This document shows positions 1-64,000 of a stretch of 64,000 bases of DNA, in pieces. The notes beneath the pieces are model-generated. The model was not told the origin of the DNA, did no database searches, and saw only the letters and a program-made list of their open reading frames with translations. Location: the IMG/VR virus record IMGVR_UViG_3300025000_000057. One strand, 5' to 3'. Within the stretch, counting starts at the first letter, position 1. Each line of letters starts with the position of its first letter. Source of the DNA: a virus. Taxonomy: Duplodnaviria; Caudoviricetes. A program made the position numbers and the translations under genes.

Positions 1-380
1 TGCATGTAATAAGCAAGTTTAGGGGCAATTGGATTATCGCCATCTTCAAGCATTCCTAGGTGACTTAATATGGTAGTAAGATATCCAGCCTCTTTAAAGG
101 CAATCTTAAACTGACCTGCTACTATACGATTACCTCTAGCTATCCAATCCCACGTACGACTAGCATAACCATAAACAGGACGAACCTGTTCTAATAACGT
201 AAACTGTAAACTTATAAGTTCATCTATCCATACATCTCCAAAGTAGATAGATAGATCGGCACCGGAGAAGTATTCTTCCGGAAACAATTGATATTCATAA
301 GATTCATCTCCAATGTAAGTTACCCCACGAGGAGCTATAATTTCAGATTTACTCTTTATAGGCACCTTATCTTCAGCCAT
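1..380 (-). CDS. Tail tube-like protein, paralog 3 (partial, runs off window start; absent from ORF track)
   Basis: Hand translation from ATG at 380 (RBS AGGTGA): MAEDKVPIK...YFSGADLSIYFGDVWIDELISLQFTLLEQVRPVYGYASRTWDWIARGNRIVAGQFKIAF. It aligns to the FSGAD...GEL...V...G...G motif of 1839-2633 and is open to base 1. Confidence 0.8.
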   Translation of the reverse strand, partial: MAEDKVPIKSKSEIIAPRGVTYIGDESYEYQLFPEEYFSGADLSIYFGDVWIDELISLQFTLLEQVRPVYGYASRTWDWIARGNRIVAGQFKIAFKEAGYLTTILSHLGMLEDGDNPIAPKLAYYM

Positions 381-384
381 ATCA

Positions 385-1776
385 TCACCTACTCTTAATT
401 ATCCATGCACAAGGAATTGTTCCTCCACGATTAGCTACACACGAGAGTCTTATTTGCACTCCGTTTACAAGATCAAATTGAGGATATAGTTTCTTAATCT
501 CATTTATAGCATCGAATGTAGTAACTCCGTCACTACCGGTAGTATCTCCTTTTTGATGTAGTTCTTTAATTGAATTTGGGTTGATTGTATTCTCAATACA
601 ATCAACCCACCACATCCATGTAACAGGCTCATCACTTAATTTGTATCCATTAGAAAAGAGCCTGGCAGCAAAGATCTCTCTGTAATTCATATCTTCTTCG
701 ATTACAGCTTGTTCGGGCCGTATTCGGATCATTGTAAAAGAACCTGTAGAATACTTCAAAACCATAGTTTTATCAGCTACGCCATTTTCTAATTCGTCTG
801 AAAGATAAATTGTCTGAACATCATCAGAATATCCATCACATACTGCTCTAATCCTAACTAGATCGTCGGCATGATTCCCACCAGGAGTATCGTATATAGG
901 CATATCCTCGAGGTCAAATTCGACCATATGATCATCACCACATGTATAGAAATTAGGTTCTGAAGGAAAAGCTCTGTTTTTCTTCGCTACCCATATCCGA
1001 ACTTTGGCTAGATTTAGAGGATGACTATCTTCGTCTCTAACAAACACTTTAAGCTTTACACTACCTATCTTATATCCAGAACTCTCTGAAGTCTGTGATT
1101 GTACTGGCGAAACTGTTGTTGTAGAACTAGATGCAGGAGGAATCTGAGATATTTGTGCATCAATGATTGCTTGCATCTCAGCCGCTTTCCTTTCCCATTC
1201 TGCAGCCGCAATCTCGGGAGCTAGATTTTCTACTTTAAACTTAGCCAGCATTTCATCCATTGCTCTGAATTCTGTCCTAGCTACGAAATTAACACCACCA
1301 AAACCAGCTCCTAATGGTTTGATATCTCTAGCTAGATATTGAAATGTATTCTCTGTCATCATATCTTCAACTGAGAATACTTTACCTTCATGTAGTGTAG
1401 TGATACCATAGATAACAAGAAAAGCCGAGCTCCCGTATTCGTTTGCCAAAGTTATAATAAGATCGAAAGGTGGTAATTCGTCCATAAGTATTCTTGGAAT
1501 ATCTTTAAGATAATCAATCTGCTCTTTTATATCTTCAATAATATGTCTATTGAATACTGTAAATATTATTTGTCCGGCAACTCTACGCCCACCTTTAGTA
1601 AATCCTTTAGCAGTAATTCGACCTATGGTTCTTACTTCATTTTTATCGCGAAGTACGGAGTAGCTAACTGTTGTAGCTTGACCAAGAGTAATTGGCTTAC
1701 AACCTGGAAATACCATGGATATAACCATGTCTGTCCCTGAGAATGTACCATAGCCGGGTAGTGATTCTAATTCCAC
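385..1776 (-). CDS. Tail tube-like protein, paralog 2 (possible tube initiator/hub) with C-terminal extension
   Basis: N-terminal ~160 aa (FSGTD...TVSYSVLRDK..V.TIG...RVAGQIIFTVFNR...DELPPFDLIITLANEYG) parallels 1839-2633. A Ser/Thr-rich linker and extra domains follow. The GTG at 1776 has GGTGA upstream, whereas the track start at 1788 abuts a terminator. Confidence 0.7.
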   Translation of the reverse strand: MELESLPGYGTFSGTDMVISMVFPGCKPITLGQATTVSYSVLRDKNEVRTIGRITAKGFTKGGRRVAGQIIFTVFNRHIIEDIKEQIDYLKDIPRILMDELPPFDLIITLANEYGSSAFLVIYGITTLHEGKVFSVEDMMTENTFQYLARDIKPLGAGFGGVNFVARTEFRAMDEMLAKFKVENLAPEIAAAEWERKAAEMQAIIDAQISQIPPASSSTTTVSPVQSQTSESSGYKIGSVKLKVFVRDEDSHPLNLAKVRIWVAKKNRAFPSEPNFYTCGDDHMVEFDLEDMPIYDTPGGNHADDLVRIRAVCDGYSDDVQTIYLSDELENGVADKTMVLKYSTGSFTMIRIRPEQAVIEEDMNYREIFAARLFSNGYKLSDEPVTWMWWVDCIENTINPNSIKELHQKGDTTGSDGVTTFDAINEIKKLYPQFDLVNGVQIRLSCVANRGGTIPCAWIIKSR

Positions 1777-1792
1777 TAGATCACCCACTTTA

Positions 1793-1824
1793 TAACAAAG
1801 GGGCCGTAAAAGGCCCCTTTGTTA
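1793..1824 (-). terminator. Intrinsic terminator after tail tube gene
   Basis: 13-bp stem TAACAAAGGGGCC/GGCCCCTTTGTTA with a 6-nt loop, directly downstream of the 1839 stop. Confidence 0.75.
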
Positions 1825-1838
1825 GGTATATTTATACT

Positions 1839-2633
1839 TTATGCAGTTTTGGTGTAATCCCTATTGCCGTATTTAGCATCACCCTGGAATACGCCTTGCA
1901 TAATCGGAGAAAGCTTTCTTGCAAGCCAGGTGATCCTGCGTTCCATGATTATAGTATCAACAGAAACTCCAGAACCTTCGTTAAGGAAATCCATGTCATA
2001 TATCTTTTGGAACGCTGCATTACCATACTCATTGGCGAAAGTAAGAGTTACATCAATCGGTGGTAACTGATCGATGTAAACTACGTTTTCAATATGCATT
2101 AATTCAAAGCCTGGTGGTAAATATAGCTCTTTACCAGAGGCAACAGCACTACCATCAGACCATTGATCTGCACCAGCGGCTCCCTCTACGTTTGCAAGAG
2201 CATTGCCAGAATTATTCCACCCAGCCATGTCAAGATAATCTTCAAAACTACGACCACGCATAGCCGTTGGGGTATTATCTCCCCATTGATTTGCGTTTGG
2301 TTCGATATAGAGCATATTGCCACCGGCTGTAAACATGCGTTCAGGAGCAATATCCTTCCACTGCATCTTAATCTCTTCCATAAGAGCGTCACGGTCGAAT
2401 ACGGCAAGAACTACCGAACCACCGATACCACGTTTATTACGAGAAACAGCTCTGGCGTCTGCACTGCCAAGAGTAAATACAGGGGATTTTTCACGTTGTA
2501 CAGCCCAGGATATTTGCTGCAGTTCGCCAATAATACGTTTACCAAAGCTAACTTGTAAATCAGCACCGCTAAAGGCACTTAGCGAAGCTACTGAACCGCC
2601 AGCTAATATACCGTACCCAGCATGATCTGCCAT
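1839..2633 (-). CDS. Major tail tube protein (putative)
   Basis: Directly downstream of the sheath gene with strong RBS AAAGGAGGT and followed by a terminator; motifs FSGADLQVSFG...GELQQISW...DQLPPIDVTLTFANEYG. Confidence 0.7.
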   Translation of the reverse strand: MADHAGYGILAGGSVASLSAFSGADLQVSFGKRIIGELQQISWAVQREKSPVFTLGSADARAVSRNKRGIGGSVVLAVFDRDALMEEIKMQWKDIAPERMFTAGGNMLYIEPNANQWGDNTPTAMRGRSFEDYLDMAGWNNSGNALANVEGAAGADQWSDGSAVASGKELYLPPGFELMHIENVVYIDQLPPIDVTLTFANEYGNAAFQKIYDMDFLNEGSGVSVDTIIMERRITWLARKLSPIMQGVFQGDAKYGNRDYTKTA

Positions 2634-2654
2634 TAGGTCTACCTCCTTTATAGT

Positions 2655-2690
2655 TCACCAATACGAGTACTTATTTACTCGTATTGGTGA
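2655..2690. promoter_or_regulatory. 15-bp perfect hairpin between sheath and tube genes (possible mRNA processing/stabiliser)
   Basis: TCACCAATACGAGTA-CTTATT-TACTCGTATTGGTGA; no U-tract; just upstream of the tube RBS. Confidence 0.55.
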
Positions 2691-2696
2691 TATCAA

Positions 2697-5282
2697 TTAA
2701 TATGGTTGTACATTAACAATGGTGGTGATTTGTTTTAAAGTTCCAGGCGGAATTACGGTTAGTTTAACCTTAGATCTACCAAGAACCCTGTCAAGATTAC
2801 TAGCAATAATCTCGAACTTAACATCTGTAACACTGCCGTCACCAACCGGTACCGGTTTAAGAGCACTAAAACGTTTTTCAATAGCGGTACCCATGGCATT
2901 TTGATTCGTTACAGAAGGAGCTTCACCAATATACGGACGACATGCTACCCTAAGTTCGTCAACGCACTTCTTAACAGACCGCCAGTTAACTAAGTTAGCA
3001 TAATCACTACCTGGTTGGGCAGCTGTCATACTGTCAGTTACAGTTACGGTACGGCCATTATCTTCAACTCCATAAGTAACAAACCGAGCAGCAGTTAAAG
3101 CATTCAACTGTTGATTACCGTAAGTATAACGTAATCCGACAATACCAGGAACTTTCTTACCAAGAGGACTTGAACTTACAGGCGTAGCAGAGATCATACC
3201 TGCATAAATAGCGGCGGAGTTAACATTGTACCTTCCGAGCACTTGGTGCTTAAATGTTACATCCGGGCCAGCAAGTACGGACATATACCTACCAAGGTCG
3301 AAAAGTTGACCCTCGTCGTCATATATAACATTACCAGCAGTATCCTTCATAAAGTAGTTATTCGGACAATCATTTATTAAGTGATTAGCATGATTGTAGA
3401 TATCCAGTAAGGATGTATCCTCGGGAGAGTTAGTGGCAATGATACCATGAACTACCCGGCTTCTAAAAGAGATAACGGCGCAGGCCATACCAAGCTGGTA
3501 ACCGAAGTTATTCTCAGGATTCGGTAACTCATCATCTGTGAAAACATCCATTGGAACGATCATATCGACCTTATAGTTCTCTAACAGCTGGTATGCACCA
3601 AGAGTTAGGTATTCACCAGTAACCGGATCTTTCTTACCACCCATAGCCTCGAATAGTGCCTGCTTGGAAATGTCTATACCACTATTCCCACCCTCGAAAT
3701 AACTCTTAGCCATACTTGCCATGGTCTTGGTTAGCAAGTTATTGAAATGGGTTTTAGTACGAGCTTTAACGATACCATTACCGGTATCTAAATCAACATT
3801 AATAGCTTGTACCATGCTATTAAAAGTCGGGTATTTTAAAGAACTGTACTCTAACGGTTTGGTACTCGGGCCGACCTTAGCTACCGGCATTTGGATAATC
3901 AGTTTCTTACCTACTACTTGTCCAGCCACATTTAATACATTTTCAACCCATGCTGAGGTTTGATTATATACATCACCACCCCAGGGGGTTTCCAAAGTTA
4001 TCTCCGGAGTTACGGTACTGGTTAGTTCGTAAGTATACAATGTTACGAGATCGATACCGGGCTCTAAGCGAGCTTCTGCTTTAACAGTAAGTTTCTTGGT
4101 CTCAAGATCTACAGAGAACAGATTGGCAACAATGGCCGTTCCCTTAACAAGCAAACGAGTTGTTTCTAACATAGGAACGTGAGTCAGGTCGTATACAGTA
4201 TCGCTACCTTTAGCAATCCAGTCGATAACCGTACCGTCCACTTTAGAGGTATAGTTTTCGGTATAGGTAACCATGTCGGATTCGTTTCCATCACCAACTA
4301 AATCAACAGCGTATTTAACAGTAATCAGTGAGTTAGCTTTACACACATCGGCCTTAATTGTAACCGTAGCGTTTACAAATACCGACTCTGTTATCTCTGC
4401 TAAAACGCTACTATCAGATACTTTTATTAATGCAATCTTGTATTCGTATAGTCCGCCTTTAGAGAATTTAGCACTAAACTCTTTGGATTCATCATCAAGA
4501 ACGAATCCAGTAGTACCGCCATATATAGCGACTCCGTTGGTAAAGGGCATTGGTTGGTACACGCCTGCATCATCACGATATTTAAGAGTTATATCAGCCG
4601 CCTTACTAATATCTGTAAGAGTAATTCTAATTTTAACATCTTCGTCCGCATTTACATTAGCAATAGTATTAATTTTGAAGTCTGCTTCTTGATTAGCGCC
4701 AACAGGAGCTGCAAGTAAGTTAGAGTAGATTATAGATTCAATACCATCATCTTCTCCGCCAAACGGAACATCGGGCTGTACGGTGGCCGTACTAGCCTTG
4801 TTCAACTCATAAGCTGCAGCAAGTAAAGCATCTGCATCGGCCTTAACTTCAACAATTTTAGCTACAGGTGCATGTCCAAGTACGAAAGTAACTTCGTTAT
4901 TACCCTTGGTAGTAAAGACCTGCTCGTAGGGAGTTGGGTCTTTGTATAGAATAGGGTTGGCTTCTATTTTTAATGAAGCGCCATGACCGGACACTCGCAT
5001 TAAACGGACATCTCGACAACCAGATTGCCAAACTTCTTCAAAACCTCGCAGCAAACTCGCTCCATTAGGAATACCAGTATCATCAACCACTTTACCGAAC
5101 ATGCTGGCAGTAGCCGGATCTACAGCTACCGGTGTGTACATTGGCCCATCGGTAGATGTACCCATAATTAATACGGATTCAGTCTTTGGAGGGTTTTGCT
5201 CAGGTTGTAATGCCGCAAAACCGCCATCTTTAAATTCTACAAGATGGCCCGGTAAATATGGATACATATCTTTGAACGCCAT
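2697..5282 (-). CDS. Tail sheath protein with inserted Ig-like/surface domains
   Basis: N-terminal YPYLPG...VLIMGTSTDGP.Y.PV and C-terminal sheath domain (A.FVTYGV....V.V.D.MT...Y.NL...R.V..CV..LR.....YIGE); ~330-aa central insertion. Confidence 0.85.
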   Translation of the reverse strand: MAFKDMYPYLPGHLVEFKDGGFAALQPEQNPPKTESVLIMGTSTDGPMYTPVAVDPATASMFGKVVDDTGIPNGASLLRGFEEVWQSGCRDVRLMRVSGHGASLKIEANPILYKDPTPYEQVFTTKGNNEVTFVLGHAPVAKIVEVKADADALLAAAYELNKASTATVQPDVPFGGEDDGIESIIYSNLLAAPVGANQEADFKINTIANVNADEDVKIRITLTDISKAADITLKYRDDAGVYQPMPFTNGVAIYGGTTGFVLDDESKEFSAKFSKGGLYEYKIALIKVSDSSVLAEITESVFVNATVTIKADVCKANSLITVKYAVDLVGDGNESDMVTYTENYTSKVDGTVIDWIAKGSDTVYDLTHVPMLETTRLLVKGTAIVANLFSVDLETKKLTVKAEARLEPGIDLVTLYTYELTSTVTPEITLETPWGGDVYNQTSAWVENVLNVAGQVVGKKLIIQMPVAKVGPSTKPLEYSSLKYPTFNSMVQAINVDLDTGNGIVKARTKTHFNNLLTKTMASMAKSYFEGGNSGIDISKQALFEAMGGKKDPVTGEYLTLGAYQLLENYKVDMIVPMDVFTDDELPNPENNFGYQLGMACAVISFRSRVVHGIIATNSPEDTSLLDIYNHANHLINDCPNNYFMKDTAGNVIYDDEGQLFDLGRYMSVLAGPDVTFKHQVLGRYNVNSAAIYAGMISATPVSSSPLGKKVPGIVGLRYTYGNQQLNALTAARFVTYGVEDNGRTVTVTDSMTAAQPGSDYANLVNWRSVKKCVDELRVACRPYIGEAPSVTNQNAMGTAIEKRFSALKPVPVGDGSVTDVKFEIIASNLDRVLGRSKVKLTVIPPGTLKQITTIVNVQPY

Positions 5283-5295
5283 GTGCCTTCCTCCT

Positions 5296-5916
5296 TTAGG
5301 ATTCTATAATATTAGTTGGATTTATTACTTCGGCTAGTATTTGTAGCTCGTGTAGAGTTCGTGTGCGCTCTACCATTGTTTCAACGACATAGGCATTATA
5401 GATTAATGTCGTTTCGCACAATTTCTGCCTACTTGATTTTTCAATCTTAGGTTTTTCTTCCTTTTCGAATTCTAACTGAAGAAGACCATGCTCTTTAAAG
5501 TACCCAACATAATTCTCCAGAAAGTATTCAAGTTTACCAGCCATGACTCTACTTGCACGATTTGTTTTGTGATAACATTTCCATGCAACATTACATTTGA
5601 AGATTCTTTGCTTTATAGTTAAGTGAAATCCCGGATTATCCGGGTCATCCATAACATGCATAACATGACTTCTAAAGCTTTTGAATTGTTCTGCCCTTTT
5701 TCTTTCTCTTAACTCGAATGTAATATGAGGAGCTGGTTGAGTTTCAGGATCGTTACCGGTAGGCTCCTCTTCAGAATAAATACCCCAGTTATTACCCCAT
5801 GCTGCATTTAATATCTTATGAAGAGCATTGCTAAACCCATCAAGAGTAGCACAATCGTTGCCGGAATCGTCAAGTGTAAAGGGATCGAAGGTAACCTTGG
5901 TTTTAAGTTGATCCAC
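5296..5916 (-). CDS. Tail completion/terminator-like protein (putative)
   Basis: Lies between the two sheath genes; 206 aa; P.ITFEL..R motif. Position-based call. Confidence 0.4.
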   Translation of the reverse strand: MDQLKTKVTFDPFTLDDSGNDCATLDGFSNALHKILNAAWGNNWGIYSEEEPTGNDPETQPAPHITFELRERKRAEQFKSFRSHVMHVMDDPDNPGFHLTIKQRIFKCNVAWKCYHKTNRASRVMAGKLEYFLENYVGYFKEHGLLQLEFEKEEKPKIEKSSRQKLCETTLIYNAYVVETMVERTRTLHELQILAEVINPTNIIES

Positions 5917-7549
5917 TGGCCAGGTTCACCTCCATTGGAACTTCAATATCTTGTGTAGTATACTTTCCTGCCAACTTCAACGAAGCTCTCCACCAGGTAG
6001 CGGTTGTTCTGTCTAACAAAAGGGAACCGTTTAATATTGCATTGGCTTTCTTTAACTCTTCCAATACTTTAGTTGAACCCTCTGTAATCTCTTTGTGAAG
6101 TACCGCCCAATCCCTTGGTATAGTACGACCCTTATATCTTTTAAAGAAGTTGTTTAGAAACCATAAGGTATATTGAACCATCTTCACATTTATTACATCG
6201 TGCATATCACTACTCGGTAGCGAAGGTGTTACTCCATTGTGTATAACGAGATTGTATTTAGGAGACACTCTACACGCAACTACACCCATTGTAGATAGGA
6301 TCTTAAGTTCTTCTGTCTCATATACCGGCCGGTATTTAGGTACTTTCTTAGTACCATCCCTATTTAATACAAAATCAGATGGTACTGGCATATTAGTTGT
6401 GTGGTTCGTCATACTACTCTTGGCTAACATGCCTGCATATATAACAGCTCCATTATCCCAATACTCATTTTCAAACCCCTCCTGAAATAAGAAGTCACCA
6501 GCAAATATAGAGATATACCAACCCTTATCTTTTAATCTAGAACCTTTAACTTCTGATAATCCTAATCTATCGTTAAATGCAGTTACTTGTAGAAGTCGAG
6601 ATGTATAGAAGTATCCAAGATCCTGCATCCTGTTTAATAACTCTTCTTTAAACGGTCTAAGCCCAATAACACCATGAGTTACAAATCCCGATGTTTCCTG
6701 ATTCCTACAGAAATCAATTAATTGCTCATGAAAGCTACATCTCTTTTGTTCAACCGTGTCGTATAGCATCAATACATCATCATTAGAAGTATATCCGGAT
6801 TCTCCGTATATTCCAGAGCCATAATAGCTCGGATCGTATACATCATCGAAATAAACACCTAGTGGAACAATTAGATTAATCCCTCTACCTCCTAGTATCT
6901 CATAGGTAGTGTGTAAAGCTAGATACAAATCATCTTTAATTAAAGATGTACCATCATTTCCGCCGGATAGGTATTGCTCGGGTAAATTCATACCAACCAT
7001 GGATATTGAATTCATAAATGGCGTAAGAGTATTTGCATATACAAAGTTATTACCAGCATCAGTATCTCTGTTGATAGCTTGAACTAGTTGTATAAAAGTT
7101 GGGAATATATCAAGATAATACGCTATAGGTTCGCCTATTTGCTGCTGTGGATAAAATACTAAAGCCCATTTAACAATTTCTTTATTATCAGAGAGATTTT
7201 CTATGACAATCTTGATTTCGTTATATTTAACAGCAGCGCCTTTGCTTCTTAAGATGAGACATTTACACATCTGACTAGTAGCTTCGTCTAAAGCGTAATA
7301 AGTAAGTTTTGCGTAGCTACCACTTACTTTAACTAGGAAATAATTAAGATCCGGGTACTTGCTATATCCCTGAAGAAATCCCTTATATAAAGTTCCTTCA
7401 GTTCCGAATACATTCACGGCTTGTTCTGGTGAAGTTATCTGCTTTGGCTGATTAACAGGCCCGTCATTTCCTGTTCCTAAAAGAAATACGCTGTTAAGGT
7501 ATGGTATTTCCTTCTCGACTACACCATCTGGCCGATGATATCCGTACAT
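5903..7549 (-). CDS. Second tail sheath-like protein
   Basis: VFLLGTGNDGPVNQPKQITSPEQAVNVFG sheath N-terminal motif; LSGGNDG; C-terminal region parallels 2697-5282. Confidence 0.7.
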   Translation of the reverse strand: MYGYHRPDGVVEKEIPYLNSVFLLGTGNDGPVNQPKQITSPEQAVNVFGTEGTLYKGFLQGYSKYPDLNYFLVKVSGSYAKLTYYALDEATSQMCKCLILRSKGAAVKYNEIKIVIENLSDNKEIVKWALVFYPQQQIGEPIAYYLDIFPTFIQLVQAINRDTDAGNNFVYANTLTPFMNSISMVGMNLPEQYLSGGNDGTSLIKDDLYLALHTTYEILGGRGINLIVPLGVYFDDVYDPSYYGSGIYGESGYTSNDDVLMLYDTVEQKRCSFHEQLIDFCRNQETSGFVTHGVIGLRPFKEELLNRMQDLGYFYTSRLLQVTAFNDRLGLSEVKGSRLKDKGWYISIFAGDFLFQEGFENEYWDNGAVIYAGMLAKSSMTNHTTNMPVPSDFVLNRDGTKKVPKYRPVYETEELKILSTMGVVACRVSPKYNLVIHNGVTPSLPSSDMHDVINVKMVQYTLWFLNNFFKRYKGRTIPRDWAVLHKEITEGSTKVLEELKKANAILNGSLLLDRTTATWWRASLKLAGKYTTQDIEVPMEVNLASGST

Positions 7550-7553
7550 ATTA

Positions 7554-8072
7554 TCAACTCCCCGGGATCTCGTAAGTTATTACACTGCCATATTTCTTAA
7601 GGGCTATCTTATATTTACTGCTATCAAAAGGTATCGACTTTATATACATTTCATAGAACTCGATCCTTCCGTTATCTCCTCGATTCGGCTGTATGTGATT
7701 CACTTCGTATACATAACGGACGTTGGTAGGTCTTAACCCTTTCCAACCTACTTCAATAACAACATCTCCTACTCGGGGATGTACACTATATTTTACATAT
7801 AACACATCGGCGGGAACCCATGAGTTACCTATAGGAGATTCTTCATGAAGATTAGGATATGTTACTGTTTGCATAGCATTATTACCCCGTACTATATGTC
7901 TTTCTAGTCTGATAAGCCATCCAGACCCTAGACATATTGGACAACGAGGATCTGCCTCTCTCCATCTATTATCCCAGCATTTACATCGTATCTTTCTATT
8001 ACTTCTTTGATAAAGAATAGGATGACCATAATCTCTTAATATCTCGCTTAACCCCTGCCGTAAATCGATCAT
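7554..8072 (-). CDS. Neck/head-closure protein with Zn-ribbon (putative)
   Basis: C.CW...ADPRCPICLGSGW motif and position in the neck region. Confidence 0.5.
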   Translation of the reverse strand: MIDLRQGLSEILRDYGHPILYQRSNRKIRCKCWDNRWREADPRCPICLGSGWLIRLERHIVRGNNAMQTVTYPNLHEESPIGNSWVPADVLYVKYSVHPRVGDVVIEVGWKGLRPTNVRYVYEVNHIQPNRGDNGRIEFYEMYIKSIPFDSSKYKIALKKYGSVITYEIPGS

Positions 8073-8081
8073 ATCATCACC

Positions 8082-8687
8082 TTAAAAAGTCCTAGTTGCA
8101 AGCGAATAAGGACTTACGTTATTTCCACGTACCACGACTTTCGGAACTGGTTTAACAGCCCCTGTGTTAACATAAATCAATCTACCTTCCCAATAGGCAA
8201 ATTGTTCAGCTAAGTGTTGTCTAACCTTAGCTAAATCGATAAGTAATGATGGGCCTTGTTTGTCAATTTGCAAGTTACCTAAACGTTTAGATTCCCGTCC
8301 TCCGGCATTTACTAACTCGTAGAATATTTGGTTAGCTAAATCTAAACTAGCCTTATATCTTACATACATCTTGATAGCAAGGTTGACTGCCCTTAATTCA
8401 GCATCGTACAGGCTTGAATAATCAATCTCTTGAATAAGAAGAAAGTCTTCAAGACGGTTACTACTATCTTTGATAGCAAAGAGTATATCCCAGTTCGTGA
8501 AAGCTGTAGTAAACGTACCAAGTTCTTGACGAACTTCATTCATTCCGCAATACACCGGTTGCTGGTTAATGTCTGTAGTAACTTGCGATATGAATGACCA
8601 TTCTTTATAAACACCAGGCAGATCTATAGTAACTGTATACTTAATATTAGGACTTAAGTGAGTACTGCCATAATATTGTATAGCCAT
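8082..8687 (-). CDS. Head-tail adaptor (putative)
   Basis: YCGMNEVRQELG...helical...ESKRLGNLQI pattern typical of adaptors; position. Confidence 0.45.
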   Translation of the reverse strand: MAIQYYGSTHLSPNIKYTVTIDLPGVYKEWSFISQVTTDINQQPVYCGMNEVRQELGTFTTAFTNWDILFAIKDSSNRLEDFLLIQEIDYSSLYDAELRAVNLAIKMYVRYKASLDLANQIFYELVNAGGRESKRLGNLQIDKQGPSLLIDLAKVRQHLAEQFAYWEGRLIYVNTGAVKPVPKVVVRGNNVSPYSLATRTF

Positions 8688-8689
8688 TC

Positions 8690-8953
8690 TTATCGCCTCA
8701 CTTTAATCAAGACATCGTCCTGCTCTGAACAAGGTTCTGTGAGTTGTATTTCATTTCCTGATATTTCAATGAAATCGATACCTAAGTATTGATACTGTCC
8801 ATTAACGTATACTTCAACTTGATTACTACCAGGCACATAGGTATCACAGATAAATCTATTAACACCGGCTGAAATATTTTCATATACCTTGGTAGATATC
8901 TTATCACTTTCTTTAATTATGGGGATTAGAAGTTTAACTGACACCTCCAGCAC
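8690..8953 (-). CDS. Small virion protein (fibre-associated beta module)
   Basis: VEVYVNGQYQYLGIDFIE motif, also seen at the C-terminus of 27301-29235 (VFVNGSLQAPTVHYTE). Confidence 0.5.
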   Translation of the reverse strand: MLEVSVKLLIPIIKESDKISTKVYENISAGVNRFICDTYVPGSNQVEVYVNGQYQYLGIDFIEISGNEIQLTEPCSEQDDVLIKVRR

Positions 8954-10034
8954 CCCCTATTACCTTAATGCGAAACTTATGCATATTTGGAGCTAAGATT
9001 AATGTTGGACGTTTAACTACCCTGATCCAGAATAGACCATAACCGTCGGCATCGATTGCACCAAGTACCGCCTCCTTCCCCCAAACTCCTGGATTTCCAT
9101 TTACATCTGGAGATACCTGTACCCAATCGTAACCGTAATATCCGGGTTCCGGTTCGATAACGACAGTAGCACTAGTAAGCGGTATATACTTTTCTGGGTT
9201 ATGAGCAAGTAGCTGTATTTCTAATTTCCCGTTGTACAAATTGCCAAGCATATTATCTACGTTAGTAGAGAGTAACTTTCCATTATAGTAAACATCAAGA
9301 TTAATATAGCTATACCAGAATATATCGCCACCGGTTATCTCAATAATTCCTGTATCAGCTATAGCCGTACCATCCTTATCTAATACCAGTATTTGAGCCT
9401 TTATAATAAGTTCTTTAAACGGATCGAGATTTACCCGAACTTGATAGTTAGTCTCGACACTATCAAAAAGAACTGCTCCATCTTTAACCAGTAGCACTCT
9501 AGAATCTTCGGGGAGGTTATCTATTTGAATAATATTAGATTTAGTAAAGATAAATTGATTTACCTCTAACGGACGAGTACTACTTTTGTCTAGAAAAAAA
9601 CCTATTTTAGCGCCATCTATATATTTAGTACCTCCCACGATCTGCCACTTGCCGTCATCTTTCCTCGCCCAGGATTCGATGTATTCGCCTTTTTTAATGA
9701 ACCGTAATTTATCATATATAGCTGTATCCATTTCATTGTAATAACTAACGAGTTTGATAACTACATCTTCGCTATTAAAGAAGCATATACCAGCACAATC
9801 ACCTTCTACAGAAGGTGTAAAATCTATTTTACACTCACAAACGAAGTCTACAACTGGGATATCTCTTATTATATAGACTTCAACATTTCCTGGTAAAATA
9901 CGCAGCCACCCTGGCCGAGAAATAAGATCCAGTCTTTCTGGTAGATTGGGGGAAACGTACCAGGCGGATTCTAATATAGTCTTGTCAAAGTATAACGTTA
10001 TAATTTTGCCGAGTTGTGTACGCTCCAATAACAT
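8934..10034 (-). CDS. Virion protein with concanavalin-like lectin/GH43-C-like N-terminal domain (possible receptor binding)
   Basis: W...P....DL.SRPGWLRI...DF..E.K..F.P...GD.AGI..F.SED pattern. Confidence 0.45.
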   Translation of the reverse strand: MLLERTQLGKIITLYFDKTILESAWYVSPNLPERLDLISRPGWLRILPGNVEVYIIRDIPVVDFVCECKIDFTPSVEGDCAGICFFNSEDVVIKLVSYYNEMDTAIYDKLRFIKKGEYIESWARKDDGKWQIVGGTKYIDGAKIGFFLDKSSTRPLEVNQFIFTKSNIIQIDNLPEDSRVLLVKDGAVLFDSVETNYQVRVNLDPFKELIIKAQILVLDKDGTAIADTGIIEITGGDIFWYSYINLDVYYNGKLLSTNVDNMLGNLYNGKLEIQLLAHNPEKYIPLTSATVVIEPEPGYYGYDWVQVSPDVNGNPGVWGKEAVLGAIDADGYGLFWIRVVKRPTLILAPNMHKFRIKVIGGAGGVS

Positions 10035-10058
10035 TTCCCAGCAACCCCTTTTACCTTA

Positions 10059-10502
10059 TTATCCAAGTCTAAATGTTAATCTATGATCGATTTCTTTAAC
10101 AATCTTTAGATTCTCCACACCATATACTTTTGCCAAGCTCTCGACTGCTTTAACACAATCATCGATGCTGCTAAACGTATTGTAAATTACCCATACATTC
10201 GGAACGTTTACTTTGAGCGGCTTAAGCGCATATCCAAATACATTAACTGGAGTTGAGCTAGGAGAATAAGTAAATTTAGTCTCCATAATTTGCCTGCTAA
10301 TAGCACAAATACAGTTAGGAACTTGTTCTAAGATAACTGGCATTTTCTGTGCATCGGGAAACGTTTTATAGTCCTTTAAAGTATTAGCATCGTAAACAAG
10401 ATACTTATCAAGTATCGGTTGAACTACGTCCGTGTTTAACAAAGGTTGTCCTGTTTCCGGATGGAGCGGTCTATACATAACACTATACTTAACCGTCTTC
10501 AT
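10059..10502 (-). CDS. Hypothetical virion-module protein
   Basis: 147 aa, RBS GGAGGGT, co-linear in the late operon. Confidence 0.6.
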   Translation of the reverse strand: MKTVKYSVMYRPLHPETGQPLLNTDVVQPILDKYLVYDANTLKDYKTFPDAQKMPVILEQVPNCICAISRQIMETKFTYSPSSTPVNVFGYALKPLKVNVPNVWVIYNTFSSIDDCVKAVESLAKVYGVENLKIVKEIDHRLTFRLG

Positions 10503-10513
10503 ATCTTACCCTC

Positions 10514-13500
10514 CTAATCGTCAATTTTAATCTGGGTAATACTTTCAATCCATTGTTCTCTGGTACCTTTTGTTTTATCGAAGTGATGATCTGCATAATA
10601 CTTCAATAGCTTACTTAAAAGGATGTCGGAACTTATCTTACCTTTTGGTTTATCATCTTTGGCCTTGACTATCATCTCAGCATTGGTGAATTTACATCCC
10701 TCTAGGCTTATACCGGAAAGGTAACCAGTTGTATTGACCGGCCCACTAAATACAAACTTTATATTATGTTGACCCATTAGTACCCATTGTCTTACTTGAT
10801 TTACGGTACCGGTAGTTAATACTTTGATATCATCAATATAGAGATCTATCTTAGCTTCGATATTATCTGTATATGTGGAAAAGGCTAGGTAGCCATCTAC
10901 CCAGTTTGTTAGATTTAATGTAAGTGACGATTCACTTTGATTGGTATATATAATCGAGTTGCTGTTAATACTCCATCCGTTGTTTACAACTTCCCCAGGC
11001 TCTCCGATATAACCATGATATTCTTTTGATAGCCATTGTTCGTAATGTCTATTTATATAGAAATTAGAATCATAAAGAGCTATAGCTTCAGCATACCAGC
11101 GAACCATCTGGAATGCTTTCCTATACTCTCTACTACCATAAAGAGTTTCTTCGATTATACCGTAAAGATTCTCAAGTAAATGCATTAAGGTTGCTTGAGA
11201 TGTCATTAACATATATTTCTGCCAATGAACCCTAGTTAATTGTCTAATCAAGAGCATCATATCTACTAATACAGAAGCTTTGATAACTAACTTTTTCATA
11301 TTATGATCTTCTCGACCAACTTCTGAAAATTCCGGTAATGGATGCTCGATACATTTAGCAACTTTAACCATTGGAGTATTGACAGGTGATAAAGCCTGAT
11401 ATATTTCTCCTGTATTGTGATTTAGGATTTCAGCAATATCTTTAGCATAGTAATAATCTTTATCAGGAATTTGAAGTTTATCAAGTCCCTTACCATGAAG
11501 TTTCCATATTTCAAGCCATGTATCATCCCAATGACCCTGTAATTCTTCTGTTATAATACCAAGACGATTAACCTTAACATCTCCAACGGGAGGTAAATCT
11601 TCTTTAATTAAAGAAGATTGAATTGACTTTGCAACCGTCTCCGGTTTGGTTATACCGATTTCCTCACTTTTCGTTCCGGAAATATCATACTGTTTATGAC
11701 CAATATTGGGAATTTTAAGCATATTTAAAACTTTACTATCAAATATGTATCCAAGTAGTTTGTAGACCCCCTGGAGTATATTAGATAATGTTATTGGTAT
11801 AGACTTGTATACACCCAGAGGCCATTCATTAAAGATATTACCTCTTTCGGATACCGAGTTGCCAATAACTTGAGTGAATACTTTAACCATTTTATTGAGT
11901 TTCACTGTAATACCTGGAGTAGATATAACGACACCTTCATTAGTTTTTGGCAAACCTACTTTGACTTTATCTTCTAAACTATCGTAACCAACCTTGTCAG
12001 TATCGATTAATTGTCCAATAACAACTTCAACAGGACTTTTATTAGTAATCTCGATTTTATCTAATTCTACATTCCCAGAAACCTTGGTTAATATTTCATT
12101 ATCATCGTCAATTAAAACATTAATATTTTCAGTATTAACCAATAGTTCCTTGTTTATCTCCATAGGATTGTCAGACTTTAAAGCTGTCTTGATATCATCT
12201 GAAGCTGAAAGATTTCTTACAAACTTATATAAATAAAGAAGTGTTTTGCCAATAAACGTTATGAAATCTGATTTAACTGCATCTTGTGCATTAGTAAGTT
12301 TATTAAATAGTCTTTTATCTTTATGGGATATTATCTCTGACATACTAATAACACGACCGTCATTTTTCTTACAAAAGATATCTACAACCTCAACAAGTCC
12401 GTTATATTCGTTCTCCTCGGTTCGTATCCCGTTAATAGTAGAATTAGGATGGTTTATCTTTCTAGATATCCTAAAACCATGAATATCGCTTAACTGCTGT
12501 ATTTTATTAATTATTTTCCAGAGTACAAATCGTTTTTCTACATGTGATTCATGAAATTGTTTTCTAGTTCCGCAAGTCTCATTTTTAATATTAATAGTTC
12601 CATAAATATCTCTTTTCCCCTGGATATCTGGATATGTATAAGTCATTCTATATTTGTGTTTCCTGCTTAACATTAATTCTTTGGCAATAAGAATGTTAGT
12701 AATATTCTTATTGCCAAAGATTCTCATCAAATCTACATTTCCATTAAGTCTTTTTCTAAACATAATCTTAATTACTTTATCCGAAGCAGCAGATCTGTTT
12801 TTACGAATACTGTCAAGATCGTTTGCTACGTCTAGTAACTTAGACGTATTCTTTAATTGGATATCTGGTTTTATTTCGAATGCTGACATGGGTTTTATGA
12901 AGCCATTATTCTCTAAAACCAGTTCTCCAAATGTCATCCATTTCTCAAGTATAATATCCTGATTGTTATATATAAACTCCTTAATAATTTTGATAGAAGA
13001 TATTGATTTAATAACAGAACTATTTATATTTATTCTAATTGAATATATCGTATCGTCTATATTGCCATTGTTGAAACATTGTGTAGCATATATTTCGAGA
13101 TTATCAGTACCAATTTTAGGAGATTTGAGATTATTGGGTTCTTTAATAATTATCCCATTTATCCAGGATAACGTTCCAATAGTTCCTTTTGTCGTAAGAC
13201 CTTTAAGAGATATTCTTCTAATACCACTAAAGGCTTTACTAATATATTGACCAAATCTCTCAGCAATCCCTACATACATTTTATCCTGAAATGCTATAGC
13301 TTGACTTTCTCTATCAGCGGCTACATCATTACTCAGATTTACACCAACGTTATCTAGATGACCAGTATATGGCCGGTCTATAACGAACATAGATGTATAA
13401 ATACTATCACCTAGGTTAGATTGATTTATTGTAAGTCCCGCCCTATCGGTTATACCAAATGGTAAACTATCAGATATGCCATTACTTGTAGGAATAATTC

Positions 13501-13651
13501 CACAGATAGCTTCATCTATAATAGCTTCGTATATAGAGATAGGAATATACCCAAGCACCATGTAAGTAGTGCTTGGGTTATCTGAGAAAGTAAGTATGCA
13601 ATTAGCAATCTTTAAATCCGGGTAGAAAGCTAATGAGTACAATATAGACAC
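10514..13651 (-). CDS. Large hypothetical virion protein (1045 aa), quasi-periodic central region
   Basis: Long ORF in the late operon; AT-rich central part with Lys recurring at roughly 15-aa spacing. Confidence 0.65.
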   Translation of the reverse strand: MSILYSLAFYPDLKIANCILTFSDNPSTTYMVLGYIPISIYEAIIDEAICGIIPTSNGISDSLPFGITDRAGLTINQSNLGDSIYTSMFVIDRPYTGHLDNVGVNLSNDVAADRESQAIAFQDKMYVGIAERFGQYISKAFSGIRRISLKGLTTKGTIGTLSWINGIIIKEPNNLKSPKIGTDNLEIYATQCFNNGNIDDTIYSIRININSSVIKSISSIKIIKEFIYNNQDIILEKWMTFGELVLENNGFIKPMSAFEIKPDIQLKNTSKLLDVANDLDSIRKNRSAASDKVIKIMFRKRLNGNVDLMRIFGNKNITNILIAKELMLSRKHKYRMTYTYPDIQGKRDIYGTINIKNETCGTRKQFHESHVEKRFVLWKIINKIQQLSDIHGFRISRKINHPNSTINGIRTEENEYNGLVEVVDIFCKKNDGRVISMSEIISHKDKRLFNKLTNAQDAVKSDFITFIGKTLLYLYKFVRNLSASDDIKTALKSDNPMEINKELLVNTENINVLIDDDNEILTKVSGNVELDKIEITNKSPVEVVIGQLIDTDKVGYDSLEDKVKVGLPKTNEGVVISTPGITVKLNKMVKVFTQVIGNSVSERGNIFNEWPLGVYKSIPITLSNILQGVYKLLGYIFDSKVLNMLKIPNIGHKQYDISGTKSEEIGITKPETVAKSIQSSLIKEDLPPVGDVKVNRLGIITEELQGHWDDTWLEIWKLHGKGLDKLQIPDKDYYYAKDIAEILNHNTGEIYQALSPVNTPMVKVAKCIEHPLPEFSEVGREDHNMKKLVIKASVLVDMMLLIRQLTRVHWQKYMLMTSQATLMHLLENLYGIIEETLYGSREYRKAFQMVRWYAEAIALYDSNFYINRHYEQWLSKEYHGYIGEPGEVVNNGWSINSNSIIYTNQSESSLTLNLTNWVDGYLAFSTYTDNIEAKIDLYIDDIKVLTTGTVNQVRQWVLMGQHNIKFVFSGPVNTTGYLSGISLEGCKFTNAEMIVKAKDDKPKGKISSDILLSKLLKYYADHHFDKTKGTREQWIESITQIKIDD

Positions 13652-13664
13652 CCCCGGAGGTTAT

Positions 13665-16600
13665 TTAACTTTTCTTAATAGCGAGACCGTACATTGAATT
13701 TGGACTGTTAGTTAACATACTGTGCGGCGCATTAATAGTGAAATATTTATAATATTTCTCAACACTTTCCCGTGCGCTGTAAGTAAGTTGCACATCATCC
13801 ATGTCAACAGCTACAACTCCATCGATCTCGGCCGAACTCTGGTCAATAGTTTTAAGATCGATCCTAAAACAGTTGTTACTAGAATCCCAACTCATCCTAC
13901 CGTATATTTCTCTGGTCTGAACGTCCTTTACAGGTTGACCGTCCGATGTCCGTAAGGTGACTTTATTAAACGGAGGGTCGATCAATGTCCCTATTTGTTC
14001 AGATTCGCTAGAAGCTTGCGCTGTCGCTGCCGGTAATTTACCTACAATCTTCATAGTTTGAGCTTCTGTAGAGAAATCATTAAAGACCATTTCAGATACG
14101 CCAGTAGATAAAGATACACCTTTGATTACTTTCTCAATTACTTCTACCTTACCTTTATCTACCGTTAATTCGTCAAGCGGTGCGATAGAGATACTATCCA
14201 CAGCTAATACTCCATCTAGCGCTCCGCGATGACCATCGAATAAATGTAAAACATTTACTAATGATAGATGAAAATGACCAGTCCAACGGGACGGATTAAA
14301 AGCATTCTTACTCATGAATTCTTCCGGCGTGGTGAAGGCTATTCTATGTCGCTGAAAGAAAGCTCCTCCGCGAGTTTTAAACATAGCAACATCACCTACT
14401 CCGGTAGCAGTATCAAGACCCCATTTATCTGGATACTTAATATCCGTAACGAGTCCGAATAATGGATCTCTTACTACACCTGGAGTTGGAGTACCATAAT
14501 AGCTTGGAATACTATCAGTAGGTAATATTGTCACATCTGAATCAATCCAAGAGACGATGCCACCAATGTCAGTAGACCTACCCACCAATTTGTAATTAGC
14601 AAGAGCATTGATACTTGGATCTGTAGTTTTATCACCTTCGACTTTATAACGATAAATACGCCAACCTTTTGAATAAAGAGGTGTCTTAAATTCTATAAAT
14701 ATAGACACATTAGCAGTAGCCGGACTTCCATCTGCATATATAGCCATCGGACTTGAGGCAGGAGATTCTCCACCATCATCCATGAATGTAACTATATAAG
14801 AGTAGGTCGTCCCGCCTTCATGATTACCACCAACATCTATTCTTGCGGTAATACTATTAATAATGACTTTCTCTTTAGGAATGGTACCAAGCTTAGCAGG
14901 TATTGTAGAAGAGCCTACGCTCATGGCAAAGTTACCTGCAGTATCATTAACGCTCTTAGGTAAAGCTTCGAGTTTACCGAAATATCCAAATGAGCAAAGA
15001 TAATTTTCGGTATCAATTGACGGTTCGCCCATAAGTATCAATACCAATCTATTCTTATTAACAGATAACCAGAATTGAATTGGGATACCATCAATTAAGT
15101 TTGGTATCTGGATTTGATTAAGCAACAAGCCGCCAGCTAAGTTAGCTATACCACCGGTAAAGTTCTTCAGTCCAATATTAATCTCTTCCCAGTCGCGGAA
15201 CCATGAGAATTTAGCCCAGTCGGATACATGAGCTCCCCGAGTAACAACATTACCGTAACTATCTATAACATCGGGTACAGGGCCGTTATGAATATAATCA
15301 TAGTCTACGGTAACCTTATCTGTAGGAAGGTTTACTTTTGGAAAAGTGATAGTACCATTCATTGCTCCTATCGTATAATCGCCAGGTGCTAAGTTTTCTG
15401 TTATAGTAAACCTAAATTCTGCCGGAGTCGGCAAAACCTCATCTTGTCCGTATACGGGACTTATATCTGTAAATCCGAGAGCACCAGAAAGTCCAGGACT
15501 CGAACCGTTAAGATTAACAGTAGCAGTAGCGCCAGCCCGAGCTGAAGTGATTGTCAGTTTTGTACCATCATCTCCTACAACAAATGTCTCACCACTATCG
15601 GCCCCTGTATATACAGCATTAATATCATTTTGTAAGGCAGTTTTAATCTGTGTAATCGTAAGAGCCGTAACTGAACCATTCAGAGTTAATGTAGAAGTCA
15701 TAGGTATAGATCTTTCATTCAGAGTAAGGTTCTGACCACTGTAAGTCACACCGTAGTTAACGTTAAGACCAGGAGTATTAATTGCAGTCTTAATAGGACT
15801 TATAACCGGATGACCTGCATTGTAAACTACATTATTTGTAACAGCAGATATAACACCAATCGAACCCTCACTTAGAGTTACCGTGAGCATATCTGTAGAT
15901 GGCGTTACTTGAGTAAGTATAACAGTATTTTCACTTACAGATTGAGTAAATAATCCGTCAGCTGCTATAGCCTGTGCCAAGGCGGTGACAGTCGTTGCCG
16001 CATCAATACCTGTAAAGAAATCTATCCCGGACTTATACTCTACTCCATTAACGATTATAATATCTCCAGCACCTTCGCCCAGTAACTGTCCGTTTAATTT
16101 AACTACGGGCGAATTTTCTGTAGTATGCATCAGGTTATTATGAAATAGACTATAAACTTGATACTGTGTATCAAGCGGTTTAGCGACTTCTCCCAATATG
16201 TGTACAATATCGGTATAATTGTCAAAAATGCGACACATTATATGATGTTGATTACGACTGGTAGAAATAACAGTACCATTTTCATCTTTATAAGAAGCAA
16301 GACCGGTTTCAGGATTAATAAGATACTTTGGTTTATAAAGTTCAACGTACATAGTAATTTTTTCCGTATTAAGAGACGGATCGATTATATCATTTTGAAG
16401 TTTCGCCTCCGGAGTTATAATTACCGGATAGGTTGTTGTTTTGAAGATCACTCGTTCATTATCCTGGTCAATGCCGGTACCAATAGCATTTAACGCCCCT
16501 TCTACACCGTCATCATCCCAGTCGTAAGTCATGATAACTACGTCACCTGGCGAATGCTTAGAATAAAATGTGACAATACCGCTAATATAGTCAATAATGT

Positions 16601-16874
16601 AAGTACCGATTTCCGGAACTACGTTATTTATCTTTAAGATAGGAGTGGTATCTTCTTTAATCGGGCGTTTGCTAGTTTTGTAATTTATCTGATCTGTTGA
16701 AAATAAAGCCTCAGTAATATCAGTTACTTTGGCGAACTTAGTAGGATCGGGATAAACTAACTCCCATTTATCTTCATCATGGAATATACCCTTATCATCC
16801 ACTGGTTTGCATATCGCCTTACCAATAGCTTTAAGGATATAATTAGAGTTGCTAAACCCTTCAGTCCATGTCAA
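13665..16874 (-). CDS. Tail fibre/baseplate-associated protein (1069 aa)
   Basis: Repeated Y.ID..SG.VTF modules; Fn3-like YSYIVTF....GES.AS segment; C-terminal module shared with 27301-29235. Confidence 0.6.
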   Translation of the reverse strand: MTWTEGFSNSNYILKAIGKAICKPVDDKGIFHDEDKWELVYPDPTKFAKVTDITEALFSTDQINYKTSKRPIKEDTTPILKINNVVPEIGTYIIDYISGIVTFYSKHSPGDVVIMTYDWDDDGVEGALNAIGTGIDQDNERVIFKTTTYPVIITPEAKLQNDIIDPSLNTEKITMYVELYKPKYLINPETGLASYKDENGTVISTSRNQHHIMCRIFDNYTDIVHILGEVAKPLDTQYQVYSLFHNNLMHTTENSPVVKLNGQLLGEGAGDIIIVNGVEYKSGIDFFTGIDAATTVTALAQAIAADGLFTQSVSENTVILTQVTPSTDMLTVTLSEGSIGVISAVTNNVVYNAGHPVISPIKTAINTPGLNVNYGVTYSGQNLTLNERSIPMTSTLTLNGSVTALTITQIKTALQNDINAVYTGADSGETFVVGDDGTKLTITSARAGATATVNLNGSSPGLSGALGFTDISPVYGQDEVLPTPAEFRFTITENLAPGDYTIGAMNGTITFPKVNLPTDKVTVDYDYIHNGPVPDVIDSYGNVVTRGAHVSDWAKFSWFRDWEEINIGLKNFTGGIANLAGGLLLNQIQIPNLIDGIPIQFWLSVNKNRLVLILMGEPSIDTENYLCSFGYFGKLEALPKSVNDTAGNFAMSVGSSTIPAKLGTIPKEKVIINSITARIDVGGNHEGGTTYSYIVTFMDDGGESPASSPMAIYADGSPATANVSIFIEFKTPLYSKGWRIYRYKVEGDKTTDPSINALANYKLVGRSTDIGGIVSWIDSDVTILPTDSIPSYYGTPTPGVVRDPLFGLVTDIKYPDKWGLDTATGVGDVAMFKTRGGAFFQRHRIAFTTPEEFMSKNAFNPSRWTGHFHLSLVNVLHLFDGHRGALDGVLAVDSISIAPLDELTVDKGKVEVIEKVIKGVSLSTGVSEMVFNDFSTEAQTMKIVGKLPAATAQASSESEQIGTLIDPPFNKVTLRTSDGQPVKDVQTREIYGRMSWDSSNNCFRIDLKTIDQSSAEIDGVVAVDMDDVQLTYSARESVEKYYKYFTINAPHSMLTNSPNSMYGLAIKKS

Positions 16875-16888
16875 CTACATTACCTCCT

Positions 16889-17308
16889 TTACTTTCTCAT
16901 AACGAGGTCTACGTAAACGATCTTACTAGTACAAGAATTGTTTAAGAATTCAAACTTAATTACCGTACCAGCTATTACCGGAATTGCAGCTATACTTACT
17001 CCTTCGTGTAGTTCTTTCGTATATATGGTCTCACAGGTAGGTATAGTTTCATCACCAACCCAGAGTTGCCAGTAGTCACTATCCGAATAACCGGAGCAGC
17101 CTACATTAATTTGAAACAAGTCTACATCCATCTCCGGTGTGTAAGAGAATTCATAAGTACCTTCAAGAGCTGGTACTTCGAGCCTAAAGCCTTTAGTATA
17201 CCGTTTAATCTTAGTACCAAAGATATGTTCTGGAAGACGGAGCTGGCCGGCGTCTTTGATAGATACCATACCGTCAACCACGTATGCAACCATAAAATCG
17301 CCAGCCAT
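16889..17308 (-). CDS. Hypothetical virion protein
   Basis: 139 aa, beta-rich, in the late operon. Confidence 0.6.
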   Translation of the reverse strand: MAGDFMVAYVVDGMVSIKDAGQLRLPEHIFGTKIKRYTKGFRLEVPALEGTYEFSYTPEMDVDLFQINVGCSGYSDSDYWQLWVGDETIPTCETIYTKELHEGVSIAAIPVIAGTVIKFEFLNNSCTSKIVYVDLVMRK

Positions 17309-18274
17309 TTAAATCACCTCTCCCAAAGTTATAATAATCATAGTACTACCATCATTCATGGCTTGAGTTGCCACATTATACTTAGTCTGGTCGACTTCTT
17401 CAACAGGGGCTATTTCATTAAAGGCATCTTGTGTAGTAATCTTGATAGCACTACTAAGTAATGCTTCATCTACTAGTACGCCTGCCGGGACAATTGCTGT
17501 AATAGTACGTAAGTTTAGAGCTACGTTAACCCAATCGGGATCTGGAAATGTGACAATCTCTTCAGGTAATACTAAGACCTCATCATTATACAGATCCTCT
17601 GGTGTTACTGGATTGTCTGGTGTATTCTTTACACCAAAGGTACATATCCCACACCAATCTCCAGTATTACCAGCTGCATCTATAGCCCTAACACGCCAAT
17701 AGTAGGTCTTATCTTCTAATACAATGTCGGGCGTAACCTCTGGTTTGGTTACAATACCTCTCCAAGTATACGGATCTAGGTTGTTAAATTGAGAGATTTC
17801 GAATTCGTATCTTTCCGCATTTGCCACTACGGGCCACGTAAAGGTTATAGTCTCTCCGGTAACAACACTCTCATCGGTAGGAGAAACTAAACTGATATCC
17901 GGAGCTAGTAACGTCGGATTAAATACCGTCCGAAAGGTGACTGTAAAACTTCCCGCCATAGGATATCCAAGGATAGACTGAATACCGGTAAACTTCTTTT
18001 CCGGGTCTAATACATCATCACCTGCTATAGTAATTCGGTAAACTGTATTAGGAGTCCACATTGGTTCAGGACGAATTGTAGCCACCATATCTTTGTAATC
18101 TACATTTATAGGTATCCGATTTCCAGTAGCTTGCTCGTTAGCAAATATCGAAATAAGTGTACTAATATCTATATCCGTATTAAATACAATTCTAACAACT
18201 TGACTAGTTGGGATTTCAGCTACGCCGTTGGGAGGATCTGTACTTACTACATAGGGCAACATAGCAATACCCAT
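17309..18274 (-). CDS. Ig-like (Big_5-type) + Fn3-like virion decoration protein
   Basis: VVSTDPPNG..EIPTSQVVRIVFNTDID...L.P...W.PNTVYRITI; then PVVANAERYEFEIS...KTYYWRVRAIDAAGNTGDW. Confidence 0.7.
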   Translation of the reverse strand: MGIAMLPYVVSTDPPNGVAEIPTSQVVRIVFNTDIDISTLISIFANEQATGNRIPINVDYKDMVATIRPEPMWTPNTVYRITIAGDDVLDPEKKFTGIQSILGYPMAGSFTVTFRTVFNPTLLAPDISLVSPTDESVVTGETITFTWPVVANAERYEFEISQFNNLDPYTWRGIVTKPEVTPDIVLEDKTYYWRVRAIDAAGNTGDWCGICTFGVKNTPDNPVTPEDLYNDEVLVLPEEIVTFPDPDWVNVALNLRTITAIVPAGVLVDEALLSSAIKITTQDAFNEIAPVEEVDQTKYNVATQAMNDGSTMIIITLGEVI

Positions 18275-18286
18275 GATATCTCCCTC

Positions 18287-18715
18287 TTACTTCTTATTCT
18301 TATCTTCTTGAGCAGCGGGTTTTGTCGAAGCTTTTGTCGAGGATTTAACCACTGGCTCTACAGGTTTTACTTCCTCTTGTTTGTCGCTCTGTTCAGGGGG
18401 TTTACTTTCGGAAGTACCGTCATTACCGGGGTCGGGATTGTCCGAGTTTGAGCTCCCCTCTGAATTGTAGTTTTCTGTGTCTTCTTCTTTTTCTCCGTTG
18501 TCGATGAATTCGCCATCTTGTTTTTTAACACCACCTAATACGGTACCATTTACATCAATAAGTTTACCTGATTTCACACCCCGAAGAATGTACTTTAAGT
18601 TAGCGTCTAGAGGGAGAGTACCCTCTAGACGAAAACCAGGTGCTAAGGCGAACTTATTAATAGGGCACCAGAACTGGTCAGCATTAGCTACGTTCAATCT
18701 TAAACGATGTTCCAT
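18287..18715 (-). CDS. Hypothetical head-associated protein with acidic/low-complexity tail
   Basis: Immediately downstream of the capsid gene; RBS GGAGGT. Confidence 0.6.
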   Translation of the reverse strand: MEHRLRLNVANADQFWCPINKFALAPGFRLEGTLPLDANLKYILRGVKSGKLIDVNGTVLGGVKKQDGEFIDNGEKEEDTENYNSEGSSNSDNPDPGNDGTSESKPPEQSDKQEEVKPVEPVVKSSTKASTKPAAQEDKNKK

Positions 18716-18734
18716 TTCTGATACCTCCGTTTAT

Positions 18735-19877
18735 TTAGGGAGCTTGTACAGTCTGAATAGGTTGACCTTCAATACGAGCACGAATAAGTCTCGGTTGCAG
18801 GTAGCTAACATCGAGTTTGATATTTCTGGCTACCGCGATACCACGACCTTGATGGAAGATACCAATACCGTATTTCTCTTTCAACTTGATATTGTAAATA
18901 TCCCTGGTTGGATCGTTAAATTTCTCGGTAGATAAGCCCTCTTTCTGGAGAATTATACCGATATTGTTCTTATCAATACAGTACATATCGTACCGTTTAC
19001 GATTCCAGTCAAGAGGGATAAACGGACTTAGCATTAAATCAAAGGCAAATGGAATACGTCCTTGTAAGCTGCCAGGGCCAAGTTTAAAGGCACTGGGTTG
19101 ATCTGTAGCCGGATACAGATTCATGCCGCCCATTACCTGATTCATTAACTCCTGCTTAGCAAAAGTAATCCAGGTTAATGGATGCATCAAGATGGTATTT
19201 GGATCCATTTCATTTAACATAACAGCGATAATCAGGTCGAGGAAATCCTCTACACTGAAAGTATCATTTACGTTACCATCTACATCAAGACCGGAAGTTG
19301 CAGATAAACCACCGGTAACCGTTTTAACAACCGGATCGTTATCAAATACCGTATGACCGTGCAATGTAAACTGACGGAAACATTTCTGCTCCTTATGTCG
19401 TGTCATTGCGCGACCGGCTTGCTCAATCATCATTTGAATAACTTCCCACTGAGAGTCTTTTACAACTTCGTCGGTGTACTGAATCCTGATACCAGACTTA
19501 CCGATACGGATTTCGACTCCTTCGAATTGTTCGCTATCAATGGTGGCTGTCGGCCATTCTTGACCTTCTGCAATATCGTTAGCTTTCATCGGGCCATATG
19601 TAGGGAATACATACAGAGCGCCGGAGTTTGGCATATTCACGGTTTTCATAAACTGGGAAGCTACGGCTACAGGTTCGCCTGCAAGACGAGCTGCCATTAC
19701 AATAGTCTTAGGAATTAATATTGTAGCAGATGGACTGGATAGATATTCTTTAACATGAGGCGGACTTGAAATCTCGCCCTTTTGCCAGGCTTCGTACTGC
19801 TTTGCTAACTCAAGGTCTTTCTCGGTAACCTTTCCCTTGAGTTCTGTAAGTTCGGCTTCAGTAAAGATTTGTGCCAT
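18735..19877 (-). CDS. Major capsid protein (HK97-like fold, putative)
   Basis: 380 aa downstream of protease and decoration genes; IPKTIV..A...A.DIAEGQEWP...I.KSG.RIQYTDEVVKDSQWEVI...AGRAM.RHKEQK pattern. Confidence 0.85.
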   Translation of the reverse strand: MAQIFTEAELTELKGKVTEKDLELAKQYEAWQKGEISSPPHVKEYLSSPSATILIPKTIVMAARLAGEPVAVASQFMKTVNMPNSGALYVFPTYGPMKANDIAEGQEWPTATIDSEQFEGVEIRIGKSGIRIQYTDEVVKDSQWEVIQMMIEQAGRAMTRHKEQKCFRQFTLHGHTVFDNDPVVKTVTGGLSATSGLDVDGNVNDTFSVEDFLDLIIAVMLNEMDPNTILMHPLTWITFAKQELMNQVMGGMNLYPATDQPSAFKLGPGSLQGRIPFAFDLMLSPFIPLDWNRKRYDMYCIDKNNIGIILQKEGLSTEKFNDPTRDIYNIKLKEKYGIGIFHQGRGIAVARNIKLDVSYLQPRLIRARIEGQPIQTVQAP

Positions 19878-19911
19878 TCGAAGTTCCTCCTTGTGTCAAT
19901 TTAAACGATTA

Positions 19912-21027
19912 TTATCGGAGTAATAGACGTACCATACCAGAAAAGCCCACTGTATCCCAACTAGTTGGAGTACCGGGGAACTTCTTCTTAAACTCAACCA
20001 GTACAGAGGTCAGAGCGTCATAGTCTTTATCTGCAGTAAAGGTCACAATACCAAGATCATGATCGACTGTATATGTTGACAAATCCATTACATTATTACC
20101 AACAGTAACCTTTACACTGTCTTGAATAATAGCTTTATACGGCATCGTCCAAATAACTTGAGCACCGGTTAATGTACCGGCAGGTATAATACCGTCATAA
20201 CTTTGGTTTTCACGATTACCGCCATCAGTTAGACCAGGAATTCCATTTGGAAATCTTGTATACTGATTCATATAACCATTGATATCGAAACGACCATCAC
20301 GGTATTCAGGATCGAATGGATATGCATAATCACTACCGTTAACAGTTTGTATGGTATTGGGCTGAAGTTCTTTACCACCATAGTTGACATAAACATCATC
20401 TTGGCGCTTAGCTGCTTCATCCCACATGACCCATTTGAACCATCCCCATGGTTCAACATCCATTTCAACGCCCATGATTTGGCCAAGTACTTGCCAGTAA
20501 TCGTCTGCAGTCTTATCGAATTTGTCATATTTACCAAGCAGCATATTGCGGCCATTTAAAGTGAGTATATCTTTACTAACCTTTAAGATATCGCCAGGCT
20601 TAATATCGCCCCAGCAACAACCGTAATTAACCTGAGCCGCATCTTCTTTACGACGAAACCAGGGGATCTCAACATACTGACGACGTAAGATGTTAGGATC
20701 GTTACCTTCAAAGCGATCTAAACGCCCAACGCAAAGATTATACGGAGCGGCCCCGATAAAAGCATTAGCACCGTCAGCCAAGGTCATTACAGGTAAATGT
20801 GTACCATACTTAAAAGACTTGACTAAAGTTGGTTTTAATGCACAAGCCATACCTTTACCAATAACAACCTCGGTTTGGCCAGGCTTACCAAAGGGATTTG
20901 AAAATAAGACAGGAAGTGTCTGATCAAGCTGCCATTCTTCACTAGGTGAAACACCTTCGGACACGAAGAATCGGCGCATATCTGTACGAGAGTTAGCTTT
21001 TGCTTTCATACCATCAAATAGTGCCAT
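19912..21027 (-). CDS. Capsid-associated (decoration/cement) protein, putative
   Basis: Between protease and capsid genes with a strong RBS; VVIGKG.A motif; YTVD...GIVTF module at the C-terminus. Confidence 0.55.
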   Translation of the reverse strand: MALFDGMKAKANSRTDMRRFFVSEGVSPSEEWQLDQTLPVLFSNPFGKPGQTEVVIGKGMACALKPTLVKSFKYGTHLPVMTLADGANAFIGAAPYNLCVGRLDRFEGNDPNILRRQYVEIPWFRRKEDAAQVNYGCCWGDIKPGDILKVSKDILTLNGRNMLLGKYDKFDKTADDYWQVLGQIMGVEMDVEPWGWFKWVMWDEAAKRQDDVYVNYGGKELQPNTIQTVNGSDYAYPFDPEYRDGRFDINGYMNQYTRFPNGIPGLTDGGNRENQSYDGIIPAGTLTGAQVIWTMPYKAIIQDSVKVTVGNNVMDLSTYTVDHDLGIVTFTADKDYDALTSVLVEFKKKFPGTPTSWDTVGFSGMVRLLLR

Positions 21028-21054
21028 TCGTAGTTCCTCCTTATAACTAATTAC

Positions 21055-22455
21055 TTAACTCTTTAAATTCTTACCTGAAAACATAGCTACCATGGATGAT
21101 GCGATAGCTTCAGTTGAAATAGCTTCATTCTTGCCACCGCCTGGTGTTTCGATTTCTTCTTCTTCGCCAGCGCCATCTTTATGAGCAGTCCCTTGTTGTC
21201 TTTGAGGGATTGGTAATTTCTCAGCCAGTGATTGTCCATCGGCTACGAGATCGGAAATCTGTTTAGATGCAAGAGATTCCGCAATAGTATTGCGATCGTT
21301 AGGACTCTTTCCTTCTACAACGATAGTTAGATCTACAACACGATCTATGGCTACCATTCTAGCCAGTTTCGCGACTTGCTGAGCTAATTTATTACTTTGT
21401 TCAGCTTGGTGCTTTAATGGCTCGGTCTGTTGCTCTGCCTTATTAAGCTTGTCCTTTAATTCAACGATAGTAGCATCAGCAGCTATTAAAGCAGTCTCGG
21501 CGGTAACGGCTCTTTGCTCTACTTGCTCGAGAGATTCTTTATTTGCAGGAGCTGTAAAGGTTGCCATAAACTCCTCTGGTTTAATTTGACCGCTAATTGC
21601 CTTAACAACAAGTTCAACTACACCAATAGCCTTAGAAATCACTTCATCTGTAACTTCACCTTTAATACCACCGAGTTCAGTAGTTAAAGATTCGACTGTT
21701 GTAGTAAAGGTTGCTATATTCTGAACGCGATTTTCATTATTGGAGTTTTCTTGCTGAGAAGAGCCTTCTGTACCTCCTACATTTCCGCTATCCGTGTCTG
21801 CTGGAGGTGTATTAAGACTATTAATCTGATCGTTTATTTCCTTTGCTAATTCGGCTGCTGTCTTACTCACGAACTCAGTCCTCCTTCCTGGCTCATCTTC
21901 GAGATATTCCTTTAGTAGTTGTCTTGCAAATGCGGCAGATTCATCATTACCATTAGCTGCCGCTTCAAGGTCGGGTATAATTACCTGAGCATAAGGATCT
22001 GCCGGAACGTTAACCCAGGATATTTCTTCATACTCCATAACTCCTATAAGCCAGGTACAAACCTTACCATCGTACTTCCTGCCCTTTAAATGTCCACACC
22101 ATCCGGTATCTAATATATCTGCTCCGCAAATTGAGCAGATGGCTGAATCAGCAGAACCACCAATAGACAGGGTTGTATAGGTACTATCAAGAATTCTACT
22201 AGCAACTAGTTCATCAGTTGTTTTAATGATAAGTCGCTGCGTTTGCAGATTCTTTTTAATAACACTATCGGTATGCTCCGCCTTTTGTATCCTACCTACA
22301 GGAGTTCCACTATAAGAGTTGTGATTAAGTAATACAGGTTTCTTATATGGCTTTTTCCATGACTTTACGGAAGTCGGAAAGTAATCCGCTTGGTAGGTAT
22401 TTAGATTCTTGGTAGTAATGTTATGTGTTGCTTCAACAACAGAAAGTAATGCCAC
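21055..22455 (-). CDS. Prohead protease with C-terminal scaffold-like coiled coil
   Basis: PVLLNHN (His), LSIGGS (Ser), EISWVNVPADP; CSICG...CGH...C insertion; coiled-coil C-terminus. Confidence 0.85.
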   Translation of the reverse strand: MALLSVVEATHNITTKNLNTYQADYFPTSVKSWKKPYKKPVLLNHNSYSGTPVGRIQKAEHTDSVIKKNLQTQRLIIKTTDELVASRILDSTYTTLSIGGSADSAICSICGADILDTGWCGHLKGRKYDGKVCTWLIGVMEYEEISWVNVPADPYAQVIIPDLEAAANGNDESAAFARQLLKEYLEDEPGRRTEFVSKTAAELAKEINDQINSLNTPPADTDSGNVGGTEGSSQQENSNNENRVQNIATFTTTVESLTTELGGIKGEVTDEVISKAIGVVELVVKAISGQIKPEEFMATFTAPANKESLEQVEQRAVTAETALIAADATIVELKDKLNKAEQQTEPLKHQAEQSNKLAQQVAKLARMVAIDRVVDLTIVVEGKSPNDRNTIAESLASKQISDLVADGQSLAEKLPIPQRQQGTAHKDGAGEEEEIETPGGGKNEAISTEAIASSMVAMFSGKNLKS

Positions 22456-22463
22456 CTTTTCAC

Positions 22464-24365
22464 CTACCCTTCTTCATTTGATTTAGTAATTGATTCTAAA
22501 TCGTCATCTCCGACTAACCATGCTACAAAAGCATCCCAATCAGAACTATCATAAAGGTCGAAGAAACTTGCTATAGTGTTTAAGCAATTCATAGGAGATT
22601 CTATTTGTCTTAGAGATTCAATAACCATTGTATTTAGACGATGAAGAAGATTATCAAAGTAATTCTCAGCTTTGAATTTAATATCCGGGCCAAGATATGA
22701 TTCTATAGTATACATGAAATTCTTCTTAGTCTGTGCTAGACAACCGGCCAGTTCCATGGAGACTTTATTGCTCGTCTCTCCGGCGTGATAAAGACCGACT
22801 ACAGTCATTACGTCCTTCCTAAGACCGCTAAACTCGTATTTAATATTTAAAGCGGCAAACTCGGAAAAGTCAGGTACACTACCGGCTTTTGTCTTTGTCT
22901 TAGCTTTATTAGTTGGTTTAACTTTATTAGTAGTAGCTGCCGGTTTACCACCACCTGAATTACCGGCTGGAGAGGCTTCTGCTTTCGCATCTGCCGTAGC
23001 CTGAGCTACCGGAATAGTAACTACGTTACAGAACATAAGTCCACGATCGGTAACAGGATCTCGTCCAAGAAGTATGCGCATTTCATCTTCAGTTATAGCA
23101 TTATGCTCGTATTGGAATATGGCGTGGTTTTCTTTTTTGATTTTCATATCCACATCAATTTCCTTAAACAAGAACCGTACATCGTCATTCGGATTTAATA
23201 ATGGATCGAATCCACCTTCGAGAAGTAATTCTTTAATAACCAACTCGTTAAGAAATGCCTCCTGTATTCTTTGTAAGGCTTTGACACTATCGATAATTTG
23301 GTCTGTCATGTTCTCAGCTGTAGCCCTGGCACTTGTAGCACCACGCCCCATTTGAGATTCTGAAACTCCAAGACCGGTAAATACACGACGTTCAAAGTAT
23401 AGTAGATAACTATAGGCATCTATAACTTGATCTAGGGCGACCGGTTCGATATTAACACGTTCTGTTGTAACCAATCCGCCCTCTAATTCCATATTCTCGA
23501 CTTCGTCGGTAAGTTTATCAACATCATCTTGATCGCCCGGCTGTCCATGTTCACCTTCTGTACCAATCTTATAGTGTAAAAATGGGAACAGGTTTCTATA
23601 GATAAGTTTTAATACATTTTCTTCAGCTTGCCGCAGACTGATAATGTCATCTAAGACAGGAACGAGAGACGGAGTACCGAAAATCTTACCACGCTCTCTT
23701 TGATAGTAAATGTGTACAATATCTTCTGCTTTGAACTTAACAGGCTTATCACCCGCATCTTGCTGCCAACCCTTAACAGTCCCGACTTTATCCCGTTTTA
23801 CTTGCATATCTTTTACCGGAAGACAAGAATAACCAAGGATTGGATCTCGTCCTCCGATACCTTGTACTTTAATCCCTTTTGGCCACTGAACTTCGCCTTT
23901 ACGCAGTTTAGCCATAACTACGTTTGAATACTTAACCAAGTCCTCGGATTGCTCTAGAAGCCATATATCGGTTGGTTGTTGTGTACATTCCGCCATAAAG
24001 GCGAACCTTGTCTTAAGGTATTGTACGGCGCTAGGGTTTTTACCAACAAGATCCCAACCGGCTTTAAACATCAACTCCGTATACTTACTGACAGACCTTC
24101 TTACATAAGACTCCTTGTTCCAAGCTTCCTCGATCTTATCGAGGGTCATAGTCGACCCTGTATAACTTGGACTGGAGTAGTCTCTGTTGGTAGGGTCGTC
24201 TGATAAGCCTACCTTCTTAACTACCGATTGATACGGATCTCGTTTAGCTCCGGCTTCTTTAACTTCAGGAACTTCTAAAGTTGTAACTGGCGAGACAGTA
24301 GCAGTAAACAAGGGGTGGTTTTTTAATGCGTTCGCCATTATAGCCAGCTTACCCATTAACGCCAC
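22464..24365 (-). CDS. Portal protein
   Basis: 633 aa upstream of the protease; F..EDIVHIYYQRE.G..FGTPSL.PVLDDI..LRQAEE; F.GLGVS..QMG. Confidence 0.85.
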   Translation of the reverse strand: MALMGKLAIMANALKNHPLFTATVSPVTTLEVPEVKEAGAKRDPYQSVVKKVGLSDDPTNRDYSSPSYTGSTMTLDKIEEAWNKESYVRRSVSKYTELMFKAGWDLVGKNPSAVQYLKTRFAFMAECTQQPTDIWLLEQSEDLVKYSNVVMAKLRKGEVQWPKGIKVQGIGGRDPILGYSCLPVKDMQVKRDKVGTVKGWQQDAGDKPVKFKAEDIVHIYYQRERGKIFGTPSLVPVLDDIISLRQAEENVLKLIYRNLFPFLHYKIGTEGEHGQPGDQDDVDKLTDEVENMELEGGLVTTERVNIEPVALDQVIDAYSYLLYFERRVFTGLGVSESQMGRGATSARATAENMTDQIIDSVKALQRIQEAFLNELVIKELLLEGGFDPLLNPNDDVRFLFKEIDVDMKIKKENHAIFQYEHNAITEDEMRILLGRDPVTDRGLMFCNVVTIPVAQATADAKAEASPAGNSGGGKPAATTNKVKPTNKAKTKTKAGSVPDFSEFAALNIKYEFSGLRKDVMTVVGLYHAGETSNKVSMELAGCLAQTKKNFMYTIESYLGPDIKFKAENYFDNLLHRLNTMVIESLRQIESPMNCLNTIASFFDLYDSSDWDAFVAWLVGDDDLESITKSNEEG

Positions 24366-24392
24366 GCAACCACCTACCTTCTAATTTATCAA

Positions 24393-24713
24393 TTACTTTA
24401 TAGTTTTAACTTTTATCTGATCGGCAAGACCTCGGATAACACCAATTAAAGAGTGTGTAATATTACTACCCCTACCGCCGATAAAACCAGCTATAACCGC
24501 CCCTATTACCTTAGATGCTAAACCTCCTTCAAACAATGTAACACCGGTACAAGCAGCAATTCCCGTAGCTACTGCAAAGGAAATACTCATTTTCTGTGCG
24601 GGTGTTAACTCTCTTGGAAGAATGGTAAGTTTTACACCTTCTACAACAGGTTCTGTAATAGCGGAGATAATAATTACTTGCTGTAAACCGTCAATAATGA
24701 TATCGGTATTCAT
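24393..24713 (-). CDS. Holin (putative)
   Basis: 106 aa with 2-3 hydrophobic segments, GGRGSN.TH.LI motif, adjacent to the endolysin. Confidence 0.7.
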   Translation of the reverse strand: MNTDIIIDGLQQVIIISAITEPVVEGVKLTILPRELTPAQKMSISFAVATGIAACTGVTLFEGGLASKVIGAVIAGFIGGRGSNITHSLIGVIRGLADQIKVKTIK

Positions 24714-24714
24714 A

Positions 24715-25815
24715 TCAAACCTCCATCTTTAATGTAACTGCTCCATAATGTATCAAGGTTCTATACAATACCACAGCAAGTTCAGCCCTGGTTAAATTAT
24801 CATTGGGATTAAATTTTCCTGTACCCTTCTTGAATATATCAAGAGTTGTCAGGCCATTTATTACATCTATCATACTGGGTCGTAAGTTGCTTACATCACT
24901 AAAGATATTACTGGCTTTAGGAAGCGAAGTGCCACACCTAATAAACAAATTTCCAACAATAACAGCGAATTCTGCCCTTGTTATATTGTTTAATGGTCTA
25001 AAGGTACCATCATCGTACCCTCCAAACAAACCAAGAGCATTCGCTTGATAAACGGCTTGCGTAGCCCAGATACATTTCGGGTTTGGTATATCAGTGAATT
25101 TCTTAGGAGCGCGATCTTCTTTAATTCCAAGAACCGCTGCTATCCTAACAGACATTGCCACAACCTCTGCTCTAGTACATCCGGCATTGGGTGTATATAA
25201 TCCTTCAGAACCTTTAACTATACCCATATCGTATAGCTTATTTACAACACTTTCAGCCCAGTGTCCTTGCATATCTTTAAATGGCCCACTGTATGCTAAT
25301 GCATTTGCTACATCGGTTTTAAACTTCTCCCAGGCTACATGTCCGCCAGCTGTAGTATCGGCCCAATCTCGTGGACATTGCTTACGGGTACAATCATAGT
25401 GACGATAGAAATCCTTATAAGAATCCCAACCATACTGTTTACAGAGAGCTACTCCTAATTCAACGGCCTTTTGATAAATAGCCGGCCAACCGTCGCAGAT
25501 ACAAAGTTCAACACCAATCAGAGATGAATTCGCGCCTGCTGGAAACTTACTCTTAATAAAAGATGTATAATCAGCACCAGGGCCAGCATGCCAAATAACC
25601 TCATTATGAGGAGCACACCATAGAATTTTATCTTTATCAACTACATAATGAGCACCTGTATCGACACGATTCCATAGTGACCAATGATTATCTGCATTAG
25701 CCGTCTTTGCGTAATTCCCAGTATAGTGCCAACATACACCTTTTGGTGTTAATACATTATACGTCTTAGCACAACGAATACCTTTCTTCTCCGGTACAAA
25801 CCTCTTTTCAATCAT
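24715..25815 (-). CDS. Endolysin: N-acetylmuramoyl-L-alanine amidase (Amidase_2) + 3 SLH domains
   Basis: WHYTGN...AHYVVD...WHAG...IGVELC...RHYD...K.CP; three F.D....W......L...GI..G......F.P....TRAE repeats. The ATG at 25815 follows AAGGAGG; the track start at 25839 is too long. Confidence 0.9.
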   Translation of the reverse strand: MIEKRFVPEKKGIRCAKTYNVLTPKGVCWHYTGNYAKTANADNHWSLWNRVDTGAHYVVDKDKILWCAPHNEVIWHAGPGADYTSFIKSKFPAGANSSLIGVELCICDGWPAIYQKAVELGVALCKQYGWDSYKDFYRHYDCTRKQCPRDWADTTAGGHVAWEKFKTDVANALAYSGPFKDMQGHWAESVVNKLYDMGIVKGSEGLYTPNAGCTRAEVVAMSVRIAAVLGIKEDRAPKKFTDIPNPKCIWATQAVYQANALGLFGGYDDGTFRPLNNITRAEFAVIVGNLFIRCGTSLPKASNIFSDVSNLRPSMIDVINGLTTLDIFKKGTGKFNPNDNLTRAELAVVLYRTLIHYGAVTLKMEV

Positions 25816-25829
25816 GTTTAAGACCTCCT

Positions 25830-26723
25830 TTATAACCATGCAGATACTAATCCGGCTCCGGTATCAGCCTCTATTCCTAAAGCTCCAATATCTTTAGCCA
25901 TCACTTTTAATATTAAGTACAACTCTTCTTCAGAAGGTCTTTTGTTAAACCTTCGTCCGTACTTCTCAATATATAAAGCGGCCATACCTGCTACATGGGG
26001 GCAAGCCATACTTGTACCAGACAAGGCTCCGTATTTACCATCGGGTAATGTAGACCATATGTGATCGCCAGGGGCGGCTAGGTCTACTTCGTTATTAGTG
26101 TTAGAGAATTTGGCCACCTGTGATGAGAAATCAACAGCTCCTACACTAACTACGTCAGGATACATTGCCGGATAACTAAATTCTTGTGTATTACTATTAC
26201 CATCCCCTTCGTTACCTGCGGCGCAACAAACCATAATACCCTTACCAACAGCCATCTCGATAGCTTGGCGTAACGCAGGACTATCTTCTGGACAACCAAG
26301 ACTCATGTTGATAATATCTACTCCGCGACCATCTTTATCTTTATAATCAATCGCGTAGTAAACACTTATCACCAGCGTACTCACTATACAACTCCCATTC
26401 TTATCAAGAGCTCTTAAAATGAGAAGTTTAGCATCAGGTGCTATCAAACTAATTATGCCAGCTACATGAGTACCATGACAATTTTCATCGTCGTACCGTT
26501 CCGGCGCTTCGCCGGGTACAAAGTTGTAACCGTTTACTATCTTATCGGTTAGAGCCGGATGTGTTCTAGCTACTCCTGTATCAATAATGGCTACGATGAC
26601 CCTCTTACCTGTAGAGGTAGGCCACATAGATCGAGTTTTGATAATATCGAGACTAGGACTATGTACATAATTATCCGCTCCGTCTGCTACATGATTAATA
26701 GAATAGTTGGCTAACTTAAACAT
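25830..26723 (-). CDS. Subtilisin-family (S8) serine protease, no signal peptide
   Basis: Intact triad: AIIDTG (Asp), HGTHVAG (His), GTSMACPHVAG (Ser); AAGNEG oxyanion Asn. Confidence 0.95.
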   Translation of the reverse strand: MFKLANYSINHVADGADNYVHSPSLDIIKTRSMWPTSTGKRVIVAIIDTGVARTHPALTDKIVNGYNFVPGEAPERYDDENCHGTHVAGIISLIAPDAKLLILRALDKNGSCIVSTLVISVYYAIDYKDKDGRGVDIINMSLGCPEDSPALRQAIEMAVGKGIMVCCAAGNEGDGNSNTQEFSYPAMYPDVVSVGAVDFSSQVAKFSNTNNEVDLAAPGDHIWSTLPDGKYGALSGTSMACPHVAGMAALYIEKYGRRFNKRPSEEELYLILKVMAKDIGALGIEADTGAGLVSAWL

Positions 26724-27213
26724 TATACTCTCCCACCTTATAAAGAAGTTTTGAGTTAATTACCTCATCCACATTTGAATAACCAGTCCTACCGGGAAGT
26801 AAATCGTAACCTACTCTTTTAAATGCTTCAAGAACTATCTTAGTTGAAAACCATTCTTCCTGGGTATTAAGACCTGTTCTCAAGATGTATCTCAACCTAA
26901 GATATATCTTGATAAACAAACCTTGATCATAACGTTTATTAACTCGATCAAGAGCATAGCCGACAACACCATTGATAGCATTGTCGGCTATGCTCTGGCC
27001 GGCCATATCGCGGTACCTGTATATTGAATATGCGCAACATTTTCTAATATCAATTAAATCGACACCGTACAAAGGTAACGCTACAATCATCATAGTATTA
27101 GAAATGGCAAGACCTATATGATTGGATGACTTACCAGTAATGGCTGATAAGAACTTGCTTAATATAGTATTAGAACGAATTGATACAATATCTCCACGTT
27201 TCATCTCAATCAT
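26716..27213 (-). CDS. Permuted papain-like amidase (YiiX/YaeF, C92-like), Cys replaced by Ser
   Basis: GDIV...S..NHIGL...YRY...Y.....YD...WFSTKIVLEAF (canonical Y/F-C-S-E-L-V). Confidence 0.6.
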   Translation of the reverse strand: MIEMKRGDIVSIRSNTILSKFLSAITGKSSNHIGLAISNTMMIVALPLYGVDLIDIRKCCAYSIYRYRDMAGQSIADNAINGVVGYALDRVNKRYDQGLFIKIYLRLRYILRTGLNTQEEWFSTKIVLEAFKRVGYDLLPGRTGYSNVDEVINSKLLYKVGEYNV

Positions 27214-27242
27214 CGTCTAAACCACCTCTATTTATATTACTT

Positions 27243-27284
27243 GTTACAAGAACAGGGTCGACCAGTCGACCCTGTTCTTGTAAC
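27243..27284 (-). terminator. 20-bp perfect hairpin after the fibre gene (terminator/processing site)
   Basis: GTTACAAGAACAGGGTCGAC-CA-GTCGACCCTGTTCTTGTAAC. Confidence 0.65.
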
Positions 27285-27300
27285 TTATTAAAGATTAAGC

Positions 27301-29235
27301 TTATTCTTCCCACTTGAAGATTACAACGTCGCCTTCGACAACGATATCCGGAGCGAAGTCAACAGCGTTGCCACGCCCGGTAACTCCGATTTCTGTTTCG
27401 GTGTAATGTACGGTCGGGGCTTGTAAAGAACCGTTAACAAATACGTCCATGCTACCACCCATCGGGAAGGTTGCTTCATCGGGAACTGTAACTGAACTAA
27501 CACCAGCTTGTCCAGCACTGATAACCACAACTTTCTTATTATGCTGATGGTACTGACCTTCTAGTGTAGTTACCCGAGTATCCAGGGCAGTATCAGCATC
27601 GGTACGAGCAGTGACTTCAGTTGCCAGGTTGGTAGCGATTTCAGCCAGTGCGCCCTCGACAGTTGTGGCAGTAATCTTATTACCTGTATCCTCAATACCA
27701 ACAAGAGATGCACCTTTCGCATTAGTAGTAGAGGCAAGATTTTCTACAATAGCCGTATCGGCATTAGCACGGGCAGTTGCTTCATTACTGATATTGGTCT
27801 GAAGAGTAGTATCGGCAGTACTTCTGGTAGAAGCTTCAGATTCGATATTGGTTTGAAGTTCTGCTAAAGCCGCTTCAACAGTAGTAGCGGCAAACTTATT
27901 AGCACTATCTTCGATACCGATAAGAGAGGCGCCTTTAGCATTATCAGTGGCAGCTAGATCTGTTTTATGAGTAGCCAGGCCGGTAGCAGTATCATCTGCA
28001 ACCTTAGCTTTAGCATCGACAACGGTTTCAACGTCAACAACACGAGCTTCAAGACTTACAAATGCAGCTGCATCAATCTTCTGAGCAAAATAACCGTTAG
28101 TAGAGGCCGCATCACGAGTATGAGTAGCTGCAACTTCGGCACCACCGGTATCTTCAAGAGTACTTACCCGCCCTTCGATTTCAGTCAGAGCGCCTTCAAC
28201 GGTAGTAGCAGTAATATTACCAGCAACATCTTCAATACCGATTAAACTTGCGCCTTTAGCGTTAGCAGTAGATGCAAAATCAGTACGAATTGCGGTATCA
28301 GCATCGGCACGAGCGGTTGCTTCGGCATCAGCTTCATCAGCCAGTTCTGCCAGCGCACCTTCAACGGTAGTAGCAGTGATCTTACCAGCAAGATCCTCGA
28401 TACCGACGAGAGATGCTCCTTTTGCGTTAGCGGTAGAGGCGAAGTCGGTACGAATAGCAGTATCGGCATTAGTTCTGTTGGTAACTTCAGTAGCTAGGTT
28501 AGTGGTGACAATATCGATATTGCCTTGTAAAACACCCTCAGCATCGGTAGCACGGGTTACTTCGTTACTTACCTGAGTTACAAGCGGAGTAACTAAGTTA
28601 GCTTCGCCGTCTCTATCGAGATCGACTGTACCGTATATGTCGACAGCCAGTTGCTCGATGTTTAAGTGGGCTGTCACATCAGCAGCTCCGTCAACAAACT
28701 TCTCATTCATCGAGAAAGCTTCGTCAACATCTCTTAAGGTAAACCTGCGGATATACTGAGCATCGATATTGGTCGGAGCTGCAAATGTGTAAGCAGTTTC
28801 GGTCTCACCATCGGTGGTATAGAAACTTAACTTAAATCCGCCAGCGCCGGCATTCAGGGTAGCATCCCATGTCATACGACCATAAACTTCACGGTCATTA
28901 ACATCAAGAATTGGCTCGCCTGTAGCAGAGCTGCGAACGATTGCCTTATTCTTAACAGTAGCATTGGTAGCATCAACGATAACACCAAGTTCTGTACCTG
29001 CTGGAGTAGCCTGTGGATTAACAGCAGCAATAACGTTATCAATAGCAGTGCCATTTGCAGATACTGCGTTTAACTGAACATAATCAAGCATTAATTTGGT
29101 AGCAAGAGCGTTTGAATAATGAGTAGCCCAATCGACATCTAACTTACTCTCAGCAATTGCCGCATCTGCAGCAAAATGAGCATTACCAAGTGAACCGGCT
29201 TTAATTTGCACGTCACGAATCTTTACAAAAGCCAT
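27301..29235 (-). CDS. Repeat-rich fibre/whisker-like virion protein (Ala/Thr-rich coiled coil)
   Basis: Four A.GASL.GIED......ATTVE.AL.E repeats, heptad segments, C-terminal VFVNG module; own RBS AAAGGAGG and flanking hairpins. Confidence 0.7.
   Translation of the reverse strand: MAFVKIRDVQIKAGSLGNAHFAADAAIAESKLDVDWATHYSNALATKLMLDYVQLNAVSANGTAIDNVIAAVNPQATPAGTELGVIVDATNATVKNKAIVRSSATGEPILDVNDREVYGRMTWDATLNAGAGGFKLSFYTTDGETETAYTFAAPTNIDAQYIRRFTLRDVDEAFSMNEKFVDGAADVTAHLNIEQLAVDIYGTVDLDRDGEANLVTPLVTQVSNEVTRATDAEGVLQGNIDIVTTNLATEVTNRTNADTAIRTDFASTANAKGASLVGIEDLAGKITATTVEGALAELADEADAEATARADADTAIRTDFASTANAKGASLIGIEDVAGNITATTVEGALTEIEGRVSTLEDTGGAEVAATHTRDAASTNGYFAQKIDAAAFVSLEARVVDVETVVDAKAKVADDTATGLATHKTDLAATDNAKGASLIGIEDSANKFAATTVEAALAELQTNIESEASTRSTADTTLQTNISNEATARANADTAIVENLASTTNAKGASLVGIEDTGNKITATTVEGALAEIATNLATEVTARTDADTALDTRVTTLEGQYHQHNKKVVVISAGQAGVSSVTVPDEATFPMGGSMDVFVNGSLQAPTVHYTETEIGVTGRGNAVDFAPDIVVEGDVVIFKWEE
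27640..28445 (-). repeat. Four intragenic repeats (NAKGASL.GIED....ATTVEGAL.E)
   Basis: Copies near 27650-27725, 27870-27945, 28190-28265 and 28355-28435. Confidence 0.85.
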
Positions 29236-29306
29236 GTGTTAAAATCCTCCTTTAAATAATTACTTAGTGTCTAACAAATATATTACGCCGATTAGCATGG
29301 TAATTG

Positions 29307-30506
29307 CTAATCAGTGCATACACTTGAAATCTTTTTAAGACCAGTATTTTCAATGAAACGTTTAACTTGACGTTCTCTATTCGGATCGTCAAAGTCTATG
29401 TATTCTTGAATGTTACCGGCCAACCGATGAATTTGCCTGGTAATCTTCTTGGTTAGTACATTGTTAATCAAATCTCTTCTGTTAAGCTCATCCAGTTTAT
29501 TCATCTTTGCAGCGTCTAAGATAGAGTTGTCTAAGTTATAACTAATTTCCTCCATACTCGAAAGAGAACATTCTACAAGTTCAAATAAACTATAATCGCT
29601 ATCTTCGTCAGTGACCTTTGCTAACCATTTGGTTAATGAACGAGCCTTATTTAAGTGTAGATCACGAAGTTTATTAATCGTAATATCAAGAGTGTCTCTC
29701 ATTGAGTTATTACCAACGTTAGTAAGTCGGGTATGAATAGCCTGACTCTTACTTCCCAGAATACCCATCCTTACTTCTGCCATACTCTTAATACTGTCGA
29801 GATGTCCCGAGGGAGCTTCGGTAAGAATCGTAACAACATCTTTTATCTTGTCATTAAAACGTTGATTAACGTTAGAGGACATTGCTTCAGTTGAATCCTT
29901 AATGAACTTTTGTAAACCCTCGACTCTTTCTTTATTAACAGATTTAACCTTCGCTTCAATAGCAAGCGCATCAAGATCTATCTGACTTGGGTTGTTCATA
30001 GCATCGATTACACGTATATTTAAAGCCTTGTTCTCTTCATCCCTTAGCTTAATAAGTTCGTCTTCTCTAAACTTAACCTTACCAAAGAAAATCCCGCCAA
30101 GTCTGGTAACGTATCCGGTTAATTCCTCGTGCATATATAAGAGTGCTGGATAAAGTTCTGCTTGAACACTTCCTTCGATAGATGTACGGTGAAAATCGTC
30201 AAACTGAGCAACTATCTCAGAATTACTTTCGGCTCGAGCCTTCTGATATTCATTAAACTGACACGGGCCGGCGAGTTTCTTTGAACTAAGGCATTCCTCT
30301 ACCTGGCTAATTAACGTTTCAAGATTATCTTTAGCCGCCATAGCTTCTGTAAGTAAATCTGAAGCCAGGATACTATTAGCATCCTTTAATTGACTCGGTA
30401 GATTATCTGATAACTCCTGTCTAGTTGAAACTCTGATCCAGTTGATATCCGGGTCATATCCTAGTATTGGTTTGTAGCTAAGATATTTCCTTTCAAAGCT
30501 TTTCAT
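29307..30506 (-). CDS. Hypothetical helical protein (399 aa)
   Basis: ATG at 30506 follows GGAGG; helical, charged. Confidence 0.7.
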   Translation of the reverse strand: MKSFERKYLSYKPILGYDPDINWIRVSTRQELSDNLPSQLKDANSILASDLLTEAMAAKDNLETLISQVEECLSSKKLAGPCQFNEYQKARAESNSEIVAQFDDFHRTSIEGSVQAELYPALLYMHEELTGYVTRLGGIFFGKVKFREDELIKLRDEENKALNIRVIDAMNNPSQIDLDALAIEAKVKSVNKERVEGLQKFIKDSTEAMSSNVNQRFNDKIKDVVTILTEAPSGHLDSIKSMAEVRMGILGSKSQAIHTRLTNVGNNSMRDTLDITINKLRDLHLNKARSLTKWLAKVTDEDSDYSLFELVECSLSSMEEISYNLDNSILDAAKMNKLDELNRRDLINNVLTKKITRQIHRLAGNIQEYIDFDDPNRERQVKRFIENTGLKKISSVCTD

Positions 30507-30516
30507 AAATACCTCC

Positions 30517-30550
30517 AAAAGAAAGGTTTACCCCGGAATTCCGGGGTACC
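30517..30550 (-). terminator. Intrinsic terminator downstream of terL
   Basis: Perfect palindrome TACCCCGGAATTCCGGGGTA (30529-30548) followed on the minus strand by AACCTTTCTTTT. Confidence 0.65.
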
Positions 30551-30620
30551 CATTAATAAGAGGTTAGAGATTAGCGACAGATTAACCAGGAAACCTATCG
30601 CTATGGCAGGAACTCCTGCC

Positions 30621-32312
30621 TTACCTTAGGTTACTCCGACTGGGAATACTTGACCAACCTCCCCTACCCTTAGTAGCCCGAGATCTTAACTTTCTAATCT
30701 CTATGTCTCTTGTAGGATCTATATTAGGGTTACAACTTTCTTTATACCCTTTCTCCAACATAGTAGTACGATCTTTAATGTCGCCATTCCTTGTATCAAG
30801 ATTATCAATTTTCTTAAATCCCCAACCAGCCTTTTGTTTAATCATGTCGTCATATTTCAAGGCAAAGCCAAGGAAACATAAATTCAAAGCGTCTACGATA
30901 TGTTCATTCTCATCGGTATACGTTGGCATACCGTTTGGAGATACATTCTTAATATAATAATTTTCAAGTTGGTCTACTAGTTTCCTATCCCAAGGGAAAG
31001 CTATATGCTGTTTCTCAAACTGGTTAACTGAGTAGTTAACCATAAAAGGCTTAACCGGTTTCTTAACAACCTTTCTGGTATGAGGATCTCGTACCTTAAC
31101 CTTTTCAGAGAAGGATACTCCAATAACTTTCTTAGAAAACTCTTTATTACCAGTACGAATACCATGTAAGTGTAATTGCTCTACCTGCATCTCACCCATA
31201 CCACGGTCAACAAAAATCCAGTCCCACCTAAACAGTTTGTCAGAATTGATAATAGCATTAACACCTAAGGTTAGGGTAAATTCATGTCTTGGTATTTCTT
31301 TTCTAAAGATAACCTTAAACATCCCAAGTGTCGTATCGAACTCAAGACCTACTAAATTTGGAGTCGCCTGAACCTTATCCCAGTCCACTCCAAGAATTCT
31401 TGGCCCGGCGGGAGCTGGCGGCAAGTTACGTTCATCATAATACTTAAGATTGAATATCTTACCAAGCTTAAGAGCCAGGTCGATAAAGCGTTTTTGGTAT
31501 ACACCAGCTTGTTCTTCACCGAACTCAGCCATAACCTCTTGCAGATAACGTAAATCGGTAAGTTCTTCTTTTAGATCTTCAAGATAACTTTGACCCGTAT
31601 CTGGGTTCATCTCAAGGAGTCGCTTATTAACGGTACTAGGTAAATGGAATGCTTTCCAACCTTTAATCTTACCAGTACACCACCGATAGAATGGCCCCCT
31701 CTTACCAGTAGGAGTCGAAGCTGCAAATATCTTAATACGTGCAGGATCTTCGTTAGCAATATTGATGATATTAGTAATATCGTTATCAGCCATGTAATCT
31801 ACTTCGTCCGTTACAAGAACGTCTGCATACTGACCTCTGGTACCAGCGGCTCCTGTATTTGACTTAGAACCGGCTGTCATACCTTTAATAGCGGTACCAT
31901 TCCAAAACTCGATTCTGTGATGGACTCGCCGTTTAACACTAGATAACACAGGAGATGCATCGATCAATTGATTAAGACGCTCGAAGATAAGATCTACCTG
32001 CTCTTCGAAAGGACATATTATCAGAATCTTATACTTGTCCTCATCTTCGCGAAGAGTTGGCGATCTGTTATACTGTGTAAAGGCATACCATAGAATCATA
32101 ATACAAAGTATTTCTGTTTTTCCTAGTCTGCGCCCTAGTCTAAATACGACCCTCTTATTATCACGAAGTCCATACATTAGGTCGGGCTGATAATCAAATG
32201 GTTTCCAGTTTAAGTAGATATCAGACCATTGAACCGGATCCATGATAACTTGTAGTTCGGCTGTCTCTTCAGGAGTTAATGTAGATTGGGGCGGCGCTAT
32301 TATTGTTGCCAT
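30621..32312 (-). CDS. terL: Terminase large subunit
   Basis: Walker A GRRLGKT, Walker B VLVTDEVDY, ASTP coupling motif, nuclease ILGVDWDK...DRG and EHIVDAL; uninterrupted. Confidence 0.92.
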   Translation of the reverse strand: MATIIAPPQSTLTPEETAELQVIMDPVQWSDIYLNWKPFDYQPDLMYGLRDNKRVVFRLGRRLGKTEILCIMILWYAFTQYNRSPTLREDEDKYKILIICPFEEQVDLIFERLNQLIDASPVLSSVKRRVHHRIEFWNGTAIKGMTAGSKSNTGAAGTRGQYADVLVTDEVDYMADNDITNIINIANEDPARIKIFAASTPTGKRGPFYRWCTGKIKGWKAFHLPSTVNKRLLEMNPDTGQSYLEDLKEELTDLRYLQEVMAEFGEEQAGVYQKRFIDLALKLGKIFNLKYYDERNLPPAPAGPRILGVDWDKVQATPNLVGLEFDTTLGMFKVIFRKEIPRHEFTLTLGVNAIINSDKLFRWDWIFVDRGMGEMQVEQLHLHGIRTGNKEFSKKVIGVSFSEKVKVRDPHTRKVVKKPVKPFMVNYSVNQFEKQHIAFPWDRKLVDQLENYYIKNVSPNGMPTYTDENEHIVDALNLCFLGFALKYDDMIKQKAGWGFKKIDNLDTRNGDIKDRTTMLEKGYKESCNPNIDPTRDIEIRKLRSRATKGRGGWSSIPSRSNLR

Positions 32313-32313
32313 A

Positions 32314-32760
32314 TTACCGCCCGCCTAGGTTATTCCTATTAATCATACGAGCTTCGTTACCAAGCACGTATCGAGCTGCCATGCCTGACTCATGAGCTTG
32401 CTGCATAGCACGTTGACGCATAGTTTGCCTAGTTGCCGTATCTGTAAAGCTATGACCAAATCCATGAGATGCGTGCATCTTCTTATCCTTACCTGCAAAA
32501 TAAGCTTCGGTACCAATGGCACCGATAGCACTAGCCATTTGATAACCCATTTGAGCTATCGCTACGGACGGTAAGAATTCCCATAATGCAAATGTACCGG
32601 CTGCGCCAAGAGCGGCTTTTCCGACAGAATCGCCTTCACTTCTACGCATCATATAATCAACACCGGAAAAAGCAGCATTCAATGCAAGTCCTGCGCCAAG
32701 TTGTCTGTTAGTAACCCTCCTGGCAGCATGCTTAACTATCGTTCCAATAACTCCGGCCAT
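32314..32760 (-). CDS. Gly/Ala-rich small protein (possible internal/ejected virion protein)
   Basis: Hydrophobic Gly/Ala helices; C-terminal TMRQRAM..A..SG..AR..LGNEAR. Confidence 0.65.
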   Translation of the reverse strand: MAGVIGTIVKHAARRVTNRQLGAGLALNAAFSGVDYMMRRSEGDSVGKAALGAAGTFALWEFLPSVAIAQMGYQMASAIGAIGTEAYFAGKDKKMHASHGFGHSFTDTATRQTMRQRAMQQAHESGMAARYVLGNEARMINRNNLGGR

Positions 32761-33389
32761 TAAAATCCACCACCCCTACTATTGTTAGATAGGGCTAAGG
32801 CTAAGTCTCCACCGCTACCATTTAACATATCATCGAGAGTCTCACCATTCCTATAGGCATAATCTAAAGTTGTAGGTATCTTCTTAGAATCCATGTTATA
32901 TAGTCCGGCTTTAGTCCTTTCAAGATTAGGTGTAGTTCCTGGATGAATACTACCAGCCATTCTTGATATACTCATATCACCTAAGAGTATATCAGCGCTT
33001 TGACCAGCTACACCATCACTTAAGCCTACTCCGACCGCTGCTATCGGGATTAAGTTAACAGCACCTACATGAGCAACATCTCTTGCTCTATTGGCAAGAC
33101 CTTTACCGGTACCTACTTCGCGCATCATTATTTCGCCAGCCTCGCCCAGTACCTTATCTGCCGCCTTAACGCCAGCCCAGGCTGTCTTACCAGCTCCTAT
33201 TGCAAAGCCTTTTGCAAACTGACCAGTTAGGTAATTCACTCCTGTTTTCTTACCTAACTGATACATGCCAGCAGTTCCTACAAAGGCACCTTTTGCAACT
33301 TTGGCAGTACCTTTAAGGGCGGTACCTAATAATCCCTCAAAGGCCATTAGTGGCAATCCTTTATTTAATACATTAGATATAAATGGCAT
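32760..33389 (-). CDS. Gly/Ala-rich protein (possible internal/ejected virion protein)
   Basis: Amphipathic GxxxG-rich helices; ends SGGDLALAL. Confidence 0.65.
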   Translation of the reverse strand: MPFISNVLNKGLPLMAFEGLLGTALKGTAKVAKGAFVGTAGMYQLGKKTGVNYLTGQFAKGFAIGAGKTAWAGVKAADKVLGEAGEIMMREVGTGKGLANRARDVAHVGAVNLIPIAAVGVGLSDGVAGQSADILLGDMSISRMAGSIHPGTTPNLERTKAGLYNMDSKKIPTTLDYAYRNGETLDDMLNGSGGDLALALSNNSRGGGF

Positions 33390-33407
33390 CGATTATCCCT
33401 CCTATTC

Positions 33408-33818
33408 TTAAAGGAAAGGAATGCCGGCAATATCAAAGTTACCTCTTTGATCACTAAATGGAGAACCTTCTCCGCCTAATGTTCTAAAAGTCGAACCTGC
33501 TAAGAAACTTGCACCAGCAGTAGCTCCTGCTCTAATCCCGGCTGTTGCATAATCAATCTTACCTTCTGCGTTACGTGGAGTGAAATACCGTGCAGGCCTA
33601 GCCGCCATATCGATACCCTTACTTAATCCATCACGACTATTGATAGCACTTAAAGCTTCGTTATAACCAGCAACATCTCCACTTTGTCTAGCTGCCTCCA
33701 TCTTAGTTCCCATCTGGCCGTATTTAATACCGGCCTTTTCAGCAGAGTTGGGAACAACTTTAGTTATAAGGTTATTAACAAAACCACCTATATCTTGGTT
33801 CGTTGGTATTCTAGGCAT
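33408..33818 (-). CDS. Gly/Ala-rich protein, C-terminal GNFDIAGIPFL
   Basis: C-terminus paralogous to 33832-34269; RBS GGAGGG. Confidence 0.7.
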   Translation of the reverse strand: MPRIPTNQDIGGFVNNLITKVVPNSAEKAGIKYGQMGTKMEAARQSGDVAGYNEALSAINSRDGLSKGIDMAARPARYFTPRNAEGKIDYATAGIRAGATAGASFLAGSTFRTLGGEGSPFSDQRGNFDIAGIPFL

Positions 33819-33831
33819 AGTTTATCCCTCC

Positions 33832-34269
33832 TTAAATAAATGGAATTCCTGCAATATCAAAGTTGCCATCACCATCGCGCGTAAGACCACCACTACCAAA
33901 CATTTTCCTACCAGCGGTAGCGGTGGCAACTCCCATACTTACATCAAAACCTACTCTCGAAGCCGACTTAAGATAATCAATACCTTGGCCATTAGCTTTG
34001 GGAGCTGCATAACCGCGCAACATTGAATGACCCATATCCAGTACATTTTCTGCAGTTTGTCTTACAATACCGGCCTCTGTCTGTCCTGCAGCTTGAGCGG
34101 CCGCTCTTTGTTCTGCTCGTTTCATCATAGGTCTGTGTGCAAACTCTGTACTTTTAGATGACGCTGGCATAATCCAGTCTAGAGCTTTTACCCATTTATT
34201 AGCGTCACCGTTTGCAAATATAGAACTTAATGGAGTAGAAGCGCTCAATACAGAACCTAAAGCTGGCAT
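33832..34269 (-). CDS. Gly/Ala-rich protein, C-terminal GNFDIAGIPFI
   Basis: C-terminus paralogous to 33408-33818; RBS AGGAGGTG. Confidence 0.7.
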   Translation of the reverse strand: MPALGSVLSASTPLSSIFANGDANKWVKALDWIMPASSKSTEFAHRPMMKRAEQRAAAQAAGQTEAGIVRQTAENVLDMGHSMLRGYAAPKANGQGIDYLKSASRVGFDVSMGVATATAGRKMFGSGGLTRDGDGNFDIAGIPFI

Positions 34270-34280
34270 AATAACACCTC

Positions 34281-35195
34281 CTATAAATCAAAATCTACTT
34301 GTGAATATTCAATTTCAAAGCACGGTTCATTATCTTCCTGTGGCAAAGAGGTATATGTGGGAGTTATACCGTCAGAACTACTCTCTTTTTCCGGTACCGA
34401 TTTTGATATTACTTCCTCAGGTTTATCATCTGATGTAACTACCGGAGTTACATCAATTGTTACCATTGGAAGAGGTTTTAATAAGCCTGCCTTTTGCAAT
34501 GCCAGAGCTCTAGATACTAAATCTACAGCCTTCTTACTGGCATCGTTAGTAGCCATATCTTTCTTCGCTTTATCGGAACGGGTAGAGTCAAGAAGTTTAA
34601 ATACCTTATAACGTTCATTTCTTAATTTCTCTTTCTGAACCCAGGCTAAATGAAGTTGAGGGTTATTATAAGGAACGCCCTGATTACTTATACCGGCTAT
34701 AACATCCTCTATAAAGTCACCATCAATGGCAATCTTATTATCGCACCGTAAGATCTGTATTTCGATATCGACCAGATCTCTAACCATACCCATATCTACC
34801 GCATCTTCTTCCCGATCTTTAATACTAAAGTGATTACAGTACATTTCAAACCGGTCAACAATCGTGGCGATCTCTATAGGGCAACGACCTTGTTTATTAG
34901 CTACTACATTTCTAACTGTAGAATCTATATAGCAAGATTCAGCATAAGGGCAATCTTCTCCTCTACAGATTATAGGCACTGCGGCCATGAGACCGTGTCT
35001 CGTGTTAGATACTGATACAGCAGTTTTAACAGCACTAATACTGACAGAATCTATACCCCAGAATGAAGGAAGGACTCCGAGGCCACTTGTAGTTGTAAGT
35101 ACACCATCGTCATTTAAGACGATCATATTGTTTATGTCTTTTAAAGACGGTGCTTTTAATGGTGCCGGAACTTGTTCCTTTTGCTCTTCACTCAT
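34281..35195 (-). CDS. Terminase small subunit candidate
   Basis: First gene of the late block, upstream of terL; ICRG.DCPY..SC...CPIE Zn motif, coiled-coil, acidic tail. Position-based call. Confidence 0.4.
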   Translation of the reverse strand: MSEEQKEQVPAPLKAPSLKDINNMIVLNDDGVLTTTSGLGVLPSFWGIDSVSISAVKTAVSVSNTRHGLMAAVPIICRGEDCPYAESCYIDSTVRNVVANKQGRCPIEIATIVDRFEMYCNHFSIKDREEDAVDMGMVRDLVDIEIQILRCDNKIAIDGDFIEDVIAGISNQGVPYNNPQLHLAWVQKEKLRNERYKVFKLLDSTRSDKAKKDMATNDASKKAVDLVSRALALQKAGLLKPLPMVTIDVTPVVTSDDKPEEVISKSVPEKESSSDGITPTYTSLPQEDNEPCFEIEYSQVDFDL

Positions 35196-35491
35196 TACTA
35201 TCTACTCCTTATCTAAAGTCAGACCTCCTCAGGCCCTCGCGCTTTACGTTCTCTATCAAACTTACCAGCTACTTCAAGATAAGGCTATCAGAAGATAATT
35301 ATCAGATATCTATCCTGACAGCCTAAACCCGTTGCCAAGCAAGCTCGATGTTTTTGTCACAGCAATACGCCGTCGACCCTACCATTTTCCTTTAACTTTA
35401 GATAGGTAATTTGTAACAGTATCTAAAGGTAGATATTACTTGGTTCTAAATAGATTGTGTAACCTCTCAGTATATATTTGTACAATGTAAC

Positions 35492-35520
35492 TTGTCAAAT
35501 GTAACATTAGGGTATATAAT
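35492..35520 (+). promoter_or_regulatory. sigmaA/sigma70-type promoter
   Basis: TTGTCA-N17-TATAAT upstream of RBS GAGGAGGAG and ATG 35558. Confidence 0.8.
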
Positions 35521-35557
35521 AGTGTCATCCAGAATGGAATACAGAGGAGGAGATGTA

Positions 35558-37150
35558 ATGAATGTACGTAGCTTGTTTACCATGCTTACATTAATCGTAC
35601 TACTAACAGTTCTAGGAGTCCCGGTAGAAGCGAGTGTAAGTGTAGAGAGAATGGCTGGTCAGGGGCCGGGGTACGTAGATGGCCCGGTAGAAGATGCCAA
35701 GTTTAGCATGGCAAGTTTAGTACTCTGGGATAAGAATGAAAAAGATGCATACGTCCTGGATGGAGTATCCCTAAGATATATAGCAGATGGTCAGGTTAAG
35801 ACCATAACAAGCCTGTGGCAGGCTACAGAACAACTCGCTCCGTACGGATTAGATGGAGAAGCTCGCATATGGAGTTTCAGGTATGGTAATATGGTCTGGG
35901 GTGGAGATAAGATATATCTCTCCGGGTTAATGTTTAAGAAAGATGTGAAGGGGCCACTCACGAATCTAACTCCAGAAAGTTCTAATTGGACTCGTGAAGG
36001 ATTCACCTATAACGTCTTCTTTGAAATAGACCCGGCGGCCGGAGATATTAAACTCTTACGGGCAGATAAAGCCTACTGCAACATAGCACCTAGAAACGGT
36101 AACTACATTCAAGGTATCTGGGATAAGCGCCCTGACCTTACCTTTAACGGTAGTAACGCACTTTACGTATATTACTTCTTCGTACCTGTCCCAAAGATTC
36201 AGCCGATGGGGGATTCGTTTCTCGTAGTCAAAAGTACTGACCCGGGTGAAGAAGATAATAATCAGCAGTTCTGGCTGGCCAAGTGGAACAAAGATGGTTC
36301 AGAAGAGATATTGTTTAACTTAAACAAGTTAGCACATAGATATCACGAGTGGGATCCTATTCCTAATACAAAACCTACATCGCCATTTGGTCTTATAGAT
36401 GTAATAGCCTTTCCGGGAGATGACACAATATATCTAACCGATGGTGTAAACTCTTCAGCGCTTAATATCTTTACAGGAGAGGTATCGGACTGGATATCAG
36501 ACAGATTTGTTCAAGACGGGGTTATGATGAAAGGTAAGATGAAAGACGGGTATATCTACTTCTTAGATAATACCGGTATCTGGACGGTTAGTCCCGGAGG
36601 TGCTACCACGAGACCGGTAGAGGCCAAGTATCTAGATTACTCAGGCAATATCTTTGGCTACGATATAAATAGTAAAGGCGAGATTATTGTCGCAAACTAC
36701 ACCAAAGGTACTATCGATATGTTCAAACTCTCCGACCTGGATGTTGTAAGAAGTCACTGGATCTACTTAAACAATAAACAAGTACGTCAAACCATATGGG
36801 GTAACGCCACACTGGTAGAAGAGTATAATGGCAAGGTGTATATAGGTATCAAAGCTATTACAGAACTCTTTACTACTCTCTCGATTAGTAGTAATCAAAG
36901 TACTCTTAAGATGTATCACAACTCCGGAAGAAGTATAACCATTTCCTTAACTCGTATAGAGCACGAACATAATACGAGTTATAAGGCGGAACTAGACGAA
37001 TTTATAGATGCCTATAATTCTATAAGCCCTCTTAAGATAGAAGGAAAATACCTAAACGACGACTTATATCTAAATACAACAGGAACTGAAAATAGCCATG
37101 ATAATAACGGAGCACCGGACATGATGTACGGCATACCTGTTTACGAATAG
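35558..37150 (+). CDS. Secreted beta-propeller (NHL-like) surface protein with Cu-amine-oxidase-N-like C-terminal region
   Basis: Signal peptide MNVRSLFTMLTLIVLLTVLGVPVEA; ERMAGQGPGYVDGPVEDAKF (NHL-type); NGKVYIGIKAITELF; true start ATG 35558 (the track start overlaps the -35). Confidence 0.6.
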   Translation: MNVRSLFTMLTLIVLLTVLGVPVEASVSVERMAGQGPGYVDGPVEDAKFSMASLVLWDKNEKDAYVLDGVSLRYIADGQVKTITSLWQATEQLAPYGLDGEARIWSFRYGNMVWGGDKIYLSGLMFKKDVKGPLTNLTPESSNWTREGFTYNVFFEIDPAAGDIKLLRADKAYCNIAPRNGNYIQGIWDKRPDLTFNGSNALYVYYFFVPVPKIQPMGDSFLVVKSTDPGEEDNNQQFWLAKWNKDGSEEILFNLNKLAHRYHEWDPIPNTKPTSPFGLIDVIAFPGDDTIYLTDGVNSSALNIFTGEVSDWISDRFVQDGVMMKGKMKDGYIYFLDNTGIWTVSPGGATTRPVEAKYLDYSGNIFGYDINSKGEIIVANYTKGTIDMFKLSDLDVVRSHWIYLNNKQVRQTIWGNATLVEEYNGKVYIGIKAITELFTTLSISSNQSTLKMYHNSGRSITISLTRIEHEHNTSYKAELDEFIDAYNSISPLKIEGKYLNDDLYLNTTGTENSHDNNGAPDMMYGIPVYE

Positions 37151-37160
37151 GAGTGATTAC

Positions 37161-37463
37161 GTGAGTGATATTAGAAGAGTAGTATCCGGCAACCTGATTA
37201 TTATCGATAAGATTAAAGAAGGCGGCAAGGATATTCAGTTCGAGATTAATGGTCTTGTCATTAATGATACGAACGGTGGTTTTTACTTAGGCGGTAAGAG
37301 TGGTCTGTGTTTACAAATCGACAATGAAGCTCTTAAAGATAACGCAGAAAAAGCAATGTTTCTACAAACCTGGGAAACTATCGGTGAAGAGATATATAAA
37401 GCGTTCACCAAGGGCTTAAATAGAAACGTAAGGAAACCAGAGAACAAGGAACAGGAGGTTTAA
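37161..37463 (+). CDS. Hypothetical protein
   Basis: RBS AGGAGTG, 100 aa. Confidence 0.7.
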   Translation: MSDIRRVVSGNLIIIDKIKEGGKDIQFEINGLVINDTNGGFYLGGKSGLCLQIDNEALKDNAEKAMFLQTWETIGEEIYKAFTKGLNRNVRKPENKEQEV

Positions 37464-37467
37464 CACG

Positions 37468-38409
37468 ATGCCATCAAACAATGATAAGAAAATAGATTAT
37501 AGTAAAGGCTTTAAAGTAAGTATTGGCGGCAAACCTATTGGCCGTATCCAGGATATAGAGATTAAAGACAAATCTACTTTACCCAGTGTCGATGTTGAAA
37601 GTATGAAGCTTGGCGATAAACCTTTTGAGCTAAGTGCGGGAATTCTTAATGCTAATAATATAGCTCTAGATAATTACGCTTTAAACTGTCTCATGAAAGA
37701 CGGTTTAGATCGCCCGATCGATCGACTAGCTCTTAACGGTATGACTGGAGTAAATTCTAATGATAATGTCTGGGAAAATGTAGATGTTGCTGAAAGTATC
37801 GACTCTTCTAAAGCCTGGACAAGAAAAGAGTATCCGGCGCCAACAAATATACTCCTTGGTGAAGATCATCCGCAATATAAAGAAATCCTGGATAAGGGAT
37901 TTCTTCAGGGGTTCAAAACTATGAGAGAATTGGTAAAGATGCTCTTCGAAGAATCTGTTAAGGATATTGATCATGCCGGAGAAGTAAAAGCTGCTTTCTT
38001 TAAGGTACTAGATACTATTTCGTTACCTAAGAAGCCGGAGATTAAAAGTGTATCAGAAGAGTCTGCAGTTGACTGGTTTGCCGATAAAGTAATGAAAGGT
38101 TTAGGCCTCTCTGCTGGTATAAATGTAACAATCGACCCGAATATGCCACCGGGAGTAATAGGAGTTGTAAATGACATGAAACTCGAAAGTATCTCACTTA
38201 TCAAAGAAGCTGTAGTACCGTGTGTTATATGCGGTAGTTCTACCGGCAAGTGTAAACACTTATCGAATTCCAAGTCTATCGATAAGATGCCGGATTTTAC
38301 ATTTCATAAGAATCCTTCCTGTGTGAAACAATCTTTGCAGGTTAAGGATGGAACTGGTCGTTCACTTGAGTTTGAGCAAATGGGAGATATCATAATCATC
38401 AAAGAATAG
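37468..38409 (+). CDS. Hypothetical protein (mosaic-looking; CxxC...C-H near C-terminus)
   Basis: RBS AGGAGG; 313 aa. Confidence 0.7.
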   Translation: MPSNNDKKIDYSKGFKVSIGGKPIGRIQDIEIKDKSTLPSVDVESMKLGDKPFELSAGILNANNIALDNYALNCLMKDGLDRPIDRLALNGMTGVNSNDNVWENVDVAESIDSSKAWTRKEYPAPTNILLGEDHPQYKEILDKGFLQGFKTMRELVKMLFEESVKDIDHAGEVKAAFFKVLDTISLPKKPEIKSVSEESAVDWFADKVMKGLGLSAGINVTIDPNMPPGVIGVVNDMKLESISLIKEAVVPCVICGSSTGKCKHLSNSKSIDKMPDFTFHKNPSCVKQSLQVKDGTGRSLEFEQMGDIIIIKE

Positions 38410-38416
38410 AAAGTCA

Positions 38417-38450
38417 TTCTCTACGGATACGTTTTCATATCCGTAGAGAA
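38417..38450. promoter_or_regulatory. 13-bp perfect intergenic hairpin without U-tract
   Basis: TTCTCTACGGATA-N8-TATCCGTAGAGAA just before RBS AAAGGAGG. Confidence 0.5.
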
Positions 38451-38470
38451 ATAATAAAGGAGGAATATCC

Positions 38471-38752
38471 ATGATGACAGAACAAACTGCAAGAGAAGAA
38501 ACTTTGCAAGACGAAATGAAAGCATTAGAGTATAATGTACAATCTCTAGAAAATACGGTATCAACTTTACAGAAGACTTTATCTGGTGTTATATCTTTAA
38601 ATGGAGATACCATTAAAGAGCTTAAAGCTCCCGAGCGTCTTCCGTCGATTCTTCATAGTTACAATGGGAGTATCGTTAGCTCTATACAATCGCTCAATAT
38701 TATGGTCGAACATCTCCAAGTTCAACTTGGAGAATATAAACTAATCTATTAA
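38471..38752 (+). CDS. Small coiled-coil hypothetical protein
   Basis: Heptad pattern; strong RBS. Confidence 0.7.
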   Translation: MMTEQTAREETLQDEMKALEYNVQSLENTVSTLQKTLSGVISLNGDTIKELKAPERLPSILHSYNGSIVSSIQSLNIMVEHLQVQLGEYKLIY

Positions 38753-38757
38753 CCGAG

Positions 38758-39303
38758 GTGATTTCGTTGAAACAGGTCTATTTAACCAGGTCTCGTGTCA
38801 GCGCTAATATTCCCCTTAAAGCGACTGGCGTTGCGGTAAGTATAGAAGAGATGAATAAGAAATTCGAGAATGTTAAAGGATTGCCCGTTAAAGACGCTTA
38901 TCAAGTTGGCTGGGGTCAATCCGATTCAGTGGCCCCGTCTGTAGGTACTATATTGGACAAGTTTATTACGCCTGACGGTCACACATGGTTAATATACGAG
39001 GTCGATTTAGAAAAGTTAAGTTACAAAGCTCGTAGAGATATCACAACCCGTAAAGCTGGCGCTTTTGCTGCCTTTGAATACTCAAGTGAAGAAGGCTATA
39101 AAGATGTAATGTATGCTATTATCTATCAAAGAGAACCAGACAGGTATCCCTGGGAGGCGGAAAATACAACCCATGTTTGCCTAACAGGAATCAAAGATGA
39201 TGAATTAGAAATGCTTCGTCAAGTATTCGATCCTCAATCAATGGAATGTATAGCTCTTTACGTAACAAAGCAGAATCAACCTAACGTAGCGATCGTTTCT
39301 TAG
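38758..39303 (+). CDS. Hypothetical protein
   Basis: 181 aa; likely start TTG at 38767 after GAGGTG. Confidence 0.7.
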   Translation: MISLKQVYLTRSRVSANIPLKATGVAVSIEEMNKKFENVKGLPVKDAYQVGWGQSDSVAPSVGTILDKFITPDGHTWLIYEVDLEKLSYKARRDITTRKAGAFAAFEYSSEEGYKDVMYAIIYQREPDRYPWEAENTTHVCLTGIKDDELEMLRQVFDPQSMECIALYVTKQNQPNVAIVS

Positions 39304-39346
39304 TGATACTACACTAAGAAACGATCCTTAAGGAAGTGATACCAAC

Positions 39347-40507
39347 GTGTGTAACAATAACTGGTGGGAAGGTAGTTCTGATGGTCGTAACATACAACCA
39401 GGAATTAGTAGACAGATGCTTATTGATGCTGGTATAGTTTCTGGTCGGAAGAGTTCTGACGGAGGAGACGGTTGCTTTATTGCAACAGAGATATATGGTG
39501 ATTCTCAGGCAAACGAAGTCAATCTGTTACGTCTTTATAGAGATGTAGTTATGCGTAATAGTTTTATAGGTAGACGATTGATTGACTTTTATTATGGGGT
39601 ATCTCCTACATTAGTTAAGTTAATTCGTAAGTTTCCCATTACTAAGAAAGTAATCACACCAATACTTAATACGATCGTTACCTGTGTTAACGAGGAACCA
39701 TCTCTAAGAAATGAAGAGTGCGATATCTCAATCCAGTTCAATACTGGATGTAATCTTGATTGCAAATTGTGCTTCCGGAAGCATGATACAGAAAGGAATA
39801 ATAAACATATCTATCTACAGAACTTCTGGAACTTTATAGATCGCTATAATTTCGAGCACGGCATTGAATGGATTATATGGGAAGGTAGAGGAGAACTATT
39901 CGTAGATTACATGTTTCCTTTTTGCCTGAATAGAATCTGTGAGAGACATCCTAATATTATTCATACAGTAATCACTAATGGCACAATAGATGCTCTAGAT
40001 GAACTTAAGTATCCTGAGAAGGTATACCTTTCTATATCTCTTGATGGCTTAAGAGATGTTCACGAGGATAACAGAGGTATAGGTACATTTAATAAGACGG
40101 TTGCATTTATAAAACACGCCTTAACAATGGGATTTGCCGACGTTACAATTCGTTCTATTGCTACAAAACGTTTTCTTTCTCAGCTACCACAGTTTAGTGA
40201 TTTTGTAAAAGAGTTATCCTCTGATATACATGTTTACGTACAGGAAGTAATACCTCCTTTTGACAAGTCTATGGATATTGAATATCTTTACACATCCAGG
40301 GATAGTATCGAAGTTACATGTACAGGCTTTACTAATATCATCCTTGAAAAGAAACATCACCTGCACAAACAGATTTCATTACATCCAGAGGGCATCTTTA
40401 ATTGCAATAAGCCTACATGTAAGATAGCTGACTATCATCATTGTATACCCGATGTGCTATCTGCTTATAATTTATCTAGGCTTGATTGTAAGAACTGTAA
40501 ATCATAA
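39347..40507 (+). CDS. CFI-box domain fused to radical SAM (SPASM/twitch-like) enzyme
   Basis: GGDGCFIATEIYG...V..LR.YRD....S.IGR..IDFYY.VSP; then CNLDCKLC (CxxxCxxC), GRGE, TNGT, SISLDG...H...RG.GTF; C-terminal ISLHPEG...C...C...CKNC. Confidence 0.8.
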   Translation: MCNNNWWEGSSDGRNIQPGISRQMLIDAGIVSGRKSSDGGDGCFIATEIYGDSQANEVNLLRLYRDVVMRNSFIGRRLIDFYYGVSPTLVKLIRKFPITKKVITPILNTIVTCVNEEPSLRNEECDISIQFNTGCNLDCKLCFRKHDTERNNKHIYLQNFWNFIDRYNFEHGIEWIIWEGRGELFVDYMFPFCLNRICERHPNIIHTVITNGTIDALDELKYPEKVYLSISLDGLRDVHEDNRGIGTFNKTVAFIKHALTMGFADVTIRSIATKRFLSQLPQFSDFVKELSSDIHVYVQEVIPPFDKSMDIEYLYTSRDSIEVTCTGFTNIILEKKHHLHKQISLHPEGIFNCNKPTCKIADYHHCIPDVLSAYNLSRLDCKNCKS

Positions 40508-40704
40508 TGGTGTATAAACCGGAAAGATCTATAATGAATATACAACCGTCTTTGTGCTATGCTATCTACGTTACAGAGGCAGAACGGGATGCTATTGAAG
40601 CAGCCTTATCAATGGGTCTTAAATCGACAGACTCGGATGTAAATGAATTTATGGATAGTCTAATCAGACGAGTGAAATACGCACCACTGGTGGACAAGTT
40701 ATGA
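40507..40704 (+). CDS. Small hypothetical protein
   Basis: Translationally coupled (TAATG) to the radical SAM gene. Confidence 0.55.
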   Translation: MVYKPERSIMNIQPSLCYAIYVTEAERDAIEAALSMGLKSTDSDVNEFMDSLIRRVKYAPLVDKL

Positions 40705-41279
40705 ATAGACAAACTAAATATATGTTACTGTTGAGCGAAGCAATGATATCTTTCACCTTCGCTCTAACAACGCCATTTGTACAATTACATTTTGTTAAGT
40801 TAGTCTCCCAAAATATCTATACCCTCTCTACACTTTTACAAACTACCTTTTGCGCTATACTTCAAACCATATTAAGGACTAAAGAAAACAGAGCGGTCTT
40901 TAGAAAATACTTTGTACTCGTTATGACAATAGATGTAATTCTAATGGTGGTAATAAACTATTACGGTATAAATAATACCAATCTAAGATTCCTTGGGTTT
41001 ACAATTATAAACTCAGTCACAGCAACCATATGGATTACTATTATGACCGAAGCGATAAACAACAACCTCTCATCGGAGAATCTTACAAACTTTCAAGTAT
41101 TAAGACAATCATGTGCCTCCTGGTCTATCGCTGCAGGAGGAGCTTTAGCTGTATTGATAAGCTACCTAAATATCGAATGGATCGTAATAGCTATTGTATT
41201 ACAGTGTGTAGTAAACTTAATCTATGCCATCTGCGATTATACTGTATATAAACGATTAACTACAGAAAATAAGGAGTAA
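40701..41279 (+). CDS. Six-TM membrane protein (half-MFS-like)
   Basis: Six hydrophobic segments with MFS-like spacing; ATGA overlap with the upstream gene. Confidence 0.65.
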   Translation: MNRQTKYMLLLSEAMISFTFALTTPFVQLHFVKLVSQNIYTLSTLLQTTFCAILQTILRTKENRAVFRKYFVLVMTIDVILMVVINYYGINNTNLRFLGFTIINSVTATIWITIMTEAINNNLSSENLTNFQVLRQSCASWSIAAGGALAVLISYLNIEWIVIAIVLQCVVNLIYAICDYTVYKRLTTENKE

Positions 41280-41291
41280 TATAAATCTATT

Positions 41292-41759
41292 ATGGAGGAA
41301 ATGATGAAATTTACTCGTAGTTCAAAGCACCAAAATGTATTGCAAGATTGGGTAATTGAAGAATGTTCGTTGATGATGCAAGGTACACTTGTTTCAGCCC
41401 TCCGTGGCTGTGACGGTGTTATTAAAGAAGACATTTCTAAGAAATTCACGCGAGCTATTCGTAGTGTTGTTTTGAACAACGCCTGCTCAAACATTCCGAA
41501 GTTTATTACCTTTGATGTCACAGAAGAAGATATTAAGGTCTTTCTCAAACAACCAGATCACTATCCTGTTCATTGGCTGATGCACTTTATCCATGCCACG
41601 GAGGTTGTGGGTTGGATGCATGACAATGAATCTATCCGCACTTGGTGGAGGGATTTATACTTCCGGATGTGTGATATGTTGCATTTAAATCCGGAAACCC
41701 AGGAGCAGTTTTATGCACGGTTAAGTGATGGGCAGGAAAAGGATTGTTGGAAATCTTGA
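41292..41759 (+). CDS. Phage hypothetical protein, His-rich motif
   Basis: LQDWV...MMQGTLVSALRGCDG..KED..K...R; DHYPVHWLMHFIHATEVVG. Confidence 0.7.
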   Translation: MEEMMKFTRSSKHQNVLQDWVIEECSLMMQGTLVSALRGCDGVIKEDISKKFTRAIRSVVLNNACSNIPKFITFDVTEEDIKVFLKQPDHYPVHWLMHFIHATEVVGWMHDNESIRTWWRDLYFRMCDMLHLNPETQEQFYARLSDGQEKDCWKS

Positions 41760-41795
41760 TTATAAAGACCTCATCAATTAGAGGAGATTTAAACT

Positions 41796-42212
41796 ATGAA
41801 TGAACCAGTTTTAGGCAAGGCGGAACCTCATGGATATGATCATAAACCTATTACCTGGGGTGCCTTTTTAAAACTAAGAGAGGCTGCTCAAAAGGTAGCT
41901 GATAGTTTTGGTTATCCTGTTTATCTCGTAGGTTCTGCGTTACATAAAGAGATACCAAGGGATGTAGATGTATCAGTTATTATACCTTTAGATAAATATG
42001 AAGAACTATTTAAAAAACTACCTGAAAAACAGGAATATTATAGCGCTTACTTAGGAAGAGTATTTCATCGGTCTTGGCAATATACCTGTCATCTGCATGT
42101 ATGTGATATTGAATATCATTTAGACATCAAAGTATGTCCTAATACATGGTGGATTGATAAACCTAAAATGTTATTAGCAGAACCAGGGAATAATGATAGG
42201 GGTGTTATATGA
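41796..42212 (+). CDS. Minimal nucleotidyltransferase (Pol-beta superfamily)
   Basis: YLVGSAL....PRDVDVSV (GS...DxD) plus distal HLDIKV Asp. Confidence 0.7.
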   Translation: MNEPVLGKAEPHGYDHKPITWGAFLKLREAAQKVADSFGYPVYLVGSALHKEIPRDVDVSVIIPLDKYEELFKKLPEKQEYYSAYLGRVFHRSWQYTCHLHVCDIEYHLDIKVCPNTWWIDKPKMLLAEPGNNDRGVI

Positions 42213-42445
42213 TGTCAGAATCCATTGAATTTATAGAAGTTGCAGAAGGTGTCAAATGCCCCTGTGGTTATATTGATGCTACAAAACCTGTTGGAATACC
42301 GTTCTCACAAATATCCTGTCAAATGAGTGGCTGCAAAGGTTGCAAACACTTTAACGGCACAGAATACTTCACAAGAAATATCCCAAAAGGCGTAGGGATA
42401 TGGGCCAAGGAACAGCTTAAGGAGATGAAGAAAAGTGGCTCGTAG
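42209..42445 (+). CDS. Small Cys-containing hypothetical protein
   Basis: CPCG...C...GCKGCKHF; coupled starts/stops. Confidence 0.6.
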   Translation: MMSESIEFIEVAEGVKCPCGYIDATKPVGIPFSQISCQMSGCKGCKHFNGTEYFTRNIPKGVGIWAKEQLKEMKKSGS

Positions 42446-42764
42446 GAAGTCTATTATAGAAGCCATAGTAGATGGTGATTCTCTCAGACCAGTTCACCAA
42501 GAACTTGATGCCTGGGCTTTTGAATTAGAACAGGCTATCAAACAGGGTAATTATGAAAACCGAGGTAAGATACAGAGGAAACTCGCCGCAGTCTGGAAGG
42601 CTCGGGATAAAGCATATTGTAAACATAGAGCTAATCATGAGAATCCATCTGGACTTACAAGTGCCGAACGTAAGAATGCCGGATTTCCCATACCTCCATC
42701 TCCATCGCCGACTCGTATGGTTAAAGAGGGAGCTAAACCTCGTGGTATGAAAACTATAAGTTAA
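42435..42764 (+). CDS. Hypothetical protein
   Basis: RBS AAGGAG, 109 aa. Confidence 0.65.
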   Translation: MARRKSIIEAIVDGDSLRPVHQELDAWAFELEQAIKQGNYENRGKIQRKLAAVWKARDKAYCKHRANHENPSGLTSAERKNAGFPIPPSPSPTRMVKEGAKPRGMKTIS

Positions 42765-42796
42765 TGTATCTTAAAATGCTAATAGCGGGAACAACA

Positions 42797-42832
42797 TGAT
42801 TAGAGGACGTTATCATTAACGTCCTCTAATCA
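42797..42832. promoter_or_regulatory. 16-bp perfect intergenic hairpin
   Basis: TGATTAGAGGACGTTA-TCAT-TAACGTCCTCTAATCA. Confidence 0.55.
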
Positions 42833-42852
42833 CTCCCACGGGTTGAAGATCC

Positions 42853-43269
42853 TTGCGAATCAGCTGTTATACTATCAACATTAGATTATCCATTAATACA
42901 CTGTATATACCATACAATATTTGGAAGAACGAGCTGTTCCTTAAGAGAATCCATGTCAAATCGGAGGTAAATTATAGAGTGCCTATCTTATTAATATCGC
43001 CAGTAAACTTAAACGAATACTCACCCATATTACACAGGGTTATCTTTGATAACTATAAATTAGGTTGGCTCATGGAGTTTTCTGATTACGTACATTACTC
43101 AGTTTGGGGTATCGCGAAGAACGAAGCTCAGGCTCTTAAAATTGCTACCGATTGTCTTAATATCTACGAGGGTATCACGCCCTTGCTCTACAAATTGCCG
43201 GTAGGCAAATCGTTGAGCCTCGAAGAGGCGAAACTGATTAAAGAGAACTCTAAAAAATTGTTAGTTTAG
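42853..43269 (+). CDS. Hypothetical protein (start uncertain)
   Basis: 138-aa ORF ending just before a strong terminator; weak RBS. Confidence 0.5.
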   Translation: MRISCYTINIRLSINTLYIPYNIWKNELFLKRIHVKSEVNYRVPILLISPVNLNEYSPILHRVIFDNYKLGWLMEFSDYVHYSVWGIAKNEAQALKIATDCLNIYEGITPLLYKLPVGKSLSLEEAKLIKENSKKLLV

Positions 43270-43289
43270 AATCTAATATGAATAAGCAT

Positions 43290-43323
43290 AAAACAAGACC
43301 TCGTGCAAACGAGGTCTTGTTTT
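43290..43323 (+). terminator. Intrinsic (bidirectional-type) terminator
   Basis: AAAACAAGACCTCGT-GCAA-ACGAGGTCTTGTTTT, GNRA loop, T-tract. Confidence 0.85.
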
Positions 43324-43536
43324 GTTTAAGGGCCCTATATACTGAAAAATTTGTACATATATATTTAAATTCGCGTGTTTGTTGTGTTTAAGAGGGAGGG
43401 AAGTGGGGAGGTTTCAGGTGGGGCCTATAAGAGGATAGATAGATATATTTTTGATTGGTACCAGAACTAGGTATACAAGAAGATTCACGCTGTTCAATGC
43501 CCCACCGGGTAAATAATAACTAAAGGAGGAGATATT

Positions 43537-43680
43537 ATGACTAAGAAAGAGATTAAGAAAGTACAAGAGTATGTACGTAGTGTTGGGATTAAGACTAGTT
43601 TACAACTGGATAGGGTTAAACTAATTGAGTTCTGTAAATGGGCTGCTGAACGTGGTGTTATATTCTTGGATAGGAGGTAA
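43537..43680 (+). CDS. 47-aa small protein (not in track)
   Basis: AAAGGAGGAG RBS; MTKKEIKKVQEYVRSVGIKTSLQLDRVKLIEFCKWAAERGVIFLDRR. Confidence 0.7.
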   Translation: MTKKEIKKVQEYVRSVGIKTSLQLDRVKLIEFCKWAAERGVIFLDRR

Positions 43681-43685
43681 GTATT

Positions 43686-43829
43686 ATGTCAGAGCATGTG
43701 TGTATGATGATTGATGAATTCAGTCTCATAGATGATGTACGTAAGCAAGTCGTACATCTAGGGGATTCAGTTATGTTCTTATGGCACGATGAGGAAGGCT
43801 TTCCTTACGTGCAAACAGTTAAGTACTAG
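43686..43829 (+). CDS. 47-aa small protein (not in track)
   Basis: AGGAGGT RBS; MSEHVCMMIDEFSLIDDVRKQVVHLGDSVMFLWHDEEGFPYVQTVKY. Confidence 0.65.
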   Translation: MSEHVCMMIDEFSLIDDVRKQVVHLGDSVMFLWHDEEGFPYVQTVKY

Positions 43830-43860
43830 TATCTTATCATTCTTTTAAGGAGGTGACATC

Positions 43861-43953
43861 ATGAATTATTGGGGTATCTTTGTTCTTATCTTTGTTATAG
43901 TTAGTGTATTTAGTGGTATGTACGTTATTAGTAAAGATGACTCTTTAAACTAG
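43861..43953 (+). CDS. 30-aa single-TM peptide (not in track)
   Basis: AAGGAGGTGA RBS; MNYWGIFVLIFVIVSVFSGMYVISKDDSLN. Confidence 0.65.
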   Translation: MNYWGIFVLIFVIVSVFSGMYVISKDDSLN

Positions 43954-44110
43954 CCATGAGTGGTACACTCAGCCTTGTACGTGCAGTGGTTAAACGTCAC
44001 TACAGCGTAGACGGAACCGTTGCCCATATGGGCAAGCGTCGTAGTAGTGCAAACACGGTGATTAAACAGGTCACCCTTTTAAGCAGCACACTAGCCTTAC
44101 TAGTGTAGTA
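43954..44110 (+). ncRNA. Candidate structured RNA/leader (unidentified)
   Basis: Multiple stems: TGAGTG/CACTCA, TTGCCC/GGGCAA, GACG/CGTC, CACTAC/GTAGTG, GGTGA/TCACC, ACACTAG/CTAGTGT; two loops carry TTAAAC. Confidence 0.35.
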
Positions 44111-44146
44111 GAAGGAAGCGTTTATTTAAAGGAGGAGGAGATACAC

Positions 44147-44710
44147 ATGATGATAATAGAGGTATGGGAAGACTTACGTAGTGAGTTTCCTGAATTAAAT
44201 GATGTACCTGAATTACAGATTAACAGTAGAGTATCTTGTACCTATGGTGCAGCTATTGCACTAGAGACTATGCCTTTAGACTTTGTAACAGAGGCTCTGA
44301 TGATAGAGCAAGGGTTACACATACATGAGGATTGGAAGAGTATATTAGACCGTATGTTAGATGGCTCTGTAGAATCACTAATTGGTATAGTTAAAGGGGT
44401 AATTCCTAATCCTGATAATAATGACCTGCTACGTTTTGCATTATTACATGAGGCAGGTCATTGGTTTGATTATAAAGCTTCTGGTCTTGATGCAGTAGCT
44501 TATCTTACATTAATGAATAATGCACATATGGAAACACTTATTAATGCAGAATCTCTTACCTTTATGACAGGTAGGGATTCATGGCCTGAGAAACCAGCTG
44601 ATGATTATGCTATCAGTAAACTTAGGCAGTACCATAGTAAGCGTGTTACTGGTATGAGTACTTATATTAAGCATGTTTTTAATAAGTTAGTAAGCTGCTT
44701 AATTAAGTAG
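44147..44710 (+). CDS. Zn metallopeptidase-like protein (HExxH)
   Basis: FALLHEAGHW; E..ADDYA downstream; strong RBS. Confidence 0.7.
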   Translation: MMIIEVWEDLRSEFPELNDVPELQINSRVSCTYGAAIALETMPLDFVTEALMIEQGLHIHEDWKSILDRMLDGSVESLIGIVKGVIPNPDNNDLLRFALLHEAGHWFDYKASGLDAVAYLTLMNNAHMETLINAESLTFMTGRDSWPEKPADDYAISKLRQYHSKRVTGMSTYIKHVFNKLVSCLIK

Positions 44711-44718
44711 GTAGATTG

Positions 44719-44744
44719 AACCCAGGTGTATGTGCCTGGGTTTT
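44719..44744 (+). terminator. Intrinsic terminator
   Basis: AACCCAGG-N8-CCTGGGTT followed by TT. Confidence 0.7.
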
Positions 44745-44759
44745 ACTGTGCCTATCACT

Positions 44760-44895
44760 ATAAGCTAAAGAGCCGCGCCTGTCTGGTCTTGTAAATACAT
44801 ATAACCAGATAACAGGTCACCGCAAGGGAGCGCCCGCATGTGACGGGATAATAGCCATGACTTAGAGATTAGCTGAGCTTAGATTCTAAGTATAG
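44760..44895 (+). ncRNA. Candidate structured 5' leader (unidentified)
   Basis: CCTGTCTGGT/ACCAGATAACAGG stem, CC-GCAA-GG tetraloop, CCCG/CGGG, CTAAAG/CTTTAG closing stem; GC-richer than flanks. Confidence 0.35.
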
Positions 44896-44910
44896 AAAGG
44901 AGGTGCCATT

Positions 44911-45201
44911 ATGCTAGAGATGATTAAAGGTTTCTTTAATACCTGTGTTGGCTATGTGAAGAGTTTGTTTATTAGAACAGACAGTGGTAATTTAACAACA
45001 GGTCAGACTATAGTAGCTTGTGTAGTTGCCGCTGTTACAGCTTATGTTCTTTTCCCCGTTATTGTTTATGTTAGTCAGTGGGGTGCATTATTAGGTTTGT
45101 ATGCTGGTTTCTTTCTTACCATGTTCACTGTTTTATTTGCTATTAATTATGTAGTAGCTACCGCTTTGAGGCATGCCATTAGACATAATTACGCTGCGTA
45201 G
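44911..45201 (+). CDS. Small two-TM membrane protein
   Basis: AAAGGAGGTG RBS; two hydrophobic helices. Confidence 0.75.
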   Translation: MLEMIKGFFNTCVGYVKSLFIRTDSGNLTTGQTIVACVVAAVTAYVLFPVIVYVSQWGALLGLYAGFFLTMFTVLFAINYVVATALRHAIRHNYAA

Positions 45202-45273
45202 TGCTTATACCGTGATACCTAGATATTCTTCATCAAGGTTAGATATAGTTGGATATCTAGTACCAAGTATTCC

Positions 45274-45311
45274 CCCTTGTCGAACTCTTACCAGTAAGAG
45301 TTCGACAAGGG
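45274..45311. promoter_or_regulatory. 18-bp perfect intergenic hairpin
   Basis: CCCTTGTCGAACTCTTAC-CA-GTAAGAGTTCGACAAGGG. Confidence 0.6.
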
Positions 45312-45379
45312 TTATTTAAATTCCTGCTTTACACTAAATTAATTTATTGCCGAATATACGGCGGAAAGGGGTATGTCAA

Positions 45380-46591
45380 ATGACAACCTTTAATCAAATG
45401 ATGGAAGATATGCAAGCTGCTAATGTACAGTATCAAATGTTAATGAATCTGGAATATGTTAGCTACGATTACTGCCCTGTTGTTACTGGTATGTGTAGCA
45501 ATACTATGTTCTGCAGTGCTTGCCCTGAATTAAATAAATTAAATAATAAGGAGGAAGTTAAAATGATGAATATTAATAACCAGTTTGAAATGTTGATGGG
45601 TGAAGTTGCTGAGGATTACTGTCCGATAGTTAATGATATGTGTGATAATCATCGTTGCACTACTTGCTTAGATATGGCTCTGTACAATACCGATTATAGT
45701 ATTCTCCCGGTTGCCGATGAGTTTGAGATTACACCGGTAGTTGCCCCTGTTATTACCCCGACTGCCGGCTTGAGTAAGATGAAGAAGGCTGAGCTGATTA
45801 ATGAATTAACCATGGCGCGTGAGCGGTATGATAACCTCTATGAGGCACATTCAGAGATGAGCCATGATTACTTTACCCTGGTTAATGACGAGTCGGATTA
45901 CTGTGATACCTGTGATGTAGTAGCTGGTTTAGAAACCCGTATTGATAATGCCATTCAGGTGTACAAAGAGCAAGAGGCTGTTATTGCTGCCCTGCGTCAG
46001 AGCTTGCTAATTGCCTGTAATAATAACACTGCCAAAATGGGTGTTGTCATGAATAACGTACTAAAGAATGCTCCAGCTGTTAACCAGGAGTTAATCAAGA
46101 GCTATAGTGCCCGCAATGCTAAGCCTGCACCGGCACCGCAAACTCAGGTTACCGTACCGCCGGTTGTAACTATTGAGACTGTAGAGCCTGTTTACACAGA
46201 GCAGCCCTGGATGATAAACAGCATCATTAAGTTCCAAGGTAAGAAAAAGGGCACCGCTGTTATACCGGTAGTAGACGCTACTTGTCCCATTTGCGGTAAG
46301 AATGGTATACCCATTGATGAGGCTAACTACAGCCATAGGAAGTTTGTACCGGGTACTGCAATTTGTGCTCATTGTCAGAAAGCAATCCGTGATGCTAATT
46401 TCATACCTCAGATTAAAGCATTAGTAACTAGTAGTACTCATACTGACAGCATAGTGAATGTTATAAAAGCCGCTCTTAATATCAATCAAGCTCCTGTAGT
46501 GGCTGAAATAGTTGGACAAAGTAATACCAGCCTAGATAATGTTAGACAAGCTCAAGATGCTGGTGTAGATATCTCAGATATGAAGTTCTAA
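45380..46591 (+). CDS. Multi-Zn-finger coiled-coil hypothetical protein with duplicated N-terminus
   Basis: ATG 45380 after AAAGGGG; two DYCP.V..MC.N..C..C units; C-terminal CPICG...EANYS...AICAHCQK finger. Confidence 0.75.
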   Translation: MTTFNQMMEDMQAANVQYQMLMNLEYVSYDYCPVVTGMCSNTMFCSACPELNKLNNKEEVKMMNINNQFEMLMGEVAEDYCPIVNDMCDNHRCTTCLDMALYNTDYSILPVADEFEITPVVAPVITPTAGLSKMKKAELINELTMARERYDNLYEAHSEMSHDYFTLVNDESDYCDTCDVVAGLETRIDNAIQVYKEQEAVIAALRQSLLIACNNNTAKMGVVMNNVLKNAPAVNQELIKSYSARNAKPAPAPQTQVTVPPVVTIETVEPVYTEQPWMINSIIKFQGKKKGTAVIPVVDATCPICGKNGIPIDEANYSHRKFVPGTAICAHCQKAIRDANFIPQIKALVTSSTHTDSIVNVIKAALNINQAPVVAEIVGQSNTSLDNVRQAQDAGVDISDMKF

Positions 46592-46610
46592 TAGTATTAT
46601 ATTGTTTTTA

Positions 46611-46764
46611 TAGTCTCATAATATATACATGTCGTACTAAGTATAGGTGGTATACTATTTTGAGACTAGCTAACATTATGAGATTATCAGACACTAATTG
46701 TGTCAGGAGTCTCATAATGTATAGCTAACGTATTAAGTCTAGGTGATACATTATTATGAGACTA
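46611..46764. repeat. Two 58-bp units, each bounded by TAGTCTCATAAT/ATTATGAGACTA-type inverted repeats
   Basis: 46611-46668 and 46707-46764 match at 46/58 positions by hand count; extra box at 46675-46686. Confidence 0.85.
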
Positions 46765-47016
46765 TTATCTAGCTTTGTATCTATACTTAAGATATTTAGT
46801 CCTAATAAACCATATACCATTTCTTGCACGGCGTAACCATCCGTCTTCTCTAAGTTGTTTGATCATACTTTCTTTACCTATTTCTATACCTATATTGATT
46901 AGGTATTCTCTAATAGTAGAGGTATCGAAGTCTTTAAGTTCGTTACCTTTTATTCTGAAGATAGTCGCTCTACTCTTATTGAGTAAGCTTGCGACCTCTT
47001 CTGCATTTAGAAACAT
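46765..47016 (-). CDS. Small HTH DNA-binding protein with KilAC/ANT-like C-terminal segment
   Basis: LNAEEVASLLNKSRATIFRI helix-turn-helix; IGIEIG..SM..QLREDGWL; RBS GAGGGTG; only credible minus-strand gene in 35.5-64 kb. Confidence 0.65.
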   Translation of the reverse strand: MFLNAEEVASLLNKSRATIFRIKGNELKDFDTSTIREYLINIGIEIGKESMIKQLREDGWLRRARNGIWFIRTKYLKYRYKAR

Positions 47017-47079
47017 CTATTGTCGGCACCCTCTCTATATAGTATCATTTATATAGTCTGACTGGACTGACACATGGCA

Positions 47080-47091
47080 TTTATGAGACTA
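47080..47091. promoter_or_regulatory. Additional TTTATGAGACTA box upstream of the HTH gene (candidate operator)
   Basis: 11/12 match to the ATTATGAGACTA box at 46753-46764. Confidence 0.5.
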
Positions 47092-47125
47092 ATTATAATC
47101 TTATATAGATTGGTTTGTCAAACTC

Positions 47126-47386
47126 GATACCCGGCTTTACGGCCAACACCTTTTATTATTACTCTACTATGGGCTCCCCTGAGCATTGAGGTAGGGCGAG
47201 GTGAGGTAAACCCGGGTATCAAAACTCTCATGTTTATGCTTTATTTACGCTATTTACGTGAACATTTAAAAAGCTTTATTTCTATTGATTCCCCGTATTT
47301 AAAGGTTTTTGCCCGTTTATTCACTGTTTATATCCTATGAGAAACTCTCCCTGGCACGTCCCGACCAAGAGGGTATTTTTCATAGG
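47126..47386. other. Structured non-coding interval
   Basis: GATACCCGGCTTTAC(47126-40)/GTAAACCCGGGTATC(47206-20) and CCTATGAGAAA...TTTTTCATAGG (47334-47386) stems. Confidence 0.45.
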
Positions 47387-47434
47387 CTATGATGTGACAG
47401 TGGTACACTTATAAAGAGGGGAGGTGATACAGGG

Positions 47435-47665
47435 ATGTCTAGTAAGGTAAAGCATTCTAAGACTTATGTTGTGCATCATAGAGGTAGGAGTGCTGCTCGT
47501 GGTTGTGTTATTTTTGGCAGGTATAGGGTAGGTGCACGTAGTGAAAGAGAGGCTATGGTTCTTTTACGGAGAGTAGTTGGTAAGCATAGTAAGGTTAATG
47601 TTTATTTTGAGGTAAGGGAGGAGGAGAGGTTATTACCTTATGGTGTGGTGATACAGGATTGTTAG
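47435..47665 (+). CDS. Small basic hypothetical protein
   Basis: GGGGAGGTGA RBS. Confidence 0.7.
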   Translation: MSSKVKHSKTYVVHHRGRSAARGCVIFGRYRVGARSEREAMVLLRRVVGKHSKVNVYFEVREEERLLPYGVVIQDC

Positions 47666-47728
47666 GAGGAAGCGATACAGGTGGAGGGACATTTTTTTAG
47701 TTCTATACTCGATTAGGGAGGTGATATA

Positions 47729-48001
47729 TTGTCTTTTCCTAGACGTTGTTATAGGTGTCTTTACCGTAAGTGTGTTACTAGAAGGGAAGCTGATCCACCT
47801 TGTATTGAATGCCTTCCTAACTCAAATAATACAACTGGTTATGCTTACTTCGAATCGTGTGGAGAGGTACCATACTCTAAATGCTTCTTATGTATTCTGT
47901 TAGATAAGAATACCAGTGTATGTGCTAATTGTTTATTAGATTACTTCGATGGTCTAGGTCTTACCTCATTCTCTCTTATGATAGGAGGTGATATAGATTA
48001 A
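47729..48001 (+). CDS. 9-Cys paralog P1
   Basis: CYRCLYRKC...PCIEC...YFE...PYSKCFLC...CANC; GGAGGTG + TTG. Confidence 0.8.
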   Translation: MSFPRRCYRCLYRKCVTRREADPPCIECLPNSNNTTGYAYFESCGEVPYSKCFLCILLDKNTSVCANCLLDYFDGLGLTSFSLMIGGDID

Positions 48002-48053
48002 CTCTAGTGATAAGAAGAGGTTTCACATTATTATAGGTGCGGCAAGGGGTATC

Positions 48054-48299
48054 TTGACATCCCCTACATGGCCCGTTCAGAGTGACAAACATGGGTTTTA
48101 TTCTAAGGGTAAGTTAATACCTTATGTGTGGGTAAGAGGTATGTTAGATGATCATAGGGTGCAGATATACTATTTTGAGGGATGCTCACCTATTGTGTTG
48201 ACTAAGGAAGACGATACCCATGTCAGGGTAGAGTGTGGCGGCAAGGTAGGACGTTTTGTTACCCAGGGTGATGAATTTACATGGTCTAAATGGAGGTGA
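48054..48299 (+). CDS. Small hypothetical protein
   Basis: 81 aa; AAGGGG RBS. Confidence 0.55.
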   Translation: MTSPTWPVQSDKHGFYSKGKLIPYVWVRGMLDDHRVQIYYFEGCSPIVLTKEDDTHVRVECGGKVGRFVTQGDEFTWSKWR

Positions 48300-48304
48300 T
48301 ATAG

Positions 48305-48568
48305 ATATTTAAGAATTGTGCATTCTGTTTATACTTAGGTTGTTCTAATAAGACTGATAACCCATGTGAGCATTGCGCTCCCGGTTGGGAGTTTACCTAC
48401 TTCGAATATGTTAGATATTTTCCATGGGAGTACTGTCTTGAATGCAAGAATCTTAAGCATTTACAAAATACCTTCTCTCAAGGTTTATCTAGTTCTATAT
48501 GTGGAAAGTGTATTGAAACTTACATGAGAGGTGAAGGTTTGTCTAGTTTTAATTCTATATTAGATTAA
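48305..48568 (+). CDS. 9-Cys paralog P2 (ATA start; not in track)
   Basis: IFKNCAFCLYLGCSNKTDNPCEHC...YFEYVRYFPWEYCLEC...ICGKCIETYMRGEGLSSFNSILD; GGAGGTG 6 nt upstream; in-frame TAG immediately 5'. Confidence 0.8.
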   Translation: MFKNCAFCLYLGCSNKTDNPCEHCAPGWEFTYFEYVRYFPWEYCLECKNLKHLQNTFSQGLSSSICGKCIETYMRGEGLSSFNSILD

Positions 48569-48573
48569 AGGAA

Positions 48574-48840
48574 GTGAATCTATTGATCAATCGTTATAGA
48601 GTGTGCAGTAGTTGCCTATATGTTGAGTGCTTAAGAGGCGTTGGCGATACTATATGTTATGAGTGTTGTACTATAGGAGATAATGCTTATCATGAGTTTG
48701 CAAGATACTTTCCATGGAGGTATTGTCTTAGCTGCAATAGAATATCCATGTTAGGTAAGAAAGGTTTATGTTCTGAGTGCATCGTATACTATATGAAAAG
48801 TGGTAGATGCATTAACTATAATTTAGAGGTGGTATCATGA
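48574..48840 (+). CDS. 9-Cys paralog P3
   Basis: CSSCLYVEC...ICYEC...YHEFARYFPWRYCLSC...CSEC. Confidence 0.8.
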   Translation: MNLLINRYRVCSSCLYVECLRGVGDTICYECCTIGDNAYHEFARYFPWRYCLSCNRISMLGKKGLCSECIVYYMKSGRCINYNLEVVS

Positions 48841-49127
48841 CTCATGCTGTTAATCTAAAGCTATCATTGGATGATATTCTAGTCTCATTGTGTGATACTC
48901 AGTGTTTGTATACTAAGTGTACAGTATTTGATAGTACGCCTTGTTTAACTTGTAGAGATAATCCAAATAGACCTTACTTTGAGTGTAGAGATAGAATCTC
49001 TATGGCACTACACCCTTGTTTAAAATGCGAACGTTACACTAGTCTAAAGAATCTCTCTAATTCCTGCAGATTATGCCTATGGGTATACGGGATGAAGAGA
49101 GTCTTTCCATATTTCAAACCTATATAA
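48837..49127 (+). CDS. 9-Cys paralog P4
   Basis: CDTQCLYTKC...PCLTC...PYFE...PCLKC...CRLC. Confidence 0.8.
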   Translation: MTHAVNLKLSLDDILVSLCDTQCLYTKCTVFDSTPCLTCRDNPNRPYFECRDRISMALHPCLKCERYTSLKNLSNSCRLCLWVYGMKRVFPYFKPI

Positions 49128-49131
49128 GGAG

Positions 49132-49413
49132 GTGTTTATTATCTTAGGGAAATATGCATACTGCCCTAGTTGTTTATACCATAAATGTATTGAACGTAGC
49201 TCGGGTGGTGAAGACGAACCATGTGCTGAGTGTAGGAGTCGTAAATTCTTTGAGTTTAAAAGAATGTTTCCATGGAATTATTGTGTTAGATGTATTAGGT
49301 ACTCAGACCTTGTAAAGGGTTCAGATGTTTGTACAAGTTGCGTATTCCTGTATATGTACAATAACGATAAGGTACCTGAAAATTATAAGGAAAGAGGTAA
49401 ACTAGATGAATGA
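49132..49413 (+). CDS. 9-Cys paralog P5
   Basis: CPSCLYHKC...PCAEC...FFEFKRMFPWNYCVRC...CTSC; start uncertain (GTG overlaps the RBS). Confidence 0.8.
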   Translation: MFIILGKYAYCPSCLYHKCIERSSGGEDEPCAECRSRKFFEFKRMFPWNYCVRCIRYSDLVKGSDVCTSCVFLYMYNNDKVPENYKERGKLDE

Positions 49414-49702
49414 TACTTACCCAAAGGGTTGTTGGTCTTGTCTATATGTTAACTGTGGTGTAGCCGCTCAAGATAAGGCCCGAGCAATGGATTCACCGTG
49501 CCTTGAATGTACTAGTAGAACCGTAGACGGGGAGTATGTACTATATCCTTACTACGAGAGGGCTATCTTATCATGGCAAGATTGTTCTATCTGCAAACAT
49601 AAAGGTAACCCAATGGCTGATTGCGTTTTCTGCAAGACAACTAAGACTAACTACGGAGTATATGCATACTTCAGTAAATGGGAGGGTAATGACCGTGAGT
49701 AA
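49406..49702 (+). CDS. 9-Cys paralog P6
   Basis: CWSCLYVNC...PCLEC...PYYE...SWQDCSIC...CVFC. Confidence 0.8.
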   Translation: MNDTYPKGCWSCLYVNCGVAAQDKARAMDSPCLECTSRTVDGEYVLYPYYERAILSWQDCSICKHKGNPMADCVFCKTTKTNYGVYAYFSKWEGNDRE

Positions 49703-49943
49703 AGAGCAGCAAGCAGCTGAGATAGTCGTTAATGCTATCAAGTATGGGTGTCGGAAAGGTGCCCAGGCATTTGATAAAGGCGTAGATTTATACCAGCAAC
49801 TTGGTGACCATACCTATAAGTACACTCCAGATGAAGCTCCTAACGTAAAGCGTGTCGTTGGGGGTTTCTTTGCTTTAACCGGAGGTACCTTAGGTATCAC
49901 TCGAAGCCTAGCTAAGTTCTTCTTTAATAAGGCTTTTAAGTGA
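49689..49943 (+). CDS. Small hypothetical protein with C-terminal hydrophobic helix
   Basis: ATG 49689 after GGGAGGG; the track start at 49536 is over-extended. Confidence 0.65.
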   Translation: MTVSKEQQAAEIVVNAIKYGCRKGAQAFDKGVDLYQQLGDHTYKYTPDEAPNVKRVVGGFFALTGGTLGITRSLAKFFFNKAFK

Positions 49944-50090
49944 TATTTGGTAGGCCCGTATTAAGAGGAAGAGTAGTTAATGGTATGTAGACTCAGTCCT
50001 TGTTATTTCAAGGGTGGTATAAGGGCGGAGTATAATACTATACAAACCCTAATACTTGCTACATGATAGTAGTGAAAAGAGGTGAATTTA

Positions 50091-50249
50091 GTGCTCTCTA
50101 GAGAGTACATGGAAAAGAAATTATCCGAGTGGACTACGTATCCTGAAGGATGGATACGTAGTTTATCTGATAGCAAACTCTACTCCGTTTATAGAAAGAC
50201 CAGCTTAGAGGTGCTATCAAATATACGTAAAGATTGGGGGCTAGAATAA
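50091..50249 (+). CDS. 52-aa small protein (not in track)
   Basis: AGAGGTGA + GTG; MLSREYMEKKLSEWTTYPEGWIRSLSDSKLYSVYRKTSLEVLSNIRKDWGLE; TAATG coupling to the next gene. Confidence 0.6.
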   Translation: MLSREYMEKKLSEWTTYPEGWIRSLSDSKLYSVYRKTSLEVLSNIRKDWGLE

Positions 50250-50452
50250 TGGAAATTTGTCCAGAGTGTGGTAAGGAATATGATATCATGATTCACTTAT
50301 ACTGTCCCGAGTGTATAGACAAAGAGTATATACCTAAGACCACTCCACGTAAGAAAGTAAAGTTATACAGTACCGATGCTCCTGGTAAAAGTGTTTGCGG
50401 GAGTTGCCGTGGTGTTGGTTGCGTAGGATGTCAGCCTAACCGTTATTTATAA
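50249..50452 (+). CDS. Small Zn-finger protein
   Basis: CPECG...CPEC...CGSC...CVGC. Confidence 0.7.
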   Translation: MEICPECGKEYDIMIHLYCPECIDKEYIPKTTPRKKVKLYSTDAPGKSVCGSCRGVGCVGCQPNRYL

Positions 50453-50477
50453 GGTTAACATATAGACCCTGGGTAGG

Positions 50478-50515
50478 GTTCACTTCTATTGTTGAGATAA
50501 ACAATAGAAGTGAAC
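50478..50515. promoter_or_regulatory. TGTT-N6-AACA hairpin H1
   Basis: GTTCACTTCTATTGTT-GAGATA-AACAATAGAAGTGAAC, followed by ATATAT and an RBS. Confidence 0.7.
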
Positions 50516-50532
50516 ATATATAGGAGGCAGAT

Positions 50533-50814
50533 ATGAAAGACTTATACTGGCTATGCCTATGTGGTACTTGCTTATATTATACCTGTGTTTTATCACGCAA
50601 TATGGGCAATGTGAGTGATATACCTTGCGAGGATTGCCTAACTTATAAAGATAATAGTAGGTATCATGAATTTAAGAAACCTATACCATGGCATAAGTGT
50701 ATAACATGTAAGAATCTTTCAGAGTTTATTAATCATTCTGGCAATTGTTATACATGTATAAAAGCCTATATGAATTCAGATACACTGGTTTATTATAAAG
50801 GAGGTATACTATGA
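50533..50814 (+). CDS. 9-Cys paralog P7
   Basis: CGTCLYYTC...PCEDC...YHEFKKPIPWHKCITC...CYTC. Confidence 0.8.
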   Translation: MKDLYWLCLCGTCLYYTCVLSRNMGNVSDIPCEDCLTYKDNSRYHEFKKPIPWHKCITCKNLSEFINHSGNCYTCIKAYMNSDTLVYYKGGIL

Positions 50815-51605
50815 AGAGTTTACCATGGGTTGATTTCACACGTCGTAACGATCCGGCGCATCCATTCGGGCCCGTACTGCTGCAAAAGAGTCTTGATAGG
50901 TACGGTGCATATGTTTTCTGTTTCTGGACTAAGAATCCTGGTACTGTTGCTGATTTATATCGTAATCAGATAAGTCAAATGATGTCCAAAGATACACTCG
51001 TACTGGCGCAGGTGACACTTAATAATTATTCCAGTATAATGGAGCCGGGTGTTCCGAGTTTTAATACACGCTATCAAGGATTGGATAGATTACTTCGCCT
51101 AATTGGAGGGCCTGGGCATATTAAGCTCAGAATCGATCCTATTATCTTAGGTTATACTACTCCTAACATGATCCGCACCTCCCTAGAGGCTGGACGTAGT
51201 TTGGGTATACGCAGGTTTGTTATGAACTTCTTAGTACCTAGCTATAAAGGCGTAGGTAATATACTTATTCATAGAGGTTTGATACGACCTAATGACCTTA
51301 CTCCATCTCAAGAACGTATCCTTAGTACGGCTCGCTTTGTTTCCGAAGAGGCACAACGAGTAGGAGCTATTCTACAGGTATGTGCCGAAAGTAACTGGAT
51401 TGGTCAACATGTATCTGGCATTCAAATAGCATCATGTTCAGATCCGACTTGGGCTACACAGGTTAGACCCGAGTTAACCGGTATCTTTAAAGCAAATCCA
51501 TCCCGTAAAGACTGTGGTTGTTGTTACTCGGCCGACTGGGGAGTGTATGCTTCACGAGGTGGATATGTTTGCCCAGGAGGTTGTTTATACTGTTACGCTC
51601 AGTAA
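50811..51605 (+). CDS. DUF1848-like (spore-photoproduct-lyase-related, C-terminal CxxxCxxC) protein
   Basis: TRRNDP...FWTKNP...T.NNY...EPGVP...RIDPI...CAE...SC...R..CGC..S.D.G.Y...CPGGCLYCYA. Confidence 0.7.
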   Translation: MKSLPWVDFTRRNDPAHPFGPVLLQKSLDRYGAYVFCFWTKNPGTVADLYRNQISQMMSKDTLVLAQVTLNNYSSIMEPGVPSFNTRYQGLDRLLRLIGGPGHIKLRIDPIILGYTTPNMIRTSLEAGRSLGIRRFVMNFLVPSYKGVGNILIHRGLIRPNDLTPSQERILSTARFVSEEAQRVGAILQVCAESNWIGQHVSGIQIASCSDPTWATQVRPELTGIFKANPSRKDCGCCYSADWGVYASRGGYVCPGGCLYCYAQ

Positions 51606-51614
51606 CACCAACAG

Positions 51615-51654
51615 TTATTATACCCACTGTTGACTGCAACAGTGGGTATAATAA
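51615..51654. promoter_or_regulatory. TGTT-N6-AACA hairpin H2
   Basis: TTATTATACCCACTGTT-GACTGC-AACAGTGGGTATAATAA, followed by TATATA and an RBS. Confidence 0.7.
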
Positions 51655-51682
51655 TATATAGAGTTTAAAGGAGGTCGTTATA

Positions 51683-51994
51683 ATGGCTAATAATACTGCC
51701 ATGGATAAAACAATTGCCGTACTAACTGCGCTTCGGGCTGGTCAGGAAGTTCTTATTGGTGACTACATTTTCGTTTATGATGAAGAAGATGATAAAATTG
51801 GTATTCTAGTTGATGTACATGATGCATCTAAGGGTGAGGATTATCAAGCAATACACTTCTTAGCTGACAACTTTAGTATCCAATGGCTGATGAATGCCTG
51901 TAATAAGATGTCTAATGGAGATCTCCTTATATTGACAGCAACAAAGGTACTTACTTCACTGAATAAGAGGAGGGATACCAAATGCGCGAAGTAA
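51683..51994 (+). CDS. Hypothetical protein
   Basis: AAAGGAGG RBS, 103 aa. Confidence 0.75.
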   Translation: MANNTAMDKTIAVLTALRAGQEVLIGDYIFVYDEEDDKIGILVDVHDASKGEDYQAIHFLADNFSIQWLMNACNKMSNGDLLILTATKVLTSLNKRRDTKCAK

Positions 51995-53655
51995 CCGGTG
52001 ATATATTTGAAATTGGTCGTTACGGTATTATCTGTGTTACCACTAATGGCGTCGTTAAGAAGGACGGCGCCTTGGTTATGGGTAAGGGAGTTGCTCTTAA
52101 CTTTGCTAATAAGTTTCCCACTATGGCGGAAAAACTTGGTCAACTAGTTAAAGCAAACGGTAACCATGTATACAGTCTCGGTTCGTTAGTACCAATAGAC
52201 GATCCGAGTATAAGTTATACTGTTGTTAGCTTCCCCACTAAGGCACATTGGCGCGACAACTCTACTGTTGCACTGGTTACTAAATCGGCTGCTGAGTTAA
52301 AAGCACTTGCTGATTCCCAAGCTTGGCCCGGGCCTATATACCTACCGGTTCCCGGATGTGGTAATGGAGGTCTTAACTGGGGAGAATTGAAACAGTTATT
52401 GCCATCTTATCTTGATGATAGATTTGTAATTGTTCACTATAGTAACTCTGTGCAACAAAATACACAACCCGCTGCTCAGCCGGGTACCCAAGTAACTACT
52501 CAGACTACCACTCTTGAATGTAGCTCTCAAGGAGATAATCGGTTCAGCGCATTTGGCGCACATGTAAATGCGCTTGGCAATAAGATAGAGATGCTCTATC
52601 AAGAGGCTAAACGTTTTACCGATGACCCAAATGAGGGCCCGACCGATTGGAGAAATGCCAAGGGCCGGCCGGTAGTGGCCGTAAGTCTTAATGGTAAGAG
52701 GTTTGGGCCTGAATATCTTACACCGTGGTACTGGTATCTTTGGACTCGGTATTTCCTTGAGAATCCAGATTTATTACAATACGCTCGTCAATTTAATACT
52801 TTTACGGATATGTTCCGTGGTAAGAGTACGAACTGCCAGGCAGATGTAATTGCATTCATGGCTAAGAATGGCCTTAATCCAATAATGGCTAAACCAGCAT
52901 ATCAAGAGATTGATCAATTATTCAATCTTAATTACTTATTTAAGAATCCTACACCGGAGCCGGGTGCTACTCCTGTATATATGTTAAATAGAACTATCAA
53001 AGAGGGATGTAGTGATATTCTCACATGTATGGTTACCGGTCACCGCCCGAATGGTATTAATGGGAAAGCCGGCTGGAACTTTGGAGATTCTCGTAATCAA
53101 AAGTTAATCACATACTTATCCACAGTTGTTAATAAGATGGCTATGGAGAATGGTACCCGGATATTCATAGAGGGAATAGCAGCTGGCGGAGATTTGTTAT
53201 TTACCAGAGCTGTACTTGATGTGAGTCATTTGCATCCGGAGTATAACCTGCAGCTTTGGAACTACATCCCGTATCCATGTGCGCCGGATAGACTTAAGTA
53301 TCAATGGAAAGCAGTTCTTGATAGCGCATTAAACCATCCAGGTGAGACAGTAATATGTAGTCCTGACCCTGTTGGTAAAGATGATAAAGAGCAGCGCATT
53401 GATGCAGCTAAGAAACTCTTCTATCGTAATGAGTGTATGGTGCGTACGTTACCCGTTCTTCCGAATGTCGGTATGATTATTGCCATATATTCAGGTTTAC
53501 AACCCGGGTTATATGCTATCGAGCAAATCGCTCAGCTAATGGATCCAAAGACCAAGGGTGGTACAGCTAATACACTCTTGACAGCTGTTAAGAGATGGAA
53601 AGAGGATAAGAACTTTCAACCTAAGATTCTCGTTGTCAATCCTAACAACTTCTAA
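51982..53655 (+). CDS. Macrodomain - NADAR-like - SLOG(YspA-like) triple fusion
   Basis: GDIF...CVTTNG.....LVMG.GVAL...FPTK.HW...PGCGNGGLNW (macro); LECSS.GD.RFSAF...IE..YQ.AK.F...DWR.AKG (NADAR-like); VTGHRP...GIAAGGDLLF...F.RNECMV...Y.G...GGTANT (SLOG). Confidence 0.7.
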   Translation: MREVTGDIFEIGRYGIICVTTNGVVKKDGALVMGKGVALNFANKFPTMAEKLGQLVKANGNHVYSLGSLVPIDDPSISYTVVSFPTKAHWRDNSTVALVTKSAAELKALADSQAWPGPIYLPVPGCGNGGLNWGELKQLLPSYLDDRFVIVHYSNSVQQNTQPAAQPGTQVTTQTTTLECSSQGDNRFSAFGAHVNALGNKIEMLYQEAKRFTDDPNEGPTDWRNAKGRPVVAVSLNGKRFGPEYLTPWYWYLWTRYFLENPDLLQYARQFNTFTDMFRGKSTNCQADVIAFMAKNGLNPIMAKPAYQEIDQLFNLNYLFKNPTPEPGATPVYMLNRTIKEGCSDILTCMVTGHRPNGINGKAGWNFGDSRNQKLITYLSTVVNKMAMENGTRIFIEGIAAGGDLLFTRAVLDVSHLHPEYNLQLWNYIPYPCAPDRLKYQWKAVLDSALNHPGETVICSPDPVGKDDKEQRIDAAKKLFYRNECMVRTLPVLPNVGMIIAIYSGLQPGLYAIEQIAQLMDPKTKGGTANTLLTAVKRWKEDKNFQPKILVVNPNNF

Positions 53656-53666
53656 GGAGGCATAAC

Positions 53667-54569
53667 ATGACTATATTAAGAAAACCACACGGTTCAGCTC
53701 AGTTATTAGCTGAGAATCGTGCTAGTCTAGTGATTGAACAGATGACAATAACCCCGCTATTTCCGGCGGGGTTTACCTTTACCGGTACTTCCGGCGCAGC
53801 TGAAGTAATCGCTCATGGGCAATATGTCATGGGCAACGAAGAGCAGACTAAGATTACAGTACCGACATATATGGTTCGTACCGGAGATGGTAGAGAGGTA
53901 GCTTGTCGTACCCGCCACATCTTGAGTAATCTCAGTGGTTGTGAGATAGAGCATTTACCAGAGCGAGAGCATATTGCACTTGTTGAATTTGATAAATGTC
54001 AATTCTTAATAGACCCTTTCGGCAAAGGTACACAGATAGACGACCCTACATTTCATGTGTTGTATACGGACAGTTACGGTTGGCCTATACATGATGTTGT
54101 ATTAAGAGCTGTAGCTCGTTTGGTACATTTCATAGATGATATACCACCATTAGGTAGTCCATTTATTCGTATAGCTAATAGTACTAATTGTGCAAACTGC
54201 GGAGCTATAAGAAGATTAAGTACTACCGATGCCGTAATGGGTGATGTTGCAGCCAATATGTACAGTACAGGCACTTGGGATAAGTCAGGCCCGAATAAGA
54301 ATAATATACATTGCTCATGGCTAGGCAACCCGAACCCGGAGTGGGAGTTAATTTGTCAAACTAAAAACAGAGCTTTCTCTAGGGATGAGAAGAGACCTGA
54401 AGCGTGGCTTAATGATATAAATCATAATTGTGCTAAGTTTTACAACGATGATTCACCTGTGAATTTCGCTGGACTTGTCATAGAACGGGATGATAAAACC
54501 GGCTGTACTTATATTGAGGTGCCTGGTTGGGATATTGAAATGTACGAGAATTATACACGTAAGGCGTAG
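53667..54569 (+). CDS. Hypothetical protein with Cys-rich C-terminal half
   Basis: AAGGAGG RBS; NCANC...HCSW...C...HNC. Confidence 0.75.
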   Translation: MTILRKPHGSAQLLAENRASLVIEQMTITPLFPAGFTFTGTSGAAEVIAHGQYVMGNEEQTKITVPTYMVRTGDGREVACRTRHILSNLSGCEIEHLPEREHIALVEFDKCQFLIDPFGKGTQIDDPTFHVLYTDSYGWPIHDVVLRAVARLVHFIDDIPPLGSPFIRIANSTNCANCGAIRRLSTTDAVMGDVAANMYSTGTWDKSGPNKNNIHCSWLGNPNPEWELICQTKNRAFSRDEKRPEAWLNDINHNCAKFYNDDSPVNFAGLVIERDDKTGCTYIEVPGWDIEMYENYTRKA

Positions 54570-54571
54570 AG

Positions 54572-54605
54572 TTAAGGCCGCTGTTGAAACAAACAGCGGC
54601 CTTAA
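54572..54605. promoter_or_regulatory. TGTT-N6-AACA hairpin H3
   Basis: TTAAGGCCGCTGTT-GAAACA-AACAGCGGCCTTAA, followed by TATATA and an RBS. Confidence 0.7.
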
Positions 54606-54633
54606 TATATAAATATAAAAGGAGGACTTTAAA

Positions 54634-57093
54634 ATGGCACTTAGTAGTAGAAGAAGAGGTTCCGGCGTTATAATAGAGAGAACCGATGAAGAAAGAAACA
54701 GAAAAGACACGGAAGGTATTTCAATCGTGTTAAACAGTAATCACTCTGTGTATACCACAAACCGTCGGGTAGACGAGAATTGGATTAAAGTACGTCCGTT
54801 CTTTCCCGAGGATTTACCGGTTGACACCTGGGCTAAAGATGGCGCTTGTTGCAGCCTGTTACGCAGCTCTAGAATTATTGAGAACCCTGAGCATTTAGAG
54901 AAATGGATGCAAGAAGGTGCTTACTCTAAGCTCGAACACCGTATTAAGAAAGAAATCCAGCAAGCTCAATACGCTGGTGTAATATCCGAACACGACTATA
55001 TTCTGATGGAAGATAGTATGGGTACCGGAGATACATTTGATATATTAGTAGCTCATACTTGTTTGAATAAAGCTCGTTATGCTTTAAATACAGTCTTACT
55101 TAAGAAAGAGGCTGAACGTAAAGCAGCAGAGGCTAAGAAAGAAGCAGAGACTAATGCGCCTATCGTAACGAATTATCATAAGCTAAATCCAATTGCTACT
55201 CCTAAAGTTACCTATATAGATTTGCCTAAGTATTGCGATCCGGTCTTAACTGATAACTACTTACACAGACGTTACATGGCTCACCTAGATAGCCTTGGCA
55301 CCTGGAAAGGTAACGTTCTTGATGAATTACCGCCACTCGAATGGGGTAACAATCCGGCCCCTAAAATGTATTCAGAGACTAAAGGTGGATATCGTAACCG
55401 CACCAACCTTAGAGGTCTTGTGCTTGAGCATCCTAATATGTTCATCTTCGAGGCTTACAAAATCGTTCAGATGAAAGACGATCAAATCGGTGTAAGCGGA
55501 ACAGAATCGATCTATAAGAGTGATGGTAGTGTTAAGAGAAAACGTAGAATAGTTCCTATCGAAGAGTTATCTTACGAAGGAACTCCTATACTTGATTATA
55601 TAAGAAGTGTAGCTCCTACCTCGATTCAAGATAGTAGCCGTCATAACGAAGAGCTGTTTACTAAGAGTGAAGAGTGTCCTATTACCGAACGTGATGATGT
55701 TTATGTACATGCTGGCTTTGGTTTTGTAACACTCGTACGTATGACTAACAATGGTAAAGTAATCGTTCGTCGACTGGTTGATGATGAACGCGACTTAGTT
55801 GGTACTAAGTTTGACATCTATATGGAAATGCATTCTCAGAATGCTGTCAATCAGTTACCTGGAGAAATGGGTGTCCATATTGTAGAGTATTCAGAAATCA
55901 TACCTATTAAGAACTTGGTAGAGATCGGTATGAATAATAAAGAACTGTATCAGGTCTGTAATGTAAGACTTGCCACAAATGATAAAGAAGCTACAATTAT
56001 GGCCCGCCAGCCGGCTAAAGGTCTTGACGAGTTTGTTTATATTGTTAGCAACTTACCACTCAGACCAAAGCTCGATCTTTACAGCAAGGTACCAGTCCGT
56101 GATATCAATGGAGATTTGATGCTTCATAATGGTCAACCTATCTTAATCCATCCTCAAAAGAGTAAGATTATCAAAAAGTATGATGCTACTCTTAACATCA
56201 CAGTTGAACAAAGAGTACAAGCTTGGGAGCCACCAAGCGTCCTGGTTATAGGAGAAGAGAGTGGCAAACTAAGCGTAGTACCAGCTGCTTGGTTATATAA
56301 ACTCACCGGAAATACCAATTATATACCATTCTCAACAACCCGTAGTTACGATTCCGCTACTAAACGAATGGTTCCAATTACTGTTCGTTATCCAGAAATA
56401 CCTAGTGTATCTGCATGGGAGGATAGAAACGTATTTGACCATCACTTGTTTACTATGAAGATGAGAGCTGCAGCTAAAGGTAAACCCGAGCCTGGTAGTT
56501 TCTCAATCTTACCAACTCCAGCACCTGGTGAAGATTATCGCACAGTTCTTCCTATCCGTGAGAAATTCGTAAACTTCGAGCCATACAGATGGGTAGACCC
56601 CAAGAAACAAGTAAACATTCTTGACAGCCATATAGACGGTTATAATCCGGAAGATACTGGTTGGGATACCGAATGGCAATTTAGAGCACACGAGCCGGGC
56701 GACTGGATAGCAGAAGCTAGTATAGCTGAGGTATTCGCAGTAGCCGCTCCTAGTCATGAGAGGATCATGGCTAACACAAACCAAGAGGCATGGTACTGGA
56801 CTTACAATGCTTGCACAGCAAGACAGGCTGGTATCGATAATCTGGCGCTCAATTGGACAACTCCTGCGAGTAATGGTATAATTGCTACAGTGACATGTAA
56901 CATTGATAGCCATCCTATAACCGCTAATATACAGGTCGTTAAACCTGGTGAGATTGGTTTTGACGCAGGCCTTACTAATGAGCAAACAGCATTTATCTTA
57001 AGATTCGTAAGTTATAAACATGCAGAGGCTCGCGCAATGAGATTACAGCAACAAGATACAGCACAAGTTGCGGTGTCGTTAAAAGACCGTTAA
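54634..57093 (+). CDS. Large hypothetical protein (819 aa)
   Basis: AAAAGGAGG RBS; no domain recognised. Confidence 0.8.
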   Translation: MALSSRRRGSGVIIERTDEERNRKDTEGISIVLNSNHSVYTTNRRVDENWIKVRPFFPEDLPVDTWAKDGACCSLLRSSRIIENPEHLEKWMQEGAYSKLEHRIKKEIQQAQYAGVISEHDYILMEDSMGTGDTFDILVAHTCLNKARYALNTVLLKKEAERKAAEAKKEAETNAPIVTNYHKLNPIATPKVTYIDLPKYCDPVLTDNYLHRRYMAHLDSLGTWKGNVLDELPPLEWGNNPAPKMYSETKGGYRNRTNLRGLVLEHPNMFIFEAYKIVQMKDDQIGVSGTESIYKSDGSVKRKRRIVPIEELSYEGTPILDYIRSVAPTSIQDSSRHNEELFTKSEECPITERDDVYVHAGFGFVTLVRMTNNGKVIVRRLVDDERDLVGTKFDIYMEMHSQNAVNQLPGEMGVHIVEYSEIIPIKNLVEIGMNNKELYQVCNVRLATNDKEATIMARQPAKGLDEFVYIVSNLPLRPKLDLYSKVPVRDINGDLMLHNGQPILIHPQKSKIIKKYDATLNITVEQRVQAWEPPSVLVIGEESGKLSVVPAAWLYKLTGNTNYIPFSTTRSYDSATKRMVPITVRYPEIPSVSAWEDRNVFDHHLFTMKMRAAAKGKPEPGSFSILPTPAPGEDYRTVLPIREKFVNFEPYRWVDPKKQVNILDSHIDGYNPEDTGWDTEWQFRAHEPGDWIAEASIAEVFAVAAPSHERIMANTNQEAWYWTYNACTARQAGIDNLALNWTTPASNGIIATVTCNIDSHPITANIQVVKPGEIGFDAGLTNEQTAFILRFVSYKHAEARAMRLQQQDTAQVAVSLKDR

Positions 57094-57121
57094 GGTTATA
57101 GCAATGCGGGAGGAATTAGAA

Positions 57122-57355
57122 ATGAAAAAATATGCAGAGGAAATTGAAGGTTATATATTTGTGGGTAATACGCCCACTGGAGGAGATTTATCAGAATTAA
57201 AAAATATAAAATATATAATTGGAGATCTTGCTTTAGATATTCATAGGAAAAAGTTAGATAAGAATTATATGTTACCTTTGTTTGTTAAAAAAGAAAGTTA
57301 TAACGAATATAACAGAATAATGGAGGATCAAATGAGAAAAATTCGTGAAAGATAG
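57122..57355 (+). CDS. Small hypothetical protein
   Basis: ATG 57122 after GGGAGGA; AT-rich. Confidence 0.65.
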   Translation: MKKYAEEIEGYIFVGNTPTGGDLSELKNIKYIIGDLALDIHRKKLDKNYMLPLFVKKESYNEYNRIMEDQMRKIRER

Positions 57356-57362
57356 TAAGTCA

Positions 57363-57400
57363 TTCTTATCAGCCTGTTAATAAAAACAGGCTGATAAGAA
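57363..57400. promoter_or_regulatory. TGTT-N6-AACA hairpin H4
   Basis: TTCTTATCAGCCTGTT-AATAAA-AACAGGCTGATAAGAA, followed by GTATATAAT and an RBS. Confidence 0.7.
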
Positions 57401-57420
57401 GTATATAATGGTGGTGAAAC

Positions 57421-58251
57421 ATGGCTAAGGAAGCTAACTTGAATAACGTTACGCAACAGATTATTGATGCACTTAAAGTTCACGGATTTAAGATACAGTA
57501 TTATAAGAGTTACTCTACTAATAGCTTTTATCTAAAGTTAGATTATGGAGTATCTCATAGTATAAGGATAAGTGACCATAAAGGGAAGAGTCATCTTAAC
57601 TATCGTTTTAATATCGGGCCTCATATCACCGATTACGAAGTTCGTAAGACACCTCCACCGGATTACTGGCCAATGTACTTCTATCCAATAACACAGTTTA
57701 AGCGCATGATTCAGCAGATAGTTCAGGTACGGGATAATGTAATAAAGAAATACGGGAAGGAAAGGTATAAAACTCTTATGCAGACAAATCTAGAGAAGAA
57801 CCAGCATAAGAGAGGCTTTTGGGCTCAGAGTAAAGAACTATGGGAGGGAGATATCATGACCGGTAAGGGTAAATTCATTACATGTCATATGAGTCAGCTA
57901 TCAAGAATTGATGCTGATATTAAAATTGCTGGTACTATTAAACAGATTAACAGTTCCGATATTCTATGGATTCCGCAGCTAGGCCCGGATGAAGAGTTAT
58001 TTAACATGTTTAAGGATTGGAAAGAGGCTGGTAAGTGGCCCGAAATGTGGCCTGAATATCTAGTTCGCTTTCAAAAGTTAATGACCGGCCCGGTTATGCT
58101 GCCGTATTTAAACCGGTTAAAGCTAAGGCTAAGCGAGGGTAAGAAGATTGCTTTTGGTTGTTTTTGCGCTAAGAAAGATGTTCTGTTCTGCCATCGCAGT
58201 ATAGTAGCTGACGATATGAAAAATAGTGGCTTTGAAATTATATTAGGCTAG
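57421..58251 (+). CDS. Two-domain protein with C-terminal DUF488-like domain
   Basis: N-terminal YLKLDYG...SIRISDH.G; C-terminal W.PQLGP..ELF..FK.W...W.EY..RF...L...L...GCFC......CHRSIVA. Confidence 0.65.
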   Translation: MAKEANLNNVTQQIIDALKVHGFKIQYYKSYSTNSFYLKLDYGVSHSIRISDHKGKSHLNYRFNIGPHITDYEVRKTPPPDYWPMYFYPITQFKRMIQQIVQVRDNVIKKYGKERYKTLMQTNLEKNQHKRGFWAQSKELWEGDIMTGKGKFITCHMSQLSRIDADIKIAGTIKQINSSDILWIPQLGPDEELFNMFKDWKEAGKWPEMWPEYLVRFQKLMTGPVMLPYLNRLKLRLSEGKKIAFGCFCAKKDVLFCHRSIVADDMKNSGFEIILG

Positions 58252-58253
58252 TC

Positions 58254-58287
58254 TTTGTTTGCCTGTTAATAAAAACAGGCAAACAAA
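58254..58287. promoter_or_regulatory. TGTT-N6-AACA hairpin H5
   Basis: TTTGTTTGCCTGTT-AATAAA-AACAGGCAAACAAA, followed by TGTATATT and an RBS. Confidence 0.7.
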
Positions 58288-58313
58288 ACTTGTATATTAG
58301 GGAGGTAGCGTTT

Positions 58314-58745
58314 ATGGATAGATTCATGTATTTTAATAAGCTCAGTGCTATGGTTGCAATATCTAAAGAAATGCCTAAAGTCGAAGTTCCGATTATGAGA
58401 TTTACAAATAGGGTGTATTCGACTAGTGAGATATATAACAGTGAGTGGAGAATAGAGTCTACAAAAGCTTCCAGGTTAACTCTAATAGATCCTACTGGAG
58501 AAAGACGCAGGATCAAATATGGTATATACCACCAGGCTATAAATTACAGCTCCTGGAGTGAATACGATATTGCACTTGCAGATGCAAAGAGAAATGGGAT
58601 TGTATCGGCTAATCGTACCTATATTGGCAAATTTCTTGGCTATTTGCCAGAAGTGTCATCGGTACCGTTATATATATTGGGAAGGGAGAATAAACATGAC
58701 AGGTGTCAACTTGGAACTATACACAACGAAAGACGAGTTAATTAA
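58314..58745 (+). CDS. Hypothetical protein
   Basis: ATG 58314 after GGGAGGT. Confidence 0.7.
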   Translation: MDRFMYFNKLSAMVAISKEMPKVEVPIMRFTNRVYSTSEIYNSEWRIESTKASRLTLIDPTGERRRIKYGIYHQAINYSSWSEYDIALADAKRNGIVSANRTYIGKFLGYLPEVSSVPLYILGRENKHDRCQLGTIHNERRVN

Positions 58746-58968
58746 ACTTCACAAGCATACCCCAATTGGAATTGCAATCAAAGCCTGGACTAAAGAAGGC
58801 TGTCCGCCTGAAGCGATTTATCATATCTCGGTACCATTTGAGGTTTGTACGCTTAAGGACGATAATGAGGTTATTGTCGAACCGACTATGGTAAAGTACA
58901 ACGAAATTAGTACCAGGTTTATCATAGCTGCTTCAACAATGCCGATAGATTTATCTAAGATTCAGTAA
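58696..58968 (+). CDS. Hypothetical protein
   Basis: ATG 58696 after GGGAGA; ends before a terminator. Confidence 0.6.
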   Translation: MTGVNLELYTTKDELIKLHKHTPIGIAIKAWTKEGCPPEAIYHISVPFEVCTLKDDNEVIVEPTMVKYNEISTRFIIAASTMPIDLSKIQ

Positions 58969-58972
58969 ATCC

Positions 58973-59005
58973 CGAGCCTCCTTCGGGAGGTTCGTTCCCC
59001 TTTTT
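58973..59005 (+). terminator. Intrinsic terminator (UUCG loop)
   Basis: CGAGCCTCC-TTCG-GGAGGTTCG ... TTTTT. Confidence 0.75.
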
Positions 59006-59082
59006 AAATCCGTCAAGACTTTGCGAGGTAAGACGGGGCAAACGATTTGTGAGGTGAGTTTAAGTAGTAAGGAGGTAGTTCT

Positions 59083-59415
59083 ATGAGTGTATGTTTAGAA
59101 GACTACACGAATATGACAGATGAATCATTTATTACTATTTATACTATAGTTGCAGCATCTATAGCCTACGAAACGGTAAGAGAAAGAGAGGCTAAGATTG
59201 TAGTTAATTTAGGACTCTTGAAAGCAATGTCCGAGGCTATCATAAGTAAAACTCCGGGATACATTACGGCGTGTCTCAGGTTTGCAAGAGAGCTAACCGG
59301 TCAAAGAATACCTATCTCTGTAATAGTACAAGTTCATAGGGATAAGGTATGGCTAGGATTTGAGCCTGAGCATGGCTGGTATGCAACGGAAGAAAAACTA
59401 TTGTATGCTCGCTAA
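59083..59415 (+). CDS. Hypothetical protein
   Basis: AAGGAGGT RBS. Confidence 0.7.
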   Translation: MSVCLEDYTNMTDESFITIYTIVAASIAYETVREREAKIVVNLGLLKAMSEAIISKTPGYITACLRFARELTGQRIPISVIVQVHRDKVWLGFEPEHGWYATEEKLLYAR

Positions 59416-59452
59416 TTGTCAGTTAGCTTGGGGTTAATAAGGAGTAGTTACA

Positions 59453-59620
59453 ATGAATCAGAAAGAAAAGATAGAGTTATTAAAACGTATTATCTTAGAG
59501 ATTATGCCTGTTTATGATAAACCCTGTTCTGTGAAACATGGATTAAAGCCTTTATTACCATGTGATAAGTATAACTCATGTGATGATTGTTGGAAAGATG
59601 CATTAAGCTTAGTTAAATAA
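59453..59620 (+). CDS. 55-aa Cys-containing small protein (not in track)
   Basis: AAGGAG RBS; MNQKEKIELLKRIILEIMPVYDKPCSVKHGLKPLLPCDKYNSCDDCWKDALSLVK. Confidence 0.65.
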   Translation: MNQKEKIELLKRIILEIMPVYDKPCSVKHGLKPLLPCDKYNSCDDCWKDALSLVK

Positions 59621-59632
59621 GGAGGAATTCTA

Positions 59633-60229
59633 ATGGAATTCTCAGCACGATTTGCAACTAAAAGTTCTTCAGGAAGTGTTATTAATATGAAAGAAGAGAA
59701 AATAGGTATGAGTGCCGTTTGTGTAATAAGAGAGCAGCTTGGGGTTAATCTACCTATCGAGAAGATTTCGGATACAATTTGTAAGAAGGTTGAGAAAGAT
59801 CTGAAGATCTTTCTTACCGAAGAGCAGGTACAAAATATACTCAATATTAACCCTGTAGTGGGTTTCATGGACACTAATAGCATTAACGTATTCGTTTCCG
59901 ATAAGTATTTTAATGCCGGAGTTTGTAAAAAGGTATACTCGAATCGAAATATTATCGATGATGGAATTTCATCAGCTGGTATTGAGTACCGTATCAATGA
60001 AGAATATATCATTGAAGCATGGATGTTTGCCGGCTGTCCTTTAGAGTGGACAGAAGATGATACTTCAGATCCTATTGCAATAGAAATTGAGGATATGCAG
60101 GAACCTGATAATTTACATCTTGTTAGTACTCTCAAGCGTATTGTCGGAGGAAATGCACAAAGCGTTATTTGTAGCCATTGTGGTATGTCTTTTATATTAG
60201 ATGAAAAATCGCATGTTAATAAGAGTTAA
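59633..60229 (+). CDS. Hypothetical protein
   Basis: AAGGAGGA RBS; C-terminal CSHCG. Confidence 0.75.
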   Translation: MEFSARFATKSSSGSVINMKEEKIGMSAVCVIREQLGVNLPIEKISDTICKKVEKDLKIFLTEEQVQNILNINPVVGFMDTNSINVFVSDKYFNAGVCKKVYSNRNIIDDGISSAGIEYRINEEYIIEAWMFAGCPLEWTEDDTSDPIAIEIEDMQEPDNLHLVSTLKRIVGGNAQSVICSHCGMSFILDEKSHVNKS

Positions 60230-60244
60230 GAAAGGAAGTTTGCA

Positions 60245-60874
60245 ATGAAGATAAATGTTATATTCGATGGTGTAAAGATTCCTAGCCATGATAATCTGCC
60301 CGAAGTGTCTATACAACGGATTAATGTTATTACCGAGTTATCTATCGAAGAGATGCGGCTTTTACCTCAACTTATAGTTGATACTATTTACAGCTGCAGC
60401 AAGCTTGATACCTTAGAGCATTATTCTGGCGTATTAGGAGATATCACAAAAGGAATTAAAAGCAGAAGTGAGGAAATTGCAAACGGCGAGTTCAAAGAGA
60501 AAGATAAATCGTGTACCAATGAAATAGTAACCTTGTCACAGTTAATACCTAAAAAGGTTGATTGCAATATCTGTAAAGGGCAATTACCTTATAGGTGTAT
60601 GTGCGAGTATGTTAATGAATGTGAGATATTACAAGAGTTCAAACCCATGGCACCCATATTAGACTGTTATATGTGCTCTCATCATAGTACCAAAATAAGA
60701 AGTATAAAAACTGGTTTTTATGTTAATACCTGTGCAAAACTTGGTACAAAACGTTGTTTCCATTGTGCTCACAAGTGTAACGAAAAGAAAGCTCAATTAT
60801 GTATAGCACACTTTGATGGTAAATGCGAGGTATACCCCAAGGATGTTAAACCTATTATACCTATGCCTGTATAA
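60245..60874 (+). CDS. Hypothetical protein with Cys-rich C-terminus
   Basis: CNICK...C.C...C...CYMC...C...CFHC..KC...C....C. Confidence 0.7.
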   Translation: MKINVIFDGVKIPSHDNLPEVSIQRINVITELSIEEMRLLPQLIVDTIYSCSKLDTLEHYSGVLGDITKGIKSRSEEIANGEFKEKDKSCTNEIVTLSQLIPKKVDCNICKGQLPYRCMCEYVNECEILQEFKPMAPILDCYMCSHHSTKIRSIKTGFYVNTCAKLGTKRCFHCAHKCNEKKAQLCIAHFDGKCEVYPKDVKPIIPMPV

Positions 60875-60877
60875 TAA

Positions 60878-60986
60878 GCCTGGTGGGGTTAGGCCAGGTG
60901 CGGCAGCCTTTAAGGCTGCGTCCCTAAAAGGGAGTTAACTTTGCTAAGTGCCTGGGTCTCCCCCGGGAGGCCCGTTGTTTCTTTTT
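60878..60986 (+). ncRNA. Candidate small structured RNA ending in a terminator (unidentified)
   Basis: GC-rich island with 4 consecutive hairpins; the last (GGGTCTCC/GGAGGCCC) is followed by a T-tract. Confidence 0.4.
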
Positions 60987-61015
60987 AGTATAAAGTAGCT
61001 GAGAGGTGAGGTAAA

Positions 61016-61369
61016 TTGGTACATAAATCGTTTAAGAGTTTACCAGTAACTATCGTTGGTTTTACTACCAACATAGAGATATTAGGTATTATTGACGAGG
61101 TTGATGTTTTAACCCGTTATGTCTTTGTTATGATAAAGACTACGGATAAGGACAAGGATATCCTTGTAAATGTTGCGATACCTAAAGAGAACCTAAATAC
61201 AAGAAGAAACTTTACTAGTTTTATAGGCCGTGGATTTGCAGGTCGGGGTAGGCTATCAAGGCATGATGGGGAATTAATTGTATTGATTTATGACTACCGA
61301 GTGATGAGTAGAGATGAAACAGATAAGCTTTTGTCTGGAGAATTAATAGTAGTGAATGGAGGTGTTTAG
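61016..61369 (+). CDS. Hypothetical protein (OB-fold-like beta pattern)
   Basis: GAGGTGAGG RBS + TTG. Confidence 0.65.
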   Translation: MVHKSFKSLPVTIVGFTTNIEILGIIDEVDVLTRYVFVMIKTTDKDKDILVNVAIPKENLNTRRNFTSFIGRGFAGRGRLSRHDGELIVLIYDYRVMSRDETDKLLSGELIVVNGGV

Positions 61370-61371
61370 GA

Positions 61372-61590
61372 ATTCCAATTAAAGATGAGATACTAAAAGA
61401 GTATTCTCCATTAGTAAAAGGTAATAGCGTTCTTTCTCGTCTAGATAAACAACAGAATATTCTAGCTCATATCGAGGATATCAACAATCTAGTTAAAAGA
61501 GAGAGTAACCATGGAGTTACAAATGTCAAAGTATTAAGCAATCTGTATATTGCAAAGTCTATAGCATTACAGGCTTTAACAAATTTGTAG
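61372..61590 (+). CDS. 72-aa protein with ATT start (not in track)
   Basis: GGAGGTG 7 nt upstream of ATT; IPIKDEILKEYSPLVKG...LQALTNL; fills the gap between genes exactly; no ATG/GTG/TTG in frame after TAA 61324. Confidence 0.6.
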   Translation: MPIKDEILKEYSPLVKGNSVLSRLDKQQNILAHIEDINNLVKRESNHGVTNVKVLSNLYIAKSIALQALTNL

Positions 61591-61604
61591 AGGAGGTCGC
61601 CACT

Positions 61605-62024
61605 ATGATGGCAGCACAAGGCGATACATTTCATATCCGAGTACCTAAACATCCGAACAAGATAATGACTCAGATAATATTAGACCATAGTCTTGAACCT
61701 AACATTCTTAGTGATGGAGTAAATTCTGAGATTGTTAACGGTTTAATGAACGCAATCTGTTCCGGACTGCCAGTAGGAATCTTAACAAAGTTAGCCACCC
61801 AAATAGCTGGCGTATGTGTTCAGAAGATGCCCGAAGTTGATAAGAATAAGTATATCGAGCATATGATACGTACCCTGGAAAAGATGCGGGGTACTGCTAA
61901 TCCGGATATACCAGATTTATTAAAGAATGCTGATAAGGTACAGACGCCGATTAGTCCTGACAGTATTGAAGCCTGGCAGGAGGTTAAGGAATCGCCTAAG
62001 AGTACGGGTACCGGGGAGGTATAA
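61605..62024 (+). CDS. Hypothetical protein
   Basis: GAGGAGG RBS. Confidence 0.75.
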   Translation: MMAAQGDTFHIRVPKHPNKIMTQIILDHSLEPNILSDGVNSEIVNGLMNAICSGLPVGILTKLATQIAGVCVQKMPEVDKNKYIEHMIRTLEKMRGTANPDIPDLLKNADKVQTPISPDSIEAWQEVKESPKSTGTGEV

Positions 62025-62026
62025 CT

Positions 62027-62284
62027 TTGCATCCTGTTCAACAGATTACAAAGCCAGAAACATCTACTCTGGCGTCTACCTTAGCTGTACCTATTAGTTG
62101 CTTTTGGTGTCCTCTTAATAATCCTAAAGAGAAGCTATTTAGTGCTTGTTACATGGATGATACAATAACTTGTGTGCAATGTTATGTTAACCATGTATTC
62201 TTTCAAAATAGAGATATACATGGTATAACAGTAGATCCGAGTTATCAAGAGGAGTTATTCTTTAAACAATTCAGAAAGAAATAG
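62027..62284 (+). CDS. Small Cys-containing protein
   Basis: GGGGAGG + TTG; CFWCP...C...CVQC. Confidence 0.65.
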   Translation: MHPVQQITKPETSTLASTLAVPISCFWCPLNNPKEKLFSACYMDDTITCVQCYVNHVFFQNRDIHGITVDPSYQEELFFKQFRKK

Positions 62285-62485
62285 GTGAGTCATTTGAGAT
62301 GTGAAGGTTGCGATAAATTATCAAGGACGGCTGTTGATAGAATAATTACGTACCGATGTACTGGTACACCGAGAGGCCGTAAAGTTGGATGGAAATATGA
62401 ATCCTCCTGGAAAAACAAAGTTATATACGCCCCAAAGTGGTGTCCAAAACGTACTCAAGATAAAGGAATGGGGATCATAATATGA
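62285..62485 (+). CDS. Small Cys-containing protein
   Basis: CEGC...C...PKWCPK. Confidence 0.6.
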   Translation: MSHLRCEGCDKLSRTAVDRIITYRCTGTPRGRKVGWKYESSWKNKVIYAPKWCPKRTQDKGMGIII

Positions 62486-62751
62486 TTGTTATAGAAAAGA
62501 AGATTGATGATTTAACAAGAGAAGTATATATCTTTTATTATCATCATGATAAAAGAACAATAATCCTTGATAGCTACTCTCTTGAGAATAGAGAGACTAA
62601 GAGACATAAATTTCGGACTAAGAAAATTTACAGCAGAAAAGGTCATGGCTCTAATCTAAAAGAAAGCGAGGTCGTTCTTCCTGAAGAGATTAAACAACAG
62701 GCGTTAGAAAAGTTTATATCCCGGATAACAGTAAGGTTATCAAGAACGTAG
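62482..62751 (+). CDS. Small basic hypothetical protein
   Basis: ATGA coupling. Confidence 0.65.
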   Translation: MIVIEKKIDDLTREVYIFYYHHDKRTIILDSYSLENRETKRHKFRTKKIYSRKGHGSNLKESEVVLPEEIKQQALEKFISRITVRLSRT

Positions 62752-62763
62752 GAGGTGAATTAA

Positions 62764-63078
62764 TTGCAATTTGAGGTTCTAAGCGGAGGTAATAAATTAA
62801 CCGTTACTATTCAAACGGAACCGGCAATAATCAGTATGACAGTATTTCCTGATACTGTTAGTAAAGAGGAGTTTGGAAAAGCCATAGCTCAGGAACTTCT
62901 CAACGTATCTGATACGCCTATACCAGGTGTTATTATGAATGTACTGGTTAAACAAATCGCATTAATGCAGGGGTTGGATAAGACTCTACTGGATATCAAG
63001 AGATACTTACTCGCAGAACATTCCTATAGTCTAGAAGAAATTAGAAATGCTCTAGAGTATGCCACGAGTACCTCTTAG
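62764..63078 (+). CDS. Hypothetical protein
   Basis: AGGAGGTGA + TTG. Confidence 0.7.
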   Translation: MQFEVLSGGNKLTVTIQTEPAIISMTVFPDTVSKEEFGKAIAQELLNVSDTPIPGVIMNVLVKQIALMQGLDKTLLDIKRYLLAEHSYSLEEIRNALEYATSTS

Positions 63079-63101
63079 AACTTATATATAAATTTAAGGA
63101 G

Positions 63102-63848
63102 TTGGTTTTATTGGCTATTACAGACTTAGAAGTTTCTCGTCTACCTGATAGAGATATAGTCGTCTTAACCTTTGATGAGAATGTTTTGGTTATTCCCTTC
63201 CATCTTCTGCTTAAGAAACTCGTTGAGAACGAGTTCGATATCGTTGTTCCTAAACGAGAAGATGATGCAGAAAAGGTCTTTGGGATAGCTTTTCACCCTG
63301 ATACTATAGGTGGTAAGCCGAAGATGATAACCCTTAATGCAATATCGTCAAAAGAGGCTATTAAGGCCGCTATTGATGTAGACCCGGGTGTTGATTATGT
63401 CGGTATTACCACTACGCTTAAGGGTTATCCCGCAGGCACACCGATAGTGGATAATACACTCGAATTCTTGGAAAGTTTTAAAGATGTTAGTGATGAAGTT
63501 GATTACACACCACGTCACCGTCTCAATCCGCCAGTAGTGCAACAACAAATACCAGTTGAATCAGATCCGCAGATCATGACAGGATTGAGCGATACTCTAA
63601 GAGCAAGCACGAACGAAGGTCAACAATGTTATACAGCTCTAAAGCCGCCAGCTTGGCCAACCCAATCAGAGCAGCCACTTGGCTATGATCAACGGGTCAC
63701 TCAACAAGAACTTCCTCTTCCGGTAGAGACTTCTGCAAATCCGGATAAGAAGGCCCGAATTGAAGCTTGTAAGGCAAGCGGTGAGGAATGTCAATTCTGT
63801 AATAACGATCCTGAAACTTGTAACGGAGTGTATAAAGCTCCATTTTAA
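63102..63848 (+). CDS. Hypothetical protein with Pro/Gln-rich linker and Cys-rich tip
   Basis: 248 aa; likely start TTG at 63111. Confidence 0.7.
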   Translation: MVLLAITDLEVSRLPDRDIVVLTFDENVLVIPFHLLLKKLVENEFDIVVPKREDDAEKVFGIAFHPDTIGGKPKMITLNAISSKEAIKAAIDVDPGVDYVGITTTLKGYPAGTPIVDNTLEFLESFKDVSDEVDYTPRHRLNPPVVQQQIPVESDPQIMTGLSDTLRASTNEGQQCYTALKPPAWPTQSEQPLGYDQRVTQQELPLPVETSANPDKKARIEACKASGEECQFCNNDPETCNGVYKAPF

Positions 63849-63868
63849 TACTTTGCCATACCCCTTTG

Positions 63869-63897
63869 TTGACAATTAACATGTAGCATGTTACAAT
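63869..63897 (+). promoter_or_regulatory. Consensus sigmaA promoter with extended -10, enclosed by a 14-bp inverted repeat
   Basis: TTGACA-N17-TACAAT with TG; ACCCCTTTGTTGAC(63860-73)/GTCAACAAAGGGGT(63912-25). Confidence 0.85.
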
Positions 63898-63932
63898 GAC
63901 AACTAACAATAGTCAACAAAGGGGTGACACAA

Positions 63933-64000
63933 ATGGCAAAGTTGATATTAAGAGCTACTGAGAAAAACCGCCTCTTTGCTCAACACTTAGTTGCACATCA
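63933..64000 (+). CDS. Start of a gene running off the window
   Basis: AAAGGGGTGA RBS + ATG GCA AAG...; open to the window end. Confidence 0.65.
   Translation, partial: MAKLILRATEKNRLFAQHLVAH

Follow-up and report, generated by a model that had tools for sequence, protein, structure and literature searches.

The question raised by this locus is whether one phage protein, in which a macrodomain, a NADAR domain and a SLOG domain are joined, could neutralise both DarTG classes, as had been proposed in an earlier note on this DNA. The window, i.e., the complete 64,000-nucleotide stretch of viral DNA that was analysed (IMG/VR record IMGVR_UViG_3300025000_000057), belongs to a metagenome-only phage, being a jumbo myovirus of roughly 219 kb from groundwater, and a megablast search of the region against isolated phages returned zero matches. 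The ORF list and its translation place the three domains in a single ORF of 557 amino acids (51982-53655, plus strand), which is preceded by a strong ribosome binding site. The same 557-aa protein, without a single difference, was called in several groundwater samples, on 17 contigs in total, and the fusion is therefore not an assembly chimera. The gene and its component parts are as follows.

51969..51973 (+): ribosome binding site GGAGG, 8 nt 5' of the ATG, read from the sequence
51982..53655 (+): Macro-NADAR-SLOG gene, 557 aa, including the TAA stop; from the ORF list and translation
51982..52446 (+): DarG/AdfM-type macrodomain, aa 1-155; from family models, PDB and fold matches
52447..52497 (+): linker 1, Q/T-rich and disordered, aa 156-172; from pLDDT below 50 and composition
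52498..52926 (+): compact NADAR domain, aa 173-315; from Pfam PF22397, profile and fold
52927..53004 (+): linker 2, disordered, aa 316-341; from pLDDT below 50
53005..53652 (+): YpsA-clade SLOG domain, aa 342-557; from the Pfam matches of relatives, profile and fold

The analysis confirmed that the fusion gene is real and that it encodes three confidently predicted domains separated by disordered linkers, each of the three domain assignments of the earlier note having been verified independently by family or profile matches and by fold matches. A Q/T/P linker had also been described; the stretch between the macrodomain and the NADAR domain is indeed Q/T-rich (residues 153-177, with seven T and six Q, predicted to be disordered), whereas the second linker, preceding the SLOG domain, is different. 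The full-length model of the 557-aa protein has a pTM of 0.48, and domain contacts and arrangement are not read from it. Full-length relatives of the protein exhibit 28-36% identity. The fusion protein is small, soluble-looking and modular, and its function should thus be easy to test.

The N-terminal macrodomain carries the following landmarks.

52045-52047 (+): codon of N22
52240-52242 (+): codon of K87, in the FPTK motif
aa 32-36 and aa 124-131: glycine loops VMGKG and PGCGNGGL

This domain matches the DarG models of NCBIfam (E 1e-20) and PADLOC (9e-21) as well as the DarG macrodomains in the PDB (E 1e-10), the reference structures being 5M3I, 5M31 and 7OMU, while its top Swiss-Prot matches are the DarG proteins of M. 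tuberculosis, EPEC and T. aquaticus. The fold comparison is in agreement, with M. tuberculosis DarG (5M3I) at Z 18.9 (rmsd 1.9 over 141 aa, 28% identity) and Thermosipho DarTG (7OMU) at Z 17.5, followed by TARG1 at Z 15.4, and DarG outranks both TARG1 and Poa1p among the macrodomain relatives. A further relative is gp104 of phage PhiKZ (26% identity, E 3e-12), an AdfM protein which erases the marks of DarT2 and can rescue cells from that toxin (PMC13309987); Tk.4 of phage T4 is likewise an AdfM (bioRxiv 10.1101/2025.11.20.689424). N22 and K87 do not vary across an eight-sequence alignment that includes PhiKZ gp104, in which N22 pairs with N23 of that protein, i.e., the Asn that has been mutated in AdfM, while the HMMER alignment of the N22 stretch to 5M3I is of low confidence. 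K87 pairs with the Lys that comes first in the FPTKKHW stretch of 5M3I and 5M31, and the DarG profile, at an offset of 7, places it at approximately position 80, to be compared with the catalytic K80 of T. aquaticus DarG.

The macro fold and the VMGxG, FPTK-x-W and GC-x-NGGL motifs are common to the fusion macrodomain and to those of AdfM and DarG, from which it differs by a six-residue hairpin insert after N22. AdfM is a stand-alone protein of approximately 160 aa, whereas the macrodomain constitutes the first third of the 557-aa fusion, which, like PhiKZ gp104 and T4 Tk.4, is a phage orphan with no adjacent DarT. Bacterial DarG possesses a C-terminal DarT-binding domain that the fusion lacks. 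Since the DarG equivalog model NF048014 gives 74 bits, well below its cut-off of 250, with a match to the macro part alone, and since no DarT is found in the flanking ORFs, the sequence comparisons identify a DarG-like protein, not a DarG.

For the middle domain, the following residues were placed by alignment to 8BAT, read together with PMC11543638.

52588-52590 (+): codon of E203
52609-52611 (+): codon of K210
52660-52662 (+): codon of K227
52807-52809 (+): codon of D276

Pfam PF22397 is matched above its cut-off of 27 bits, with 29 bits when the whole protein is searched and 33 bits when only the domain is, the match covering only profile positions 87-190 of 212. The profile of the domain matches the NADAR of G. 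lovleyi (8BAT) at E 2e-5, and its AF2 model (pLDDT 85.5) has 8BAT as sole significant Foldseek match (E 1e-4, probability 1.0). In VIA-align, the three best structures are all three solved NADARs, i.e., 8BAT (Z 10.4), 2B3W (Z 6.6) and 8BAU (Z 6.2), the next structure following at Z 3.5, and the domain therefore does model as a NADAR, so that the first refuting outcome named in the earlier note did not occur. As a structural neighbour, the DarT1-linked NADAR outranks YbiA. E203, K210, D276 and K227 pair with E89, K96, D172 and K116 of the G. lovleyi NADAR (numbers taken from the 8BAT SEQRES minus a 20-residue tag), and the corresponding residues of the E. coli C7 NADAR (E88, K95, D171 and K115) are required for hydrolysis of guanine-ADP-ribose and for rescue from DarT1 (PMC11543638). 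All four are invariant in seven of seven full-length or Macro-NADAR relatives, and relatives at 30-45% identity retain the key residues of both the macro and the NADAR domain.

The earlier note had cited T4 gp30.3-like proteins among the NADARs, a type that does not agree with the residue at the diagnostic position: an Asp in the last strand is the mark of BC4488/DarT1-associated NADARs, whereas the gp30.3 type carries a His there (PMC11125620), and the fusion NADAR has D276. Furthermore, a tblastn search with the domain returned 44 phages, none of them T4-like, and the gp30.3 type is thus ruled out. With the DarT1-associated NADARs (DarG1, represented by 8BAT and the E. coli C7 protein; see also PMC11543638) the domain shares the YbiA-like fold, the E-x6-K motif, the last-strand Asp and the extra Lys; with the AdfN proteins gp30.3 of T4, Bas32 and Bas60 (PMC11825919) it shares its phage-borne orphan arrangement, there being no DarT match, and hence no DarT1 operon partner, among the neighbours. 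From both it is distinguished by a family-specific LECSxxGDxRFSA motif. The DarG1 NADARs carry an N-terminal extension of approximately 50 residues (two small sheets and a helix) which helps to form a putative DNA groove, whereas the fusion NADAR is compact (~140 aa), with only ~28 residues before E203 and a structural alignment that begins at residue 48-50 of 8BAT. As modelled, the missing extension counts against the anti-DarT interpretation given below. The compact subfamily corresponds to phrog_9995, and its members are encoded by at least 44 isolated phages and at least 60 viral contigs.

The C-terminal SLOG domain exhibits the following motifs.

53191-53193 (+): codon of D404, within the GxD motif G402-G403-D404
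aa 352-356 and aa 526-528: TGHRP and GGT motifs

A search of Pfam PF06908 with the SLOG sequence of the window gave no match even at E 10, and the assignment comes from its relatives, 13 of 14 aligned SLOG sequences matching PF06908 (best 4e-32), from a profile that includes the window sequence and matches YpsA of B. subtilis (2NX2) at E 1e-15, and from the fold, for which 2NX2 returned Z 18.3 (rmsd 2.6 over 172 aa). More distant fold neighbours are ShosA (Z 12.4), DprA (Z 11.5), LOG-like proteins (Z 9.5) and TRPM2 (Z 9.2). G402 and D404 are invariant in the 14 sequences and pair with the GVE of YpsA, in which G53 and E55 form the GxD/E signature of the ligand pocket (PMC6459960). The domain shares with YpsA/UPF0398 the fold, the GxD/E signature and the TGHRP-type and GGT motifs, and differs from it in being only 14% identical, in insertions at approximately 488-496 and 503-525 and in its fusion to two predicted ADP-ribose hydrolases; the role of YpsA in cell division is thought to be specific to Firmicutes. 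Binding of NAD-derived nucleotides, which the earlier note had taken as established, is for the YpsA clade a prediction (PMC6459960, PMC9503650), and scavenging of ADPR-type signals by this protein is not directly supported.

The surroundings of the gene were inspected for a partner toxin and for associated functions.

51620..51652 (+): hairpin with a TGTT-N6-AACA apex, then TATAAT; precedes the 103-aa ORF by 30 nt
51683..51994 (+): 103-aa ORF with no family match
53667..54569 (+): 300-aa ORF, 11 nt downstream of the fusion gene, with its own GGAGG
54582..54595 (+): next TGTT-N6-AACA hairpin apex, just past the 300-aa ORF

The TGTT-N6-AACA apex is matched nine times in the window against 1.35 expected, and the first of the hairpins listed probably marks the start of a transcription unit, which the apex at 54582..54595 would close after three genes. 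The stop of the 103-aa ORF overlaps the start of the fusion gene, with which it is probably co-transcribed. Neither a DarT nor another ADP-ribosyltransferase was detected in the five flanking ORFs that were scanned, which fits an orphan antitoxin. The 300-aa ORF was considered as a hidden DarT-like toxin; it returned no match in Pfam, PHROG or PADLOC, and the neighbours of its poor Atlas model (pLDDT 0.35) are meaningless, which speaks neither for nor against such an identity. A weak homologue sits after the separate SLOG gene of a related locus (L010). Near the fusion gene are also a DUF1848 gene, whose radical-SAM-like product has a C-terminal CxxxCxYC cluster and found nothing in a sequence search of the PDB, and a DUF488-N3a gene. 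Macro, NADAR, SLOG, DUF1848 and DUF488-N3a occur within a few kb in four divergent phages, i.e., those of the window, L010, L071 and L072, the order in L010 being Macro-NADAR, DUF1848, DUF488, SLOG and the homologue of the 300-aa ORF. Statements made here on the DUF488/DUF4326 clade are based on Pfam names and on PMC9503650. The genome of Proteus phage PM2 has a macro gene with an RNA ligase gene and a DprA-like gene in its vicinity.

From these folds and conserved residues, which are catalytic in characterised relatives, we infer the substrates, the in vivo role and the task of the SLOG domain. The protein is probably, to judge from sequence and models, an orphan bivalent anti-DarT enzyme that clears thymine- and guanine-linked ADP-ribose from phage ssDNA, with the SLOG domain as an accessory. 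Putative host DarT-type toxins would ADP-ribosylate bases of phage ssDNA during infection and thereby prevent its replication or packaging. On thymine (the DarT2 mark), ADP-ribose would be cleaved off by the macrodomain through the FPTK Lys K87 and N22, and on guanine N2 (the DarT1 mark) by the NADAR domain through E203, K210 and D276, supported by K227, while the flexible linkers would permit both to act on the same DNA. The SLOG domain may bind a nucleotide moiety; most plausibly it would tether the enzyme to ssDNA, in the manner of the related DprA fold, or alternatively it might bind or sense ADP-ribose-type ligands. All pairwise fusions were found (Macro-NADAR, Macro-SLOG, NADAR-SLOG and SLOG-NADAR), which indicates that the three modules work together, and tandem copies of paralogous NADAR domains occur fused to a DNA methyltransferase, which argues for DNA as the substrate. 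Neutralisation of both DarTG classes by one protein, as the earlier note had put it, stays the best-supported interpretation of these comparisons. Phage NADARs (AdfN) from three unrelated lineages neutralise DarTG1 (PMC11825919), while T4 AdfN and YbiA hydrolyse G-ADPr in vitro and fail to rescue cells from DarT1 (PMC11125620), and fold and residues are thus no guarantee of counter-defence.

A different, though unlikely, interpretation is that the domains cut different bonds of soluble NAD-derived immune signals or toxins, such as cyclic ADPR isomers or ADPr-1''-phosphate, with the SLOG domain as a binder, sponge or N-glycosidase, so that Thoeris-like or TIR/sirtuin defences are blunted and DNA repair plays no part. 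This corresponds to the proposal of Iyer, Burroughs, Anantharaman and Aravind, who in 2022 catalogued phage Macro/NADAR/SLOG (and DUF4326) fusions and neighbourhoods computationally (PMC9503650, Fig. 5h) and regarded soluble ADPr derivatives, by prediction, as the principal substrates, a preference that counts against DNA as the target. It is consistent with the binding of ADPR-type ligands by the SLOG domains of ThsA and TRPM2, the latter being among the fold neighbours given above, and with the retention nearby of the DUF488-N3a gene, which belongs to a rhodanese-phosphatase clade related to DUF4326. Against it stand the closest relatives of both hydrolase domains, enzymes whose targets are ADP-ribosylated bases of DNA (DarG precedes TARG1 and Poa1p, and the DarT1-linked NADAR precedes YbiA), the Asp signature of the NADAR domain, which has been described as confined to the DarT-associated family (PMC11125620), and the fusion of sister NADAR domains to a DNA methyltransferase; moreover, single-domain phage Macro and NADAR proteins have since 2022 been shown to act on DNA. 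Less probable still is a role in a phage nucleic-acid modification or repair pathway, or as an antidote to an ADP-ribosyltransferase of the phage itself, against which counts that no ADP-ribosyltransferase was seen in the five ORFs scanned. The protein would then work with the DUF1848 and DUF488-N3a products on ribosyl or ADP-ribosyl groups, present as an intermediate or a lesion in the DNA or RNA of phage or host, instead of countering DarT in particular.

That the five gene families stay close in four divergent phages despite changes in order, fission and fusion speaks for such a pathway, as does the macro gene of phage PM2 with its RNA ligase and DprA-like neighbours. The four phages may nevertheless share ancestry (L071, L072 and L073 have in common a large upstream RdRP-like gene), the 38 other viral DUF1848 loci exhibit no credible Macro, NADAR or SLOG neighbour and two DUF488 neighbours, and only about nine of 61 stand-alone NADAR loci have any such partner. 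With a similarly low probability, the neighbourhood may represent a conserved, modular 'DNA-adduct eraser' island, consisting of the fusion as core, the radical-SAM-like DUF1848 protein, the phosphatase-like DUF488-N3a protein and the 300-aa orphan, in which the SLOG domain would recognise ADP-ribosylated ssDNA or released ADP-ribose and pass products to the neighbours, so that adducts on T, G and perhaps C would be reversed, beyond those of DarT1 and DarT2. Finally, modules can decay, since one relative (P0011) retains intact NADAR and SLOG domains next to a macrodomain from which N22, the FPTK Lys and one glycine loop have disappeared, and YpsA-clade SLOG domains are not known to catalyse any reaction; it is nonetheless very improbable that the window protein has one or more catalytically dead domains and only binds or senses ADP-ribose or ADP-ribosylated DNA, given that all residues known to be needed in DarG/AdfM and in DarT1-linked NADARs are present in it and conserved among its relatives.

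Under the preferred interpretation, i.e., a bivalent eraser of DarT marks, the window protein is the fused form of a strategy already demonstrated with separate phage genes: T4 resists both DarTG classes with AdfN and AdfM as two genes, and erasure of thymine- and guanine-ADPr is known experimentally only for single-domain phage proteins (AdfM and AdfN). Fusions of the same architecture class were described in 2022 (PMC9503650). The idea is consequently not as new as had been assumed, and the gain would be incremental rather than conceptual, because the concept is established by the separate T4 genes and the catalogued fusions. If correct, the finding would nevertheless mean that one polypeptide can disarm both DarTG classes, and would indicate that phages build polyvalent counter-defence enzymes by fusing orphan antitoxin modules. 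A first functional entry point would also be gained to phrog_9995, the compact NADAR subfamily of phages, and to the YpsA-clade SLOG domain, the ligand of which has been a question since 2015. Should the island exist as described, it would constitute a new multi-enzyme counter-defence pathway for broad-spectrum reversal of base ADP-ribosylation.

The 557-residue Macro-NADAR-SLOG protein is encoded by a single plus-strand open reading frame, whose 557 codons, together with the TAA stop, exactly fill positions 51982-53655 according to the ORF list and translation. A GGAGG motif lies 8 nt 5' of its ATG, its start overlaps the stop of orf103 (51683-51994, plus strand, 103 codons), and orf300 (53667-54569, plus strand), which has its own GGAGG, begins 11 nt past its stop. 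Seventeen contigs of up to 219-220 kb, drawn from several groundwater metagenomes and with NCBI GCA_902725955.1 among them, encode the identical protein, and relatives at 28-36% identity are known over its full length; the fusion gene is real. The window is phage DNA, with tail sheath, portal, terminase and major head proteins encoded in its minus-strand half, the tail sheath being nearest (37%) to those of Bacillus jumbo phage 0305phi8-36 and Moorella phage MTATph1.

The macrodomain (residues 1-155) scores slightly below the Pfam Macro cut-off and strongly matches DarG-specific models (NCBIfam NF048014, 1e-20; PADLOC DarG, 9e-21), while its phmmer matches in the PDB are DarG macrodomains only (5M3I, 5M31, 7OMU). 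Taken from an AF2 model of the whole protein (mean pLDDT 85.6), it aligns with Mtb DarG at Z 18.9 and an rmsd of 1.9 Å, and DarG proteins are its top Swiss-Prot fold matches, upholding the DarG-type assignment made in the earlier note. It also aligns with PhiKZ gp104 (26% identity, E 3e-12), the AdfM protein that strips DarT2-made ADP-ribose off DNA and rescues cells from DarT2, and whose activity is lowered by mutation of N23 (PMC13309987). N22 of the fusion protein corresponds to this residue, and K87 to catalytic K80 of DarG, the lysine in its FPTK motif; N22 and K87 do not vary across an alignment of eight sequences. In the triple-fusion relative P0011 (L073:6001-7548) the macrodomain is degenerate, having lost the asparagine, the FPTK lysine and one glycine loop, with NADAR and SLOG left intact.

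The middle domain (residues 173-315) matches positions 87-190 of the Pfam NADAR-DarT1 profile (PF22397) with 29-33 bits (cut-off 27), and a 13-sequence profile of it has one PDB match, the Geobacter lovleyi DarT1-linked NADAR antitoxin 8BAT (E 2e-5). Searched with Foldseek, an AF2 model of the domain alone (pLDDT 85.5, pTM 0.81) significantly matches this same structure and no other (E 1e-4, probability 1.0). An exhaustive VIA-align search placed the three solved NADARs on top (8BAT, Z 10.4; YbiA 2B3W, 6.6; P. nicotianae 8BAU, 6.2), after which Z drops to 3.5, and the domain therefore does model as a NADAR, the point on which the earlier note had made its reading depend. Profile alignment to 8BAT pairs E203, K210, K227 and D276 with G. 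lovleyi E89, K96, K116 and D172 (numbered after subtracting a 20-residue tag), equivalent to E88, K95, K115 and D171 of the E. coli C7 NADAR, residues on which guanine-ADPr hydrolysis and rescue from DarT1 depend (PMC11543638). The diagnostic last-strand residue is Glu in YbiA, Asp in the BC4488/DarT-associated family and His in T4 gp30.3-type phage NADARs (PMC11125620); in the fusion it is Asp (D276), and the domain is therefore DarG1-like rather than gp30.3-like as first supposed. Unlike DarG1 NADARs, it is without the N-terminal extension and has its own invariant LECSxxGDxRFSA motif. This compact subfamily also occurs stand-alone (~120-150 residues; phrog_9995) in 59 IMG/VR loci and 44 isolated phages, among them Bacillus SP-15, Rhizobium 16-3 and Pseudomonas 201phi2-1, with no T4-like phage among the 44. 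In Bacillus phage vB_BauM_KLEB27-3 (OM634661.1, 189954-190325) the gene that covers a compact NADAR bears the annotation of a DUF4326 domain protein, which fits the DUF4326 fusions of Iyer et al. 2022 (PMC9503650).

Residues 342-557 of the window's own protein matched no Pfam model, and an exhaustive phmmer search with this domain returned ten relatives only; PF06908 (YpsA) is matched by 13 of 14 aligned SLOG relatives. The SLOG profile matches B. subtilis YpsA 2NX2 at 1e-15, and the fold aligns with it at Z 18.3 over 172 residues, with ShosA, DprA and LOG-type proteins well behind. The GxD/E signature of the YpsA clade (PMC6459960) is found as G402-x-D404. The predicted SLOG type is thus confirmed, its wording as 'YspA' arising because the description line of PF06908 reads 'YspA SLOG family'. 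The SLOG fold family takes in ssDNA-binding DprA and ADPR-binding modules, and we infer ssDNA tethering or ADP-ribose recognition as the favoured putative role of the domain in the fusion protein. Disorder is predicted for two linkers, the Q/T-rich residues 156-172 and residues 316-341, and inter-domain geometry in the full-length model (pTM 0.48) is not reliable.

In protein databases the modules also occur as pairs, i.e., Macro-NADAR (P0002, L010), Macro-SLOG (P0017), NADAR-SLOG (P0032) and SLOG-NADAR (P0007, P0016), the triple fusion accounting for only six clusters at 90% identity. Proteins of 414-955 residues (P0008-P0015) carry two tandem copies of the compact NADAR, most of them fused to an N6/N4 DNA methyltransferase (PF01555), an architecture that points to DNA as the substrate; these may be polyvalent DNA-protecting anti-defence proteins. 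The T4-like Proteus phage PM2 (L114; NC_055727.1, 87709-93137) offers another Macro-SLOG neighbourhood: its homologous macro gene, which stands alone and bears the annotation 'phosphatase', is followed after ~1 kb by an RNA ligase gene and after ~2.4 kb by a gene for a DprA-like (SLOG) protein.

The following features surround the fusion gene:
50811-51605, DUF1848 gene, whose radical-SAM-like product has a CxxxCxYC cluster at its C-terminus
51628-51641 and 54582-54595, TGTT-N6-AACA hairpin apices
50490, 57375 and 58264, further TGTT-N6-AACA apices
57421-58251, DUF488-N3a gene

Nine such hairpins were observed in the window (1.35 expected), in intergenic gaps, and the first two listed flank the three-gene unit of orf103, the fusion gene and orf300. 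The loop of the hairpin at 51620-51652 contains TTGACT, and the hairpin leads into a TATAAT only 11 nt further downstream; this is not a canonical sigma-70 promoter. Neither orf300 nor the 819-aa ORF at 54634-57093, both 3' of the fusion, matched a Pfam, PHROG or PADLOC family; orf300 has one weak homologue (22% identity, E 2e-5), in L010 at the same position after the SLOG gene. In three related phages a gene of 1311-1457 codons matching Pfam RdRP (PF05183; L071:1-2697, L072:1-2679, L073:1-2801), presumably a YonO-like single-subunit RNA polymerase, sits 3-6 kb upstream of the triple fusion.

In four divergent phages (the window, L010:4662-8403, L071:2753-7698 and L072:3489-7656), DUF1848 and DUF488-N3a genes have remained no more than a few kb away from the Macro, NADAR and SLOG genes despite rearrangement and fission, the order in L010 being Macro-NADAR, DUF1848, DUF488, SLOG and orf300-like. 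That the fusion gene works with these neighbours is nevertheless improbable in our estimate: 38 other viral DUF1848 loci did not show the linkage, and shared ancestry may therefore explain it. Somewhat less improbable, if still unlikely, is the main rival, that Macro/NADAR/SLOG fusions degrade soluble ADPr-derived signals, as was proposed for such fusions in 2022 (PMC9503650).

The fusion protein is probably a bivalent orphan antitoxin. It would act on phage ssDNA, where the macrodomain would remove thymine-ADPr, the mark left by DarT2, and the NADAR guanine-ADPr, the mark left by DarT1. No DarT or other ART was matched in the five flanking ORFs scanned. Single-domain phage proteins have been validated experimentally for both activities, i.e., AdfM in PhiKZ (PMC13309987) and T4 (Tk.4; bioRxiv 10.1101/2025.11.20.689424) and AdfN in T4, Bas32 and Bas60 (PMC11825919), and T4 resistance to both DarTG classes requires both genes (bioRxiv 10.1101/2025.11.20.689424). 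Both catalytic activities are already established; the functions given here to the fusion itself, to the compact NADARs and to the SLOG domain are predictions.
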